From NCBI GenBank assembly GCA_963742415.1, contig CAVULX010000003.1:192001-256000 (forward strand): DNA of 64,000 nucleotides, given 5' to 3'. This DNA comes from an uncultured Parachlamydiaceae bacterium. Lineage in GTDB: Bacteria > Chlamydiota > Chlamydiia > Chlamydiales > Parachlamydiaceae. The position numbers and the translations under genes were made by a program. Positions 1 through 64,000 of the stretch are shown here, piece after piece. Numbering within the stretch: position 1 is the first letter of the stretch; every line of letters begins with the position of its first letter. The notes beneath the pieces were generated by a model. The model had not been told where the DNA came from, made no database searches, and worked only from the letters and a program-made list of their open reading frames with translations.

Positions 1-107
1 ATATGGCGAGGGATTTTTCCTTTCGCAATGGGCGCCAGCTCTTCTAACGTAAAGCATTCCAATTCAGAAGTTTCCATTTGATTTTCGTTGACTAGGGCTC
101 TATTCAT
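1..107 (-). CDS. uppS: 5' end of probable isoprenyl transferase (undecaprenyl diphosphate synthase); runs off the window
   Basis: Manual translation gives MNRALVNENQMETSELECFTLEELAPIAKGKIPRH, and IPRH matches the UppS IPxH(I/V)AIIMDGN motif. The ATG overlaps the purA stop (ATGA). Confidence 0.6.
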   Translation of the reverse strand, partial: MNRALVNENQMETSELECFTLEELAPIAKGKIPRH

Positions 108-1408
108 AATTTAACTTTTGTAGTAAAGGGGTCTTTCAATGTGATCGTTTGCTCCCTTGCAGGTCCAAGCGAAATGATACTGATGGGAATCTCACATATG
201 CTTTCAATCATCTCAAAATATTTTTTGGCGTTATCTGGTAGATCATTATAATGGAGGATATCTTTTGTTGGACAGCGCCATCCTGGCATTGTTTGGTAAA
301 TGGGGGTGCATTGGCTTAAATCTTCAGCCAGGGAAGGGACATAGGGGCAAGGCTTTCCCTTGAGTTCGTAGCCGATGCAAATTTTTATCGATTCTAAAGA
401 GTCTAAGACATCTAACTTAGTCAAGGCTAAGGATTGCAAGCCATTCAGGCAGACGGCCGTCTTGGCCAATACCCCATCGAACCAGCCTATTCTCCGTTTT
501 CTTCCTGTCGTTGTCCCAAATTCTCTGGCAAGGTAGTGGTCGAGAAATTTTTCCCCTTCTTTTAATTCGGTGGGGAAAGGGCCATGGCCAACCCGCGTCG
601 TATAAGCCTTAAGGACACCTAAGGTGTGGTCGATCATGCTGGGCCCAATGCCGGCCCCGACACAGATCCCCCCTGCAGTGGTACTGGAGGAGCTGACATA
701 AGGATAGGTACCGGTTGTCGTATCTAAAAACGTTCCTTGGGCCCCTTCAAAGACGACATTTTCCCCGTTCTGGATGGCGCGATGGATCGCCTCTTCGGTT
801 TGGACGACGTAGGGCTTCAACTGTTCTGCATAGGAAGTATATTGTTGAAGGATTTCCGGATAGGACAAAAGAGGGTAGCCGTAGACTTTGGACAATTCTT
901 CGTTTTTCAGTTGGAGGATCTCTTTCAGCTTAGCGGGAAAAAGGTCTGGCCGGACGATTTCACCCATCCGAATCCCTAGGCGATCGGCTTTGTCTGCATA
1001 GCAGGGCCCTATTCCCCGCCCTGTGGTCCCTACGGAGAGGGGTCCTTTTTTCTTTTCCAATAATTGATCGATGAGGCGGTGATAGGGAAAGATGACATGT
1101 GATGCTGAGGAGATCCAAAGCCTTCCTTTAATGGCATGCCCTTTGGCTTCCAAAAATGTTATTTCTGCTATCAAAACTTCCGGATCGATCACTGTACCTG
1201 CAGCAATGTAACATTGGGTCGAAGGGTGGAGAACACCTGTAGGGATCAAATGCAGCTTGTATTCCGCTTCGCCAATTTTGATGGTGTGGCCGGCATTGTT
1301 TCCCCCTTGGCTGCGCACTACATGACGAGCATCGGAAGCAAGGATATCGACGATTTTGCCCTTTCCCTCATCGCCCCACTGTGCTCCGACGACAATAACA
1401 CTTGGCAT
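104..1408 (-). CDS. purA: Adenylosuccinate synthetase
   Basis: Motifs GAQWGDEGKGK, GGNNAGHT, GTTGRGIGP, EGAQG and EFGTTTGRKRR. Confidence 0.98.
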   Translation of the reverse strand: MPSVIVVGAQWGDEGKGKIVDILASDARHVVRSQGGNNAGHTIKIGEAEYKLHLIPTGVLHPSTQCYIAAGTVIDPEVLIAEITFLEAKGHAIKGRLWISSASHVIFPYHRLIDQLLEKKKGPLSVGTTGRGIGPCYADKADRLGIRMGEIVRPDLFPAKLKEILQLKNEELSKVYGYPLLSYPEILQQYTSYAEQLKPYVVQTEEAIHRAIQNGENVVFEGAQGTFLDTTTGTYPYVSSSSTTAGGICVGAGIGPSMIDHTLGVLKAYTTRVGHGPFPTELKEGEKFLDHYLAREFGTTTGRKRRIGWFDGVLAKTAVCLNGLQSLALTKLDVLDSLESIKICIGYELKGKPCPYVPSLAEDLSQCTPIYQTMPGWRCPTKDILHYNDLPDNAKKYFEMIESICEIPISIISLGPAREQTITLKDPFTTKVKL

Positions 1409-1423
1409 AATTGAATCTCCGCT

Positions 1424-3239
1424 TTAGTCGCCTGCTTTTAGAACTTCCATAAAGGCGCTTTGAGGAATATTGACTTTTCCGATTTCTTTCATCCGCTTTT
1501 TCCCTTTTTTCTGTTTTTCCCACAGCTTGCGTTTGCGGGTGATATCGCCTCCATAACATTTGGCTGTCACGTTTTTGGTGATGGCGCGGATGGTTTCGCG
1601 GGCAACGATTTTGCCTCCAATGGCTGCTTGGATAGGCACTTTGAACAGCTGCATCGGAATTACTTCGACTCAGTTTTGCGCAGATGGCGCGTCCTTTGCG
1701 ATTCAGCTTTGGAGCGATGGACGAGGCAGGAAAAGGCATCGACAGGCTCTTCGTTGACTTGGATTTCCAGCTTGATGATATCGCCTTCTTCATAGCTGTC
1801 GAATTCGTAATCAAAAGAGCCGTAGCCTTTGGTGATCGATTTGAGCTTGTCGTTGAAATCGGTGATGATTTCTTTAAGAGGAAAGCGGTAGGTCAGCAGC
1901 AGTCGTTTGGCATCCATGGTTTCTGTTTTGATGCAAACGCCCCGCTTTTCCATTCCCAGGCTCATGATGGCCCCCAGATATTCGGAAGGGGCCATGATGT
2001 GGCATTTCACCCAAGGCTCTTCGACCCATTCGATATGGCTGGGATCGGGATAATGGGCCGGGTTATCGACTTCCATCGGTGGTGCCATCATGCAGCGTAA
2101 ATTTATAGATGACGCTTGGAGCAGTAGAAATGATATCGATGTCAAATTCGCGTTGAATCCTCTCAAAGACAATTTCCAGGTGCAAGAAGCCTAGGAAGCC
2201 GCAGCGAAACCCAAATCCTAAGGCCATGCTGCTTTCCTGTTCGATATGGAGGGCGGAATCATTGAGCTGCAGCTTGACTAAAGCATCGCGCAGCGCTTCA
2301 AAATCGGTGGAATCGATCGGGTAAATCCCTGCAAAAACGACCGGAGTGATCAGTCGAAACCCAGGAAGAGGCTCTTGGGCAGGGTATTTTTGCAGGGTAA
2401 TCGTATCGCCAATTTTGACATCGGCTGGTAATTTTGATGTTGGCGACGATGTAGCCGACTTCTCCTGGACGCAGCACATCAACAGGCGTTTCTTTGGGAG
2501 TAAATTTTCCTACTTCAAGCACTTCAAAAGTTTTTGCCCGTGGCCATCATCTTGATCTCAGAGCCCTTTTTTGATTTCGCCGCTGATGATGCGGATATAG
2601 ACCATGACTCCACGGTAGATGTCATAGTGGGAATCAAAAACAAGGGCCCTTAAAATATCATCTGCAGGCTCTTTCGGCGGGGGAACCTGGGATAAAATCC
2701 TTTCGAGGATTTCATCGAATCCCTATGCCTGATTTAGCGGAGCAGCAGATCGCATCCGAAGCATCTAGTCCAATGACATCTTCAATTTGCTTGCGGACTC
2801 CTTCAACATCGGCGGTGGGCAGATCGATTTTGTTGATGACAGGAACAATTTCCAGGTTGCGTTCGAGGGCCAAATGGACATTGGCCAAGCTTTGCGCTTG
2901 GACCCCTTGCCCGGCATCGACAACCAGAAGAGCCCCTTCACAGGCAGCTAAAGAGCGGGAAACTTCATAGGTGAAATCGACATGGCCGGGTGTGTCGATC
3001 AGATTGATTTGATAAGTTTCCCCATCTTTGGCCTTGTAAAGCATCGTTACGGGATGCGCTTTAATGGTGATTCCCCGCTCCCTTTCGAGGTCCATGTCAT
3101 CGAGAACTTGCTCTTGCATTTCGCGGGCTGCGACCGTATGGGTTAGTTCTAGCAGGCGGTCGGCGAGGGTCGATTTGCCATGGTCGATATGGGCAATAAT
3201 GGAAAAATTGCGGATTTTTTTTATGTTATAAATGAACAT
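1424..3239 (-). CDS. lepA: Elongation factor 4 (LepA), split by about 7 single-base insertions (probably sequencing errors)
   Basis: Fragments in correct order: [61 protein letters not shown]. Confidence 0.95.
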
Positions 3240-3263
3240 TTTAAAAGAGATTAATAGTTTAGA

Positions 3264-3317
3264 CTTCGGTATCAGTTTACTTTATCAGTGTGTTCTTCGG
3301 TATCAGTTTACTTTATC
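3264..3317. repeat. 23-bp direct repeat (CTTCGGTATCAGTTTACTTTATC x2, 8-bp spacer) upstream of lepA
   Basis: Exact copies at 3264-3286 and 3295-3317. Confidence 0.85.
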
Positions 3318-3337
3318 TGGCTTATGATTACAAGAAA

Positions 3338-3971
3338 TCACTTTTGAATGATGCAGATTAAATCACCCTGTTGAATCAGATAATCTTCACACTATTCTTC
3401 AAGCAAACATTCGAAATGCTAAAAAAGTATTTGTTGAAAGGAAGGTCGTGAAGTTCCCATTTTAATCCCTCCGAAGAAACCCCTTCGACAGGACCACCAA
3501 TGTGGATGAAAGAAATGGTTTGCCCTGGATAACAGGGGATCTCTGCCATGTCATCGCATGCGAAGACAAGTTCTGTTTCAGATTCAAGAAAAACTTTCCC
3601 TGGGATAGCGCCGTATAATATGGAGGTTTGTTAAGGAGTGGTCTAGTCGGTGCCCCAACGCTCCAAACAGCGTTATCTTATCCACTTCGGGAGTAAACAC
3701 AGCTTGAATGGCCAGCTCCAGATCAGTTTCATTTTTTTCTGTGTCAAAATAGCGCGCCGGCACATCTTGATAATATTCCAAGAGTTCAGGACGGATAGAG
3801 TCTCCATCTCCGATGATCATCGCTGGGCGGATCCCCATCCGATGGCAATGGTTAAGACCCCCGTCGACCGCGACAATCATGCTATAGGGAGCAATTAGAG
3901 CGGAAATTTGTCGATCATTTTGAATGAGCGCCATTGGCTACAATGGCAATGGTGTGCCGAGAAGCTTTCAT
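3338..3971 (-). CDS. thiN: Thiamine pyrophosphokinase, frameshifted (probably sequencing errors)
   Basis: IAIVANG, VAVDGGLNH, IIGDGDSI, KNETDLELA and GALGHRLDHSLTN; the C-terminal part (FSISNV) continues in other frames. Confidence 0.85.
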
Positions 3972-3996
3972 AGATGATATCCCGCAATCTAAATGA

Positions 3997-4080
3997 TGCG
4001 GCCAAGATGACTCGAACATCCACCGAGTTGCCCCGACTAGAACCTGAATCTAGCGCGTCTACCAATTCCGCCATGGCCGC
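3997..4080 (-). tRNA. tRNA-Leu(CAG)
   Basis: Reverse complement reads GCGGCCATGGCGGAATTGGTAGACGCG CTAGA-TTCAGGT-TCTAG, then a long variable arm, GTTCGAGT and TGGCCGCA. Confidence 0.97.
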
Positions 4081-4151
4081 AAAATGAATAGAGTATAGGA
4101 ATCTTGTTATTTCTACACAATGGGAAAATGGACCTCTCGGCTTTTCTCAGT

Positions 4152-4224
4152 TATACCGAACGTGACTCAAAAATTGGGATTTGGAGCATGTCAAAACCCC
4201 AATTTTTGAGTCACGTTCGGTATA
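4152..4224. repeat. 73-bp palindromic MITE-like element (family D)
   Basis: TATACCGAACGTGACTCAAAAATTGGG ... CCCAATTTTTGAGTCACGTTCGGTATA (27-bp perfect inverted repeat). The arm recurs at 42624-42645. Confidence 0.85.
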
Positions 4225-4315
4225 TATTTATTAAAAAGCAATTGATTTTTTTATAATAATCGTGATAAACTCTTATCTTTTGAAATTAATAATAATAAAA
4301 CAGTAAGAAATTTAT

Positions 4316-6553
4316 ATGTACATTGATCAAATAAACTCAAATCAAGAAATCCATTATACAATTTTACCAAACAATCAAAAGAGTGATGAAGTTCATTTAA
4401 CGGAAAATGTGAGCTACATCCTCAAAAATGAACCAGAAAACACCTCAGAAAAAAAAGAAGCCCAAAAAAATGAATTGAATTTAGAACTATATCTATATGA
4501 AGATATTTCCCTTCTAATAGATTATATTTCACAAGAGATCAAACAATTGTCGTTACCTTTCGAAGGGACCCCGAATGTTAGTTCGGATGATGAAATTCGA
4601 AATATCGTTTCAAAAGCTCTTGCTGACATCCGGTGTATTGCCGAATTAAATCTCTATGATTCTAGGAATGTTCAGGATATTGAGGCTATTCTACACATGT
4701 TATCTTTTGGCTATTTAGAACGGAATCGCCTTGCTGAGCATCATGTTTTCAATTCTATTCTTAGTAAAAATATCGAAAAAGTTCCTCCCAACGAGCGTTT
4801 CATTGTCGTTGAACATTTGAATAAGCTTGGGAATTTACATCAATCTATTATAAACTTTAAACCTTGCTTTATTAATTTATTAAATTCTTTAGAAGATACA
4901 TATTCATTAGAACTCTTTAATGACACAGATTTTATTAAAATGAAGCATATTATTGAAGTTGCTGAAAAAATATTGCAAATGATTGAAAAAAAGCGGCAAG
5001 CGCATGCCCTTCATTTCTTTAACTGGGAAAAGGATAAAACCAAAGCTGAATTTTTGATGCAAACGATCGACGCCCTGCATTTAAATGAATTGAATAAACT
5101 GGAAAAACTATTGACGAGGATGAAAGAAAAGCTCCGCTTTTTTGGTTTTCATGATTCCATCCCCATGGAAAAAGAATCCCGTTTTCCCTCATTAAAAAAC
5201 AAAAAAGTCGTAATTTTTACCTGCAGCTTTGGCACAGGGCATAAAGTGACCGCAGGAGCTATCAAACATACACTGCAGCAAGCTCAAGCTAAAGTTTCCA
5301 TCCATGATTTATCTCTGGGAGCGCTTTTGGGACAGGATTCATATCGTTTTATTTTTAAAAAATTACAAGTTAATTATGAAAACCACCCTCTAAATAGCGT
5401 AGACCTATTTAATGAAATTTTAAAAAGGCAACTCTATTTTGTCGTTAATGCGCTCGATGAAACCGACTTTTTCGTTCGTCAATCTCTCTATCTCTCCGGA
5501 AAAAATGGGGTGGCTTCAGCTGTGGGGGTACTCAACAACAGTTGGGCAAAAACTCAGATTAGAAATCTGCTCCTCTTTGAAAGGCCTGATCATATCATTA
5601 CAGCTTATCACATGGATTTAAATCCTATTTTAGAAGTTGCTGAAGAGCTCGGCATCCCCGTATTACATGTACCCACAGATTATAACATGAAGTTTTGGGA
5701 GGTTTTCGGTGAACAGCCACCCACTTACCCCCATTTTAAAAGCTTGATCCCAAATACTGGAATAGACAGAACCTATAAAACGAAAGCACCGCTATTTTCT
5801 GAGCATGTAGTGGAAGGGGTCGGGATCCCTTTGCGAGAGGAATTTTATTCTTCGTTAACACAAGAAGAAGCCTTATCTTACAGGCAACGACGAGGAATCA
5901 AAGAGGAAGAAAAAGTGATCTTTTTATCTGCTGGTGGAAATGGTCAAAATCTCCCCCACCCTGAGTTGTTGGCTAACAGCACAACTTGGAAAAATCCCAC
6001 CCGAATCGAAATTATTGCTGGCAAAAACCGGGAATTTGTCCAATCCTTGCAACAAACATTAAAACCTGTGAATGGCAATCCTTTATTACTCCATGGAACA
6101 AACCCCTATGTCACTGTGGAGGTTGTGGCTAACCCCGATAAAAGCAAAATAGGAACGGAGGAGGAATATTTTATTCCGGCAAAAGAGCTTTCGAAAATAT
6201 TAGATATCACCGATGTCAGCATCGCCAAAGCGGGCGGCTTATCTGTATCAGAGCTTCTTTTCAAAGGGGTTCCCATTTTGTTTGACCATCGCAAAACCCC
6301 CTTTACCTGGGAGTTATTCAACATTGAAGTCACCGTTGAGGAGAATATGGGCAATAGCAATTTCTATTTAAGTGATTTAGAAAACGATTTGCAAAATATT
6401 CTACAAAGCCCAACTGGCAACAAAGAACATTTCCATTTCGAAAAAAGCCGTGAAATTCTCTGTGAAACTATTAAAGATCAAATTCATCAAGCTGAACAAG
6501 ACGTGGAAATAGCTGACAGAAGAGGCGACCTGCTTTTTCCATTAGAGTTCTAA
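4316..6553 (+). CDS. GT28-like (MGDG synthase/UgtP family) glycosyltransferase with ~295-aa N-terminal extension
   Basis: VVIFTCSFGTGHKVTA, PDHIITAYH, VPTDY, GIPLREEF, IAGKNRE and DVSIAKAGGLSVSELLFKGVP. Confidence 0.75.
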   Translation: MYIDQINSNQEIHYTILPNNQKSDEVHLTENVSYILKNEPENTSEKKEAQKNELNLELYLYEDISLLIDYISQEIKQLSLPFEGTPNVSSDDEIRNIVSKALADIRCIAELNLYDSRNVQDIEAILHMLSFGYLERNRLAEHHVFNSILSKNIEKVPPNERFIVVEHLNKLGNLHQSIINFKPCFINLLNSLEDTYSLELFNDTDFIKMKHIIEVAEKILQMIEKKRQAHALHFFNWEKDKTKAEFLMQTIDALHLNELNKLEKLLTRMKEKLRFFGFHDSIPMEKESRFPSLKNKKVVIFTCSFGTGHKVTAGAIKHTLQQAQAKVSIHDLSLGALLGQDSYRFIFKKLQVNYENHPLNSVDLFNEILKRQLYFVVNALDETDFFVRQSLYLSGKNGVASAVGVLNNSWAKTQIRNLLLFERPDHIITAYHMDLNPILEVAEELGIPVLHVPTDYNMKFWEVFGEQPPTYPHFKSLIPNTGIDRTYKTKAPLFSEHVVEGVGIPLREEFYSSLTQEEALSYRQRRGIKEEEKVIFLSAGGNGQNLPHPELLANSTTWKNPTRIEIIAGKNREFVQSLQQTLKPVNGNPLLLHGTNPYVTVEVVANPDKSKIGTEEEYFIPAKELSKILDITDVSIAKAGGLSVSELLFKGVPILFDHRKTPFTWELFNIEVTVEENMGNSNFYLSDLENDLQNILQSPTGNKEHFHFEKSREILCETIKDQIHQAEQDVEIADRRGDLLFPLEF

Positions 6554-6556
6554 CCA

Positions 6557-6991
6557 AACGCGAGTTTGGGATAAAGGTCTTTCAATCCTAAACTACTAAT
6601 GATCAAATAGACAATCTCTCGGAATTTGCTTTGCCTAAACTTTAGTCTCGACACACTTTAGCCGTTAAAATTACCACAGAGCCCACAGAAAACACAGAGA
6701 GGGTATTATATCTTCATTCGACAAATGCCTTCTACTAATCGCTTTACATTAAAATTAATAAGCAATTCTCGAGTACAGGTTCTACAATTACCTGATCCTC
6801 CTATTTCTTCAGATATGTCTGGATTAATTAAATAATTCATAAGACCACTCTCTGTGTTTTCTGTGGGCTCTGTGGTAGTTTATTTCATCTAACAACCCGC
6901 TCAAAGTCTTTTCACAAGCAAAACAACAAAAGCAAGGATTACTATATGCAAGCTGGTATTGAGCTTTCTTTCGCAATCCAAAACTCGCGTT
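6557..6991. mobile_element. 435-bp non-autonomous MITE-like element with 16-bp terminal inverted repeats, 5-bp flanking duplication and an internal 30-bp inverted repeat
   Basis: Ends AACGCGAGTTTGGGAT / ATCCAAAACTCGCGTT (15/16 match), with AACCA on both flanks. Inner perfect inverted repeat at 6672-6701 / 6848-6877. Confidence 0.7.
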
Positions 6992-7044
6992 AACCAAGCC
7001 AAAACAGCTTTGTACCAGAAAAAAGAGGCGTTTTCTGAAAGATT

Positions 7045-8541
7045 TTATAGATTGTGCAAAATAATTTTCGAAACGCTCCCTGCTGTTACGCATGCATTGA
7101 AGAAAATATTCATCGTCTCCCGATAATAATTAACAGCATAATTCTTTGGAAAAGATCGCCCAGGGGTCAAGCTAATAGACTCCACATCGAGGGTCATTAG
7201 ATTACGAAGAAATTCTGGATCTTCTGTAGATGTAACCACAACCGACATGATAGGAAATACATCATCCATTCTAAATTCATTACCGGCATAGCGGGAACAA
7301 CATTCGTTTTTAAAATCGATGAACATCAGGACTTTTTTCCTGGGGTTGCTTTCTTTACAAAAACGAGCGGCAAATTCTTTAGCCTCTGCTTTAATGCTAA
7401 GATCTCGGACCACCTTCTTTCCAGGATCTTCCGGCTGCCCAGGACCTTTTGGATGTTTATTACCACTTGCGGTTTCATTATAAAAAACAATCATTTTCTT
7501 TTTTGCATAAGGATCAAATTTCTCGCGAATTTGTCTCTGAACAATCTCTAGATCCTCTTTAGTTTTAACCTGATTAAGTTTCTCATATAATTCCGTAAGC
7601 TCAGCATGTTCTTTGTCGGCCTCAGGGATGGCATCTATCAATCGCTTACAAATATTTTTTTCTTTCCTTAAAGCAAGGGCTTCTTCTTGTCTCTCAATTT
7701 TTCTAATTTGTTTTTGAATAAGGGCTTGCGCATAATTTTTTCGGTTTTGTAATGCAATATTCTGCTTTTCTCCAAACCTAGCAATGATATCATCCACATA
7801 CTGATCAACCATGTCTTCCTTTAAGCCAACATTGTCGTCGCTAATGAGTTTATTAATAAATCGAAGATTATCCTTTAATATCTCCGATGTGTCAAAATTG
7901 TTTTGATTAGCTAGTTCCGGCAACTGATCAGCTAGTACTGAAGTCGCATTTAAAACATCGGGAAAATGTTTATTCAATTCTAAATATAGATAATTAAGCA
8001 GATCCATATAGAGATCTTTTGGGTTTTGTGTTTCTATTAATTCTTTCTTCAATCTATTTTGCAAACGTTCACTTTCTAAAGGTGCATAAAATTCAAGAAA
8101 ATCGAGAAGCTCAGAACTAGAATTTGCTAAGCGGGAATTTTCCGGAGTTTGGATTGAAGATATTATTAATTCGTTTTTTATAGCTGCCTTCAAAGGCTCA
8201 AGTTTTTCCCTAGTTGAAATCTCCGTATTTGAAAGAGTCCCTGCGAATTTTTTCCATAGATGGATGATTTTGTTAACCATCTTTCCTAGAACACCCTCCT
8301 TTGAAGAAGCCTCTTGGATGATTTGAATATCTGCACTTAATTGATAGAGTTGAGGGCGAGACAAATGAGCATCCTCTAACTCGTTAACTGCTTGATTTAC
8401 AATGGCTTCTATCGATTGATTATTTAAATTACTGGAGATCTCATTTAGATATTCGTCTTTATATCCATTTTTTTCAATATTATGGACACATTGATGAAAT
8501 GCATCTACTATTCTTGAAGGTTCTGTAACGACTATTTTCAT
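7045..8541 (-). CDS. Hypothetical coiled-coil protein with C-terminal VPS9-like motifs; candidate effector
   Basis: 498-aa AT-rich ORF; C-terminus SNPRKKV...MDDVFPIMSVVV...NYYRETM resembles the VPS9 consensus. Confidence 0.55.
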   Translation of the reverse strand: MKIVVTEPSRIVDAFHQCVHNIEKNGYKDEYLNEISSNLNNQSIEAIVNQAVNELEDAHLSRPQLYQLSADIQIIQEASSKEGVLGKMVNKIIHLWKKFAGTLSNTEISTREKLEPLKAAIKNELIISSIQTPENSRLANSSSELLDFLEFYAPLESERLQNRLKKELIETQNPKDLYMDLLNYLYLELNKHFPDVLNATSVLADQLPELANQNNFDTSEILKDNLRFINKLISDDNVGLKEDMVDQYVDDIIARFGEKQNIALQNRKNYAQALIQKQIRKIERQEEALALRKEKNICKRLIDAIPEADKEHAELTELYEKLNQVKTKEDLEIVQRQIREKFDPYAKKKMIVFYNETASGNKHPKGPGQPEDPGKKVVRDLSIKAEAKEFAARFCKESNPRKKVLMFIDFKNECCSRYAGNEFRMDDVFPIMSVVVTSTEDPEFLRNLMTLDVESISLTPGRSFPKNYAVNYYRETMNIFFNACVTAGSVSKIILHNL

Positions 8542-8625
8542 AGGATTATAATGTTTTATTAAATTTCTAATTATTTAGTTAATAATTATTATACTATATA
8601 ATTATTTTTTTAAATATTAAATAAC

Positions 8626-8770
8626 TAATGTAAATTGAAAATTACTGAGTGTAATCAAGTTTAAAAAACCTCTGGGTTCTCTGTGATCTCTGTGGTTTAT
8701 TAAAATTCAACCACAGAGATCACAGAGAACACAGAGAGACAATAAATTTTATTATTTGCAACTTACGTTA
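8626..8770. repeat. ~140-bp MITE-like palindromic repeat, family A copy 1
   Basis: Ends TAATGTAAATTG / CAACTTACGTTA with internal hairpin CTCTGTGATCTCTGTGGTT / AACCACAGAGATCACAGAG. Near-identical copies at 31370 and 46170. Confidence 0.9.
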
Positions 8771-8866
8771 AATATTAACTTTTTATAAAAACGTTTAATC
8801 ATTTTTTACTTTGAAAAAAATGAAAAAAAAGGTACTTTATAACTAATCTTTTTTAAACTGTTTTAT

Positions 8867-10015
8867 ATGCCCTCTATATACACAAAAACGAACCCCTTCC
8901 TTGCTACAATTAAAGAGAGATACCCCCTCTGCAAACCGGGTTCTTCAAAATATACCCATCATGTTGTGTTAGACCTCAAAGGATCTGAAATTGCCCATGA
9001 GGTGGGGGATAGCATCGCCATTTTCCCCGAGCATGACCCTATCTTAGTTCAACGCACGCTCAAAGCTTTAGGGATGACAGGGGCAGAAATCATTCTCGAT
9101 AAACACACGGGGGAATCTGTCAGCCTGCAGATCTTTTTAACCAAGCTTGCAAATATCACTGACATCAACCGTAAACTATTGCAGGAGACTGCTTTACGAC
9201 AAAACAACCCCAAAAAGAAAGAGCATTTGCAATTTTTAATCGGTGAGGAGAACAAAGACGCTTTAAAAGAATACCTTTCGAAAAGGGAATTGTGGGATTT
9301 TTTAGAGGAAAACAATGAAGTTGTCTTCACCCCAGAGGAGATTTCGCTCCTTATTCAGCCGATGCTCCCCCGCTTTTACTCCATTGCTTCTTCAATGGAA
9401 GCCGTTGGGGAAGAGGTCCATTTAACAGTTTCTTATGTGAAATATACTTCTCATAATCAATTGCGCCTAGGGGTTTGCAGCCACTATTTATGTGATTTGG
9501 CTCCCTTAAACCAAGCTGTCATCCCCGTTTATATTCAATCCCATCGTGGATTTACCCTGCCGACAAATTCCTCTTCAGCTTTGATCATGATAGGCCCGGG
9601 AACAGGAATCGCCCCCTACCGAGGATTTATGCAGGAACGGATGGTGAAAGGGGCTACAGGGAAAAATTGGCTTTTTTTTGGCGAATGCAACCGCGCCTAT
9701 GACTATTTTTACGAGGAATTTTGGGAAAAGCTGAAAGCTGAGGGAAAGTTAAACATCGATCTGGCTTTTTCCCGGGATCAAGAGCATAAAATCTATGTCC
9801 AACATCGGATGTTGGAACAATCTGAAAAATTATTTCAATGGCTCGAGGCAGGAGCTTACCTGTTTGTTTGCGGCGATGCCCACCGGATGGCCAAAGACGT
9901 GGACGCCGTTCTCCATCAAATTATTCAAGAACAGGGGCGCATGGATGAACAAGCGGTTAAAGCTTACGTAAAAAGATTGCGAGCCGAAAAGCGATATCTT
10001 CGTGATGTTTATTAG
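8867..10015 (+). CDS. cysJ: CysJ-like FAD/NADPH-dependent oxidoreductase lacking the N-terminal flavodoxin domain
   Basis: PRFYSIASS, GVCSHYL, IMIGPGTGIAPYRGF, AFSRDQ.KIYVQH and YLRDVY. Confidence 0.85.
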   Translation: MPSIYTKTNPFLATIKERYPLCKPGSSKYTHHVVLDLKGSEIAHEVGDSIAIFPEHDPILVQRTLKALGMTGAEIILDKHTGESVSLQIFLTKLANITDINRKLLQETALRQNNPKKKEHLQFLIGEENKDALKEYLSKRELWDFLEENNEVVFTPEEISLLIQPMLPRFYSIASSMEAVGEEVHLTVSYVKYTSHNQLRLGVCSHYLCDLAPLNQAVIPVYIQSHRGFTLPTNSSSALIMIGPGTGIAPYRGFMQERMVKGATGKNWLFFGECNRAYDYFYEEFWEKLKAEGKLNIDLAFSRDQEHKIYVQHRMLEQSEKLFQWLEAGAYLFVCGDAHRMAKDVDAVLHQIIQEQGRMDEQAVKAYVKRLRAEKRYLRDVY

Positions 10016-10160
10016 TGTGGGTTTTGATTTTTTTCTCCTCTCATCCTAATCACTAACAATTTTTCCTCGAACTAAAAATTTAAAGCAATAATTGTTGTTT
10101 ATTTTTTTATATTAAAACTGTTATATTTGTTTTTCTATTTTTAATAAACTGGAGAATGGA

Positions 10161-11069
10161 ATGAGTATCAATTTAAATATAAATATAAATGTGACCCAAA
10201 ATTTTAACTATCCTATTTCGGATGTTGTCGAAAATAATGAACTGTCGGAAGGTCTAGAAAAAACGGCTGTTAATGTGCTTAGGATGCTTTCCCAACAACC
10301 AACAATTTTAGGCATTCAAACTGCTCCTAAAAGAAAAAGAGAAGGTAGTGATCAAGACAGTTCAAGAAATGTAAGACCTTTTAGCAGAACCCCTAAGCAA
10401 AAAACAAAAGAAATAAAGAAAAAAAGCGTATCTCGATGGACGAAAGAGGATGATAAAAAACTACTCGATTTAATGTTGAACAGAGATCCAGAAACAAGAA
10501 ATGAATGGGCTTCCATCTCTCAACAATTCCCAAATAAAACTCCCGATGGTATTAGAAAACGGTGGACTCTCAATGTCAACCCCATCTTGAAACATGGAGA
10601 TTGGGAAAAAGTGGAAGATGACAAACTTTTAAAGAGCGTCGATGAACGTAAAGATAGCGATGGGGACATTCCATGGACAGAAATCTCTGAAGATATCTTT
10701 AACGGCACCCGATCACCTTCTCAAGTGAAAAGAAGATATACACTGATCAATCCAAACTTTTCTAAAAAATGGACTCCGGAAGAGACGAAAAATCTCGAAG
10801 AAGCTTATAAAATAACTCCAAATAAATGGGAAGCAATAAGTAAAAAAGTAGGTGGACATGATGCGCGAGCCTGCCGACAAAAGATGCAGTGCTTAACAAA
10901 ACCATCCATAAAAGGAAAATGGACTGAAGAACAGGACCAAAAACTTACTAGGGCTGTTGGTCAATTTGGACCTTCTAATATTACGCGGATTAGACAAGAA
11001 TTTTTCAATTCTGAGCGATCAGAAGTCCAAATACGTGGAAGAATAAGAGATTTAAAATTAAAAAAATAA
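10161..11069 (+). CDS. Eukaryote-type Myb/SANT repeat protein (4 repeats)
   Basis: Repeats RWTKEDDKKL..W..I...RKRW, GDWEKVEDDKL..W, KWTPEETKNL..W and GKWTEEQDQKL; basic PKRKRE motif upstream. Confidence 0.85.
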   Translation: MSINLNININVTQNFNYPISDVVENNELSEGLEKTAVNVLRMLSQQPTILGIQTAPKRKREGSDQDSSRNVRPFSRTPKQKTKEIKKKSVSRWTKEDDKKLLDLMLNRDPETRNEWASISQQFPNKTPDGIRKRWTLNVNPILKHGDWEKVEDDKLLKSVDERKDSDGDIPWTEISEDIFNGTRSPSQVKRRYTLINPNFSKKWTPEETKNLEEAYKITPNKWEAISKKVGGHDARACRQKMQCLTKPSIKGKWTEEQDQKLTRAVGQFGPSNITRIRQEFFNSERSEVQIRGRIRDLKLKK

Positions 11070-11102
11070 ACTTATACAGTAAAACACTCTCGTTTGCCTA
11101 AT

Positions 11103-11148
11103 AAAAAAACCATAGAGGCAGTGATCTCACTGACTTTGTGGTTTTTTT
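11103..11148. repeat. Short palindrome related to family B, between convergent genes; likely bidirectional terminator
   Basis: AAAAAAACCATAGAGGCAGTGA-TC-TCACTGACTTTGTGGTTTTTTT. Confidence 0.6.
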
Positions 11149-11161
11149 ATTTGCCTAATTT

Positions 11162-11659
11162 TCACTGTTCTTCGGTACACAATTCCTGTGTGGTGACGAG
11201 TGCGAAGCATTGCACTCCGTCACCGCATCCAAAATCTGTAAGCCCTTCACCTGAGGTCGCTGTGATCCCCACTTGGGAGATCTCGATCTCCATCACCCGG
11301 GCAATATTGGTGCGCATCTCGAGGAGTTTATCTTTCATTTTTGGCCTTTTGGCTTCGATGGTAATGGCCACGTGGGTGATTTTTTGCTGTTTTAATGTTT
11401 TCATCGCTTCCCGAAGATAGACCTCGCTATCCGTGATTCCATCTTTCAAACAAAGATCGTCTGCAATAGCTCCCAAAATTAGGATCCCTGTGAGGGAAGA
11501 GATGGCATTGCAAATGGCATGAAATACGACATCTCCGTCTGAATTAGCCATAAAGCCGGGAACATCATTAAAAATAACTCCAGCGATGATGCAGGGTTTC
11601 GAGGATTCAGGAGGAAGAAAGCGGTGGCTGTCTTGTCCAATTCCGGTTCGCGTAGCCAT
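11162..11659 (-). CDS. ispF: 2-C-methyl-D-erythritol 2,4-cyclodiphosphate synthase
   Basis: [25 protein letters not shown] and [10 protein letters not shown]. Confidence 0.95.
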
Positions 11660-11953
11660 AAGTTAGATTCCCTATTTTTCATTATCTTTATGTTAATTGC
11701 AAAAGGTATGCTTTTTAAAGTATAAAAATTTTTCTTTTTGATCCACGAAAATCTTTAAGGTTATTTTTTTCCATTCCTTTACAAATTTTTGAAAAATTCT
11801 TGTTCAAAAAAGAAAATGTTGTTAAGAAAAAGGGTAAAGTTAGTATTGCATTACAGCAATGGAATGGCGTAAGGTTTGTTTTTTTTACATAGAATAGCCT
11901 TGAGAGGCCATTTAAAATAGTTTATTAATTGAATGAAACAATAAAGAATATTA

Positions 11954-13363
11954 ATGGAAGCGCTTAAAATTAATGGCGGCATCCCGCTCAAAGGTCAAAT
12001 CAAAGCCGCGGGGGCAAAAAATGCCATTACAAAACTCCTTGTTGCCTCTTTATTATCAGACAAACGGTGCCGATTCTATAATGTGCCCGACATCGGTGAT
12101 GTCGATGTCACCGTAGCCTTATGCAAAGAGATCGGGATGGAAGTGCAATGGGATCGTTCTGCAGGTGTTATGGAGGTCATTACTAAGGAGCTCAAAACTT
12201 CTTATGTCCCACAACGTTTTTCCGGCGCCAACCGGATCCCTATTTTAATGATTGGAGCCCTCTTAGGGCGCACTGACGAAGATATCATTGTTCCTACCGT
12301 AGGGGGATGCCCCATCGGCCTCCGCTCCGTGAATTTCCACATCGACGCTCTGGAAAAACTTGGCGCTGTCATCGAGTATCGGGAAATGAAAAAAGAGGGC
12401 GCCTATTTTGCCCATGCTCACAATGGCTTGAAAGGGACGATTATCACTCTTCCTTACCCTTCGGTCGGGGCCACCGAAAATACAATTCTTGCCGGTGTGA
12501 CAGCCAGAGGGATGACAATTATCAAAAATGCTGCCTTCGAGCCTGAAGTTGTTGAATTGATCCTGTTCTTGCAAAAGCTAGGAGCCATTATCACTTTAGA
12601 TGTCGACCGCACGATCCGTATCCAAGGGACGCGCCGCTTCCACGAAGTTGAGCACACGGTGATCCCAGACCGCATCGAATCCGCATCCTGGGGGATGGCT
12701 GCCATTAGCACCAAAGGGCGTGTCTTTGTGGAAGGAGCTCAACACTTGAATATGGTGACATTTTTAAATAAAATCCGCGAAGTGGGCGGAGGATTTGATA
12801 TCAAAAGCAATGGCATTGAATTTTTCTACGACGGCCCTCTGCAAGGGGGGATCCATTTAGAAACGGATGTGCACCCTGGATTTATGACAGATTGGCAACA
12901 GCCCTTCGTTGTGCTTTTGACGCAGTCTTCGGGAACATCTGTCATCCATGAAACGGTGTATGAAAACCGCTTCGGATATACCGAGATGCTGACAGACATG
13001 GGAGCTGACATTACCTTATTCAGGCAATGTTTAGGAGGCAAGCAGTGCCGTTTTGCCTCTCAAAGCTTCTCCCATAGCGCCATCATCAAAGGGGCCACAG
13101 TTTTATCCGGAAAAGATATTTCTATTCCCGACCTCCGAGCCGGTTTTGCCTATGTCCTAGCGGCAGCGATTGCCAATGGGACAAGCATCGTTTCAGGGCT
13201 TCCCTTTCTAGATCGGGGCTACGAAAAGCTGGTTCCTAAGCTAATCTCCTTAGGAGTCCATGTCGAAAGGATCAAAGTCGATGACAAGCCTGAAGTGACC
13301 ATCAGCGGCGGCAGAAAGCGGAGCGGCGTCGAGCAATTGGAAGCCATACCCGTTTCACGTTAA
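11954..13363 (+). CDS. murA: UDP-N-acetylglucosamine 1-carboxyvinyltransferase
   Basis: GAKNA, GGCPIGLR, PSVGATEN, HPGFMTDWQ, ETVYENRF, PDLRAG and LDRGYE. Confidence 0.97.
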   Translation: MEALKINGGIPLKGQIKAAGAKNAITKLLVASLLSDKRCRFYNVPDIGDVDVTVALCKEIGMEVQWDRSAGVMEVITKELKTSYVPQRFSGANRIPILMIGALLGRTDEDIIVPTVGGCPIGLRSVNFHIDALEKLGAVIEYREMKKEGAYFAHAHNGLKGTIITLPYPSVGATENTILAGVTARGMTIIKNAAFEPEVVELILFLQKLGAIITLDVDRTIRIQGTRRFHEVEHTVIPDRIESASWGMAAISTKGRVFVEGAQHLNMVTFLNKIREVGGGFDIKSNGIEFFYDGPLQGGIHLETDVHPGFMTDWQQPFVVLLTQSSGTSVIHETVYENRFGYTEMLTDMGADITLFRQCLGGKQCRFASQSFSHSAIIKGATVLSGKDISIPDLRAGFAYVLAAAIANGTSIVSGLPFLDRGYEKLVPKLISLGVHVERIKVDDKPEVTISGGRKRSGVEQLEAIPVSR

Positions 13364-13403
13364 TTCTCAGAAAAAGAACTTCAAGAAAATTTAGCAAATA
13401 AAT

Positions 13404-13673
13404 AAAACCACAGAGCCAGTGAGATCGCTGAGGAAGTTGTAGAGAGGGAAAAAACAGGATAAGCATGATCGTAAACGGCAGGATAAGCAAGATATTGAAT
13501 AAAAAGGTTCAGGATGCGGGAATATAATTAAGTTTAAACGATTTAAAAAAAAATTTTTTGTTTTATCATGCTCATCCTGCCGTTTACGATCATGCTTATC
13601 TTGTTTTTTCCTTCTCTACAACTTCCTCACCGATCTCGCACTTCCTTAGTGATCTCACTGGCTCTGTGGTTTT
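13404..13673. repeat. 270-bp composite palindrome: family B outer arms enclosing family C arms
   Basis: AAAACCACAGAGCCAGTGAGATC / GATCTCACTGGCTCTGTGGTTTT outside; GGAAAAAACAGGATAAGCATGATCGTAAACGGCAGGAT and its complement inside. Confidence 0.85.
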
Positions 13674-13751
13674 CTTATTTATTACATTTTCTAAAAGTTG
13701 ATTTTTCAATGAGGTTTGCGATATAATTTTTCTATTTGACATGGGGTTGTT

Positions 13752-14732
13752 TTGTTTTCTTCTCATCCAGCGCCTTTATGGCGATCGCTGCTTCGGAATA
13801 ACTTTGTCCACTGGGAAAAACTCGCCGATTTTCTGGAATTGGATCAAAATCAACGTCTGCCCATTCTGAAAAAAAGCCATTTCCCCTTGAATCTTCCTCT
13901 AAGATTAGCTCAAAAAATTAAAAAGGGTACATTAAATGATCCGATTCTACGTCAATTTCTACCGACCGAATCTGAGCAGCGCATTCTACCCCATTTTATA
14001 AAAGACCCTGTGGGGGACCAAACGAGCCGAAAAACCCCCAAACTATTGCATAAATATGAGGAGCGGGTTTTGCTGCTATGCACAAGCGCCTGCGCCATGC
14101 ATTGCCGCTTTTGTTTCCGGCAAAATTTTGATTATGCCACTAAAGAACAGGGATTTTCCCAAGAATTGCAGCTAATTAAAGAAGATCCATCAATCAAAGA
14201 GGTCATTTTGAGCGGTGGAGATCCTTTATCGTTATCCGATCATGAATTAAACCATTTGCTTCAACAACTGGCGGCTACCCCTCATGTTAAAAGGCTCCGC
14301 TTTCACACCCGTTTTCCTATCGGCATCCCCGAAAGGATCGATTCCAACTTCCTAGCCTTATTTTCATCAATCCCTTTACAGATCTGGTTTGTCATCCATG
14401 CCAATCATCCAAGCGAATTAGATGAGGACATTTTTGCAGCTCTTCGTCAACTCCAACGTCTCGGCGTCGGCCTTCTTTGCCAATCTGTTCTTTTAAAAGG
14501 GGTCAATGACAATGCTGACATTCTGATCGAATTGTGCCAAAAGTTAGTGGATCATGGCATTTTACCGTATTACCTTCATCAATTAGACCGTACCACCGGG
14601 TTAGCCCATTTTGAAGTCTCTGAAGATCTTGGCCTTTCCTTAATTCGGGAAATCTCTAAAAAGCTATCTGGGTATGCGGTCCCTAAATACGTCAGGGAAA
14701 TTGCCGGAGAACCAAGCAAAACTCCATTTTAG
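13752..14732 (+). CDS. epmB: KamA/EpmB-family radical SAM lysine 2,3-aminomutase (EF-P modification type)
   Basis: LLHKY, CAMHCRFCFR, VILSGGDPL, HANHP, QSVLLKGVND and PYYLHQLD; TTG start. Confidence 0.85.
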   Translation: MFSSHPAPLWRSLLRNNFVHWEKLADFLELDQNQRLPILKKSHFPLNLPLRLAQKIKKGTLNDPILRQFLPTESEQRILPHFIKDPVGDQTSRKTPKLLHKYEERVLLLCTSACAMHCRFCFRQNFDYATKEQGFSQELQLIKEDPSIKEVILSGGDPLSLSDHELNHLLQQLAATPHVKRLRFHTRFPIGIPERIDSNFLALFSSIPLQIWFVIHANHPSELDEDIFAALRQLQRLGVGLLCQSVLLKGVNDNADILIELCQKLVDHGILPYYLHQLDRTTGLAHFEVSEDLGLSLIREISKKLSGYAVPKYVREIAGEPSKTPF

Positions 14733-14838
14733 GGTGAATAAATCTATTAAAAAATATATAAAGTATTATATAATTAAAGTTGAAAAAATATTTTAGTTTG
14801 ATTTAATTTAATTTTATATATACAAAAGTTTATATAAC

Positions 14839-15789
14839 ATGCGTTTACTTCCAACTTTTTTATCAGCTCCGTTAACTACTTTCGTAGAGAAAAGTTCTAG
14901 GAAGATCCATTCTTCGATAAAGACTTTCCACCTGCGCTCTGCTTTTGAAAGCCTTGGATCCTCCTTTATGGGGAAGAATAATAAATTAAATCGATGGAAG
15001 AGAGGTTTTGTTCAATTCAAACAAAAAGATCTTCCCTACCTAAAAAGAGTGATTATAACCACTATAAAAGACGTTCCCGCTCTTGCCATGTGTGCAGCTC
15101 TTTATCCCTTTGATTTCAAACGCTTGGATACTCCCCGCCCAGGACCTGATATTCTTTGTGTACATGGTTACACTCACAATGGAAGCGCATGGGGGAAATT
15201 CAGGAAATATATTCAAAATCTGGGTGCCGGAGCTGTAAATCGCGTCACATACAAATCCTTTAGAAAAGGGATTAAAGATAACGCCCTGATTGTGAAAGCA
15301 AAAGCAGATGAAATCAAAGAAAAAACAGGGAACGATGTTTCTGTTGTTGTGGGACATTCAGAAGGGGGTCTAGTCGCTCTAGAATATGCGTTAGAACACA
15401 CACTAAAAGATAAAACAATCTATGTCATTACGTTAGGTACGCCTCTTCATGGGACCCGGATTGCTAAATTAGGGATAGGACCGGGAACAAAAGATATGCG
15501 CTCAGACTCAGAATATCTTAAAAGCTTGCATGAGCGCCTTAAAAATGCCACCCATATCAAAGTATTGTGCGTCTATAGCGACGCTGATGAGATTGTCCTA
15601 CCATATTCATCGGCCAAATTAGAAAAATATGAATACGCAACGAATGTTCAAATTAGAATAGGGCATGCATCCCTTTTATTTTCTGAAGACGTGCACGCAA
15701 TTGTCTCTGAATACCTGACTAAAGAAGGAATCTTGTCTGAAATCAAAGACAAAGAAAGCGACAATTCCTTTTCAGAAAGTATAAAATAA
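14839..15789 (+). CDS. Alpha/beta-hydrolase (lipase/esterase)
   Basis: CVHGY, GHSEGG nucleophile elbow, TLGTPLHGT, SDADEIV and GHASLL. Confidence 0.85.
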   Translation: MRLLPTFLSAPLTTFVEKSSRKIHSSIKTFHLRSAFESLGSSFMGKNNKLNRWKRGFVQFKQKDLPYLKRVIITTIKDVPALAMCAALYPFDFKRLDTPRPGPDILCVHGYTHNGSAWGKFRKYIQNLGAGAVNRVTYKSFRKGIKDNALIVKAKADEIKEKTGNDVSVVVGHSEGGLVALEYALEHTLKDKTIYVITLGTPLHGTRIAKLGIGPGTKDMRSDSEYLKSLHERLKNATHIKVLCVYSDADEIVLPYSSAKLEKYEYATNVQIRIGHASLLFSEDVHAIVSEYLTKEGILSEIKDKESDNSFSESIK

Positions 15790-15795
15790 CTGATT

Positions 15796-17541
15796 TTACA
15801 TCCGTTCGACGGTTTTTACCCCTAAAATTTCTAATCCTTGCTTCATAAGGCGAGCCACTAATTCACTGAGTAAGAGACGTGAATTTTGCTGCTCAGAACC
15901 TTCGACGCGGCAATCCCGGAAAAAAGCATGAAATTTTTCGGCTAGTCCGAAGAGGTAGTCGGTCAATCGATGGGGCAGCAAGTCTTGATCCACCTGTTCC
16001 AGGGCTTCCTCAAATTGCATTAAGTGAAGACCTAAAGCTACCTCTGAAGGGTGCTCTAATAGGATTTTTTCATTTTTGACCGACTCGATATCTATCCCCA
16101 CTTTTCGTTTAATCCCGGCAACACGAACATAGGCATACATCAAGAAAGCTGCGGTATTTCCTTCAAATTTCAACATCCTCTCGTAGCTAAAAGTGTAATC
16201 GCTGACCCTGTGGCAAGACAGATCGGCATATTTGATGGCGCCGATCCCTAAAGCTTTAGCCAGAATTTCCCTTTCATTGACCTCCATGTCCGGAGAACGC
16301 TCCAATAGAATCTGGTCGGCATGTTCGATGGCTGTATTTAGTAAATCGATGAGCCGCTCGGTTTCCCCGGCGCGTGTACGGAATTTTTTTCCATCTGTTC
16401 CTAAAACCACACCAAAAGGCACATGGTCGACGCGCACTTTGCGAGGATCTAGATATCCTGCCATTTCCGCTGATTTAAAAATCATTTGAAAATGTTGGGA
16501 CTGCCCCGCATCTGTCACATAAATGATCCGATCAGCCTTTTCCACCTCGATCCTCTGCCGGATAGCCGCCATATCGGTGGTGTCGTAGTTGTACCCTCCA
16601 TCCGATTTCTGGACCATGAGGGGCAAAGGATCCCCTTCTTTATTTTTAAACCCTTCCACATAAACACACTTTGCCCCATTCGATATCGTGACAAGCCCTT
16701 TGTTTTCTAAGTCCTTCACGGTATCGGCAAGAAATGGATTATAGAATGATTCCCCCCGCTCAATTAATTTGACGTCTAATAACTCGTAAATTTCCTGATA
16801 GGCCTTTCGGGAAATATCGCAAATAATCCCCCACGCCTTTAGGGAGTTGGGATCCCCGCTTTGCAAAGCGATAACCTCAAGCTGAGAAGCCTTCTTAAAA
16901 GCAGGATTCTCATCGAACATCTTTTTTGAGGCTTTGTACCACGATTGGAGATGCGTTAAATCGGTGGCTTCTTTCCCTGTCAGGACCTCGGGTGCAAGTT
17001 CCTTCATATAGGCGATCAGCATCCCAAAAGCTGTACCCCAATCTCCGATGTGGTTGAGGCGAAGGACATGGTGGCCAAGATATTCAAAAAGGCGGGCAAG
17101 GCAATCCCCAATGATCGTTGAGCGCAGGTGGCCGACATGCATCTCTTTTGCAGTATTTGGGGAAGAAAAATCGATCACAATATTTTGAGGGGGTGGCAGC
17201 TTGATTCCAAAATGGGGTTCTTTAAGCATTCTATTAACCCCTTCGGTCAGGTAGGAAGTATCGATGACAACATTGATAAAACCTGGGCCGGCAATTTCTA
17301 AAGAAGCAATAAAAGGGGCTCCCCCTTGGGTGGTTTGCAATTTTTCAACAATTTTTTCGGCGATCTGCCTTGGAGCCATTTTCAGAAGCTTGGATAGCTT
17401 CATCGCTGAATTAAATTGATAATTTCCAAACTTTTCCTGACTACTTTGCGTCAAATCTAAGGGGAAATCGCCCAAATCAGGGAAAATTTCATGAATCACT
17501 TTGCGGAATAGATCTGAAAGTTTATCGACGATCGTGTGCAT
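15796..17541 (-). CDS. argS: Arginine--tRNA ligase
   Basis: DFSSPNTAKEMHVGHLRSTIIGD, NHIGDWGT and KKFRTRAG. Confidence 0.98.
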   Translation of the reverse strand: MHTIVDKLSDLFRKVIHEIFPDLGDFPLDLTQSSQEKFGNYQFNSAMKLSKLLKMAPRQIAEKIVEKLQTTQGGAPFIASLEIAGPGFINVVIDTSYLTEGVNRMLKEPHFGIKLPPPQNIVIDFSSPNTAKEMHVGHLRSTIIGDCLARLFEYLGHHVLRLNHIGDWGTAFGMLIAYMKELAPEVLTGKEATDLTHLQSWYKASKKMFDENPAFKKASQLEVIALQSGDPNSLKAWGIICDISRKAYQEIYELLDVKLIERGESFYNPFLADTVKDLENKGLVTISNGAKCVYVEGFKNKEGDPLPLMVQKSDGGYNYDTTDMAAIRQRIEVEKADRIIYVTDAGQSQHFQMIFKSAEMAGYLDPRKVRVDHVPFGVVLGTDGKKFRTRAGETERLIDLLNTAIEHADQILLERSPDMEVNEREILAKALGIGAIKYADLSCHRVSDYTFSYERMLKFEGNTAAFLMYAYVRVAGIKRKVGIDIESVKNEKILLEHPSEVALGLHLMQFEEALEQVDQDLLPHRLTDYLFGLAEKFHAFFRDCRVEGSEQQNSRLLLSELVARLMKQGLEILGVKTVERM

Positions 17542-17593
17542 GGCAAAAGTATAAATTAAGAGGATGAATTAAAGGAAGAGAAGTTGATCAAAT

Positions 17594-17911
17594 TTATCCT
17601 CCGTTTGTGGAAAAATGTTTTTTCCCAAGGGAAGCGATCGCATAAACAGCTCCCGATAAAAGAATAATCGGTATCCCGAGGAGAAAACAATACGCTGTTG
17701 CTTTCCAAACAAGAGGGGAAGTCATCGCTAAACCGAAAACCGTTCTGAATTGACCTTCTGAAATGATAGAAATAAATAGCTGTGTGATCAGGGAACGGGA
17801 TAAATTATTGGATGTCAAAAGAAGGCTTAGCCCTAAAGGAGCGATGCAGACTGCAGAACCTGCGGCTATCCCATAAGAGGAATATTTTTTGATTGAATCA
17901 AAATCCATCAA
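17594..17911 (-). CDS. Small hypothetical membrane protein
   Basis: 105 aa with two hydrophobic segments; starts 2 bp after the pcnB stop. Confidence 0.6.
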   Translation of the reverse strand: MMDFDSIKKYSSYGIAAGSAVCIAPLGLSLLLTSNNLSRSLITQLFISIISEGQFRTVFGLAMTSPLVWKATAYCFLLGIPIILLSGAVYAIASLGKKHFSTNGG

Positions 17912-17913
17912 AA

Positions 17914-19152
17914 TTATCCCTTGCGTTCTTGTGGAGCTGCATGACGGCTCACATGGCGCCCTCCTTGCCGCTCATGCTGTCGATAAAGATTGCGCCATTC
18001 ATTGTAGTCATTCATGTACTTTTCATTGACAGCCGCACGGATTTTTAAAAAGAACAAAGCTAAAGGAAATTCTTTCATCCGCATCAATTTGTGGCGGGGG
18101 TGTCGACGACCTGACAAAGGGGTCAAGCGGTACTGCGTGGATAAAATATAGGCAGCTGTTGAACTGATGCGGCGAGGAAAATGGGAAAATGAAGCACTTA
18201 CGACCGCTTTGATGACCGTCGATGTCAACATCAAGACCTCCCCTAAATGAGGGATATTATCCTTTGAAGTGTACTGCTGCTGAAGCTCTGTTTCCAAAAT
18301 AGGAAACAACAAAGCGCAATATAGCAAGGCTCTATCTAACGGCTTCTTGAGATTTTGATTTATTTTGTCGACAATGGAGAGATACTTAAAAATCTCCTGC
18401 CCATAAGGCCCCAAAATATAGTGGTTAAGCGGAGGTAGTAGGATTTGAAGCAAACCCGATTCTGTCATCAGCATAAAAAAGGGGGCGGAAGCTCCCGATT
18501 CCATCATCCGGAAAATCTCTTCTAACACTCGTGCCGGAGAGCTTTTGATGATCTCTTGTTTGCATTGAAGGAGGGCTTTCCGGCTTGAGCTTTCGATTTC
18601 AAAACCGAATCGGGCCCTAAACTTTAAAAGGCGGATCATCCTAACAGGATCTTGTTTGAAACGGTTCTCCGGGTTTCCGATGGATCGTAGGACATGCTTT
18701 TGGATATCATTCCACCCCCCGACATAGTCTATGATGGACCCTGTGGAAGGGTCATAGAAGAGCCCGTTGATTGTAAAGTCGCGGCGCAAGACATCTTCTT
18801 CAGGTGATCCCCATTCATTATCACGAAGAATAAGATCGCCTTCATTTTCCCCAGTGCGGAAAGTGGAAACTTCGATGATTTTGTGTCCAAATCGTACATG
18901 TGCCAGCCGGAAACGGCGGCCGATAAGGATGCATTGCCTGCCAAAAACTTTCTTAACTTCTTCGGGCAACGCAGAGGTGGAGATATCGAAATCTTTGGGG
19001 ATCCTTTTCACCAAAAGGTCGCGGACACCGCCGCCAACAAGATAAGCGGTATATCCTGCTTCACGAAGCTTCTCAATTACCCTAAGAGCTTCACTGTCGA
19101 TTAAATTATTATCGATTCCATGTTCTTTAGAAGAATAAATCTTTGGCTGCAC
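17914..19152 (-). CDS. pcnB: Poly(A) polymerase I
   Basis: AYLVGGGVRDLL, PKDFDI, LIGRRFRLAHV (PAP signature), RRDFTINGL and DPVRMIR. Confidence 0.93.
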   Translation of the reverse strand: MQPKIYSSKEHGIDNNLIDSEALRVIEKLREAGYTAYLVGGGVRDLLVKRIPKDFDISTSALPEEVKKVFGRQCILIGRRFRLAHVRFGHKIIEVSTFRTGENEGDLILRDNEWGSPEEDVLRRDFTINGLFYDPSTGSIIDYVGGWNDIQKHVLRSIGNPENRFKQDPVRMIRLLKFRARFGFEIESSSRKALLQCKQEIIKSSPARVLEEIFRMMESGASAPFFMLMTESGLLQILLPPLNHYILGPYGQEIFKYLSIVDKINQNLKKPLDRALLYCALLFPILETELQQQYTSKDNIPHLGEVLMLTSTVIKAVVSASFSHFPRRISSTAAYILSTQYRLTPLSGRRHPRHKLMRMKEFPLALFFLKIRAAVNEKYMNDYNEWRNLYRQHERQGGRHVSRHAAPQERKG

Positions 19153-19372
19153 AAAAAATTAAAGTTTGGGATTTGGTTAATAGCCTGAGGTTAATAAATA
19201 ATATTATCTTTCCCCTTTGAAAAAATGCAAGCATTTTAACCTGAAGTTTGGGTTTTTAAGGTGTAGAAAAAAGATTTACCAGATACAGAGTAAGTCTTTG
19301 TTTTTTCTTGATTCCCCTAAAGTTATCGCGTAATCTTAGAGTATAGCTTCTTAAACATTTAAGGTTTTGCGC

Positions 19373-20743
19373 ATGGGCAAAAATGCCACAAGTAAAATTT
19401 TCGGGACAGATGGGGTGCGGGGAAGAGCCAATAAATCCCCTATGACTGTGGAAACGGCCCTGGCTTTAGGCAGAGCGGCAGGCAAAATTTTTCGCACTCG
19501 GCAGGGAAAACATCGGGTCGTTATCGGCAAAGATACCCGTTTGTCTTGTTATATGTTTGAGAATGCATTGATTTCCGGCTTATGCTCAATGGGTGTCGAC
19601 ACGCTGATGGTAGGCCCTTTGCCGACACCCGGAGTAGCCTTTATTACACGGGCTTACCGGGCCGATGCCGGGATCGTGATTTCCGCTTCCCACAACCCTT
19701 TCTACGACAATGGGATCAAGTTCTTTTCTTCAGAAGGTTTTAAGCTCCCCGATTCTTGGGAAGCTGAAATGGAAAATTTAGTGCAAACAGGGGATTTCGA
19801 AGATTGCTTGCCTCTCGATTATGACGTAGGACGAAATACAAAGATCAATGATGCAGATGGCCGGTATATTGAATTTACAAAGGCGACTTTTCCCCGCAAG
19901 CTTTCTTTAAAGAGTATCAAAGTCGCCTTAGATTGTGCTAATGGCGCCGCTTATAAAGTGGCCCCCCTTGTCTTTAGGGAACTTGATGCACAGGTTTTCG
20001 TCTATGGGAACGCCCCTAATGGTCTAAACATTAATGAGGGGTGCGGCTCATTGCAGCCCGAGCTTATCCAAAAAGCTGTCATCGATCATCGCGCCGATGT
20101 GGGGATCGCACTAGACGGAGATGCCGATAGGGTTGTCATGGTGGATGAAAATGCTCAAATGGTCGATGGGGATACAATTTTGGCTATTTGTGCAAGGGAT
20201 ATGCAAAAACAAGGGATCCTTCGCAATAATAAATTAGTAGCCACTGTGATGAGCAATTTTGGCTTTTTAAAATGCATGGAATTGCTTGGTATAGAAGTCA
20301 TTAAAGCCGCTGTGGGGGACCGTTATGTGATCCAAGACATGCTAAAACATGAGGCGAACTTGGGCGGGGAACAAAGCGGCCATATGATCTTTCTTGATCA
20401 CAATACTACCGGAGACGGCTTAGTAAGCGCCTTGCAAGTGCTCCGCATTATGATTGAAACCGATTCAAAATTGTCGGATTTAGCCACAATCTTTAAGAAG
20501 TATCCTCAAGCAATTGTCAATGTTAAAGTATCATCTAAGCCTCCCTTGGAATCACTTTCTGCTGTCACTGAAGCAAAAACGCAAGTGGAAAAGCAATTGA
20601 CTGATAGTGGAAGGGTTTTAGTTCGGTATTCAGGAACTGAAAACATTTGCCGAATCATGGTGGAAGGGCCAAAATATAAACAAGTGCACCAGATGGCAAA
20701 TTCCATTGCGCAGGCTGTCCAAAAAGAAATCGGATCAAAATAA
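19373..20743 (+). CDS. glmM: Phosphoglucosamine mutase
   Basis: FGTDGVRG, ISASHNP, DGDADR and GGEQSGH. Confidence 0.96.
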   Translation: MGKNATSKIFGTDGVRGRANKSPMTVETALALGRAAGKIFRTRQGKHRVVIGKDTRLSCYMFENALISGLCSMGVDTLMVGPLPTPGVAFITRAYRADAGIVISASHNPFYDNGIKFFSSEGFKLPDSWEAEMENLVQTGDFEDCLPLDYDVGRNTKINDADGRYIEFTKATFPRKLSLKSIKVALDCANGAAYKVAPLVFRELDAQVFVYGNAPNGLNINEGCGSLQPELIQKAVIDHRADVGIALDGDADRVVMVDENAQMVDGDTILAICARDMQKQGILRNNKLVATVMSNFGFLKCMELLGIEVIKAAVGDRYVIQDMLKHEANLGGEQSGHMIFLDHNTTGDGLVSALQVLRIMIETDSKLSDLATIFKKYPQAIVNVKVSSKPPLESLSAVTEAKTQVEKQLTDSGRVLVRYSGTENICRIMVEGPKYKQVHQMANSIAQAVQKEIGSK

Positions 20744-20752
20744 AGAGGAACA

Positions 20753-22582
20753 ATGTGTGGCATCTTTGGTTACATAGGAAAGAAAAATCCTGTCAAAATG
20801 GTCATGAACGGTCTCAAACGGCTCGAATACCGAGGCTATGACTCTGCGGGCATTGCAGGGCTCAAAGATGGAAAAATTTATTATTGCAAAGAGGTGGGTA
20901 AAGTTTCGATCCTTGAGCAAACTGTTGAAGAAGCCCACTTGGATCTTGATGTAGCTATCGCGCAAACACGCTGGGCAACCCATGGAAAACCCTCTCAAGT
21001 GAATGCCCATCCCCACTTTGATTCCCAGCATATGTTAGCTTTAGTGCATAATGGGATCATAGAAAATTACGAATCGCTTCGTCATCAATTGAAAGAAAAA
21101 GGGGTCAAATTTGTCTCAGAAACAGATACAGAAGTCATTGCCCAATTGATTGGCAGCTGTTATCAAGGGGACATTTTAAAGGCCACTCAGGAAGTGGTCC
21201 CTCTGCTCCAAGGAGCCTATGCTTTTGCTCTCGTCCATCGCGATCACCCCGGATTGATCATCGCAGTTGCACATAAAGCCCCACTCGTCATCGGGATAGG
21301 TGCTCAAGAGGCTTTTGTCTCCTCTGACTCCAATGCTTTTGCTGCCCATACCCGAGAAGTAGTCTTCCTCGAAAACGGGGAAATCGCTGTCGTGAGAGCG
21401 GACCATTTGGAAATTTACGATTCCTCCATGGCTATGATCACCAAACAAACAGAGCTTCTCTCCGAGCATGCTGAAGACGTCTCGAAAGGAATTTACGAGC
21501 ATTACACTCTGAAAGAAATCCATGAGCAGCCCCAAGCCATCCGCAATGCCCTTCTTTCCCGCTTCATCGACGATTATGGAACGGCTGTTTTCGAGGAACT
21601 TCACTTCAGCATGAACGAATTACTAGCTGTCCAGCGAATTATGATTCTTGCGGCCGGAACCTCCTGGCACGCAGGGTTTGTGGCCTCCTATATGATCGAA
21701 GATCTGGCCCGGATCCCTGTGCAAGTGGAAATTTCTTCCGAATTCCGTTACAAAAATCCTGTGGTCCCCCCCGATACGCTTCCGATCGCCATTAGTCAAT
21801 CGGGAGAAACAGCTGATACGATCGCGGCAATCAGAGAATTGAAGGCTAAAGGCTCCAAAGTCCTTTCGATTTGCAATGTTTATGGTTCAACAATCGCCCG
21901 GGAATCTGATGCCTGTATTTTTCTCCGCGCCGGACCCGAAATTGGGGTCTGTTCTACCAAAGCATTCACTAGTCAGATGATCGTTCTTTCCCTTTTTACC
22001 CTATTGATGGCAAGGATGCGCAACATGGGCAAGTCAGAAGGGCAAAACTTTTTAAATGCTTTAAAAAAACTGCCGGAGCAAGTGCAGGTCGTTTTAGACA
22101 ATTCAAAGCATATTCAGGCCATCGCAAAAAAATATGCAAACCATGAAAGCTTCTTTTTTCTCGGCCGCAACTACATGTATCCGGCTAGCTTGGAAGCGGC
22201 TTTGAAATTGAAAGAGATCTCTTATATCAATGCGAATGGGTATCCCGCAGGGGAATTAAAGCATGGCCCCATTGCTTTGATCAATGAGAATTGCCCCTCA
22301 GTTGCATTGTGTGCAAATAAGCTCACCTCAGAAAAAGTGCATAGCAATTTAATGGAGGTTAAAGCGCGCAATGGAAAGATCATAACAATAGTGGAGCAGA
22401 GCCAGGTTAAAATTTTCGATCCCATTTCCGATGATATGATCATTATTCCAGATACCCTCGACGAACTCGCTTGCATTCCCTCGATAGTTGCAAGCCAGTT
22501 GTTGGCTTACTATATCGCCAAGGAGCGGGGGGCTGACATCGACCAGCCTCGCAATCTCGCCAAATCTGTCACCGTAGAATAA
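20753..22582 (+). CDS. glmS: Glutamine--fructose-6-phosphate aminotransferase
   Basis: MCGIFG, LEYRGYDSAG, TRWATHG, SQSGETADT and PRNLAKSVTVE. Confidence 0.98.
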   Translation: MCGIFGYIGKKNPVKMVMNGLKRLEYRGYDSAGIAGLKDGKIYYCKEVGKVSILEQTVEEAHLDLDVAIAQTRWATHGKPSQVNAHPHFDSQHMLALVHNGIIENYESLRHQLKEKGVKFVSETDTEVIAQLIGSCYQGDILKATQEVVPLLQGAYAFALVHRDHPGLIIAVAHKAPLVIGIGAQEAFVSSDSNAFAAHTREVVFLENGEIAVVRADHLEIYDSSMAMITKQTELLSEHAEDVSKGIYEHYTLKEIHEQPQAIRNALLSRFIDDYGTAVFEELHFSMNELLAVQRIMILAAGTSWHAGFVASYMIEDLARIPVQVEISSEFRYKNPVVPPDTLPIAISQSGETADTIAAIRELKAKGSKVLSICNVYGSTIARESDACIFLRAGPEIGVCSTKAFTSQMIVLSLFTLLMARMRNMGKSEGQNFLNALKKLPEQVQVVLDNSKHIQAIAKKYANHESFFFLGRNYMYPASLEAALKLKEISYINANGYPAGELKHGPIALINENCPSVALCANKLTSEKVHSNLMEVKARNGKIITIVEQSQVKIFDPISDDMIIIPDTLDELACIPSIVASQLLAYYIAKERGADIDQPRNLAKSVTVE

Positions 22583-22600
22583 CCTCAAACTAGGCACAGT

Positions 22601-22763
22601 GAAAAAACAGGATAAGCAAGATCGTAAACGGCAGGATAAGCAAGATATTGATTAAAGATTAAGAATATGCGGATATGATTGAGTTAAGACTATTCAAAAA
22701 CATCGTTTTTTCTTTTATCTTGCTTATCCTGCCGTTTACGATCTTGCTTATCCTGTTTTTTCC
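22601..22763. repeat. Palindromic repeat, family C
   Basis: GAAAAAACAGGATAAGCAAGATCGTAAACGGCAGGATAAGCAAGATA and its exact complement; related to 13447-13611. Confidence 0.88.
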
Positions 22764-22969
22764 TTCTCTGACTATTTTGACAGTCTAAAATCAAGTTACC
22801 TAGGGATGTCTGAAGTGAAGAAGAAACTAAGAAAATGAACCGACTATCCCTCACTTCCCCCCGCTCAGTGGTTTTTTATTTTTTTATTGATTTAGCAATA
22901 ACGCATTGAAGGGAATTTTTTAATTGGATAAAGTAGCAAAAAGAATTTATTTAAATTTAAAAGCTACTT

Positions 22970-23530
22970 ATGAGGTTTTTTCCTAATTCCAAAAAGGTCA
23001 AATCTAAGCTTGTAAAAGAATTTGAAGGGAAAAAAATTCTTGATCTGAGCCGATCCTCGAAAGGAACCTTTGAAAAAATAGCCCCCTCCACTCCCCATCC
23101 CGTTGCTTTTAATCACGACTTAACCAAATTTCCATGGCCTATTGCCGATAACGCCTATGATTTAATCCTTTGCCAAAATGTCATTGAGTATTTGCCCGAT
23201 ACAATCAAAACATTGGAGGAACTGAACCGGATCACCACCCCTGGTGGTAAAATTTTTATTGAAACTCCCCATTTTACAAGGTTTGAATCCTACCGCCCTT
23301 TTGAATTCCATCACCGCTTCTCATGCTGTGCGTTCGACTTTTTTACCAAGGGCAACCCCTACTATAAAACCGATTTTCACGTAACGGACAAGTATATTTT
23401 TTTTGATGATCTCGCATTTCTTCTTGGGATCGGATTTTTAGCTAACTTTTTTCCACGGCAATACGAAAAAAGGTTGGCTTTCATCTTTCCCGCCACTTCC
23501 TTTTATGTCACCTTTCTAGTCGACAAATAA
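22970..23530 (+). CDS. SAM-dependent methyltransferase-like protein
   Basis: HDLTKFPWPIADNAYDLILCQNVIEYL and ELNRITTPGGKIFI; the glycine-rich motif I looks degenerate. Confidence 0.65.
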   Translation: MRFFPNSKKVKSKLVKEFEGKKILDLSRSSKGTFEKIAPSTPHPVAFNHDLTKFPWPIADNAYDLILCQNVIEYLPDTIKTLEELNRITTPGGKIFIETPHFTRFESYRPFEFHHRFSCCAFDFFTKGNPYYKTDFHVTDKYIFFDDLAFLLGIGFLANFFPRQYEKRLAFIFPATSFYVTFLVDK

Positions 23531-23588
23531 CCCTTGAAAATGTACAGTTTTAACTCAAGGTCAAAAAAATTTGGATAAAGCAGCAAAA

Positions 23589-24773
23589 ATGAACACAAAA
23601 GCAAGTGGAAGTTTGTTAGGCGGAACCCTTCTCGTCGCGGGCACCACTATTGGCGGCGGAATGTTGGGCCTCCCTATTCTTACCGGTTTAGGTGGATTTG
23701 CCCCTTCTTTGGTGGTTTACTTCTTTTGCTGGTTATTTATGGCTAGCACTGGCTTGCTCCTTTTAGAAGTCTGTTTATGGATTAAAGGGGAGTCGAACAT
23801 CGTCACCATGGCTAAAAAAACCCTTGGAAAACCAGGTGAATTTTTTGCTTGGGGCCTGTATTTGTTTCTTTTCTATTGTTTGACATTGGCTTACATTGTC
23901 GGATGCGGCAGCATCATTGCCGACCTTTTGGGTTCCCAAATTCCGCAATGGCTCGGATGCATCCTTTTCCTCCTTTTTTTTGGACCTTTTGTCTATTGGG
24001 GTCCCCATGTAGTAGGAAAACTAAACTTCCTTTTAATGGCCGGTTTAGCCGTCACCTTTTTCACTTTTGTTTTTCTGGGAAGTCAATATATAGACAGCAA
24101 GTTGTTGACATATAAAAATTGGTCTTTATCCCTCATCGGCCTTCCGATCTCGTTTGCTGCATTTGCTTATCAGGGGACGATCCCCACTTTGGCTCACTAT
24201 ATGCAATATGACGCCAAGAGAATCCGAACAGCCATTGTAGTGGGTAGTTTCATCCCCCTCATCGCCTATGTGATATGGCAATCCTTGATTTTGGGAATTG
24301 TCCCTGTGGAAGGACCCTATGGTTTGCAACATGCTTTTCAAAATGGGGACAACGCTGTCCAAGCTCTCAAACACTACATCCAAAACCCCCTCATTTTTCA
24401 CTTAGGACAATACTTTGCTTTCTTTGCGCTTGTGACCTCATTTTTTGGGGTGACCCTGGGTCTTTTGGATTTTCTTGCCGACGGATTAAAAATCAAAAAA
24501 ACACCTTCGGGAAAGCTCTTTCTGTGCTTTCTGGTTTTTATTCCCCCTCTGATTATTGGGATTATTTATCCCCATGTCTTCCTTCAAGCATTAGATTATG
24601 CTGGAGGGTTTGGATGTGCTCTCCTCCTCGGTTTACTCCCTATCCTGATGGTGTGGGTTGGCCGTTACCGACTGGGTTACCCGTCCGTTTGGACTTTGCC
24701 CGGGGGGCGAGTCTCCCTTATCCTCTTGATCCTTTTTGTCCTGTTTGAATTAGCCTGCGAAATATTTCATTAA
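23589..24773 (+). CDS. tyrP: Aromatic amino acid permease (TyrP/Mtr family)
   Basis: LLVAGTTIGGGMLGLP, about 11 transmembrane segments and TSFFGVTLGLLDFLAD. Confidence 0.9.
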   Translation: MNTKASGSLLGGTLLVAGTTIGGGMLGLPILTGLGGFAPSLVVYFFCWLFMASTGLLLLEVCLWIKGESNIVTMAKKTLGKPGEFFAWGLYLFLFYCLTLAYIVGCGSIIADLLGSQIPQWLGCILFLLFFGPFVYWGPHVVGKLNFLLMAGLAVTFFTFVFLGSQYIDSKLLTYKNWSLSLIGLPISFAAFAYQGTIPTLAHYMQYDAKRIRTAIVVGSFIPLIAYVIWQSLILGIVPVEGPYGLQHAFQNGDNAVQALKHYIQNPLIFHLGQYFAFFALVTSFFGVTLGLLDFLADGLKIKKTPSGKLFLCFLVFIPPLIIGIIYPHVFLQALDYAGGFGCALLLGLLPILMVWVGRYRLGYPSVWTLPGGRVSLILLILFVLFELACEIFH

Positions 24774-24778
24774 AATAC

Positions 24779-24812
24779 AAGGGCCTCAGACTTGACAAGT
24801 CCGAGGCCCTTT
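24779..24812. terminator. Hairpin terminator after tyrP
   Basis: AAGGGCCTCAGACTT-GAC-AAGTCCGAGGCCCTT. Confidence 0.65.
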
Positions 24813-24878
24813 ACGCCAATCACAAACTTTTGTTTGTGATGTAGTCCTTTAGATTTTTAATCTAAAGCACTTCATATT

Positions 24879-25277
24879 TTACCAGCCCCAAGAGAATCCG
24901 ACAGATGGGTTGTCATAATAGTAGTTATATGGATCGTAGTAACCGCCGTCGTTATAATAGGGATAATAATAGTTATTATAATAGGGATAACCACCATAGA
25001 AGTAGTAACCTTGATTCCATCCGCCATCCCAACGATCTCCATCATGAAAATGGCCGCCATCGCGGAAGCCACCTCCGCGGAATCCTCCACCATCGCGGAA
25101 TCCTCCGCCGTGTCCTCCACCGCCATGACCACCATGGCCACCATGATCCGCTACTTGCGTAGGTGCATTACTTACACCAATCCCTTCGCTTGCTAAGGCT
25201 TTTTCAATACCAAAAGGAGCGACCATTATAAAAAGTAATAATGCAATGGGCACATAATAGCGTTTAAGGAAATACAT
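24879..25277 (-). CDS. Secreted Gly/His- and Tyr-rich low-complexity protein
   Basis: Signal-peptide-like N-terminus, GGHGG/GGGFR repeats, YYPYY tract and C-terminal FSWGW; RBS GGGAGG upstream. Confidence 0.75.
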   Translation of the reverse strand: MYFLKRYYVPIALLLFIMVAPFGIEKALASEGIGVSNAPTQVADHGGHGGHGGGGHGGGFRDGGGFRGGGFRDGGHFHDGDRWDGGWNQGYYFYGGYPYYNNYYYPYYNDGGYYDPYNYYYDNPSVGFSWGW

Positions 25278-25679
25278 ACAGACCTCCCCTTATTTAGGGT
25301 GTCTTGGAAAAAAAAGGGGGATTGTAAACGCCCGTGTCTTCGATCCCCTAGGATCGGACTATGGTGTGATATTTAAGGTAAAATAAGAAAACCGAGGAGC
25401 TAATTTGGACCTTGATTTTCGTTACCCTAAATCCAAGCATCCACTCATCCAGGCTAGTAAGAAACTTTCTCCGTTCTTACCATTGGACGTTTACACTTGC
25501 CCTCTAAAATGTTATTACATGATAGCTGCCAGGGGGCAGTATCATGTATGGCAGAAAGCGGATATAATCTTCCTCTTTCTCTACCCCCATTATATAAAGG
25601 GGGTTTATAGCCGTCAACATCTATTTTTAATGTTATAACAACCTTAAATTAAATGACTTAAGTTTTTATAAGTGCCTGT

Positions 25680-26114
25680 TCAGGAGGGGACATCTTTTCT
25701 TTCCAAAACGGCCAAACGGAGGCGATTGACAGAAACAAGGGCTTGATTTTCATCGACAATAAGGATTTCCCACACTTGGGAACTTCGGCCCAGATGCAAG
25801 GGCTTTGCAGTTCCGAAAACATATCCTTTTTGAACCATTTTAATATGGCTGGTATTGATTTCCATTCCCACGCAATAAGAGCGCTCGTCGACACAAAAAT
25901 TTGCCGCGACACTGGCCACTGTTTCCGCTAAGACGCAAGAGGCCCCTCCATGCATAATTCCATGAGGCTGGCGAGTCCGATCATCAACGGGCATACGTCC
26001 GACTAAAAAATCATCTCCAATATCGGTAAGCTCAATCCCTAAATAATCAACCATCGTATTGGCTCGAGAAGCAGCTGCCTCTTGCAGAGTAAATTTTTGT
26101 TTCCAGATCTTCAT
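25680..26114 (-). CDS. Hotdog-fold thioesterase (MenI/YdiI-like)
   Basis: MPVDDRTRQPHGIMHGGASCVLAET and VGMEINTSH. Confidence 0.9.
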   Translation of the reverse strand: MKIWKQKFTLQEAAASRANTMVDYLGIELTDIGDDFLVGRMPVDDRTRQPHGIMHGGASCVLAETVASVAANFCVDERSYCVGMEINTSHIKMVQKGYVFGTAKPLHLGRSSQVWEILIVDENQALVSVNRLRLAVLERKDVPS

Positions 26115-29100
26115 TCATCCCTCTCTTACATATTCTCGTACTGATTTGATGAGCATTTTAACAGGATTTAATTCTGCAAGGCATTGGAGAAAGAGTAAAG
26201 CAACGTGGAGATTGGTAATTAAAGGAACATGGCAGTCGATCGCCAGCCGCCGAATTTTAAATCCATCTGTTTTAGTATTTTCCGAACTTAAAGTTCGGGG
26301 AATGTTGATGATCAGGTCCACCTGTTTATTTGCAATAAACGTTGTCACGTTAGGCTCCACTTCTTCGCTAGCTTTGTATAAAAAACTGGACCCGATCCCA
26401 TTTCGGCATAGGAAGTCATGCGTGTTTTCAGTGGCATAAAATTCCCATCCTTGTTCATCGAGCTTTTGGATAGCAGGCAACAGGCGAGGTTTTTTATCCC
26501 CTCCAATGCTGACAAGGATTTTTTTTCCTTTAACCGCTTGCTCTGTGGCTAGCCAGGATTTGTAAAAAGCCTCCAACAGGTGATCTCCAAAACAAGCCAC
26601 CTCTCCTGTCGAGGCCATCTCTACATGGGCGACAGGATTGGCACCCTTTAAACGGCTATAAGAAAATTGAGGGGTTTTAACGCTGACATAATCGAGTTCC
26701 AGTGTCTCATAGGACTGCGGCTTATGTTTTCCTAATAAAACTCGGGTGGCAATTTCGATGAAATTATGATTGGTCACTTTGGATACGAAAGGAAATGAAC
26801 GGGAAGCCCTCACATTGCATTCGATGACTTTAATGGCATTGTCGATAGCAATGAATTGGATATTGAAAGGACCAGTGATCTGAAGAGCTTTAATAATGGC
26901 GCGGGTAATTTTTTTTGTCCGGCGGATCGTTTCCATATATAAACGTTGAGGAGGAAGGACAATCGTGGCATCTCCGGAGTGGATCCCTGCATTTTCGATA
27001 TGCTCGGAAATCGCTTCGATGACAATTTTTCCGTGATCGGCAACACCGTCGACTTCAAGCTCTTTGGCATTGCTGATGAACTGGGTCACGACAACGGGAA
27101 AATCGGGAGAAATGCGTACTGCATCTTGTAAATATTTTTTTAACTCGATGTCGTTGAAAACAATATTCATGGCAGCGCCTGAAAGAACATAAGAAGGGCG
27201 CACCAGCAAGGGATACCCCACTTGGGCAGCAAATTGCTTGGCTTTTTCTAAAGTCGACACTTCTTGCCACAAAGGCTGGTCGATCTGGAGATCGTTGAGA
27301 AGTGCGGAAAATTTTTTCCGATTTTCAGCACGGTCGATTGAATCAGCGGAAGTTCCCAAGAGTGGGTATCCTGCCCTATCAAGGGATAACGCAAGATTAT
27401 TGGCTGTCTGCCCTCCAACAGAAACGACAATCCCTTTTGTTTTTTCAAAATCGCAGATATCTTGAATACGTTCAAAAGTAATTTCTTCAAAATAGAGGCG
27501 ATGGGACTCATCATAATCGGTAGAAACAGTTTCGGGATTGCTGTTGATCATCACCGTCTGTTGCCCAAGCTTCCGCAATGTTTTGACTGCATTGACAGCG
27601 CACCAATCAAATTCAACTGAAGAGCCAATACAGTAAGGTCCAGAGCCCAACACAATAATGGGAGGTATTTTTGAGGGTAAAACATCGTTTGCAGACCCGT
27701 GATAGGTCGTATAAAGATAATTTGTCTCGGCATCAAATTCACCCGCCAAGGTGTCGATCTGCTTAATGCAAGGGATCATCTTATTTGCCAGCCGGGTCTT
27801 TCTAATTTTTTCTTCCGTGCTCCCTTTCAACTTAGCAATGCATTGATCGGAGAACCCCATTTGTTTGGCTTGCTTGAGTAAAAGAGGTGTTAACTTTTTC
27901 TTTTTGATCGTTTTTTCCATTTTGACAATGGAGGAAAGATGGTGCAAAAACCAAGGATCGATGTGAGATAATTGATGGGCTTCCTCGATGGTGCCCTCTT
28001 GTTTAAAAAATTGATACAACGCAAATAAACGTCTGTCGGTAGGCTGTTCGATCTCTATTCGAGGATAGGGGAATGCGTAGGGGTACCCACTCAAGCCGCA
28101 GACCCCTTGGTTTAACATCCTAACGGCTTTTTGCAAGGCTTCGGGAAAGGTGCGTCCAATCGCCATGACTTCCCCGACACTTTTCATTTCTGTTCCAATG
28201 GATCTATCCGCTGCTTTTAACTTTTGAGTATCCCAGCGAGGGATCTTTACCACCATGTAATCTAATGCCGGCTCGAAGAAAGCTGTCGTCATTTTGGTAA
28301 CAGCATTGGGAATTTCATCGAGCCTTTTCCCCAAGGCAAGTTTCGTGGCTACAAAGGCCAAAGGGTATCCAGTCGCTTTTGATGCCAGCGCACTTGAACG
28401 GGATAAGCGGGCATTCATTTCAATGACCCGGTAGTCGCTGGTATGGGGGTTAAGGGCATATTGAATATTGCATTCCCCTACAATATCCATATGGCGGGCG
28501 GTTTTAATGGCCACTTCCCTTAACATGTGAAACTCTTCATTGGTCAGAGTTTGAGATGGTGCCACAACGATGCTTTCCCCTGTATGCACCCCCATGGGGT
28601 CAAAATTCTCCATATTGCACACAGTAATGGCATTGTCATCTTTATCCCTCACGATCTCATATTCAATTTCTTTCCACCCTTTTAAATACTCTTCAATGAG
28701 GATTTGAGGAGCTCCGTTGAGAGCTTCTGTCGCCTTTTTTATCAAGTCGCTTTCATTAGCGACCTTGCCTGAGCCTAAGCCTCCCAACGAAAACCCTGCT
28801 CGCATCATGACCGGATAACCAATGGTCTGAGCGGCAATCACCGCTTGCTTGACGGTCGTGACAGAAAGGCTATTGGGAGTTTTGACTTGAATCGCGTGCA
28901 AAGCCTGCTTGAAAAGCTCTCTGTCTTCTGTCAAACGGATCGATTTAGGGGAGGTCCCTAAAACCTCCACACCATGCTGCTTAAGGATCCCTTTCTCCTC
29001 CAAAGCCAAGCCTAAATTCAAAGCTGTTTGGCCACCCACGCTCAACAAAATCCCTTGGGGTTTTTCTTTAGCTATGATTTGCCTAACCGTCTCTACATTT

Positions 29101-29306
29101 AAGGGCTGTAAATACACCTCATCGGCCATCCCTTGATCAGTTTGCACGGTCGCAATATTTGGATTGACGAGGACTGTGAATATCCCCTCTTCCTTGAGGG
29201 CTTTAATCGCTTGAGAACCGGAATAATCAAATTCTCCTGCTTGCCCTATGCGCAACCCCCCGGATCCCAAGATCAAAACTTTTTTTATTTTTCGTGTACG
29301 CGTCAT
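26115..29306 (-). CDS. carB: Carbamoyl-phosphate synthase large subunit
   Basis: IGQAGEFDYSGSQA, NPNIAT, HTGESIVVAP, NPETVSTDYD, RPSYVLSG, HSGDAT and a C-terminal MGS domain. Confidence 0.97.
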   Translation of the reverse strand: MTRTRKIKKVLILGSGGLRIGQAGEFDYSGSQAIKALKEEGIFTVLVNPNIATVQTDQGMADEVYLQPLNVETVRQIIAKEKPQGILLSVGGQTALNLGLALEEKGILKQHGVEVLGTSPKSIRLTEDRELFKQALHAIQVKTPNSLSVTTVKQAVIAAQTIGYPVMMRAGFSLGGLGSGKVANESDLIKKATEALNGAPQILIEEYLKGWKEIEYEIVRDKDDNAITVCNMENFDPMGVHTGESIVVAPSQTLTNEEFHMLREVAIKTARHMDIVGECNIQYALNPHTSDYRVIEMNARLSRSSALASKATGYPLAFVATKLALGKRLDEIPNAVTKMTTAFFEPALDYMVVKIPRWDTQKLKAADRSIGTEMKSVGEVMAIGRTFPEALQKAVRMLNQGVCGLSGYPYAFPYPRIEIEQPTDRRLFALYQFFKQEGTIEEAHQLSHIDPWFLHHLSSIVKMEKTIKKKKLTPLLLKQAKQMGFSDQCIAKLKGSTEEKIRKTRLANKMIPCIKQIDTLAGEFDAETNYLYTTYHGSANDVLPSKIPPIIVLGSGPYCIGSSVEFDWCAVNAVKTLRKLGQQTVMINSNPETVSTDYDESHRLYFEEITFERIQDICDFEKTKGIVVSVGGQTANNLALSLDRAGYPLLGTSADSIDRAENRKKFSALLNDLQIDQPLWQEVSTLEKAKQFAAQVGYPLLVRPSYVLSGAAMNIVFNDIELKKYLQDAVRISPDFPVVVTQFISNAKELEVDGVADHGKIVIEAISEHIENAGIHSGDATIVLPPQRLYMETIRRTKKITRAIIKALQITGPFNIQFIAIDNAIKVIECNVRASRSFPFVSKVTNHNFIEIATRVLLGKHKPQSYETLELDYVSVKTPQFSYSRLKGANPVAHVEMASTGEVACFGDHLLEAFYKSWLATEQAVKGKKILVSIGGDKKPRLLPAIQKLDEQGWEFYATENTHDFLCRNGIGSSFLYKASEEVEPNVTTFIANKQVDLIINIPRTLSSENTKTDGFKIRRLAIDCHVPLITNLHVALLFLQCLAELNPVKMLIKSVREYVREG

Positions 29307-30367
29307 AATAATTGCTTAAATTTGTCAAAGAGCCAAAGTGTATCGGTAGGGCCTGGAGAAGCTTCAGGATGGAATTGCACAGAAAAAAAAGGTTTGCTTT
29401 TGTGTGCGATCCCCTCCACAGACCCGTCATTAAGGTTTCGAAAGGTCACCCGCCACTCTTTGGGCAGGCTTTTTTCCTCAACGGCATATCCATGATTTTG
29501 ACTTGTGATATAACATCTCGAAGATTCGGTATCGATGCAGGGTTGATTCTGCCCCCGATGGCCAAAATGGAGCTTATAGGTATTTCCGCCGGCGGCAAGG
29601 GCCATCAGTTGTGTTCCTAAGCATATGCCAAAAATTGGTTTGTCTTGCTTAAAAGCTTTTTTTAAATGGGCGATGGTGGGAAGGCATAAGGCAGGATTTC
29701 CTGGGCCGTTTGAGATGAAAACACCATCATAAACGTCATTTGTAAAATCATAATCATGGGGCACTCGATGGATTGTCACTGTCAAGGAGGTTAAAGAGCG
29801 GATGATATTTTCTTTCATCCCGCAATCGATGGCAACGACGACTTTTTTCCCATTTTTGTAAATTTTTTTTTCATTTGGAGAAACATGCCGCACCCAATCT
29901 TCTTGGCTGGTATCGGGAAATGGATGGCTGTAGTTGGCTTTTTTCGTGATCAAACCCATCATCGTTCCGAGCGAACGGAGTTCTTTGGTTAAAGCCCTCG
30001 TATCAACTCCTGAAATTAAAGGAACATTTTGCAAACGGAGCCACTCTGTCAAAGATTGCAATCCTGAATGGTGGCTCCACTGTTCGCAAGCTTCGTTGAC
30101 AACAACCCCGCTAGCATAGATTTTAGAAGATTCCCATTTTTCTGAAGGTGGAACGCCGTAATTTCCGATCAAAGGGTATGTAAAAACAAGGATTTGTCCC
30201 GCATAAGAAGGATCTGTCAAGGACTCGGGATATCCTGTCATTCCTGTCGTAAAAACCACTTCCCCAAAAAAGTTTTTCTGCTGCCATGCGGGAGAAAAAC
30301 CATGAAATATTCTCCCATTTTTTAAACGCAGCGAAGAGGGTTGAAACGGAGCAGAAATAGGCTGCAT
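29303..30367 (-). CDS. carA: Carbamoyl-phosphate synthase small subunit
   Basis: GEVVFTTGMTGY, TDPSYAGQI, SNGPGNP, FGICLG, SQNHGYAV and QFHPEASPGP. Confidence 0.97.
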   Translation of the reverse strand: MQPISAPFQPSSLRLKNGRIFHGFSPAWQQKNFFGEVVFTTGMTGYPESLTDPSYAGQILVFTYPLIGNYGVPPSEKWESSKIYASGVVVNEACEQWSHHSGLQSLTEWLRLQNVPLISGVDTRALTKELRSLGTMMGLITKKANYSHPFPDTSQEDWVRHVSPNEKKIYKNGKKVVVAIDCGMKENIIRSLTSLTVTIHRVPHDYDFTNDVYDGVFISNGPGNPALCLPTIAHLKKAFKQDKPIFGICLGTQLMALAAGGNTYKLHFGHRGQNQPCIDTESSRCYITSQNHGYAVEEKSLPKEWRVTFRNLNDGSVEGIAHKSKPFFSVQFHPEASPGPTDTLWLFDKFKQLL

Positions 30368-30522
30368 GCGATTTTGCCTTCCTATGAATGCAAGTCAAAG
30401 CGATCATACATGAAAGGAATTATTTGTTAAGAAAATTTTACCATGAGGTCTTTTATTGCATATTTAGATTGAAATAAGGTATTTATACGCTGACGCGATC
30501 CAAAAGGATAAGGCTAAAAATC

Positions 30523-31338
30523 ATGGGAAATTTTGAAAATTTCAGCCCGCTGATACGGAATATTTCGGAATCGAAATTTGTACGGGTTCTTATCCTGTTG
30601 GTGTTGGTCGCTGGTCTGATCGTTTGGGGGGTGAGATCCTGTTCAAAAAAAGGGATGAACGGGAAAGTATATAAAATAGCCACCAATAGCACTTGGGGGC
30701 CTATTGAGCTCCAAGGAAAAGAACCTAACATGTTGGCCTTCCTCGATGATTTAATCACCGAAATTGCCCAAAATGAAAACCTCTACGTCACTCTCACAAC
30801 TTTAAATCAAGGCAATCTATTTGAAGGCTTGAAAAGTGGCTATTATGACGCCATATTAGAAATAATAACTCCAAATCCTGTTCTAGAAGAACGTTTTGTC
30901 ATGAGCGAATCGATCTTTTTAGCTGGGCCTGTCCTCGTTGTTCAATCTTCTTCTTCAGCGACAACCTTGGAGTCTTTGGAAGGAAAAGAGGTCGGAGTGA
31001 TCAGAAATTCAGCCTACACCTTCAAATTAAACCAGATTCCAAGCCTTGTGCTGGTCTCTTACGACAATATCATTGCAGCTCTAGAGGATTTAGAAAAAGG
31101 AACCCTCAGCGGTGTTGTCATGAATGCTCAGCTCGCAAATACTTTCACTAAAGGCTTTTACAAAGGGAAATTAAAAGTGGCTACCGCTCCATTGACTAAA
31201 GAAGGGATTCGTCTGATTACTTTGTGGACCCCCCAAGGGGAGTATCTCATAGAACATTTTAATGCCGGACTTAAGGCTCTTGAAAAAGACGGAAGGTATG
31301 ACCAATTGATCACCAAATGGGCCCTATTTAATCCTTGA
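30523..31338 (+). CDS. Polar amino acid ABC transporter substrate-binding protein (FliY-like)
   Basis: N-terminal membrane anchor and SBP family 3 features (LEGKEVGV, FNAGLKALEKDGRYDQLITKW). Confidence 0.8.
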   Translation: MGNFENFSPLIRNISESKFVRVLILLVLVAGLIVWGVRSCSKKGMNGKVYKIATNSTWGPIELQGKEPNMLAFLDDLITEIAQNENLYVTLTTLNQGNLFEGLKSGYYDAILEIITPNPVLEERFVMSESIFLAGPVLVVQSSSSATTLESLEGKEVGVIRNSAYTFKLNQIPSLVLVSYDNIIAALEDLEKGTLSGVVMNAQLANTFTKGFYKGKLKVATAPLTKEGIRLITLWTPQGEYLIEHFNAGLKALEKDGRYDQLITKWALFNP

Positions 31339-31369
31339 GCCGCATTAAAATTATTCGTTAATTAATAAT

Positions 31370-31504
31370 TAATGTAAGTTGAAAATTACTGAGTGTAATC
31401 AAGTTTAAAAAACCTCTATGATCTCTGTGAACTCTGCGGTTTATTAAAATTCAACCGCAGAGTTCACAGAGAGACAATAATTTAATTATTTACAACTTAC
31501 GTTA
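31370..31504. repeat. MITE-like repeat family A copy 2
   Basis: TAATGTAAGTTGAAAATTACTGAGTGTAATCAAGTTTAAAAAACCTC ... CAACTTACGTTA. Confidence 0.9.
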
Positions 31505-31584
31505 ATTATTAAATTTTCTTTGTTTCTTATTATAGTTTTTGATATTTTTTTTTGACATAATTATAAAATATAAGGATATCAAAT

Positions 31585-33735
31585 ATGGAAACACCCCTAG
31601 TTCCGTCATCCCCCTCCTCTTTGCCTTATTTTTCTCAGTGGAAATTAAATACATACGACTTTGGCCAAATATCCAGGTTAGGTATACCTACCGCCATTTT
31701 TGCAATAGCCACCGCATATGCCCCTGTTACTTGCACTTTAACAGGACTGGGGGTCACTTTCTTTTCCATCATGGATATGCGCGAACTGATCAATAACGGG
31801 AAATATGATCCGATTAAAGCCGCCCAAATGATCACGGTTGCCTTGGTTATCACCTCAATTGCCCTAAGCGGATTATCGGTGGGTTTAACTCCTCTATGTG
31901 CTCGTATCCTTCTGCTTAATTTTCCACCCAAAGCTTCAGCTTTTTTAATCCTTTTGCCTTTTGGGTTAAGCTTATTAACTGGATTATGGGGTTACGTAGG
32001 AGGAGGTGCACGCAGCGCTTTAGGAGCTATAGGCAGCCTGCCCGCCGAAAAAATTATCGAATATATTAAAGAGCTCCGTGCTAGCCAGAAACCGTTAAGT
32101 ATCTGGGATGCGCTCTGTTTACATGCTTTCATTGCCTTTAGAAAAGACATTCAGAGTTTAGTGAACTCAATGCCAAGGGCAGTCCAGAACTTCCGCGCCA
32201 CTTTTGCCCCAGAAGCTGAATTGAATGAAATTATTTCCAGCCGCATAGACAAAATTCGTAACTTAAAAGAGCAGCTTCCTCATGTAGGGTGGACCTCACG
32301 ACTAAAGATTTCAAATGAGATTGACGAAACATTGTCCTACCTCCCTCAAATTATTTCCCGGTTAAGCATTGAAGACCAGATAAAACAAACAGATGCCATT
32401 TTGAATGAATTGCAAACCCTCTCTCTTCCAGAAGCCCGTATCGCTTGTTGCTCTTACCTGAACGAATATTATCTCAATATGAATTCCCAATTCAACGAGA
32501 TCCCCAAAATTTTGGTGGATAAATATAAAGAAATAAATGAAAACTTCTCATCAAAACTAACTTCTCAACAATTGTATCAATATCAAATTGATCTTCAAAC
32601 TCTGAGTTCCGAATGGATCAGGTACAATTGGATTGTCGAAGTACTCAATAGCATCAATCCATCCTTGGAGGTTGAAAAATCTGAAGATTTCATTTCCCTT
32701 ACAGAAAATCTCCAACATTTGAGGAAAAAAACAGATGAACTTCAAAGCGAGATTCAAAAAAATAAAAATATATCGGATCTTAAATTAGAAGAAAAAGACA
32801 AAATAGATCGAGAAGATACTGTGTGGAATGCCCTTATTCTTATCGAAGGCAATTCCAGTAAAATGATTAAAGAAACTATGGAAGAACTTTGCCAGATATT
32901 GGAAGTTGAAAACGACGATACTAATGCCATGGACAGTGAGCTTACAAAATTGGGGTTGAACAATGTTCAGGCGCTTTTCGATAATAACATTGTTACAGAA
33001 GACGAATTTATCAAGATAGAAGAAGAAGAACGTTTCGAAAATAAAGAAATAGCCAAAACCTCAATAAAGAATAAAATCTTCGCTCATATCAAACAAAAAA
33101 AGGCTTCTTCTATTGATCTCCACTCACGTATCTATACCGTATTGGCAGCAGAACCGAAAAAACGGGATATGAGCCGTCTATACCGTACAACATCCACAAT
33201 CATTTATCGGGCCACTATGGCGTTTTCAATTTTAGCTCCTTTGATGGCCTGTTATCAGCGTGCTATAGTTGGCTTGGCTGTAGGAATTGTAGGATTTGGA
33301 GTTTATTCTTGTTGGAAGCGGAAAAGAATCTCCATTCACGAAGCCGGAGAATATTTTTTTGGCGGCCCCCGATTTACCCATCAATTATTCACAATGCTAA
33401 TAACAAGACGAACACTATTGACCCACCATCCCTCTTTCGAAAAAGATTTAGATACTTTCGTCAACGCCGATTTTTTTGGAAAATTCCGGCTGCTTTCGAT
33501 GGAACTTGGAATTACCGCAGCTTCCTCAATAATTTCCTTTGCAGCCAATGGGAAAAATGAAAACGACTCTTTTAGTGGCCGCGATAGCTTGCTGATTGAC
33601 CTGTTCCCGATAGGTCTTGGCGCCATGCTAGGCAGAGAGTTTGTTGATGGTGCATTTTATGGGATGCAGCGGCTCAAGGCCTTCCTCAACAAGAACAATG
33701 ATTCACTTAACCTATCTACACGATCTCTCCAGTAG
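31585..33735 (+). CDS. Hypothetical membrane protein with a coiled-coil centre (Inc-like)
   Basis: N-terminal hydrophobic hairpins, charged helical middle, C-terminal hydrophobic segments. Confidence 0.65.
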   Translation: METPLVPSSPSSLPYFSQWKLNTYDFGQISRLGIPTAIFAIATAYAPVTCTLTGLGVTFFSIMDMRELINNGKYDPIKAAQMITVALVITSIALSGLSVGLTPLCARILLLNFPPKASAFLILLPFGLSLLTGLWGYVGGGARSALGAIGSLPAEKIIEYIKELRASQKPLSIWDALCLHAFIAFRKDIQSLVNSMPRAVQNFRATFAPEAELNEIISSRIDKIRNLKEQLPHVGWTSRLKISNEIDETLSYLPQIISRLSIEDQIKQTDAILNELQTLSLPEARIACCSYLNEYYLNMNSQFNEIPKILVDKYKEINENFSSKLTSQQLYQYQIDLQTLSSEWIRYNWIVEVLNSINPSLEVEKSEDFISLTENLQHLRKKTDELQSEIQKNKNISDLKLEEKDKIDREDTVWNALILIEGNSSKMIKETMEELCQILEVENDDTNAMDSELTKLGLNNVQALFDNNIVTEDEFIKIEEEERFENKEIAKTSIKNKIFAHIKQKKASSIDLHSRIYTVLAAEPKKRDMSRLYRTTSTIIYRATMAFSILAPLMACYQRAIVGLAVGIVGFGVYSCWKRKRISIHEAGEYFFGGPRFTHQLFTMLITRRTLLTHHPSFEKDLDTFVNADFFGKFRLLSMELGITAASSIISFAANGKNENDSFSGRDSLLIDLFPIGLGAMLGREFVDGAFYGMQRLKAFLNKNNDSLNLSTRSLQ

Positions 33736-34554
33736 GATTTGAAACAATAACCGGTAAGGGTGAATTAAAACATCGAAAATGCACCTTTTCAACTTTGCAA
33801 AAAATGTTTGCGAAACTTCAGGAAAAAATTCCCGCTCCAATCTTTCAGCTTCTTGCAAATAATCTTCCCGCAGCGAAACCATGTCTAATAGATCCCCCGA
33901 AAAATGGAGGGGCCGCATTTTGGAGCGCATTCGAACGACCTTCAATTCATGATCTCCCTGTAAAGGGGTTAAAGGCTTCGATAAATCGACTGCCAGAGGA
34001 GCCATTTTTTTCTTTCTCAAACTCTTTAAATGGATGTCAAATTGATCATAAATCATCCCTTCCCCCTCTACATCAATATTTGTAAAATAATGGGGACCAT
34101 TCCTTAAGTGGGATTCTGCTCCACTGAGCCTATATTGATTAAATTGCTTATCATGCAACACCCAGACAACTTGATATCCAAGAGAAGAATAATCAGCATT
34201 GCGCGCTTTTACTTCCTCTGCCGGCAAAGGGGAACATTGGATTTCAAATATAATTTTTTTGGAGATCCATGCTGCATCAGCAATTCTAGAAATCTCGGGA
34301 AATGGCCTTTCTAAAGTACATTCCCCTTCAGGCAGAAGGTTTTGCAAATAACTTTGCACTTGGAGATGGATCATGCTTTTTCCACTTAACTTACAATGTA
34401 ATGAAGATTTATAATGGAAAAAGTGCGCCTTCCGATGATCCCCCTTTCTCGATCTAACAGTTCCTTGGCATTCAGGACAGGTGTAATCCTTCCCTTTAAG
34501 AGCTTTTGCAGCAGGGATTAAGTTGTTATGAGAATCAAACGCATAAAGTTGCAT
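33712..34554 (-). CDS. coiA: Competence protein CoiA-like nuclease
   Basis: YTCPEC...AHFFH zinc finger, S.IH, RIAD and IFEIQCSPL. Confidence 0.8.
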   Translation of the reverse strand: MQLYAFDSHNNLIPAAKALKGKDYTCPECQGTVRSRKGDHRKAHFFHYKSSLHCKLSGKSMIHLQVQSYLQNLLPEGECTLERPFPEISRIADAAWISKKIIFEIQCSPLPAEEVKARNADYSSLGYQVVWVLHDKQFNQYRLSGAESHLRNGPHYFTNIDVEGEGMIYDQFDIHLKSLRKKKMAPLAVDLSKPLTPLQGDHELKVVRMRSKMRPLHFSGDLLDMVSLREDYLQEAERLEREFFPEVSQTFFAKLKRCIFDVLIHPYRLLFQILLERSCR

Positions 34555-34788
34555 AAAGCAGGCAAAATACCGGGATTTATAACTATATTTCAATCATAAA
34601 ACGAAAAAGGTTGGTAGAAAGGGAAATAAAAATATGCAATATTGACAAAAACAATCATATTAGTGGAAAATAAGTCATGCAATTTTTCTACTCATTATTG
34701 TTGTCCTGCCAGCAAGTTTTTATTAAAACGCTAGGTTTAAATTGCGTATGCTCCCCTTATCAAAATAAAGGATGTGGATTAGAAAAAC

Positions 34789-36447
34789 ATGACTAAATCA
34801 AATTTTAAAAGCACTTTTTCTCCCCCCCATCAGCAAAAAATTGATGAATTGGTCGCACTTTCAAAAGAACAAGGCTATATCACTTACGAAGAAATCAATG
34901 AAATCTTGCCGATGACCTTTGATTCCGCCGATCAAATCGACCAAGTCCTGATTTATTTGAGCGGAATGGATATTCAGGTTCTTAATCAATCCGAAGTTGA
35001 ACGGCAAAAAGAACGTAAAAAAGAAGCAAAAGAGCTCGAAGGGCTCCCCAAAAGAATCGAAGGCACTCCCGATGACCCTGTCCGCATGTACCTTAAAGAA
35101 ATGGGATCGGTCCCCCTCCTTAGCCGCGAAGAAGAAGTTGAAATTTCCAAACGGATCGAAAAAGCGCAGATCCAAATCGAGCGGATCATCATGCGTTTCC
35201 GCTATTCTACAAGGGAAGCTATATCTATTGCCACTTACCTCATTCAGGGGAAGGAACGATTCGATAAGTCGATCACAGAAAAAGAGGTGCTAAACAAACA
35301 AGAATTTTTAAACCTCCTCCCAAAATTATGCAATTTGCTCAAAGAAGAGGATGAAAAGCTGGAAACCCTTCTAGGGGATAACCTTCAAGGAAAAAAAAGT
35401 GAAAAAGGGAAGATCGCCGAAGAGATCGAAAAATGCCGTATCCGCACTCAAGCCTACTTGCGAAGGCTCCATTGCCGCCATAACATCATCGAAGACTTTG
35501 TTGAAGTCATTTTAGAGGCCTATAACCGCTTCTTGGCTTTAGAAAAAGAGATCAACGAACTCATCCCTCGTGCTGAAAGAAATAAATTTGCCGCCCAAAA
35601 GCTATCTGCCTTCCAACGAAAACTTCACAAACGGGAACTCGCCGCAGGACGCACCTTGGATGACTTCAAAAAAGATGTCCGGATGCTACAACGATGGATG
35701 GATAAAAGCCAAGAAGCCAAGCGGGAGATGGTCGAGTCTAACCTTCGGCTCGTGATTTCGATCGCTAAAAAATACACAAACCGGGGCCTTTCCTTCTTGG
35801 ATCTTATCCAAGAAGGAAATATGGGGCTCATGAAAGCCGTCGAAAAATTTGAATATCGACGCGGGTATAAATTTTCCACCTACGCCACATGGTGGATTCG
35901 CCAAGCTGTCACACGCGCTATCGCGGACCAAGCACGTACCATCCGAATCCCTGTACACATGATTGAAACCATCAATAAAGTTCTCCGCGGAGCCAAAAAA
36001 CTCATGATGGAAACAGGGCGGGAACCCACGCCGGAAGAACTGGCAGAAGAATTAGGAATCACTCCTGAACGGGTCCGTGAAATCTATAAAATTGCGCAGC
36101 ATCCGATTTCTCTGCAAGCTGAAGTGGGCGATGGCGGAGAAAGCCAGTTTGGAGATTTCCTCGAAGATACAGGCGCCGATTCACCGGCCGAAGCGACCGG
36201 TTACTCCATCTTAAAAGATAAAATGGGAGAAGTCCTCGCCACTTTAACTGAAAGGGAACGGAAGGTCCTCATCCAACGCTTTGGATTGATGGACGGCAAA
36301 CCAAAAACTTTGGAAGAAGTTGGCATTGAATTTAATGTTACCCGTGAACGGATTCGTCAAATTGAAGCCAAAGCCCTGCGCAAGATGCGCCATCCAACCC
36401 GTTCAAAACAACTCAAAGCATTTTTAGATCTTCTTGAGATCGAATAG
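34789..36447 (+). CDS. rpoD: RNA polymerase primary sigma factor (sigma66/RpoD)
   Basis: [40 protein letters not shown] and [15 protein letters not shown]. Confidence 0.98.
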
Positions 36448-36455
36448 AAGATACG

Positions 36456-38687
36456 ATGGCACAATCAGCCCCTATCCTTGAACTTGACAAAGAAAGGATT
36501 CTGAAGCTTCTAGATGCAGACGGTCCTTTCTGCCAGTATTTCAAAGGCTTTGAGCCCCGTCCACAACAGATACAAATGCTCAGCGATATCGTAGAAGCTT
36601 ACAACAACCGCTCTATCACTTTGATCGAAGCTGGAACGGGTACTGGTAAAAGCTTGGCTTATTTAATCCCAGCCATCTTATGGTATCGAAAATATTTAGA
36701 AAGAACAGTCATTTCCACCAACACAATCAATCTTCAAGAGCAATTGCTCTTTAAAGATATTCCCCTCGTCACAAAAGCCCTAAAAGTAGATTGCAATGCC
36801 ACCTTAGTCAAGGGGATGGGAAATTATGTTTGCCTCCGCAAATTAAAAGAATCCCGCTTGGAACTCCCCCTCATGAGCAAACAAGAAATTGGGGAATTGG
36901 AAAAAATTGAAGCTTGGAGCGAATCGACAACCGATGGTTCCCGTTCCTCTTTGCCTATCGTCCCTTCTGCAGCGACCTGGGAAAAAGTGGGAGCCGAATA
37001 CGATACGTGCAACCACAAAGACTGCCCCTTTTATAAAGACTGCTTTTATTTTAAAGCCCGTCGCGCTGCCTCTGAAGCCCATATTCTAATTGTCAACCAC
37101 CATTTGCTATGCTCAGACCTAATCTTGCGCAGTGAAAACCCCTCTTCGCCTGAAGGAGGAATCCTCCCTCCCTACACACGCATTATCCTCGATGAAGCCC
37201 ACAACCTCGAGGAAACTGCCACAGACTTTTTTTCCGCTCGGATGAATCAATTGGGCTTTTTGCATAATCTCTCTAAAATCTCTTCCGAAAAACTCGGCAA
37301 ACCTTGCGGAAAACTGCAAATCCTAAAACAGCAAATTAATAGTTGTTATAAAAAAGGATGGCCTCACGAGATCGATGCAATTTTTAGCAAATTGAATACA
37401 GAAGTGGCCGTTTTGCGGATAGATCTCGTCCATGCTATTCATAAAACTTGTGAAGCCTTTAAACGGTTTTCCCAATTGTTGATGCCAGGTAAAAACGGGG
37501 ATGACCTAAATCCAAATGAAACCAAATTGCGTGTATTAGAATTTCATCGGACACACCCCTATTGGGAAAATGAAATCGTCCCCGCATCAAAAGAATTTAT
37601 TGAAAAAGGGGAGAAATTTATCCAAAGCCTGGATAGTTTGGCCGTCGATCTCATTCAAATCAAAAATTCCCAGATTCAGGAAAACACAAAAAATACCCTT
37701 TTTGATATCAAAGCGTTGTCTACACGCCTTACAGAAGATATCAACATCATCAGAAACTTTATCGCTCCTCAACTCCCTCCCGATAAGGTGCGCTGGATTG
37801 AAACACAAAATATCAAAGGATCTTCAAACACCTGCTTGTTCGATGCTGATTTAGACGTTTCCAAGGGGCTGGCTAACTACTTATTTAACAAGTTTCCTAC
37901 AACGATACTTGTAAGCGCAACATTGACGACCAATCATCGATTTGATTTTACCCGCCAACGATTAGGACTATCGGCCGATCTTATTGAAAGAACCGAAATC
38001 GTGGAATGCAAATATGATTCCCCTTTCAATTATCCAGAACAAGCCCTTTTGGCCGTGCCAACAGATATCCCATCTCCAACCCATCCCGAATTCAGCAAAG
38101 CTGCAGCTGAACAAATCCTTTTGTCATTGCAAGCTAGCCGCGGGAATGCGTTTGTCTTGTTTACTTCATATGCCATGCTTAAAACCTGCTATGAGCTTAT
38201 TCTAGACAAAATGTTGGATCTTCGATTCAACCCCATGAAGCAAGGGGATACCAACCGGCAAACGTTGCTCACAAAATTTAAACAAACAGACCGTGCTGTG
38301 CTCTTTGGCACAGATTCGTTCTGGGAAGGAGTGGATGTCGCTGGGGAAGCCCTTCGTTGTGTGATTCTGGTAAAGCTCCCCTTTCGCGTTCCCACCGAAC
38401 CGATCTTGCAAGCGCGCTGTGAAGCCATTGCAGCCAAAGGGGGCAACCCCTTTCTGGAATACTCCTTGCCCCGAGCTATTGTTAAATTCAAGCAAGGTTT
38501 CGGCCGCCTCATCCGAAATAAGAAAGATCATGGCTGCATTGTCTGTCTAGATGAACGGCTCTTAAGCAAAAGTTACGGCAAATTATTCTTAGAAAGCCTT
38601 CCCCATTGCCAACAAGTGTTTGCCCCCATGGCAGAAATTCACGAACAAATGAAGCTTTTTTATAAAAGATCAAAAAGTCGATGCTAA
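36456..38687 (+). CDS. dinG: DinG/YoaA-family Fe-S DNA helicase
   Basis: EAGTGTGKSLAYL, NYVC...C..C..C, DEAH, SATL, LFTSY, FWEGVD and QGFGRLIR. Confidence 0.92.
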   Translation: MAQSAPILELDKERILKLLDADGPFCQYFKGFEPRPQQIQMLSDIVEAYNNRSITLIEAGTGTGKSLAYLIPAILWYRKYLERTVISTNTINLQEQLLFKDIPLVTKALKVDCNATLVKGMGNYVCLRKLKESRLELPLMSKQEIGELEKIEAWSESTTDGSRSSLPIVPSAATWEKVGAEYDTCNHKDCPFYKDCFYFKARRAASEAHILIVNHHLLCSDLILRSENPSSPEGGILPPYTRIILDEAHNLEETATDFFSARMNQLGFLHNLSKISSEKLGKPCGKLQILKQQINSCYKKGWPHEIDAIFSKLNTEVAVLRIDLVHAIHKTCEAFKRFSQLLMPGKNGDDLNPNETKLRVLEFHRTHPYWENEIVPASKEFIEKGEKFIQSLDSLAVDLIQIKNSQIQENTKNTLFDIKALSTRLTEDINIIRNFIAPQLPPDKVRWIETQNIKGSSNTCLFDADLDVSKGLANYLFNKFPTTILVSATLTTNHRFDFTRQRLGLSADLIERTEIVECKYDSPFNYPEQALLAVPTDIPSPTHPEFSKAAAEQILLSLQASRGNAFVLFTSYAMLKTCYELILDKMLDLRFNPMKQGDTNRQTLLTKFKQTDRAVLFGTDSFWEGVDVAGEALRCVILVKLPFRVPTEPILQARCEAIAAKGGNPFLEYSLPRAIVKFKQGFGRLIRNKKDHGCIVCLDERLLSKSYGKLFLESLPHCQQVFAPMAEIHEQMKLFYKRSKSRC

Positions 38688-38715
38688 ATTAATACCAATT
38701 CGGCTCCGACTAAAT

Positions 38716-38739
38716 AAAAAAAAACCCCGAAAGGGGTTT
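38716..38739 (-). terminator. Rho-independent terminator of the convergent minus-strand genes
   Basis: A-tract followed by AAACCCC-GAAA-GGGGTTT. Confidence 0.65.
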
Positions 38740-38806
38740 AGGATAGATAGCCCCGGAGCGCTACCTCGAAAGGATAGGCGACTCCGGGTTATGATTCAAA
38801 GAATCA

Positions 38807-40075
38807 TTAGTCTCCACCAAAGAGCACAATTGTTATAGTTTGGCTAGTAGATCCACAATCTGTGGTGCCAGTAATTGTAACTCTTGCAGTTACCTCTGTG
38901 GTGCCTGGGTTCTCAACAAGCAAGAATCCATCCGTAGTCAACGTCACTCCAGTAGGCAAGTTAGACGCTGTGAATGTTATAGGAAGGCCATTAGGACTGT
39001 GGAAATTTGTTGAGATATTGGCAATAGATATACCAGGATTAAACGTCAGAGGTCCAAATGGATCTGAAGTCGGCCCTGCACAGCTACTTTCCTCTGCAAT
39101 TGCTAACACTGTCGGCATGTAAACAGCAGGTTCTACAAGCCAGTCAGCTAAATCGTTGCAGACATTTGGACAGCAATCGTTAGAAGCACAGGGATCGCAG
39201 CATGTGTTGCAGCAATCGCCACGATTCCATGCATAACGCAACTCAACTCCAGCATTTGAACTGCTCGGCAAATGTTCTTTACCCCAAGTGTAACCGCCGA
39301 AAACAGCAATGCTGACGTCTCCATCCCAGATATTGTCATTCCATGCAAGTCTTCCTTCCAAGTAGTTATAGGCTTTTCGGAACTCCCCTTTAACATCGAA
39401 AACAAAACAGTCCCAGAGCCTTTGAACGAACCAAACTGATCCGCTAACCCCTCGAACTCGCTTGTCATGAGAAAAGTGGCGATGGTAATCTGTTGAATCG
39501 TAACCCACTGTTCCGATTAACCTGGCGCATTCCCATGGGGAAATGATTAAGCCCCCTTCCACATTCCAATTGCTTGCTCCTGCAATACGGCGAGAAATTG
39601 TTTCATTTTCAGTTTCACATAAGACTGAACTAAGAGAATGACTTGTTGCTCGTGAATAGGAACCGGTTAATTGGATCCCTTCGAGGAAGCAAAACCAATC
39701 ATCCACTAGGTATTGGTATTTTCCCCCTGCAGCCCACTGATGTGTCCATCGATGAACTCTTCCACTGGAAAAATTGTAGTGAAATTTTTCCCCCAAAAAT
39801 TCACCGCCGACTTTTAATCGATGGCAATCTCCGTAAAACGCACCATAAGAACCGTTGATACGATAAATTTTTGAACCAATTTCACCGAGAAAACTAACGG
39901 CGCTATTATCGCAAATGGATACAGGCGTTAGATTTAACCGGAAATAGGGGAAAAAATTATCCTTTGTTCTTTTAGTGCCATGATCGCAACTCCTCTCCTC
40001 TTCAGCAAAAGCTGCTTGTGAGCTGGAAAAAACCAAAGCTGCACACAGAGCTAAAAAATAGAGTATTTTTCGCAT
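38807..40075 (-). CDS. Cys-rich outer-membrane beta-barrel protein with C-terminal Ig-like domain (inverse-autotransporter-like)
   Basis: Signal peptide, amphipathic aromatic strands, CCNTCCDPC segment, and C-terminal PITFTASNLPTGVTL. Paralog of 40194-41222. Confidence 0.6.
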   Translation of the reverse strand: MRKILYFLALCAALVFSSSQAAFAEEERSCDHGTKRTKDNFFPYFRLNLTPVSICDNSAVSFLGEIGSKIYRINGSYGAFYGDCHRLKVGGEFLGEKFHYNFSSGRVHRWTHQWAAGGKYQYLVDDWFCFLEGIQLTGSYSRATSHSLSSVLCETENETISRRIAGASNWNVEGGLIISPWECARLIGTVGYDSTDYHRHFSHDKRVRGVSGSVWFVQRLWDCFVFDVKGEFRKAYNYLEGRLAWNDNIWDGDVSIAVFGGYTWGKEHLPSSSNAGVELRYAWNRGDCCNTCCDPCASNDCCPNVCNDLADWLVEPAVYMPTVLAIAEESSCAGPTSDPFGPLTFNPGISIANISTNFHSPNGLPITFTASNLPTGVTLTTDGFLLVENPGTTEVTARVTITGTTDCGSTSQTITIVLFGGD

Positions 40076-40166
40076 TTTTCTTCATCTCCTTCAATCTGTT
40101 ACTTTATCTCGCTTTTTTGTCAGGCTTATTCTTAGAGCCCACAAAAAGACAAATTTTTAAAACTTT

Positions 40167-40191
40167 AAAAGCCCCTATCTAGGGGCTTTTT
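40167..40191. terminator. Hairpin terminator between the two paralogs
   Basis: AAAAGCCCCT-ATCT-AGGGGCTTTT. Confidence 0.7.
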
Positions 40192-40193
40192 GG

Positions 40194-41222
40194 CTACTGA
40201 ACTAATTCTACTGATTCAAATCTTTGATCACCTATAGCTAATGCTTGTGGTCTATAAATTGCAGGATCTGCAATCCAATTAGCTAACTCACAACTATCAT
40301 AGCAGCATACTTGTTCACAGCAATCGTTGCAGCCATTGTTGCAGCAATTGAACCATGAGCATGGGTTAATGCCGAATGTGAATCTAACTTCGCCGCCTGC
40401 AGCGCTGCTGCTAGGAAGCTTATATTTTCCCCAAACATGATTGCCAAAAACTCCGATCGTGAGATCGCCGCATTCAAATCTCTCGGTCCAGTTAAGCATC
40501 GCTTCTAAGTAGTTGTACGGGCGTTTGATTTGAGCTTTGATATCGAGGACAAGTTGGCACCATATTTTTTGTGTATAATCCAAGCTAAAGCCCACACCTG
40601 AAAGACGTTTTGTATCTTGGTGCTCCCGATGGTACCTAATGTTGTCATAGGAAATCGATAGAATCAAATTTCCACATTCCAATGGTGCCATAATAACACC
40701 AGCTTCCGCATTCCAGAAGATAGAGTCGCTGACCCGTCTTTCCAAATCAGACCCTTGAGCTAAGCAGATGACTTCAGGAAGGCGGCGAGCCATAGCATGG
40801 GAATACCCCAAAGCTAATTGTATACCATTAAAACAGCTTGGGCACTCAAACCAATATTGATATTTGCCTCCAACGCCCACTTGATGGGTCCATCGTAGAG
40901 CTCGGCCGCTAGAAAACTTATAGTGAATTTTTTGTGTCAGCCATTCAGCACCCAATTTGAAGCGGTGGCAATTGTCGGAAAAAAATCCATAGGTTCCATT
41001 GAATCTATAGTTTCTTGCTCCCATTTCACCTAAAAGAGCTAAACCTCCATTATCACAGTCAAGAGTTGCAATAGGTCTTACGCGCGCATAGGCAAAAAAG
41101 TTATCATATGACTTCCCTATGTCATGATCACAATTTCCTTCTACCTGTTCTGCGCCTGCGTATTGCAGCTGCAGTGTAAATAATGCGAGCAAAAACGTTA
41201 ACATGTACGATAATTTTTGCAT
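40194..41222 (-). CDS. Cys-rich outer-membrane beta-barrel paralog without passenger domain
   Basis: Shares DNFF.Y.R, YR.NG.YG, FSSGR..RWTHQ, GGKYQY, YNYLE, LPSSS.AG.E.R and LA.W...PA.Y.P..LAI with 38807-40075. Confidence 0.6.
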   Translation of the reverse strand: MQKLSYMLTFLLALFTLQLQYAGAEQVEGNCDHDIGKSYDNFFAYARVRPIATLDCDNGGLALLGEMGARNYRFNGTYGFFSDNCHRFKLGAEWLTQKIHYKFSSGRALRWTHQVGVGGKYQYWFECPSCFNGIQLALGYSHAMARRLPEVICLAQGSDLERRVSDSIFWNAEAGVIMAPLECGNLILSISYDNIRYHREHQDTKRLSGVGFSLDYTQKIWCQLVLDIKAQIKRPYNYLEAMLNWTERFECGDLTIGVFGNHVWGKYKLPSSSAAGGEVRFTFGINPCSWFNCCNNGCNDCCEQVCCYDSCELANWIADPAIYRPQALAIGDQRFESVELVQ

Positions 41223-41364
41223 TTTCTAGGTCTCCTTAAATATTTACAAATTCTTCAGCTTTCGACATTGCTTTTGTATTCCATGCTTGCCAAGTGCATG
41301 TGAAAGCTTGTTCTTCTATTTAACTGCCTTTCATAACAGTTTTTATCAATTGAAGCAATATTTA

Positions 41365-42516
41365 TTATGTATTTTTTGCTCTCTGTTTGAAATTTAATAA
41401 TTTTGAACAGGCTTGAGCTATCGCCAACTCCTCACAGGTGTGGATCACGAGGACCTGTACTCGGGAGCCCGCCTGGGAAATCGGCGCATCTTGAAGGGGG
41501 CTTTCATTTTTGTGCACGTCGATCTTAACTCCTAGAAATTCAAAATGTTGACAAACCCTTGCTCGGACTTCTGCTGAATTTTCACCAATCCCTCCAGTAA
41601 ATAGGAGTAAATCCATTCCTCCCAAGCTTCCGATCATCGCTCCAATATTTTTTTTCAAGCTATGCAAATACATCTCAAAAGCCAAGATAGCCTCTTTCTT
41701 CCCTTTCGCTTGACGTCTTTGCAATTCACGCATATCAGAAATTCCGGCTATCCCTTGGATTCCCGATTCATAATTTAATCCCTGATCCAACTCTTTTGCC
41801 TTTATACCATGTTCTCGCATGAGGTAGATAAGGATCCCCGGATCGATAGATCCGCATCGAGTTCCCATCATCACTCCTTCAAGAGGAGTGAGTCCCATTG
41901 TTGTATCTACGCACTGCCCATGGCTTACTGCCGCCAAAGAAGAGCCGTTTCCTAAGTGGCAGGAAATTATTTTTAAAGAAGAAAAATCCTTTTTGATGAT
42001 TTGAGCTCCCTTTTTAACACAATATTCATGGCTGATGCCGTGGAAGCCGTAACGGCGGATTCCATAGTCTCTCCATTTTTTTGGAAGGGGATAAGTCTGA
42101 GCGACTTGAGAGAGAGTTCGATGAAAAGCGGTATCGAAAACAGCCACTTGAGGGACGCGAGGAAATAAAGACTGCATGATTTCAATTCCTTGCAGATTGA
42201 TCGGATTATGCAAGGGCGCAAAAGGGAAACAGGATTTTATCTTTCGTTTAACTTCTGAATTAATAATGCAAGGATGGCAGAAGAATCTCCCTCCGTGGAC
42301 TACGCGATGGCCGATAGCGGCAATTGGAGAATTTTGCAACCCTGGGCAAGAAAATAGCAACTTTTGAAGATCTTGAGGAGACCCTTTTTTCTTTTCCTTG
42401 GAAAATTCGAAAAGTTTCTCCCATAACAACGCGGGTGAATTTTCATCCCCATTGTTAAAATCGTAAAGAGCACACTTATAGGTACTTGATCCCCCATTGA
42501 CAACTAAGATTTTCAT
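41365..42516 (-). CDS. ackA: Acetate kinase
   Basis: MKILVVNGGSS, GHRVVHGG, APLHNP, VFDTAFH, RRYGFHGISH, HLGNGSS and FTGGIGEN. Confidence 0.96.
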   Translation of the reverse strand: MKILVVNGGSSTYKCALYDFNNGDENSPALLWEKLFEFSKEKKKGSPQDLQKLLFSCPGLQNSPIAAIGHRVVHGGRFFCHPCIINSEVKRKIKSCFPFAPLHNPINLQGIEIMQSLFPRVPQVAVFDTAFHRTLSQVAQTYPLPKKWRDYGIRRYGFHGISHEYCVKKGAQIIKKDFSSLKIISCHLGNGSSLAAVSHGQCVDTTMGLTPLEGVMMGTRCGSIDPGILIYLMREHGIKAKELDQGLNYESGIQGIAGISDMRELQRRQAKGKKEAILAFEMYLHSLKKNIGAMIGSLGGMDLLLFTGGIGENSAEVRARVCQHFEFLGVKIDVHKNESPLQDAPISQAGSRVQVLVIHTCEELAIAQACSKLLNFKQRAKNT

Positions 42517-42549
42517 CAGGCATTTCTTCTGTTGATACTCTAGGGCGTA

Positions 42550-42645
42550 TATACCGAACGTATAGCAAAAGGATTCCTTACTCGTCAATTTTTGAGTTCC
42601 CTTGTGCATAAAATAAATCTGTTATATACCGAACGTGACTCAAAA
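42550..42645. repeat. Family D repeat remnants in the ackA/suhB divergent region
   Basis: TATACCGAACGT at 42550, CAATTTTTGAGT at 42586 and TATACCGAACGTGACTCAAAAA at 42624. Confidence 0.7.
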
Positions 42646-42655
42646 AAATTAGGCC

Positions 42656-43477
42656 ATGTTAATGCTGGAAAACAGATCTTTCTCTTCCCTGACTAACCAT
42701 GCAGTTGAAGCCGCCATTCAGGCTGGATCTCTTCTGCGAAAGGGTTTTGGAACCACATTTGAAATATCTACAAAAGCAGGGATCCAAAATTTTGTGACCG
42801 AATATGACCACGCCTCTGAAAAATGCATTATCTCCTTTTTGGAAGAATTGTATCCCTCTCATGCCTTTCTTTGCGAAGAAAGCGGGGCTTATGGAGCTTC
42901 CTCCTTAGAAAAGGCTGAAATTTTGTGGATCATCGATCCTCTGGATGGAACTAGCAATTTTATCCACAATATTCCCCTCTTTTGCATCAGTATTGGGGCA
43001 TTAGGACCTCAGGGTATAGTGACAGGGGTCATCTATCAGCCAATGAGCGACGAGCTTTTCGTGGCCGAAAAAAATAAAGGCGCTTTCCTCAATGGCAAAA
43101 AAATGGAGGTTTCCAAGACGTTGCAATTTGCCGGCGGGATTGGGGCCACAAGTTTTCCTCATAATATCTCCGAAAATCCTTTAGGCTGTATTGACCATTT
43201 TGTAAAAATCTTGAAAAAAGAAACCATCATTCGCAATCTCGGTTCCTCAGCTATCAATGCTGCTTATGTAGCTGCGGGACGATTTGATGCCTATTGGACC
43301 ATTTCTCTATGCCCTTGGGATATTGCAGCGGCCAACCTGATGATAGAAGAAGCGGGCGGCAAGGTGACAACTTATGAAGGGACACCCTATCCTGTTTTAT
43401 CGGGAAGCCCCGTCGTAGCTTCCAACGGGTTTGTTCATGATGAATTGCTTTCTTATCTTAAAAACATTGCAGATTGA
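42656..43477 (+). CDS. suhB: Inositol monophosphatase family protein
   Basis: FVTEYD, LCEES, WIIDPLDGTSNF, RNLGS and PWDIAAA. Confidence 0.9.
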   Translation: MLMLENRSFSSLTNHAVEAAIQAGSLLRKGFGTTFEISTKAGIQNFVTEYDHASEKCIISFLEELYPSHAFLCEESGAYGASSLEKAEILWIIDPLDGTSNFIHNIPLFCISIGALGPQGIVTGVIYQPMSDELFVAEKNKGAFLNGKKMEVSKTLQFAGGIGATSFPHNISENPLGCIDHFVKILKKETIIRNLGSSAINAAYVAAGRFDAYWTISLCPWDIAAANLMIEEAGGKVTTYEGTPYPVLSGSPVVASNGFVHDELLSYLKNIAD

Positions 43478-43555
43478 AGAATTTTCCGATTACCCTCCCT
43501 TTGCAACAAATTCCCTAAAAGCATAATGTGAATTTTATTTACAGGGGGGGGCTTT

Positions 43556-46006
43556 ATGAGCAGGTCAAGTGCAATTGCCGAAAAAAATCAAGTTAAGACG
43601 GCAAAAGGACCTCTGGACGAAGAGCAGCTGCGTAAAATCAATGCTTATTGGCAAGCTGCAAACTACTTAGCGGTAGGACAAATTTACCTCTTAGATAATC
43701 CTCTTCTCAAAGAACCTCTCACTTTGAATCATATCAAGCCCCGCTTACTAGGCCATTGGGGAACTACTCCCGGGCTGAATTTCATTTATGTGCATGCAAA
43801 TCGGGCAATCAAAGAAAATGACCTTGACATGATTTTTTTAGCCGGTCCCGGCCACGGAGGGCCAGCTCTTGTTTCGAATGTCTACTTAGAAGGCTCCTAC
43901 AGCGAATTTTATCCGAATATCTCCCAAGATGAAGCTGGGATGAAACAACTCTTCAAGCAATTTTCATTTCCAGGAGGCATTCCCAGCCACGTTGCTCCCG
44001 AAACTCCGGGATCCATCCACGAAGGAGGCGAGCTTGGATATGTTCTCGCTCATGGTTTTGGAGCGGTTTTTGATAATCCCCATTTGATTGCCCTTTCCGT
44101 TGTCGGCGATGGGGAAGCAGAAACAGGCCCTCTAGCCGCAAGCTGGCACTCGAATAAATTTTTAAATCCTGCCCGTGACGGAGCTGTGCTTCCTATTTTG
44201 CATTTGAATGGATATAAAATCGCTAACCCAAGTGTTTTAGCTCGAATTTCGAAAGATGAATTGGAAAGCTTGTTTATCGGCAATGGCTACAAGCCCTATT
44301 TTGTCGAAGGCTCTGAACCTCTGGAAATGCACCAAAAAATGGCCGCAACCTTTGACAAGGTGATCGCTGATATTAAACGCATCCAACATGAGGCTAGATC
44401 AAAAGGCAATTTAGCCCGTCCACAATGGCCCATGATTATTCTTATTTCCCCTAAAGGATGGACAGGCCCCAAAGAGGTCGATCACAAAAAAGTAGAAGAT
44501 TTTTGGCGTTCACATCAAGTCCCGCTTGCTGAATTATCCTCTAATTCAAAACATGTCCGAATGTTGGAAGCATGGATGAAGAGCTACCATCCGGAAAAAC
44601 TTTTCGATGAACATGGAACCTTGCTCCCCGAGTTAGCTGCATTGGCTCCTAAGGGCAACCATCGAATGGGATCCAATCCCCATGCTAACGGAGGAATTTT
44701 ACTCAGGGATTTGCGAATGCCTGATTTCCGAAAATATGCTGTAGATGTCCCGACTCCTGGAACAATCTTAGGAGAGGCCACACGGGTCATGGGAGAGTTT
44801 TTGCGGGACATCATGAAATTAAATGAAGCCAACAAAAATTTCCGCATTTTTGGTCCTGATGAAACCGCTTCAAACCGTCTAAGCGCTCTTTTCGAAGTTA
44901 CGGATCGGGTTTTCATGGAAAAAATTTATTCCTATGATGACCACCTATCGCCGGATGGGCGTGTGATGGAAGTGCTCAGTGAACATCTCTGCGAAGGGTG
45001 GCTGGAAGGGTATCTTTTGACAGGGCGCCACGGTTTTCTTAACTGCTATGAAGCCTTCATCCATATCATTGATTCGATGTTTAACCAGCATGCAAAATGG
45101 TTAAAAACGACGAGGCATATCCCTTGGCGCCGTCCCATTGCGTCATTAAATATCTTGTTGACTTCCCATGTTTGGAGGCAAGACCACAACGGTTTTTCCC
45201 ATCAAGACCCAGGCTTTATTGATCATGTGGTCAACAAAAAAGCTGAAGTCATCCGCATTTATTTGCCGCCCGATACCAATTCATTATTGTCAGTGACAGA
45301 TCATTGTTTGCGAAGCCTAAATTATGTCAATGTGATTATTGCCGGCAAGCAGCCTGCTTATCAATATATGTCGATGGAGGAAGCTATTAGGCACTGCACC
45401 AAAGGGATTGGCATTTGGAAATGGGCAAGCAATGATTTCGCTTCTGAACCTGACGCAGTCATTGCCTGTGCAGGAGATATTCCCACTTTGGAAGCCTTAG
45501 CCGCTGTAGATATTCTCCGCAAACATGCTCCTGACATCAAAATTCGGTTCGTCAATGTTGTCAACCTCATGGCCCTGCAGCCTCAAAAAGAACATCCCCA
45601 TGGCCTTTCAGATAGAGAATTTATCGATATATTCACTGCGGACAAGCCGATCATTTTTGCTTTTCACGGTTATCCTTGGCTCATTCATCGTTTGACATAC
45701 AGACGTCCTAACCATGTCAACCTTCATGTGAAAGGGTATAAGGAGGAAGGAACAACCACAACTCCTTTCGACATGGTTGTCTTAAATGAAATGGACCGTT
45801 TTCACTTAGCTCTTGACACAGTAGAGCGGATTCCCCGCTTGGCAAACTCCACAGGCTACATTCGGGAATTTGTCACCAATAAACTCATTGACCACAGCAA
45901 TTACATTAGAGAAAAGGGGGAAGACATGGCTGAAATTCAGGAATGGAAATGGCCTTATGGAAAATCTGAGTCGTCGGCTTCCTCCATGCGCAAATGGAAT
46001 TCATGA
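43556..46006 (+). CDS. xfp: Xylulose-5-P/fructose-6-P phosphoketolase
   Basis: [51 protein letters not shown] and [11 protein letters not shown]. Confidence 0.97.
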
Positions 46007-46033
46007 TGATTTTATAACACCACTGAGCCAAAA

Positions 46034-46403
46034 TAACCACTGAGCCAGTGAGATCACAGAGGATTTTTGAGATCAATGAGAAAGTTTAGATGATACAATT
46101 TGATAAAGTAGGTAGCTCTTTTAGTACCTTTATGTTATGAATTTTTCTTTTTGTTTTATTTAATATAGTTAATGTAAGTTGAAAATTACTGAGTGTAATC
46201 AAGTTTAAAAAACCTCTGTGATCTCTGTGGTTTATTAAAATTCAACCACAGAGATCACAGAGAACACAGAGAGACAATAAATTTTATTATTTGCAACTTA
46301 CGTTAATTAATCTTAATAGCGTTACCTACTTTAACGAGTTGTATCATCTAAACCTCCTCAGTGATCTCAAAAATCTTCAGTGATCTCACAGGCTCAGTGG
46401 TTA
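46034..46403. repeat. 370-bp family B palindrome containing a nested family A copy
   Basis: TAACCACTGAGCCAGTGAGATCACAGAGGATTTTTGAGATCA...GTTTAGATGATACAA and its imperfect complement ending GGCTCAGTGGTTA. Confidence 0.85.
46170..46305. repeat. MITE-like repeat family A copy 3 (nested)
   Basis: Same termini and core as 8626-8770. Confidence 0.9.
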
Positions 46404-47803
46404 CTGCTTTTGTCCTTAAGGCTAGAGCGGCTTTTGATGGAGCGGAAACGATTTTGATCGAGCTTGGCATAAAGGGTTTTATGCTTCGAAATTTGAACCT
46501 GTCCAGCTTTTCCACGACCTATTCGAGAAACATATTTACATTGGGTTGCATGGATCTCCGCTTCCCCTTTATCTTTTGCCTTGCTATGAATCAAAGCTAA
46601 TAAGATAGCATCTTGAATGGACTCAGGATCGGGCTCTTGGTTCTTTTTCACCTTCAAAATTACATGGGAACCGGGACAACCGCAAACATGAAACCACCAA
46701 TCTGATCCGCTCGCATAGCTGAAAGTGAGCTTTTCATTGCTTTTTGCATTTTTTCCGACCCAAATTTTGAGGCCCGATTCAGAATAAAATTCCAAGTACG
46801 GCAGAGATGAGCTTTTTTCCGATTTTCTTTGCGGCTTTTGCTTTTCGAAAAATAAGCCAATAGCATGAAGAGCCTCTAAGGAAGTAGTTTCAGCAACTTG
46901 CGAAACAATCTCTTGCTGTTTCTCCAGCATTTTTCCCGTTACTAGGATTCTATCTTCGGTATAGTTCAAACTGGCTTTCAACTTTTTGCTTTGGTGAAAA
47001 CGCTTTTCTATGTTTTCTTGAGGCCCTAGCAGAGGATCTAGCAAGAGAACATGTTCCTCTTCCCCCGGCTTTTCCCAATCTACTAATCGAATTTCAGTTA
47101 ACCCTTTGCGCAATTGATAAAAATTCGCTTGCAGCAATACGCCTTCATGTTGAATTTCTTTCCAAGCTAAAGCCTTTTGATTATCCTGAAGAGCTTTTTC
47201 ATAGAGCTTTTTAGTTCGACTTAACTGCTTAAAAGCCATGGATTCATATGTTCTTTTCAGCTTGAGAAACAAGGCTTCTTTTTCTTGCAGTTCATATCTC
47301 GCTTCAACTAAATCACTTGATGCCGGCGCAGGGTGGATCTCTCCGGATGATACTTTTATATTTTCGGGATAATGATAAATCTTTGAAGCTGTCGGATTTA
47401 AACTCGCTACAATATTGAGATCACGATCCAATAAATACAAATTGGGCCGTTTAGAAAAAAATTCTCCGACGAGAAAAAAAGGTTGAGCTCCTTTTTTCAA
47501 ATAGAGCTGAATGATCCTATCTTGATTGATCATTTTTATTTCTTCTATCTTTGCAGAACTGATGGATGAATCAATGGCTGAGGCAAAAGAGGAATCGCAA
47601 AATTGACTTTTTCCTGAAGACAAATGAAAACGGAGAAACGGCTCTTGAAAACAGAATAACAACTGCAGAAGCTCCCCTTCTTTATCACATTGCAGCACAA
47701 ATTTCCTTTGCTCAATCGCTTTGAAACTACAAATATGAGCGTGGGATAGAACGGACTGAAGCTCATCTGTAAGAGCATAAATTTCTTCACGGGTCAATGA
47801 CAT
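46394..47803 (-). CDS. rqcH: NFACT/RqcH (FbpA-like) ribosome quality control protein
   Basis: DRII, NLYLLD, coiled-coil, IWVGKNAKSNEKLT and WFHVCGCPGSHV. Confidence 0.85.
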   Translation of the reverse strand: MSLTREEIYALTDELQSVLSHAHICSFKAIEQRKFVLQCDKEGELLQLLFCFQEPFLRFHLSSGKSQFCDSSFASAIDSSISSAKIEEIKMINQDRIIQLYLKKGAQPFFLVGEFFSKRPNLYLLDRDLNIVASLNPTASKIYHYPENIKVSSGEIHPAPASSDLVEARYELQEKEALFLKLKRTYESMAFKQLSRTKKLYEKALQDNQKALAWKEIQHEGVLLQANFYQLRKGLTEIRLVDWEKPGEEEHVLLLDPLLGPQENIEKRFHQSKKLKASLNYTEDRILVTGKMLEKQQEIVSQVAETTSLEALHAIGLFFEKQKPQRKSEKSSSLPYLEFYSESGLKIWVGKNAKSNEKLTFSYASGSDWWFHVCGCPGSHVILKVKKNQEPDPESIQDAILLALIHSKAKDKGEAEIHATQCKYVSRIGRGKAGQVQISKHKTLYAKLDQNRFRSIKSRSSLKDKSSNH

Positions 47804-47807
47804 AAAA

Positions 47808-48995
47808 CTACGAAGAGGATGATTCACAAGTACATTGTTTGACAGCGTCTAATAAGGGCTGGACTTTGTCTGTTCTTTCCCAGGTAAAATCTTTTTCATT
47901 CCGGCCAAAATGACCTCCAAATGCTGTTTGCAAATAGATAGGCCGCCTTAGGTTGAGCATTTCAATCATCCCTTTAGGGGAAAGGTCGAACACTTGGGGG
48001 ATCGCTTTTGCCAATATGTCCTCATCCACAGCTTGCGTGCCAAACGTTTCCACTTTAAAAGAAACAGGATGGGGTACGCCTATCGCATAGGACACTTGGA
48101 CTTCACAACGTTTCGCCAGTTTTGCAGCTACAATATTTTTTGCGATATATCGCGCAGCATAGGATGCAGAACGGTCCACTTTGGTGGGATCTTTTCCAGA
48201 AAAGGCCCCTCCTCCATGCCGTCCCATGCCGCCATAGGTATCCACAATGATTTTTCGCCCGGTTAAGCCGCAATCCCCTTCTGGACCTCCAACAACAAAA
48301 CGGCCGGTCGGGTTGATGTAAAATTTTGTTTCTTCGTCAACAAATCCTTTGGGAGCTAATTTCGAAGCCATTTCTTTCATATCTCTAACAATTGTATCGT
48401 GATCCACTTCAGGAGTGTGTTGTGTCGATATCACGACGGTCTCCAACCGCAAAGGTTGGTATCCCTTGTCATATTCGACGGTGACTTGGGATTTGGCGTC
48501 TGGACGTAAATAGGGAAGCTCTTTAGATACCCGCAAGCGTCTTAATTCCCGTACAATTTTATGGGCCATCATGATAGGCATAGGCATAAGTTCAGGAGTT
48601 TCATCGCAAGCATAGCCAAACATTAGACCTTGATCTCCGGCCCCCTGATCTTTGTACAAAGATTCCGACTCGCTCAACCCTCTGGCAATATCCAGAGATT
48701 GCTTATTGAAAGAGATCAAGACGCCGCAAGATTTATAATCAAACCCTAAAGAACTATCTGTATAGCCAATATCTCTAACAGTTTCTCGAGCGATTTCAGG
48801 GAAATTAGGATGCGCTTTCGTAGTGATTTCGCCGGATAATACAATCAATCCTGTCGTCACTAAAGTTTCACAAGCCACCCGAGCATGAATATCCTCCCTC
48901 AGGCAAGCATCTAAAATAGCATCGGATATTTGATCGGCAACTTTATCCGGATGGCCCGCAGCCACCGATTCAGAAGTAAAAAGAAAATGACTCAT
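47808..48995 (-). CDS. metK: S-adenosylmethionine synthetase
   Basis: [39 protein letters not shown] and GGGAFSGKD. Confidence 0.98.
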
Positions 48996-49047
48996 AAGGA
49001 ATTTCCCGCTATAAAAACAATTTTAAATGGAAATATGATGATATAGA

Positions 49048-49536
49048 ATGTCTATCAGGTTGGCAAATCAAAACATGTTTTTGCTTTTATTATTTTTTAT
49101 TGTGAGCTTCTCAGAAGGGTTCAGCGAAATGGTGCGGCCTATCACTTTCGATGAGCTGCCTTCCCTAACCTCTTTTGAAATCATTGAAATTAGAGGATTT
49201 TTGTATCAAACTCCTAAAGGGGAGTGGATTTTAGCCGCAGAGCCTAACTTGAAATCATGCTGTCTGGGATCTCATGAAAAAAAGGCCCGGCAAATTATTT
49301 TGATCGGGCAATTTGACCGTACCGCGATCAATCGGGTCATCACAGTTCAAGGGCGTTTAGTTGCCAACGAAGCCCTTCACGGGGTCCCCATTTTACCCTT
49401 TAGCTTGGAAGAAGCTCACGTGTTAAAAGACCTTCCACTTTCCCCGTCCTTTATTTGGGGAAGCCTTTTTCTGCTTATCCTCTTCCTTTCAATTATAAAA
49501 ATTTATTATAGTTTCATTATGTCTGACAAAAAATAA
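49048..49536 (+). CDS. Hypothetical exported/membrane-anchored protein
   Basis: Signal-like N-terminus, IRGFLY...LAAEPNLKSCC and a C-terminal transmembrane segment. Confidence 0.6.
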   Translation: MSIRLANQNMFLLLLFFIVSFSEGFSEMVRPITFDELPSLTSFEIIEIRGFLYQTPKGEWILAAEPNLKSCCLGSHEKKARQIILIGQFDRTAINRVITVQGRLVANEALHGVPILPFSLEEAHVLKDLPLSPSFIWGSLFLLILFLSIIKIYYSFIMSDKK

Positions 49537-49581
49537 ATTCAACGCAAAGGTCATTAATCTTTTAACTTCGGATAAGATCTT

Positions 49582-51846
49582 ATGTGTACTTTCCTGCAAG
49601 CAGCTCCACTATGGCCTCCAGCAATCCGTTCAGAATTTGAAACTGTCGGGGAGGAAAAATTTGAGATTAATCAAACTTCTATTTGGATACGCACAGCGCT
49701 TTCAGCGATAGCAACCTCTGCTTTAGCTTCAACTACACCATCACCCTTCAAAGCCATTCTCCTTGTAATCCCGTTCATCTCTTATTGTGGGGAAAAACAT
49801 AGGGCCGTACAAGCTCTCGATAAGATTGCTAAAAATTATTTTAAAATCGAAGTTAGTGAAAATACACCTGTTCCCGATGAGGTCATCGACTATTTGATCA
49901 AAAATTTCAATGCTTTGAAAAAACTTCTTGAAGATCCTGAGATTCAATTTGACCCTTCGAAAAAAAATAATCAAAAATTGTTGGATAAAATCTTTGAGAC
50001 TCTAATGGAAATTAAACTGATAAACAAAACTGATTTCATAGACAAAGAGGTAAGGAATTTCAATTTGCTTCTCGAAAAAGGAATCATCAATAGTGATAAT
50101 GCCTGTGACTATTTTCTTAAATTCGCAGAAAAAAAGAACCTCGTCCCTATGGTATTACTGTTACAAAAAGAGCTCATTAATCCTCAAATTTTAGAAAAAA
50201 ATGATTTCATTGCAGCTTTTGAGAATATCGAGCTCAGTGTCATTCAAGACTACAATATTAAGAAGTTATTTGGTTGCATGATCTCCTTATTTAAAGATAA
50301 GGGGTTTAACTTCAATGATTTAAATTTTACAAAGCTATTAAATAAAAGCTCTTATCAATTAGAAAATGCCCTCTTTTTAATTAAAAAGGGGATCAACCCC
50401 AAACAAATAAAATTTAATAAATTGAATTGGTTGAAGGTTTTATCGCCATCAAAATCAAAAAAAACGATCATAAAGGAAATAAAAAGACAAATCGCAGCAG
50501 ATAAGCCTATAGACGCTGATCATCCTAAGCAGCCGTTTCTCGAAAAAATAGGGAAATCTGGAGTGCGTTTTCATCAAAGAATATTAACATTAGGAAATAT
50601 CTTGATCGCATTAGCTGCGGTTCTGATAAACGCCTTCATAGCGTACCTATGGAATGTCAATGTGCCTCTCGTTATTGGAACTTCGGTCCTTGTTGCTGGT
50701 CTATTTCTGGTTCTTGAATGGTGTGTGCGGACTTATTTAATTAATCAAGCATCGGATCGCAATATTATAAAATACAATGGGGTCTTTCCCTCCAAAGTAA
50801 TAACAAGGTATTTTATCAACAATGAATCTGCACTTAATCGGCTGATCGCAAGCCAATCTAATTTAGATAAAATCAATGAGCATGGGACGACTTTTTGGGA
50901 TATCATTTGCTCGTCAAAGCAAATTCATTTCCCTAAAGATAAAAATAAAGATTTTGGATTTTTTAAAAAAATAGCTGGAAAACTTTTCCAAGAAGAGCAG
51001 TATTCGGGAAATAAGTTCAGATATTTTAGGATGTTAATTGCCAATGGAAAAAGCAAGTATATTGGTCATATTTTACAAAATAAATTAATTGAACTAAATA
51101 AAAAGCAAAAATATAAAATATTCGGGGATCTTTTTGAAAAAAAATTTTTAGGGGATGTGTTAACCAAGCACTATGGAAATGGAAATAATGGTGTTTATTG
51201 GAGGGTAAAGAATAAATTTGATTTATCAAAAGAATTGAATCAAGAATCAATAGACGAAATTCGTCAAAATCTTAGGAAATACAACCTTGATATAGAAGAT
51301 AAAAAAATTTACAGATATTTAGAAAATAAGTTAAGCAGATTTCTTTTAAAAGAATATAAGATTCAAAAAGGGTACAACTACTTGTGTGATTTTTCCTATT
51401 ATTTCCTTCACAATAAGGCGGCTCTCAACTACATTCTTAGAAACAATATTGAATTAGATAGTTTTTTAACCGTTGCTTGTTTTCCAAAAAACTATTTAGA
51501 TGGTGATACTAATAATCTTCTTAGGGAGGGTTTTTTAAAAAAAATAATAATACGCATTTTCAAATCAAATTATAAAATGAAACTATCTTGCTTTGAGAAT
51601 TTAGCTAAACTAAATAATGTTAGATCTATTGATCTAGTTAAGTATATTTTAAATAATAAGTTAATTGCATTAACAAAAAATCAAAAGAGTTATCTGCTTC
51701 AAATCAAGATGCCTGAAGAGCTGAAGAGCATTCTGACTGAATATCCTGTTGCTAGAGCAGATGTAGGATCATCAACGATACAAACCCAATCGGTTTCTTT
51801 AGAACCCGACAAAACGTCTATAGTACAAACCGAAGTCGAAGGATGA
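49582..51846 (+). CDS. Very AT-rich hypothetical protein with hydrophobic hairpins and internal repeats
   Basis: 754-aa ORF with a repeated Y(L/F)xxNxxALxx(L/I) motif. Confidence 0.65.
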   Translation: MCTFLQAAPLWPPAIRSEFETVGEEKFEINQTSIWIRTALSAIATSALASTTPSPFKAILLVIPFISYCGEKHRAVQALDKIAKNYFKIEVSENTPVPDEVIDYLIKNFNALKKLLEDPEIQFDPSKKNNQKLLDKIFETLMEIKLINKTDFIDKEVRNFNLLLEKGIINSDNACDYFLKFAEKKNLVPMVLLLQKELINPQILEKNDFIAAFENIELSVIQDYNIKKLFGCMISLFKDKGFNFNDLNFTKLLNKSSYQLENALFLIKKGINPKQIKFNKLNWLKVLSPSKSKKTIIKEIKRQIAADKPIDADHPKQPFLEKIGKSGVRFHQRILTLGNILIALAAVLINAFIAYLWNVNVPLVIGTSVLVAGLFLVLEWCVRTYLINQASDRNIIKYNGVFPSKVITRYFINNESALNRLIASQSNLDKINEHGTTFWDIICSSKQIHFPKDKNKDFGFFKKIAGKLFQEEQYSGNKFRYFRMLIANGKSKYIGHILQNKLIELNKKQKYKIFGDLFEKKFLGDVLTKHYGNGNNGVYWRVKNKFDLSKELNQESIDEIRQNLRKYNLDIEDKKIYRYLENKLSRFLLKEYKIQKGYNYLCDFSYYFLHNKAALNYILRNNIELDSFLTVACFPKNYLDGDTNNLLREGFLKKIIIRIFKSNYKMKLSCFENLAKLNNVRSIDLVKYILNNKLIALTKNQKSYLLQIKMPEELKSILTEYPVARADVGSSTIQTQSVSLEPDKTSIVQTEVEG

Positions 51847-51891
51847 AGCAAACCGTTTTGCAAAATGTTCTTAGTCGATGATGAATTAACT

Positions 51892-52563
51892 TCTCTATCT
51901 ACAAAAATAGAATTTTATGGCGTCCTTACAGGACTCTGTTTTTTTTTCCATTTTACCCAGGCCTTCGCTTCGCTACGACCTGGGCTATAACATTTCGGCC
52001 TTTCAGGCCGTTTTCAGCGCCGAAGGCGCGGAATATCATAGCCCAAGTCGTAGCGAAGCGAAAGCCTGGGCTATAACATTTCGGCCTTTCAGGCCGTTTC
52101 CAGCGCCGAAGGCGCGGAATATCATAGCCCAAGTCGTAGCGAAGCGAAAGCCTGGGCTATAACATTTCGGCCTTTCAGGCCGTTTCCAGCGCCGAAGGCG
52201 CGGAATATCATAGCCCAAGTCGTAGCGAAGCGAAGGCCTGGGCTATAACATTTCGGCCTTTCAGGCTGTTTCCAGCGCCGAAGGCGCGGAATATCATAGC
52301 CCAAGTCGTAGCGAAGCGAAAGCCTGGGCTATAACATTTCGGCCTTTCAGGCCGTTTTCAGTGCCGAAGGCGCGGAATATCATAGCCCAAGTCGTAGCGA
52401 AGCGAAAGCCTGGGCTATAACATTTCGGCCTTTCAGACCGTTTCCAGCGCCGAAGGCGCGGAATATCATAGCCCAGGTCGTAGCGAAGCGAAGGCCTGGG
52501 TAAAATGGAAAAAAAACAGAGTCCTGTAAGGACGCCATAAAATTCTATTTTTGTAGATAGAGA
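51892..52563. repeat. REP/BIME-like element: ~96-bp terminal inverted repeats enclosing six 86-bp GC-rich tandem units
   Basis: Units start at 51979, 52065, 52151, 52237, 52323 and 52409. Inverted repeats at 51892-51988 and 52468-52563. Confidence 0.92.
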
Positions 52564-52584
52564 TGTTAAATCAGCACCGACTAC

Positions 52585-53394
52585 TTAGACTTTCAATACA
52601 GGGGCCATGATAGGCATTCCTAGGAAGTCGGAGCCGATCGACTGGAATTTTTCGGGGTCATCCGAGACAAAAAAGCGGTGGATGGGAGCCGCATTATTGA
52701 AAGTGTGAAGCTTAAGATCTATCAAAATCTTCTTTACAGCTTTGGCACATGTGGAAGCTGAATCTACAATCGCGATATCCTCCCCCATCTCTTCCTGAAT
52801 TAAATTTTTTAGCAGGGGATAATGGGTGCATCCCAGCAAAATCGTATCGACTTGTTTGTCTTTTACTGGCTTTAGATACTCTTTGACGACAAGTTTCGCA
52901 GCCGGGTGATGCATGAGTTTTTCCTCAACAAAAGGGACAAACAGTGGGCAAGGAAAAGCGTAGACCTCTGCCTCAGGCATTTTTTTTGCAATTTCCTTTT
53001 GATAAGCTCCCGAATTTACCGTCCCTCGAGTAGCTAAAACGGCAATTTTTCCATTTTTAGTAACCTTTGTTGCCTGGTCTGCGCCAGGTTCAATGACTCC
53101 AATAATAGGAATGTGAAATATGTCCTTTAATTTATCTAACGAATGGGCCGAGGCCGTATTACAAGCGACGATTAACAATTTAATGCTATTCTTAATCAAG
53201 AAAGCGGTGTTTTCCACAGAAAAGCGGATCACAGCCTCGCGGCTTTTTTCACCGTAAGGGATGCGAGCTGTATCGGCAAAATAGACAATATTTTCGTTAG
53301 GAATTTGCCGGATCACTTCTTGCATGACCGTTAGGCCGCCGACCCCTGAATCAAACATTCCAATGGCATGATTTTGTTTTTCCTGCAAAGCCAT
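52585..53394 (-). CDS. murI: Glutamate racemase
   Basis: IGMFDSGVGGLTV, PYGEKS, VACNTAS and LLGCTHYP. Confidence 0.97.
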   Translation of the reverse strand: MALQEKQNHAIGMFDSGVGGLTVMQEVIRQIPNENIVYFADTARIPYGEKSREAVIRFSVENTAFLIKNSIKLLIVACNTASAHSLDKLKDIFHIPIIGVIEPGADQATKVTKNGKIAVLATRGTVNSGAYQKEIAKKMPEAEVYAFPCPLFVPFVEEKLMHHPAAKLVVKEYLKPVKDKQVDTILLGCTHYPLLKNLIQEEMGEDIAIVDSASTCAKAVKKILIDLKLHTFNNAAPIHRFFVSDDPEKFQSIGSDFLGMPIMAPVLKV

Positions 53395-53396
53395 TC

Positions 53397-54119
53397 TTAT
53401 TCCGGCAGGTAAAGTTTTTGACCGATGATAATTTGATCGTTAATGAGATTGTTTATCTCTTTCAGCTTTTTGATGGACGTTCCATTTTGTTTGGCGATTT
53501 TTTCTAGGCTATCCCCTGATTTTACCTGGTAGGTCTTAACAGTGTCTTGAGAGGCTGCATCAGAAATCCCTTTAAACTCTTTATTTTGCAATATTTCCGT
53601 GACGTGTTTGAGAGCCTTTTGAATATTCTCAATGTTGCGATTTTGCAATTCAATGGTTTTTTCGAGATCAGCAATCCGCTTTTTGTACTCTGACAAAGCA
53701 TTGAATGAATCCGCGGTATGTTCTTTTAAGTGTGTTGCAATCTCTTTCGAAAAATTTTCGTTGTTGGCATACTTTGATTCGATTGTATTCGTTTGGGCTC
53801 GTAATGTGTCTCTGATGGTCTTGAGGGTGTTGTTGACTTGCTCCCTCAAAGAATCGATGATCTCTTCTTCTGTTTTGAATTTCTCTTCAAATACCCGTAA
53901 TTCAATTTCATGGTTATTCACTTTACTGCGTAGATCTGTAAGGGAATCTAAAATATCTTGCTGAAGATTGCTAGAGTCCGCCTCATAACTTGAACGGTTA
54001 CGCACAGATGCAGCATCAGCAACAGATGAAGAAAAAAATAAAAATATAAGTGTGAGCACGAAGATGGGTTGAAACCATCTTCGTGAGAGTCGTGTAAAAA
54101 TGTGATATGTCAAATGCAT
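53397..54119 (-). CDS. Coiled-coil LysM peptidoglycan-binding protein
   Basis: Signal-like N-terminus, coiled-coil and YQVKSGDSLEKIAK...IIGQKLYLP. Confidence 0.88.
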   Translation of the reverse strand: MHLTYHIFTRLSRRWFQPIFVLTLIFLFFSSSVADAASVRNRSSYEADSSNLQQDILDSLTDLRSKVNNHEIELRVFEEKFKTEEEIIDSLREQVNNTLKTIRDTLRAQTNTIESKYANNENFSKEIATHLKEHTADSFNALSEYKKRIADLEKTIELQNRNIENIQKALKHVTEILQNKEFKGISDAASQDTVKTYQVKSGDSLEKIAKQNGTSIKKLKEINNLINDQIIIGQKLYLPE

Positions 54120-54130
54120 CGATTCCAGGC

Positions 54131-54844
54131 CTAGTAGGGATTATAAATTTTAAATTCAGCACGGCGGTTTCTCGACCAGGCTTCTTCATGGTGGTCTAAT
54201 ACTAAAGGACGTTCTTTACCATAAGAGATCGTAAAGACATTATTGGGATTCACCCCAGCATTGACGAGAAGTTCTCTGACTGCATTGGCTCGGCGAGATC
54301 CCAATGATAGATTATAAGCTTCCGGCCCCCGTTCATCGCAATGCCCTTCAATAAAAATATAAGTATAAGGATGTTGACGCAAGTAAACTGAAACATTGTG
54401 AAGTGTTTCCATGTTTTCATCCCCTTTTACAAGATATTGATTGTAGTCGAAGGAGATACTTTTAAAAATCCCTGCGAGTTGAGGATGAGTGCTAGGATCT
54501 TGAAATGCTTCAATCCCTGGAACGGAACTGCCTGGATCACCGGGGGTTTCTCTGGGAGGCGGGGCTGACATCATATCCATCCCAATTCCTTCTCTAGAGC
54601 TGTCCTGCAAGGGGATAAAATCTTCCCCAGCATAACAATCTTGATCTATCGAATAAAATTCGTCACGGGAACACACAGCTCTGGAGTCCCCCCGTTTTCC
54701 GCTTAAGGTGCGCAATCCCCGTTTCATATGCCTGCTGCACGACTTGGTATCGTCCCACACATCGTCGGAAGACCGGCAGCAGCCTGCTAAAGCCGCGCAA
54801 ATGACGGCCACATTTATTAACAGCGAAAGTTTTGTTATTTTCAT
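54131..54844 (-). CDS. pal: Peptidoglycan-associated lipoprotein
   Basis: Lipobox LAGC, IEGHCDERG, YNLSLGSRRANAV, SYGKERP and NRRAEF. Confidence 0.93.
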   Translation of the reverse strand: MKITKLSLLINVAVICAALAGCCRSSDDVWDDTKSCSRHMKRGLRTLSGKRGDSRAVCSRDEFYSIDQDCYAGEDFIPLQDSSREGIGMDMMSAPPPRETPGDPGSSVPGIEAFQDPSTHPQLAGIFKSISFDYNQYLVKGDENMETLHNVSVYLRQHPYTYIFIEGHCDERGPEAYNLSLGSRRANAVRELLVNAGVNPNNVFTISYGKERPLVLDHHEEAWSRNRRAEFKIYNPY

Positions 54845-54870
54845 ATGAGCCTCGATCTCTTAGTTTTGAA

Positions 54871-56250
54871 TTATCTATTTACCATAAATTTGGGTTCCCA
54901 ATCGGGATAATGTTTTTCACCGGGTCCGCTTGTAATTTTTACTGCTTTCGGTTGATTTAGGTTAATAAGGTATAATTCACTTTCTCGACTATCGGTTGAA
55001 TTGAAAATTAAATGCAAGCTATTAGGAGCCCAGGCGGGGTTTTCCTTATTTCCGGGACCTTGTGTGATTTGCCGTTCTTCCCTTTTAGAGAAGTCGTACA
55101 GCCATATCTGCCTTGTCCCATTGGTAAGGGTGCAATAGGCGAGTTTAGAACCATCGGGAGACCAGGCGGGCGCCGAGCTTTCCCTAGATTGCTTAGAGAT
55201 CAGCCTGGGGGCGAGATCCACCAGATTTGCTCCAGGCCCTGGAATCTCCATCACGTAAATGCGGGCATAGCCATCTTTGTTCGATACAAAAGCAATTTGC
55301 CTCCCATCCTGACTAAAAGCAGGGGATCCTTGAGCTGCAGAGCGGGAAGCAAATATCTGCTGCGGTTTTCCTAAGGCGCCCGCATCTGGGTTGAAATATT
55401 GGATAAAAAGATCTGGGTTCCCTGTGACATCGCTAATGAAGGCGATTTTATCCCGTTGTCTTGAAATGGCAGGCATTAACTGGTTGCCGCGCATGTAGGA
55501 AAATCTTTGCCCTGTCCCATCCTGAAGGGAAGCATAATAGATTTTAGGCTGCCCGTTGAGATAGGAAACATAAAAAAAAGATCCGCTTGCATATCCACTT
55601 TTAGGCGGCACATAAGCTGGGGTGACGCAATATCCCCCTTCTTGAGTGACCCGGCGGGGATTTCCCCCATCATAATCAGCCTCCCAGACATCGGAAACCC
55701 AAACCCCTTTGTCATTTTTTGTTTTTAACGTAAATAGCACATGTGTGGTCGCGATCCCTTCGGTGCCAAAAAGGGCTTGATGGATCTGATCGGCCAGTTG
55801 ATGGATCGTTTGCCTATCCAGCTCTAGATGGCCTGTTAAAGGGAGGTTGTCGACTGCGTTCAAGGTGTTGGGTATTGTCGCTAAAAGGCGTGCGGACAGC
55901 TTTTTTTCTTTCAATTTAATCATCACAACATAATGGACATTGAGCGCTTTCCACTGAACCCCTGGTGTAGGAGCATCGAAGGCCTCTTTTTTAGCCAAGG
56001 CATCTCTCGGACTACTATGCTTAACCAAAAAAGTCATCCCATTGTTATTTAGGTCAAACTGCAGAACTTTTTCCAACTTATTAATATAGGCTTGATCAAA
56101 TCCTGAATTTTCATTGATAAAAGTCCCTAAATAGAGGGGCAGCAGCGAAACATCGGTGTCGAGCTTAACAATGATCTCCTCCTCATGGCAAAAAGCCAAG
56201 GATTGGACAGTCAAAATCAATAGGAATGTAAGTTTTATCAATCTTTGCAT
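54871..56250 (-). CDS. tolB: Tol-Pal beta-propeller protein TolB
   Basis: ADYDG and PD40 repeats (SPAFSQDG, PAWSPDG, PAWAPNS); located in the tol-pal cluster. Confidence 0.92.
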   Translation of the reverse strand: MQRLIKLTFLLILTVQSLAFCHEEEIIVKLDTDVSLLPLYLGTFINENSGFDQAYINKLEKVLQFDLNNNGMTFLVKHSSPRDALAKKEAFDAPTPGVQWKALNVHYVVMIKLKEKKLSARLLATIPNTLNAVDNLPLTGHLELDRQTIHQLADQIHQALFGTEGIATTHVLFTLKTKNDKGVWVSDVWEADYDGGNPRRVTQEGGYCVTPAYVPPKSGYASGSFFYVSYLNGQPKIYYASLQDGTGQRFSYMRGNQLMPAISRQRDKIAFISDVTGNPDLFIQYFNPDAGALGKPQQIFASRSAAQGSPAFSQDGRQIAFVSNKDGYARIYVMEIPGPGANLVDLAPRLISKQSRESSAPAWSPDGSKLAYCTLTNGTRQIWLYDFSKREERQITQGPGNKENPAWAPNSLHLIFNSTDSRESELYLINLNQPKAVKITSGPGEKHYPDWEPKFMVNR

Positions 56251-56269
56251 ATTCTGGCGACGCGTTAAC

Positions 56270-57058
56270 TTAAAAATCATGGCTAAGGGTAATGGAGAAA
56301 CTCCTTTCAGCTATGCCTGGAAAGTTGGATCCAAAAGGGGGAAAGCTCAACTGGGGTAATGCGCTTTCGACATATTTCTTATTTATTTCGCTTACAGCAT
56401 TGACCACCACGAGCCTAACAAACCGGCCCGAACGTTCCAGCGTTAACTTGATTTTTACTTCTCCATATTCAGGCAAACGGAGCAACAGCTTTAAGCGGCC
56501 AGCAAGTTCGTCATGATAGTGTTGTTCTTCAGAAGTCGTTCTTCCCGATTCTTCCGAAGAAAAAGCCGATGGGGCTCTCATTTCTGGAATCTTCAATTCC
56601 TGTTGCTTCAAAAGTTGACCTGCCCCATTGTTATCGCTCGTTAGCTGAATTTTTGCAATGCTTTCTTGCGCTTTTGCCAAAAGTGCTTGTCGTTCAGTTT
56701 TCTTAGCTTCATTTTTGACAACTATTTCTTTCTTTTTACTGATGTTTTTTTTGACCGCCTCTTTTTTTACAACTTTTTTTTGACTTTTTTTTGCGCTTGG
56801 CTTGGGAGGAGAAACCTCTAAGATTGGAACAGGAGTTAGAACGACTGACTGGGGAGCCTCTTTAACAACCGTGTTTTCAACTTTAGGTTCTTTCAGGGAA
56901 ATTGTTTTTACGGCTAGTTTTATTTGGGTGGAGGGCTTGCTTCTCTGTTCGCTCAAGCGGCCCAATTGATAGAGAATTAGCAGATGCAGGGTGATGACCA
57001 CCAAGGCAATGGATATCAACTGTCTATTTTGAATAGCAATAGATTGTATATAAAACAC
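56270..57058 (-). CDS. tolA: TolA/TonB-like protein
   Basis: N-terminal transmembrane segment with His, Lys/Pro-rich linker, TonB-C-like end; lies between tolR and tolB. Confidence 0.65.
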   Translation of the reverse strand: MFYIQSIAIQNRQLISIALVVITLHLLILYQLGRLSEQRSKPSTQIKLAVKTISLKEPKVENTVVKEAPQSVVLTPVPILEVSPPKPSAKKSQKKVVKKEAVKKNISKKKEIVVKNEAKKTERQALLAKAQESIAKIQLTSDNNGAGQLLKQQELKIPEMRAPSAFSSEESGRTTSEEQHYHDELAGRLKLLLRLPEYGEVKIKLTLERSGRFVRLVVVNAVSEINKKYVESALPQLSFPPFGSNFPGIAERSFSITLSHDF

Positions 57059-57069
57059 TCAAAGCTCTG

Positions 57070-57498
57070 TTATGATGGTTTTAAAATAATATCCATCTCA
57101 CTGAAGCCAACCTGTTCGGCAGTATTTTTGATGGCTTGATAGGTCCCAAAAAAAGCCCGTTTATCATGAAAAAGCTGCAGGCGCGCTGTGGGATATTTTT
57201 TTTTGGCTTCTGCAAGGAGGAGAGGCAGTTTTCCAAGTTCGACTTTTTTGCCGTTAAACGTGATCACGTTATCTTTATGCACATGGATGGACAAGGGGCT
57301 AGCCTCACGGGCTTCAATGCTCCCGCTCTGTTCAGTTCCGGCATCTGCCAACTCGACCCGATCCAACTCAAGCAAAGGGGCTACCAAAATGAACATGATC
57401 AAAATGACAAACACAACATCGATCAAAGGGGTCAGGTTAACTACAGGTTCCTCAGTGTCCTTACTCTTAAAACGATTTCCTTTGATAATCCTTGACAT
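57070..57498 (-). CDS. tolR: ExbD/TolR family protein
   Basis: VNLTPLIDVVFVILIMFILVAP. Confidence 0.88.
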   Translation of the reverse strand: MSRIIKGNRFKSKDTEEPVVNLTPLIDVVFVILIMFILVAPLLELDRVELADAGTEQSGSIEAREASPLSIHVHKDNVITFNGKKVELGKLPLLLAEAKKKYPTARLQLFHDKRAFFGTYQAIKNTAEQVGFSEMDIILKPS

Positions 57499-57510
57499 GC
57501 CTCCCTACCA

Positions 57511-58263
57511 TCACTCCACATTAACTTTTCGGTATTGCATCTCAACGGCCGTTAAAAGGTCGGTAGAAAACCCCTCCATATCGGTTTCGAAATCCCGGAT
57601 GACATTTTTTAAATAATTGTATCCTATTAAAGCTGGAATTGCATCAAGCAATCCCAAAACCGTTGTGGCCAAAGCTAGCGAAAGGCCGCTAAGCACCATT
57701 TGATTCGTGCTTCCTCCGGTCGAAGCCTGGATTTCTGAAAATGTGGTCAATATCCCCCAAACTGTACCCAGCAAACCCAGAAATGGACCCAAGGTTACAA
57801 TGGTCGCTAAAATAAAAAGATATTTTTCCAAATGGCTTATTTGAAATGAGATCGTTGAACTGAGGTGAGCCTGAACAATCTCAACGTCAGAGGGTGACAG
57901 ATAAGCAATTATATTCTCGCTGCCGCTCCTATCTGATTGGGTCATCCCGAAGATCCGGTTTTTATTTAAAATTTCCACTGTGTTCTTTTTTAATGTTTGA
58001 TACAAATGGAAGAACGGATTGGATTGAACTTCGATTTGGGACGCTTCGATGTTTAAAGGGTTTTGTTTGGATGTCTGAAAAATTTTATTGAACTTCTTGG
58101 CATTTTTGCGCACTTTGGCTGTTAGCAAACATTTATAAATCACTAATATCCAAGTACATATAGATAAAAAAAACAAACCGATAAAAATGCATTTTCCGAG
58201 AAAATCTGAATGAAAATATGCCTCTAAGAAAGGGTTTACCGCAAAAAATATCTTTACATTCAT
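57511..58263 (-). CDS. tolQ: MotA/TolQ/ExbB family protein
   Basis: LATIVTLGPFLGLLGTVWGI, ALATTVLGL and AIPA. Confidence 0.9.
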   Translation of the reverse strand: MNVKIFFAVNPFLEAYFHSDFLGKCIFIGLFFLSICTWILVIYKCLLTAKVRKNAKKFNKIFQTSKQNPLNIEASQIEVQSNPFFHLYQTLKKNTVEILNKNRIFGMTQSDRSGSENIIAYLSPSDVEIVQAHLSSTISFQISHLEKYLFILATIVTLGPFLGLLGTVWGILTTFSEIQASTGGSTNQMVLSGLSLALATTVLGLLDAIPALIGYNYLKNVIRDFETDMEGFSTDLLTAVEMQYRKVNVE

Positions 58264-58354
58264 GTATATTTCCTGTATAATAAATAGGAATTTTTAGACA
58301 TACTCTCTTGTTCTTTTTTAATGAACAGATTATGCTAGCCGGAGAGGAAAAATC

Positions 58355-60616
58355 TTGAAAGAGAAAAAAATAAACTATTTCGTTCTTTTTGTTTTTTGGG
58401 TCTATCTGTCGTCTGCCTTGTTTTTGCATGCAGGCGATGAAAAGCTATCCCCTTCTATGGGGACCTTTAACTCCTCTGGGGTAGAAGATCCTATCCAAAT
58501 CGATCTCATTGCTGAAGAAGAAGCGATTCAACCAGGTCGCCCTTTTTGGGTGGCGATCCATTTTCAATTAGAGAAAGGGTGGCATGCTTACTGGAAAAAT
58601 CCGGGAGATGCGGGAATGACTTCAGCCATTGATTGGGTTCTGCCAAAGGGGTTTACTGCCTCCGCAACGCAATGGCCCTATCCCCAGAAGTTCAACCAAG
58701 ATTCGATGATCACTTTTGGTTATGAAGATGAAGTTTGGCTCTTAACTCGGATTACCCCGCCCGCAACCCTTGATCAAAATACTCCGGTGAAAATTGGGGC
58801 TGACATAGACTGGCTCGTTTGTTCCGATACAACCTGTTTGCCGGGAATAAAAGCGGTCTCGATGCAAATCCCGGTGACCTCATCAAAGCCCCGCCTGCGA
58901 AAAGAGTGGGAATCCGCCTTTTCACAAGCCAGGGAGAAACTTCCAAAAAAACAATGGAATCTTAAAGCCTACCGTTCAAATGGCTTGATCGAATTGCGTC
59001 TGCAAGCTCCTGTCCATCACTTGACAACCTATACAGCAGCCGAATTTTTCCCTGAACATAAAGGGATTGACGTGAAAGGCAGCGCAACCTTACTGACGAA
59101 AGAAAACCGCCCCGGAGCCTATGTTTTAGCTCTAAAAGAGGATGATAGTGATGAAAAAACCCCTTTCTTAAGAGGGGTCGTCGTTTTGCAAAATGATGCT
59201 TCATTAACTGAAGCTATCGATATAAACCTTCCGCTTGTTGATCGGAGCCAAGAAGAGGAGATCTCTTTTGCTGACTCCAAAAATGAACCAGCTATTAAAT
59301 CTCCTCAATTGGATGTGCAGATCACCCAAACTTCAGCAGAAGATCAAATCGGTTTTGTCTGGGCGTTACTCTTCGCGTTTATCGGCGGAATGATCCTCAA
59401 CTTGATGCCTTGTGTTCTTCCTGTCATGTCCGTGAAAGTCTTGAGCTTTGTTAAACTGGCCAGCGAAAACCGTTCGACGACGCTTAAGCATGGCGCCGCT
59501 TTCACCTTTGGAGTGCTTCTTTCTTTCTGGGTTTTAGCAGGGCTGCTGCTCATTTTGCAAGCCTATGGAAATAGTGTGGGGTGGGGATTCCAATTGCAAG
59601 AGCCTCTGTTTGTGGCTGCCTTAGCTGCATTATTGCTTATTTTTAGCTTGAGCCTTTTTGGTGTTTTCGAAATAGGCGCCTCTGTGACGGCTTATGCCGG
59701 CCAAGCCAACATGCGTCAAAAAACCGGCCTTATCGCCTCCTTTTTAAGCGGTGTTTTAGCTACCGCTGTAGCAACTCCATGCACAGGCCCTTTTCTTGGA
59801 ACTGCGATCGGCTTCGCTGTCACACTTTCCCCTCTCCCTGCCCTTTTAATCTTTACTTCATTGGGGCTGGGAATGGCATTCCCTTATTTGCTGCTTGCAG
59901 CTTTCCCCCGATTGCTCCGTTTTATGCCCAAACCTGGGGCCTGGATGGAAACCTTTAAAGAGGTGATGGGCTTCCTCATGCTAGCCACCGTCCTATGGCT
60001 TATATGGGTCTTTGGAGCTCAGACAAATACCTTAGGTGTCGCTTTGTTGCTCGCCGGATTTTTCTTCTTGTCAATAGGATGTTGGATTTTGGGCAAATGG
60101 GGAACTCCGATACAATCAAAAACCGTGCGCGCCATCGGCTATCTATTTGCTGCCCTTTGGTTTGGAGCAGGAAGCTATATCATTGTAAACTCAACGGCTG
60201 CTTGGGTGATCGCTTATGATGTCCCTCAAGCTAACCAGACCGTTACAGCAGATGCTTGGGAGCCTTTTTCAGCGGAACGGGTGGCGGACCTCCAAAAAAA
60301 AGGAATTCCTGTATTCGTTGATTTTACTGCCAAATGGTGTTTGATTTGTCAAGCCAACCATTTAGTTCTAGTGAGTGACGCTGTCGCTACCAAATTTGAC
60401 GCGTTAGGGGTTGTGAGGATGAAAGCCGACTGGACCCGCAAGGATGGAAAAATAACAGAAGCTTTGCGCCAATTCGGCCGCAATGGAGTGCCTTTGTATG
60501 TCTTGTACGGGGCTAATTCAGAGACGGCCGCTATCCTCCCCCAAGTTTTGACTCCTGAAAATGTTTTAGAACATTTGAATAAGCTGGAAAGACAAATCGC
60601 CGAGTCTAAGCGATGA
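58355..60616 (+). CDS. dsbD: Thiol:disulfide interchange protein DsbD
   Basis: GWHAYWKNPGDAG, LNLMPCVLP, ATPCTGPF and DFTAKWCLICQ. Confidence 0.92.
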   Translation: MKEKKINYFVLFVFWVYLSSALFLHAGDEKLSPSMGTFNSSGVEDPIQIDLIAEEEAIQPGRPFWVAIHFQLEKGWHAYWKNPGDAGMTSAIDWVLPKGFTASATQWPYPQKFNQDSMITFGYEDEVWLLTRITPPATLDQNTPVKIGADIDWLVCSDTTCLPGIKAVSMQIPVTSSKPRLRKEWESAFSQAREKLPKKQWNLKAYRSNGLIELRLQAPVHHLTTYTAAEFFPEHKGIDVKGSATLLTKENRPGAYVLALKEDDSDEKTPFLRGVVVLQNDASLTEAIDINLPLVDRSQEEEISFADSKNEPAIKSPQLDVQITQTSAEDQIGFVWALLFAFIGGMILNLMPCVLPVMSVKVLSFVKLASENRSTTLKHGAAFTFGVLLSFWVLAGLLLILQAYGNSVGWGFQLQEPLFVAALAALLLIFSLSLFGVFEIGASVTAYAGQANMRQKTGLIASFLSGVLATAVATPCTGPFLGTAIGFAVTLSPLPALLIFTSLGLGMAFPYLLLAAFPRLLRFMPKPGAWMETFKEVMGFLMLATVLWLIWVFGAQTNTLGVALLLAGFFFLSIGCWILGKWGTPIQSKTVRAIGYLFAALWFGAGSYIIVNSTAAWVIAYDVPQANQTVTADAWEPFSAERVADLQKKGIPVFVDFTAKWCLICQANHLVLVSDAVATKFDALGVVRMKADWTRKDGKITEALRQFGRNGVPLYVLYGANSETAAILPQVLTPENVLEHLNKLERQIAESKR

Positions 60617-61398
60617 ACGGAAAGTTCTTCGATTCACATGCCCATTTAACATCCGAATCGGTTTATCCTGAAGTTGACAGAATTCTAGAACGCGCCCAAG
60701 CGGCAGGGGTTGAATCTATTGTAAATATATGTACAGACCACGCTTCTTTGGAAAAAGGGCTTGAGCTTGCCCGCCATTATCCATGGGTTGTCAATGCAGG
60801 GGCTACTACGCCCCACGATGTCGATGCAGAAGGGGAAACGATGTTTCCTGAATTTGCAAAATGTGCAAAGGAAGGAGCGTTTGTAGCTGTTGGAGAAACT
60901 GGGTTGGATTATCATTACACCCATTCTCGGCCTGAAACACAAAAATATTTTTTGCAGCAGTACCTTCACCTCGCCTTAGAATGCACGCTGCCCGTCATCA
61001 TCCATTGCAGGGAAGCTTTTTCCGACCTTTTTCAAATTTTAGATGAAAATTATGTGATTGATGGAAAACATGCGCCGGGGGTTTTACATTGTTTTACAGG
61101 AACAGTTGAGGAAGCTCAGCAAGTGGTGGAGCGGGGTTGGTATTTATCTTTGAGTGGAATTGTCACTTTCAAAAAAAGCACAGAGCTAAGGGAAGTGGCC
61201 AAATTTGTTCCTCTTGGCCAATTGCTAATTGAGACCGATACCCCTTATTTGGCTCCTCAAAGCCACCGTGGAAAGCCCAACGAGCCATCTTATCTGTCAG
61301 AAATTGCCGAAATAATCGCGCAGGTTAAAGGATTGCCCGTTGAGGATGTTGCTAAGGCCTCATCTTATAATGCCCGCCGCTTGTTCCGTGTGCAGTAG
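60613..61398 (+). CDS. tatD: TatD family DNase
   Basis: DSHAHL, VGETGLDY, IIHCREA, VLHCFTG and ETDTPYLAP. Confidence 0.95.
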   Translation: MNGKFFDSHAHLTSESVYPEVDRILERAQAAGVESIVNICTDHASLEKGLELARHYPWVVNAGATTPHDVDAEGETMFPEFAKCAKEGAFVAVGETGLDYHYTHSRPETQKYFLQQYLHLALECTLPVIIHCREAFSDLFQILDENYVIDGKHAPGVLHCFTGTVEEAQQVVERGWYLSLSGIVTFKKSTELREVAKFVPLGQLLIETDTPYLAPQSHRGKPNEPSYLSEIAEIIAQVKGLPVEDVAKASSYNARRLFRVQ

Positions 61399-64000
61399 AT
61401 ATTCATGAGGTTTGGTGTAAATGCCCCAGGGGCGGTCTTTTCTGCTTCCGTCCAACCACTGCTGCCAAAGACCCATGGGAGCTCCCCATGTACTTGTTGC
61501 ATCCACCCTCCATAACTCCAACTTCCCTGTGCCAGGGTTAACAACAAACGCAAACTGCTCCTTCATCCAATTCGTATCGGCGAACGCAATAGCTCGCGGC
61601 AAGGCAAAATCATTCCGGCGGGCCGCTTCAGCGATTTTGACATGCCAATCGATCGGAGCGCTGGTTTGCAAGCTTGTCAAACACAACAAAGCTTTAGCGA
61701 TATTTTGCAACGATTTGGCATTCCCATAGATCTCCCCCCCAGGTTGTGAAGGCAAGCTTTGATACAAGTCTAACATTTCCCTGCGCATCTTTTCAGAGAT
61801 CTCTGGAAAAGATTTAAACAACGTTTCCAGCCTGGCACTCATTTGATAAAAAGGAAACAAAGGGAGAAGTTCAAATAATAGGCTGTCGATATCATCCGGC
61901 GAAAGCGCGTTCATCCCTCTTCTCCGCAATCCTGGATCGTGCTCCATCGTATCCACCAGATGCTGCCTAAATTCCACAGGGGTCATAGTCCCATGGATCC
62001 TTTCAAATACCTTTCTAAAATAGTATTTAAAATCGTCCGGCACTAAAAGGAGAAGCTTTTGAATCAAATCGTTCATCATCCCTTCGTCCATAACGATCAT
62101 ATCGAGATACCGCTGTCTAGATTTGACCCATTGATCGCGCACCCATGTGTAAGTAAACGCTTCCGATTGCCACCCTTCATAAAACTCCGGATCTCGAGGC
62201 TTTAAAAGAAAGGCGTGCGTAGGGGAGTGCATCAGCATCGATTTTCTGTTTTCTTTAAAAAAATCTTGGATGAGCTTGGGAGGGATCTGCTTCAGGGTAT
62301 CCAAAAAAAAGACTAGCAGCTCCATCGGATTTTCCACCCAGCGGGCGATTTCAGTGGGCTTTTGCTCCAAACGGAAATAACAGCTGACGAGGCTTCCCAT
62401 GGTTCCGCCAGAAGTGTAGGCCCAAGGTTTTTTCTCGATTTGATCCAAATGGTTTAATGGATCTTGGATAGCCGCAGTGTGATGGACAGCGGCCATGCGA
62501 TAAAAGGCGGTTTCGAGAAACTCTTTGGTTTTAATATGGTTGACGATAGCGGTCACGATCTCGGTAAGTTCTTGCTGCAATCCTTGAAATTCATCTCTAG
62601 AGGCTAGCTCCACTTCAGTTGCAATAAAGAAACTGTTGAGCGAGGAGATAAACTCTTGGGGTGTATAAATATAAGTCCACTGTGAAGTATTGGCCCTCCC
62701 ATATTTATATAAGAGGCGAAAACCGGCCGGGCTATCATCGTAAGGGCCAACATTGACTTCATGCATGTCGGCATCGTAAACTTCTTGAAAGTATTGGGGA
62801 AATAGATGGTAGTAGGCGTCGATGAGGACGTCGTGCAGCCTGGCAATCCTTTGCCCTTTCTCTTGCTCTTTGTCGCGCAGCTCTTCGAGAAGGTAAAATT
62901 CATAGGTTTTTGTTTTATAATCTATCTTTAGCCACTCGACCTCTTTTTCCGTCGAAGCCCTTTTCATCCGCGCTTCCAGGTATTTGACTTGAGAATACAT
63001 GGTTTCATATTCGAGCTGTAGCTCCCGGACTTTCTGATTGTTGATATCAAGACGCCTTTGAAGAATTTCATAGATGCAAAATCCTATTCCCCCTTTTTCT
63101 TGAGCTCCCATGCCTAGGCTTGAGTAAAGATTCCACCGTGTGAATTCAGCTTTGGTTTCTGCAAAAGACGCCAGCGTAAATTCCCAGCACTTCAAAAGGG
63201 CATTATCTGCCATCGCTTTAAAGGCATTTTCCCCTTTTTCCAATAATAGATAGTAATTGGCGCAAAGCTGATTTTTGCCCCCCATTGTTTGAGGAGCCGA
63301 GGCTGATAGCAGCATCAAATTGCTTTGAAATGCTTCTTGGGGTCTATTATCATAATCGCGCAATTCTTGTTCGGTCAACCCTAAGTGGTTCATCAATATT
63401 TTTTGAAGAAGCATCTCTACGTTTAAAATGGTCTCTTTTTCTGGGATGAGACGCAAAATTGTCTCTTTTGCCCATTCAATTTTTTGTTTTAATGGCCATT
63501 CTGCAGAAATGAGCTCCATACTTTCCAGAGCCGCAATCAGTCCAGGAGAAAGCCAAATTTCGGAGGAATTGTTCTCCGCTTCCGGCTTAAAGATAAAGTT
63601 TTTCTTTAGATCTCCAGCTCCCCAGCTAATGCTTAAAGGCACAGAGTATTCAATCCCTCCGAAAGTGCGCTTCAAGCGTCCTGTGCCGAACAATTCATTC
63701 ATGTCTGTAAGGAAGAGGAGCGCTTGTTCATCATGCACAATGATGGCCGGAGCCGTCGCAAAGCACGATCCCACATTTTGACGGAGGTAACACATCCAGG
63801 CTGCCAAAACGGCACGCCGCGCATGGGCATCGGTGATAGGAGTATTGGGGGGAAGCTGCAACGTTTCCCGGATCACTTGATCCGCTTGCCGGTGCTGATG
63901 GGGTTTACTCATATGCTTCAGTAGCCTCATGGCCTCTTTATTCTGAAGCAAGATTTGCAAGACTTGAAGGATATGTTCTTGCCGATAGGAGTCATGCTGC
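61360..64000 (-). CDS. Large conserved chlamydial hypothetical protein (CT590-like by recollection); 5' end outside the window
   Basis: Open frame continues to the window edge; motifs LRQNVGSCFATAPAI and KPWAYTSGG; next to the tatD-dsbD-tol cluster. Confidence 0.7.
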   Translation of the reverse strand, partial: QHDSYRQEHILQVLQILLQNKEAMRLLKHMSKPHQHRQADQVIRETLQLPPNTPITDAHARRAVLAAWMCYLRQNVGSCFATAPAIIVHDEQALLFLTDMNELFGTGRLKRTFGGIEYSVPLSISWGAGDLKKNFIFKPEAENNSSEIWLSPGLIAALESMELISAEWPLKQKIEWAKETILRLIPEKETILNVEMLLQKILMNHLGLTEQELRDYDNRPQEAFQSNLMLLSASAPQTMGGKNQLCANYYLLLEKGENAFKAMADNALLKCWEFTLASFAETKAEFTRWNLYSSLGMGAQEKGGIGFCIYEILQRRLDINNQKVRELQLEYETMYSQVKYLEARMKRASTEKEVEWLKIDYKTKTYEFYLLEELRDKEQEKGQRIARLHDVLIDAYYHLFPQYFQEVYDADMHEVNVGPYDDSPAGFRLLYKYGRANTSQWTYIYTPQEFISSLNSFFIATEVELASRDEFQGLQQELTEIVTAIVNHIKTKEFLETAFYRMAAVHHTAAIQDPLNHLDQIEKKPWAYTSGGTMGSLVSCYFRLEQKPTEIARWVENPMELLVFFLDTLKQIPPKLIQDFFKENRKSMLMHSPTHAFLLKPRDPEFYEGWQSEAFTYTWVRDQWVKSRQRYLDMIVMDEGMMNDLIQKLLLLVPDDFKYYFRKVFERIHGTMTPVEFRQHLVDTMEHDPGLRRRGMNALSPDDIDSLLFELLPLFPFYQMSARLETLFKSFPEISEKMRREMLDLYQSLPSQPGGEIYGNAKSLQNIAKALLCLTSLQTSAPIDWHVKIAEAARRNDFALPRAIAFADTNWMKEQFAFVVNPGTGKLELWRVDATSTWGAPMGLWQQWLDGSRKDRPWGIYTKPHEYLLHTEQAAGIIR

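Follow-up and report, generated by a model that had tools for sequence, protein, structure and literature searches.

An uncultured member of the Parachlamydiaceae carries a gene for what is, as judged from its sequence and predicted structure, a Myb protein of eukaryotic type with four repeats. The gene is located 10 kb inside the window, the 64,000-nucleotide stretch of DNA analyzed here, which corresponds to bases 192001-256000 of a 998-kb contig (genome 2.69 Mb in four contigs, GC 0.42). It is a genuine chlamydial chromosomal gene, present as a lineage-specific insert between a cysJ-like gene and ispF. Profile matches in other genomes indicate that it belongs to a set of Myb genes in environmental chlamydiae that is patchy and has expanded repeatedly. 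The function that we favor, with a probability of roughly 45%, is that of a DNA binder injected by a type III system and acting in the nucleus of a protist host; this reading draws on sequence features and on the structure model.

The Myb gene occupies positions 10161..11069 on the forward strand, stop codon included, and appears in the open reading frame list of the window as a 302-residue protein with an ATG start. An earlier note, made from the letters of the sequence, had described four tandem Myb repeats in this frame and had proposed a profile search. When run, that search gave a match far above the cut-off: Pfam PF00249 (Myb_DNA-binding) aligns with the protein in four stretches (E 1.6e-28, 99 bits; cut-off 24.4), and PF13921 (Myb_DNA-bind_6) matches also (E 1.2e-27, 96.3 bits; cut-off 22.9). 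All of the repeat strings quoted in the note are present in the translation (WTKEDDKKL, RKRW, GDWEKVEDDKL, KWTPEETKNL, and GKWTEEQDQKL), as are both c-Myb-like linkers (NPILKHGDW and KPSIKGKWT).

The four repeats, all on the forward strand, follow one another without interruption. Repeat 1 (10431..10589, residues 91-143) has core residues W93, W116, and W135; repeat 2 (10590..10760, residues 144-200) has W148, W172, and Y193, with a longer loop between helices 1 and 2; repeat 3 (10761..10907, residues 201-249) has W204, W223, and M242, and includes the best Pfam stretch (residues 202-241); and repeat 4 (10908..11066, residues 250-302) has W254, I274, and I295. Tryptophan is thus found at eight of the 12 canonical positions, and tyrosine, methionine, or isoleucine at the other four; spacing between core residues within a repeat is 19-24 residues. 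Repeat 4 forms the C-terminal end of the protein, which stops at residue 302 with no further domain. In every repeat the last 22 residues, including the third helix, carry a net charge of +3 to +5. These basic third-helix regions point to repeats of the DNA-binding Myb type rather than the histone-binding SANT type.

Recent internal duplication was considered as a source of the repeats and rejected. The most alike pair is identical at 18 of 52 positions, as against 34-50% in comparisons with foreign repeats. Because the repeats differ from one another as much as they differ from foreign repeats, the four-repeat block is old.

The AlphaFold2 model (mean pLDDT 79.1, from an alignment of 44 sequences) predicts four three-helix bundles that begin at residue 91 and fill the rest of the protein; pLDDT there, in 10-residue blocks, is 76-97 and mostly above 90. 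Residues 1-25 and 47-88 are predicted to be disordered, and the sole predicted helix of the N-terminal region spans residues 26-45 (10236..10295, forward strand). Comparison of this model with the PDB by Foldseek places SNAPC4 (7xur_A), c-Myb (1h88_C), Reb1, and Trichomonas Myb2 in the top ranks, with probability 1.00 for SNAPC4, c-Myb, and Trichomonas Myb2. A phmmer search of PDB sequences likewise returns c-Myb R1R2R3 (1h88_C; E 2.1e-12) and SNAPC4 (E 2.2e-12), followed by lower matches to B-Myb, Trichomonas Myb proteins, and Cdc5/CEF1.

The likeness to c-Myb is close in architecture. The window protein has the same three-helix repeats as c-Myb, A-Myb, and B-Myb; its residues 91-238 are collinear with residues 7-147 of the c-Myb R1R2R3 structure (1h88_C); and the NPxLxKGxW junctions and the linker length are kept. 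The differences are equally clear: the window protein adds a fourth repeat, has neither the transactivation nor the negative-regulatory domains, and is the product of a bacterial gene. Identity to c-Myb is only about 30%, and the third tryptophan is replaced in repeats 2, 3, and 4 (by Y, M, and I, respectively). The base contacts of c-Myb R2 and R3, which we take to be K128, K182, and N183 (reading AAC), are not kept: K128 corresponds to S or P, with the R2 register fixed to within one residue in either direction, K182 to R239, and N183 to Q240. The DNA target of the window protein therefore cannot be guessed from that of c-Myb.

SNAPC4 (SNAP190) is the best Foldseek match, aligned over 218 columns (7xur_A). 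Both proteins contain at least four consecutive Myb repeats. However, SNAPC4 has 1469 residues, comprising four and a half repeats along with SNAPc-assembly regions, whereas the window protein has 302, and the repeats alone match; identity in the structural alignment is 19-23%.

What are the neighbors of the Myb gene? A gene for an FAD/NAD(P)H flavoprotein of the CysJ C-terminal type (8867..10015, forward strand) ends 145 nt before the Myb ATG, and ispF (YgbB family; 11162..11659, reverse strand) lies downstream in convergent orientation, so both neighbors are as the earlier note had named them. The products of neighboring genes are 70-92% identical to their counterparts in Parachlamydiaceae MAGs. 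Among these is MurA, encoded 0.9 kb downstream and 92% identical to the MurA of a Parachlamydiaceae MAG. A Shine-Dalgarno-like GGAG, read directly from the sequence (10151..10154, forward strand), stands 6 nt 5' of the Myb ATG. The space between the Myb gene and ispF, which converge, holds an inverted repeat (11093..11158) with 32-nt arms that are 81% complementary and with A/T runs at its flanks; from its sequence it is probably a two-way terminator. The core of this repeat is the sole terminator-like site in positions 9900-11300, and none was found between the cysJ-like gene and the Myb gene. A consensus scan detected no promoter-like site before the Myb ATG (three sites in the region, against 3.4 expected).

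The comparison of synteny that had been proposed at the outset was run on 80 related loci, those returned for MurA; all are from chlamydial or chlamydia-like MAGs, some of them filed under Verrucomicrobia. The cysJ-like gene and ispF are both present with their C-termini in 30 of these loci and convergent in all 30, with a gap of at most 241 nt in 22, in keeping with the earlier note, which has the two as neighbors in Chlamydia. By tblastn (E <=1e-5), no relative of the Myb protein is encoded at any of the 80 loci. In the closest relative (locus L013, MurA 92% identical), the cysJ-like gene and ispF are separated by 5 nt, as against 1146 nt in the window, and the whole genome behind that locus (G410) has no match to PF00249. 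Since the neighbors abut in the closest relative and the Myb gene is found at none of the 80 loci, the gene is best read as an insertion and not as contamination. The other eight of the 30 loci hold unrelated inserts of 665-2559 nt at the same junction, which is thus a recurrent landing site. A search for mobile-element scars flanking the Myb gene gave no convincing repeats, direct or inverted, only chance matches in AT-rich sequence.

The description of the gene as AT-rich is borne out by its composition. Its GC content is 0.363, and its GC3 of 0.275 falls at the 3.4th percentile of the genome's ORFs of at least 250 residues (n = 1273; mean GC3 0.417). Its synonymous-codon score is at the 89.8th percentile of the genome, typical or better. 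(A lepA-like gene of the window, although conserved, is spread over several frames, and the assembly shows signs of indel errors.)

Myb domains occur elsewhere in the phylum. PF00249 matches were found in 24 of 401 sampled Chlamydiota genomes, 20 of them over the cut-off, and in 10 of 45 genomes of the same family, the window genome not being counted. Our reading of the match table places frames with at least three Myb repeats in four genomes: the window genome, G288, G211, and G250. The most striking case is G288, also from the Parachlamydiaceae, in which at least eight multi-repeat Myb genes (191-825 residues) form a cluster, with one more elsewhere. These genes contain from two to 12 W-x-x-E-E motifs and have a common N-terminus and C-terminal region; one copy is interrupted by two transposase-like ORFs. 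Proteins of this cluster, including P0007, resemble the window protein in family of origin, in domain type, and in being without a Sec-type signal. They differ in being longer, at 400-825 residues with 4-12 repeats by motif count, and in showing no similarity to the N-terminus of the window protein. The window genome itself encodes six other Myb-domain ORFs, which are far more divergent: contig 4 has four of them in tandem, and contig 3 has two. These were tried as close paralogues and rejected: a phmmer search with the whole window protein against the genome's ORFs of at least 70 residues matches nothing but that protein. Scattered occurrence, expansion in tandem, and repeat numbers that vary are to be expected of host-directed accessory genes and not of a core regulator.

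The Parachlamydiaceae Myb genes appear to be a wider set not yet described, within which the window gene holds a complete multi-repeat DNA-binding module. In a search of the full-text literature, neither a chlamydial Myb-repeat protein nor a Myb-type nucleomodulin was described, apart from a passing sentence in the excerpted text of PMC10579323. That excerpt attributes Myb-type transcription-factor domains, thought to have been acquired from eukaryotes, to endosymbiotic Clostridia of protists, and names Legionella and Chlamydiota as other clades with such eukaryote-type proteins (PMC10579323). The window protein differs from the Myb-like proteins of the endosymbiotic Clostridia in being chlamydial, in its four repeats, and in being without a Sec-type signal.

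Where did the gene come from? The window protein has 5321 matches at E <=1e-3 among 1.84 billion representative proteins; the closest relatives in that collection are only about 30-38% identical, and none is an orthologue. The best non-self match, P0002, is 33% identical, and its many repeats together give 209 bits. Taken one alignment at a time, all matches lie near 30% identity; the highest by BLAST is that to a 475-residue protein of G288 (33% identity over 195 residues, 97 bits), followed by P0002 (32%). P0002 and P0003, the two best matches that lack an organism name, have hydrophobic signal-like N-termini followed by many Myb repeats; searched against genome contigs, P0002 gives three weak loci in unrelated MAGs, and P0003 gives none. 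Cluster lookup, which covered the 30 top matches, shows that the relatives with an organism name are all eukaryotes, from scattered groups: chytrid and other early-diverging fungi (Quaeritorhiza, Paraglomus, Bifiguratus, and Calcarisporiella), the ichthyosporean Creolimax, and the chrysophyte Chlorochromonas. Further relatives are metagenome proteins without an organism name and another chlamydia; P0007, among the top matches, is a protein of the Parachlamydiaceae genome G288.

Other searches give a similar picture. ESM Atlas neighbors with recorded taxa are 100% Eukaryota, and no NCBIfam bacterial family matches the window protein at E <=0.01. A word-indexed protein search returned only the protein itself at near lengths (one of 1348 candidates) and two distant eukaryotic proteins, one of them from a coral, at longer lengths. 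No relative was detected by tblastn of viral contigs and metagenome contigs.

The earlier note had taken the gene to be host-derived and had proposed a phylogeny. The quick IQ-TREE analysis was run on a three-and-a-half-repeat block in 112 rows: the window protein plus subjects whose best HSP extends from query position 100 or lower to 262 or higher at E <=1e-8. In it the window protein has a long branch (1.07), and no grouping reaches a support of 95. The nearest rows by path are G288 proteins, but support for the joining branches is 44-87. Naming a donor was attempted and given up on these grounds, and because the named relatives are scattered eukaryotes; with relatives about 30-38% identical among eukaryotes, metagenome proteins, and a chlamydia, derivation from the host is not borne out. 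An older acquisition, common to other Parachlamydiaceae, is neither shown nor excluded.

Ahead of the repeats is an N-terminal region of 90 residues, basic and for the most part disordered. Residues 1-25 (10161..10235, forward strand) are rich in Asn and Ile (seven N and four I), as had been claimed, and have pLDDT below 50. No Sec-type hydrophobic core is present in this stretch, a candidate secretion signal. A disordered Asn/Ile-rich N-terminus of this kind, as read from sequence and model, is compatible with a type III signal but not diagnostic of one. Both basic clusters quoted earlier are in place: PKRKRE at residues 56-61, and KQKTKEIKKK at residues 79-88 (10395..10424, forward strand), directly 5' of repeat 1. 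The net charge of residues 46-90 is +9. Within the first cluster, KRKR (residues 57-60; 10329..10340, forward strand) lies in the disordered stretch as a monopartite NLS-like sequence and is the only strict NLS-like motif in the protein; no bipartite NLS pattern was found. Runs of at least four K/R residues occur in 149 of the genome's 1533 long ORFs, so motifs of the KRKR type are common, and this motif is weak evidence for nuclear import. A phmmer search with residues 1-90 against all ORFs of at least 70 residues in the genome returned only the self match, indicating no shared effector module. As for an export apparatus, the window genome encodes two FHIPEP export-gate proteins (842 and 722 bits); FHIPEP was the sole component searched, and a match to it does not separate SctV from FlhA.

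These features suggest the following model. The Myb protein would be made in the bacterium, possibly from a read-through transcript of the cysJ-like gene. It would then leave through the type III system, by means of its unstructured N-terminus, and enter the protist host; the KRKR and Lys-rich clusters would aid its import into the nucleus. There, the basic third helices of the four repeats would bind host DNA. Most likely, the protein would occupy the sites used by Myb-type factors of the host or compete for them, or else recruit partners by way of the helix at residues 26-45. The occupying or competitive mode is the simplest, because no activation or enzymatic domain is recognizable.

The serious rival to this model keeps the protein at home: an acquired Myb-repeat DNA binder may have been put to use on the chlamydial chromosome, as a regulator or a nucleoid-associated protein, for example in the developmental cycle. 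Chlamydiae do use eukaryote-like chromatin proteins inside the bacterium (Hc1, Hc2, and SWIB-domain proteins), so a eukaryote-like DNA binder need not be exported. The precedent extends to cpnSET, listed in the excerpted part of a nucleomodulin review as methylating Hc1 and Hc2 (PMC7819608). Bacterial Myb-type domains that act on bacterial DNA also exist; PF00249 matches in Bacillus subtilis, one of 14 control genomes. The lack of a terminator-like site after the cysJ-like gene further allows co-transcription with that housekeeping-type gene. However, the Myb gene is absent from the genome of the closest relative and from all 80 syntenic loci, and occurrence in 24 of 401 genomes is unlike that of a core regulator. 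Moreover, bacterial regulators are not known to have linkers of the c-Myb type or four repeats in tandem. A curated family of bacterial Myb-like regulators (RsfA type) was looked for as well, and the window protein matches no NCBIfam family. On balance, we regard an internal role as less likely than injection, though it deserves to be kept in view.

Two other explanations are less probable. The gene might be a passenger, recently acquired, without selected function, and intact simply because it is young. It is a singleton whose relatives do not exceed about 38% identity; its GC3 is low; and its landing site takes unrelated inserts in eight of 30 loci. Against this, the 302-codon frame is open in an assembly that breaks the lepA-like gene of the window into several frames; a ribosome site and a terminator-like hairpin are present; the four repeats fold confidently in the model with their hydrophobic cores kept; and the synonymous-codon score is at least typical for the genome. 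A passenger is thus rather improbable. Far less probable still is an artifact, either an assembly chimera or eukaryotic host contamination within a bacterial contig. The eukaryotic type of the protein, its deviant GC3, and the indel errors hinted at in the assembly would fit, but the insert spans just 1.1 kb, conserved chlamydial genes flank it on both sides at a point 10 kb into the window and within a contig of 998 kb, and its one ORF is uninterrupted and preceded by a GGAG ribosome site.

The injected nuclear DNA binder, the reading preferred here, has parallels in other bacteria. In TAL effectors, tandem DNA-reading repeats are combined with NLS motifs. Nucleomodulins of bacteria with host DNA or chromatin as their target include the Xanthomonas TAL effectors, Anaplasma AnkA, and NUE and SinC of Chlamydia, as given in the excerpted part of the review (PMC7819608). 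NUE and SinC are type III-exported, and by analogy the logic proposed for the window protein would be the same: secretion, entry into the host nucleus, and action on DNA or chromatin. None of these four is built on Myb repeats. The sole appearance of "Myb" in that excerpt is a reference on the host target MYB30 (PMC7819608).

A broader proposal is that environmental chlamydiae deploy a class of injected Myb-repeat effectors. Members would have an unstructured secretion N-terminus, basic import motifs, and a variable number of eukaryote-type repeats (four in the window protein, as many as about twelve in the clustered paralogues of G288), and would rewrite transcription of the protist host at the sites of Myb factors, as counterparts in logic of the TAL effectors. 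We offer this generalization tentatively, as a possibility that may well prove too wide.

Eukaryote-like proteins and candidate nucleomodulins of intracellular bacteria are known already, and the Myb gene adds to them. The known chlamydial nuclear effectors are enzymes or envelope binders (NUE and SinC), and effectors that read sequence directly are known mainly from plant pathogens (the TAL effectors). Because the Myb gene is small, soluble-looking, and modular, assays for secretion, localization, and DNA motif should be simple. The G288 paralogue cluster provides a natural series of Myb repeat numbers for comparison. If the protein acts internally, a multi-repeat transcription-factor fold of eukaryotes would have been domesticated to regulate a bacterium, which is rare. 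If it is secreted, it would be a transcription-factor mimic made from the host's own DNA-reading module and would offer a handle on how symbionts of amoebae reprogram their hosts.

Myb-domain genes in this genome extend beyond the 302-aa four-repeat protein encoded in the window. Two further tandem sets are present: four ORFs of 247, 274, 287 and 215 aa on the forward strand (G000:C4:318218-321855), and two of 168 and 161 aa on the reverse strand (G000:C3:887165-888361). Five of these six ORFs score above the cut-off of one or other Myb Pfam family, the exception being the 215-aa ORF, for which no Myb family gives a match. All four members of the larger set share an N-terminal I-x-x-I-W motif, and one contains KKRKRD followed 8 residues on by KRKKR, a bipartite NLS-like pattern. 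A search of the closest relative genome (G410) for PF00249 returned no match.

An expansion is also found in another Parachlamydiaceae genome, G288 (loci L124, G288:C1:1210001-1230000, and L125), where at least eight multi-repeat Myb genes encoding 191-825 aa are clustered and a ninth lies 420 kb from the cluster. All of the encoded proteins begin with MNIGISN.Y.EQV, and most share an acidic/hydrophobic tail at the C-terminal end; one copy is broken up by two transposase-like ORFs (L124 14248-16013). Among the top database matches to the window protein, P0002 (688 aa) and P0003 (465 aa) carry eight to ten Myb repeats behind a hydrophobic N-terminus that resembles a signal peptide. The source contigs of P0003 and a further match, P0014, are equally long (24917); perhaps these represent one contig with two such genes.

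In 8 of the 30 loci compared from other chlamydial MAGs, L039, L081 and L083 among them, unrelated inserts occupy the convergent cysJ-like/ispF junction, where the Myb gene lies in the window. The insert in L035 (1664-4224) contains an ORF with the Fic-type motif HPFEDGNGRIGR, adjoining a 390-aa ORF. That in L043 (2005-2671) contains two small overlapping ORFs, one of them HTH-like in appearance.

Three other window genes deserve comment. A conserved translation-GTPase gene on the reverse strand (1424-3281; GTP_EFTU domain, 2712-3239; EFG_C, 1660-2172), by our reading LepA/EF4-like, is fragmented across different reading frames into five or more segments, each running from stop to stop. It is either a pseudogene or the product of assembly indel errors; the latter would also fit the 84% marker-gene completeness of the assembly. 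For the forward-strand 745-aa ORF (4316-6553), Pfam yielded nothing at E ≤0.001, and NCBIfam showed a weak likeness to diglucosyl diacylglycerol synthases (54 bits versus a cut-off of 500) over residues 294-585; the first 290 residues, at the N-terminus, have no assignment. Finally, a reverse-strand ORF of 498 aa (7045-8541), directly upstream of the cysJ-like gene, is low in GC (0.355); it matches no NCBIfam family, and no Pfam family above cut-off. Relatives were found by tblastn in none of the 80 related loci, several of which reach at least 3 kb past cysJ. This ORF may be a further lineage-specific accessory gene.
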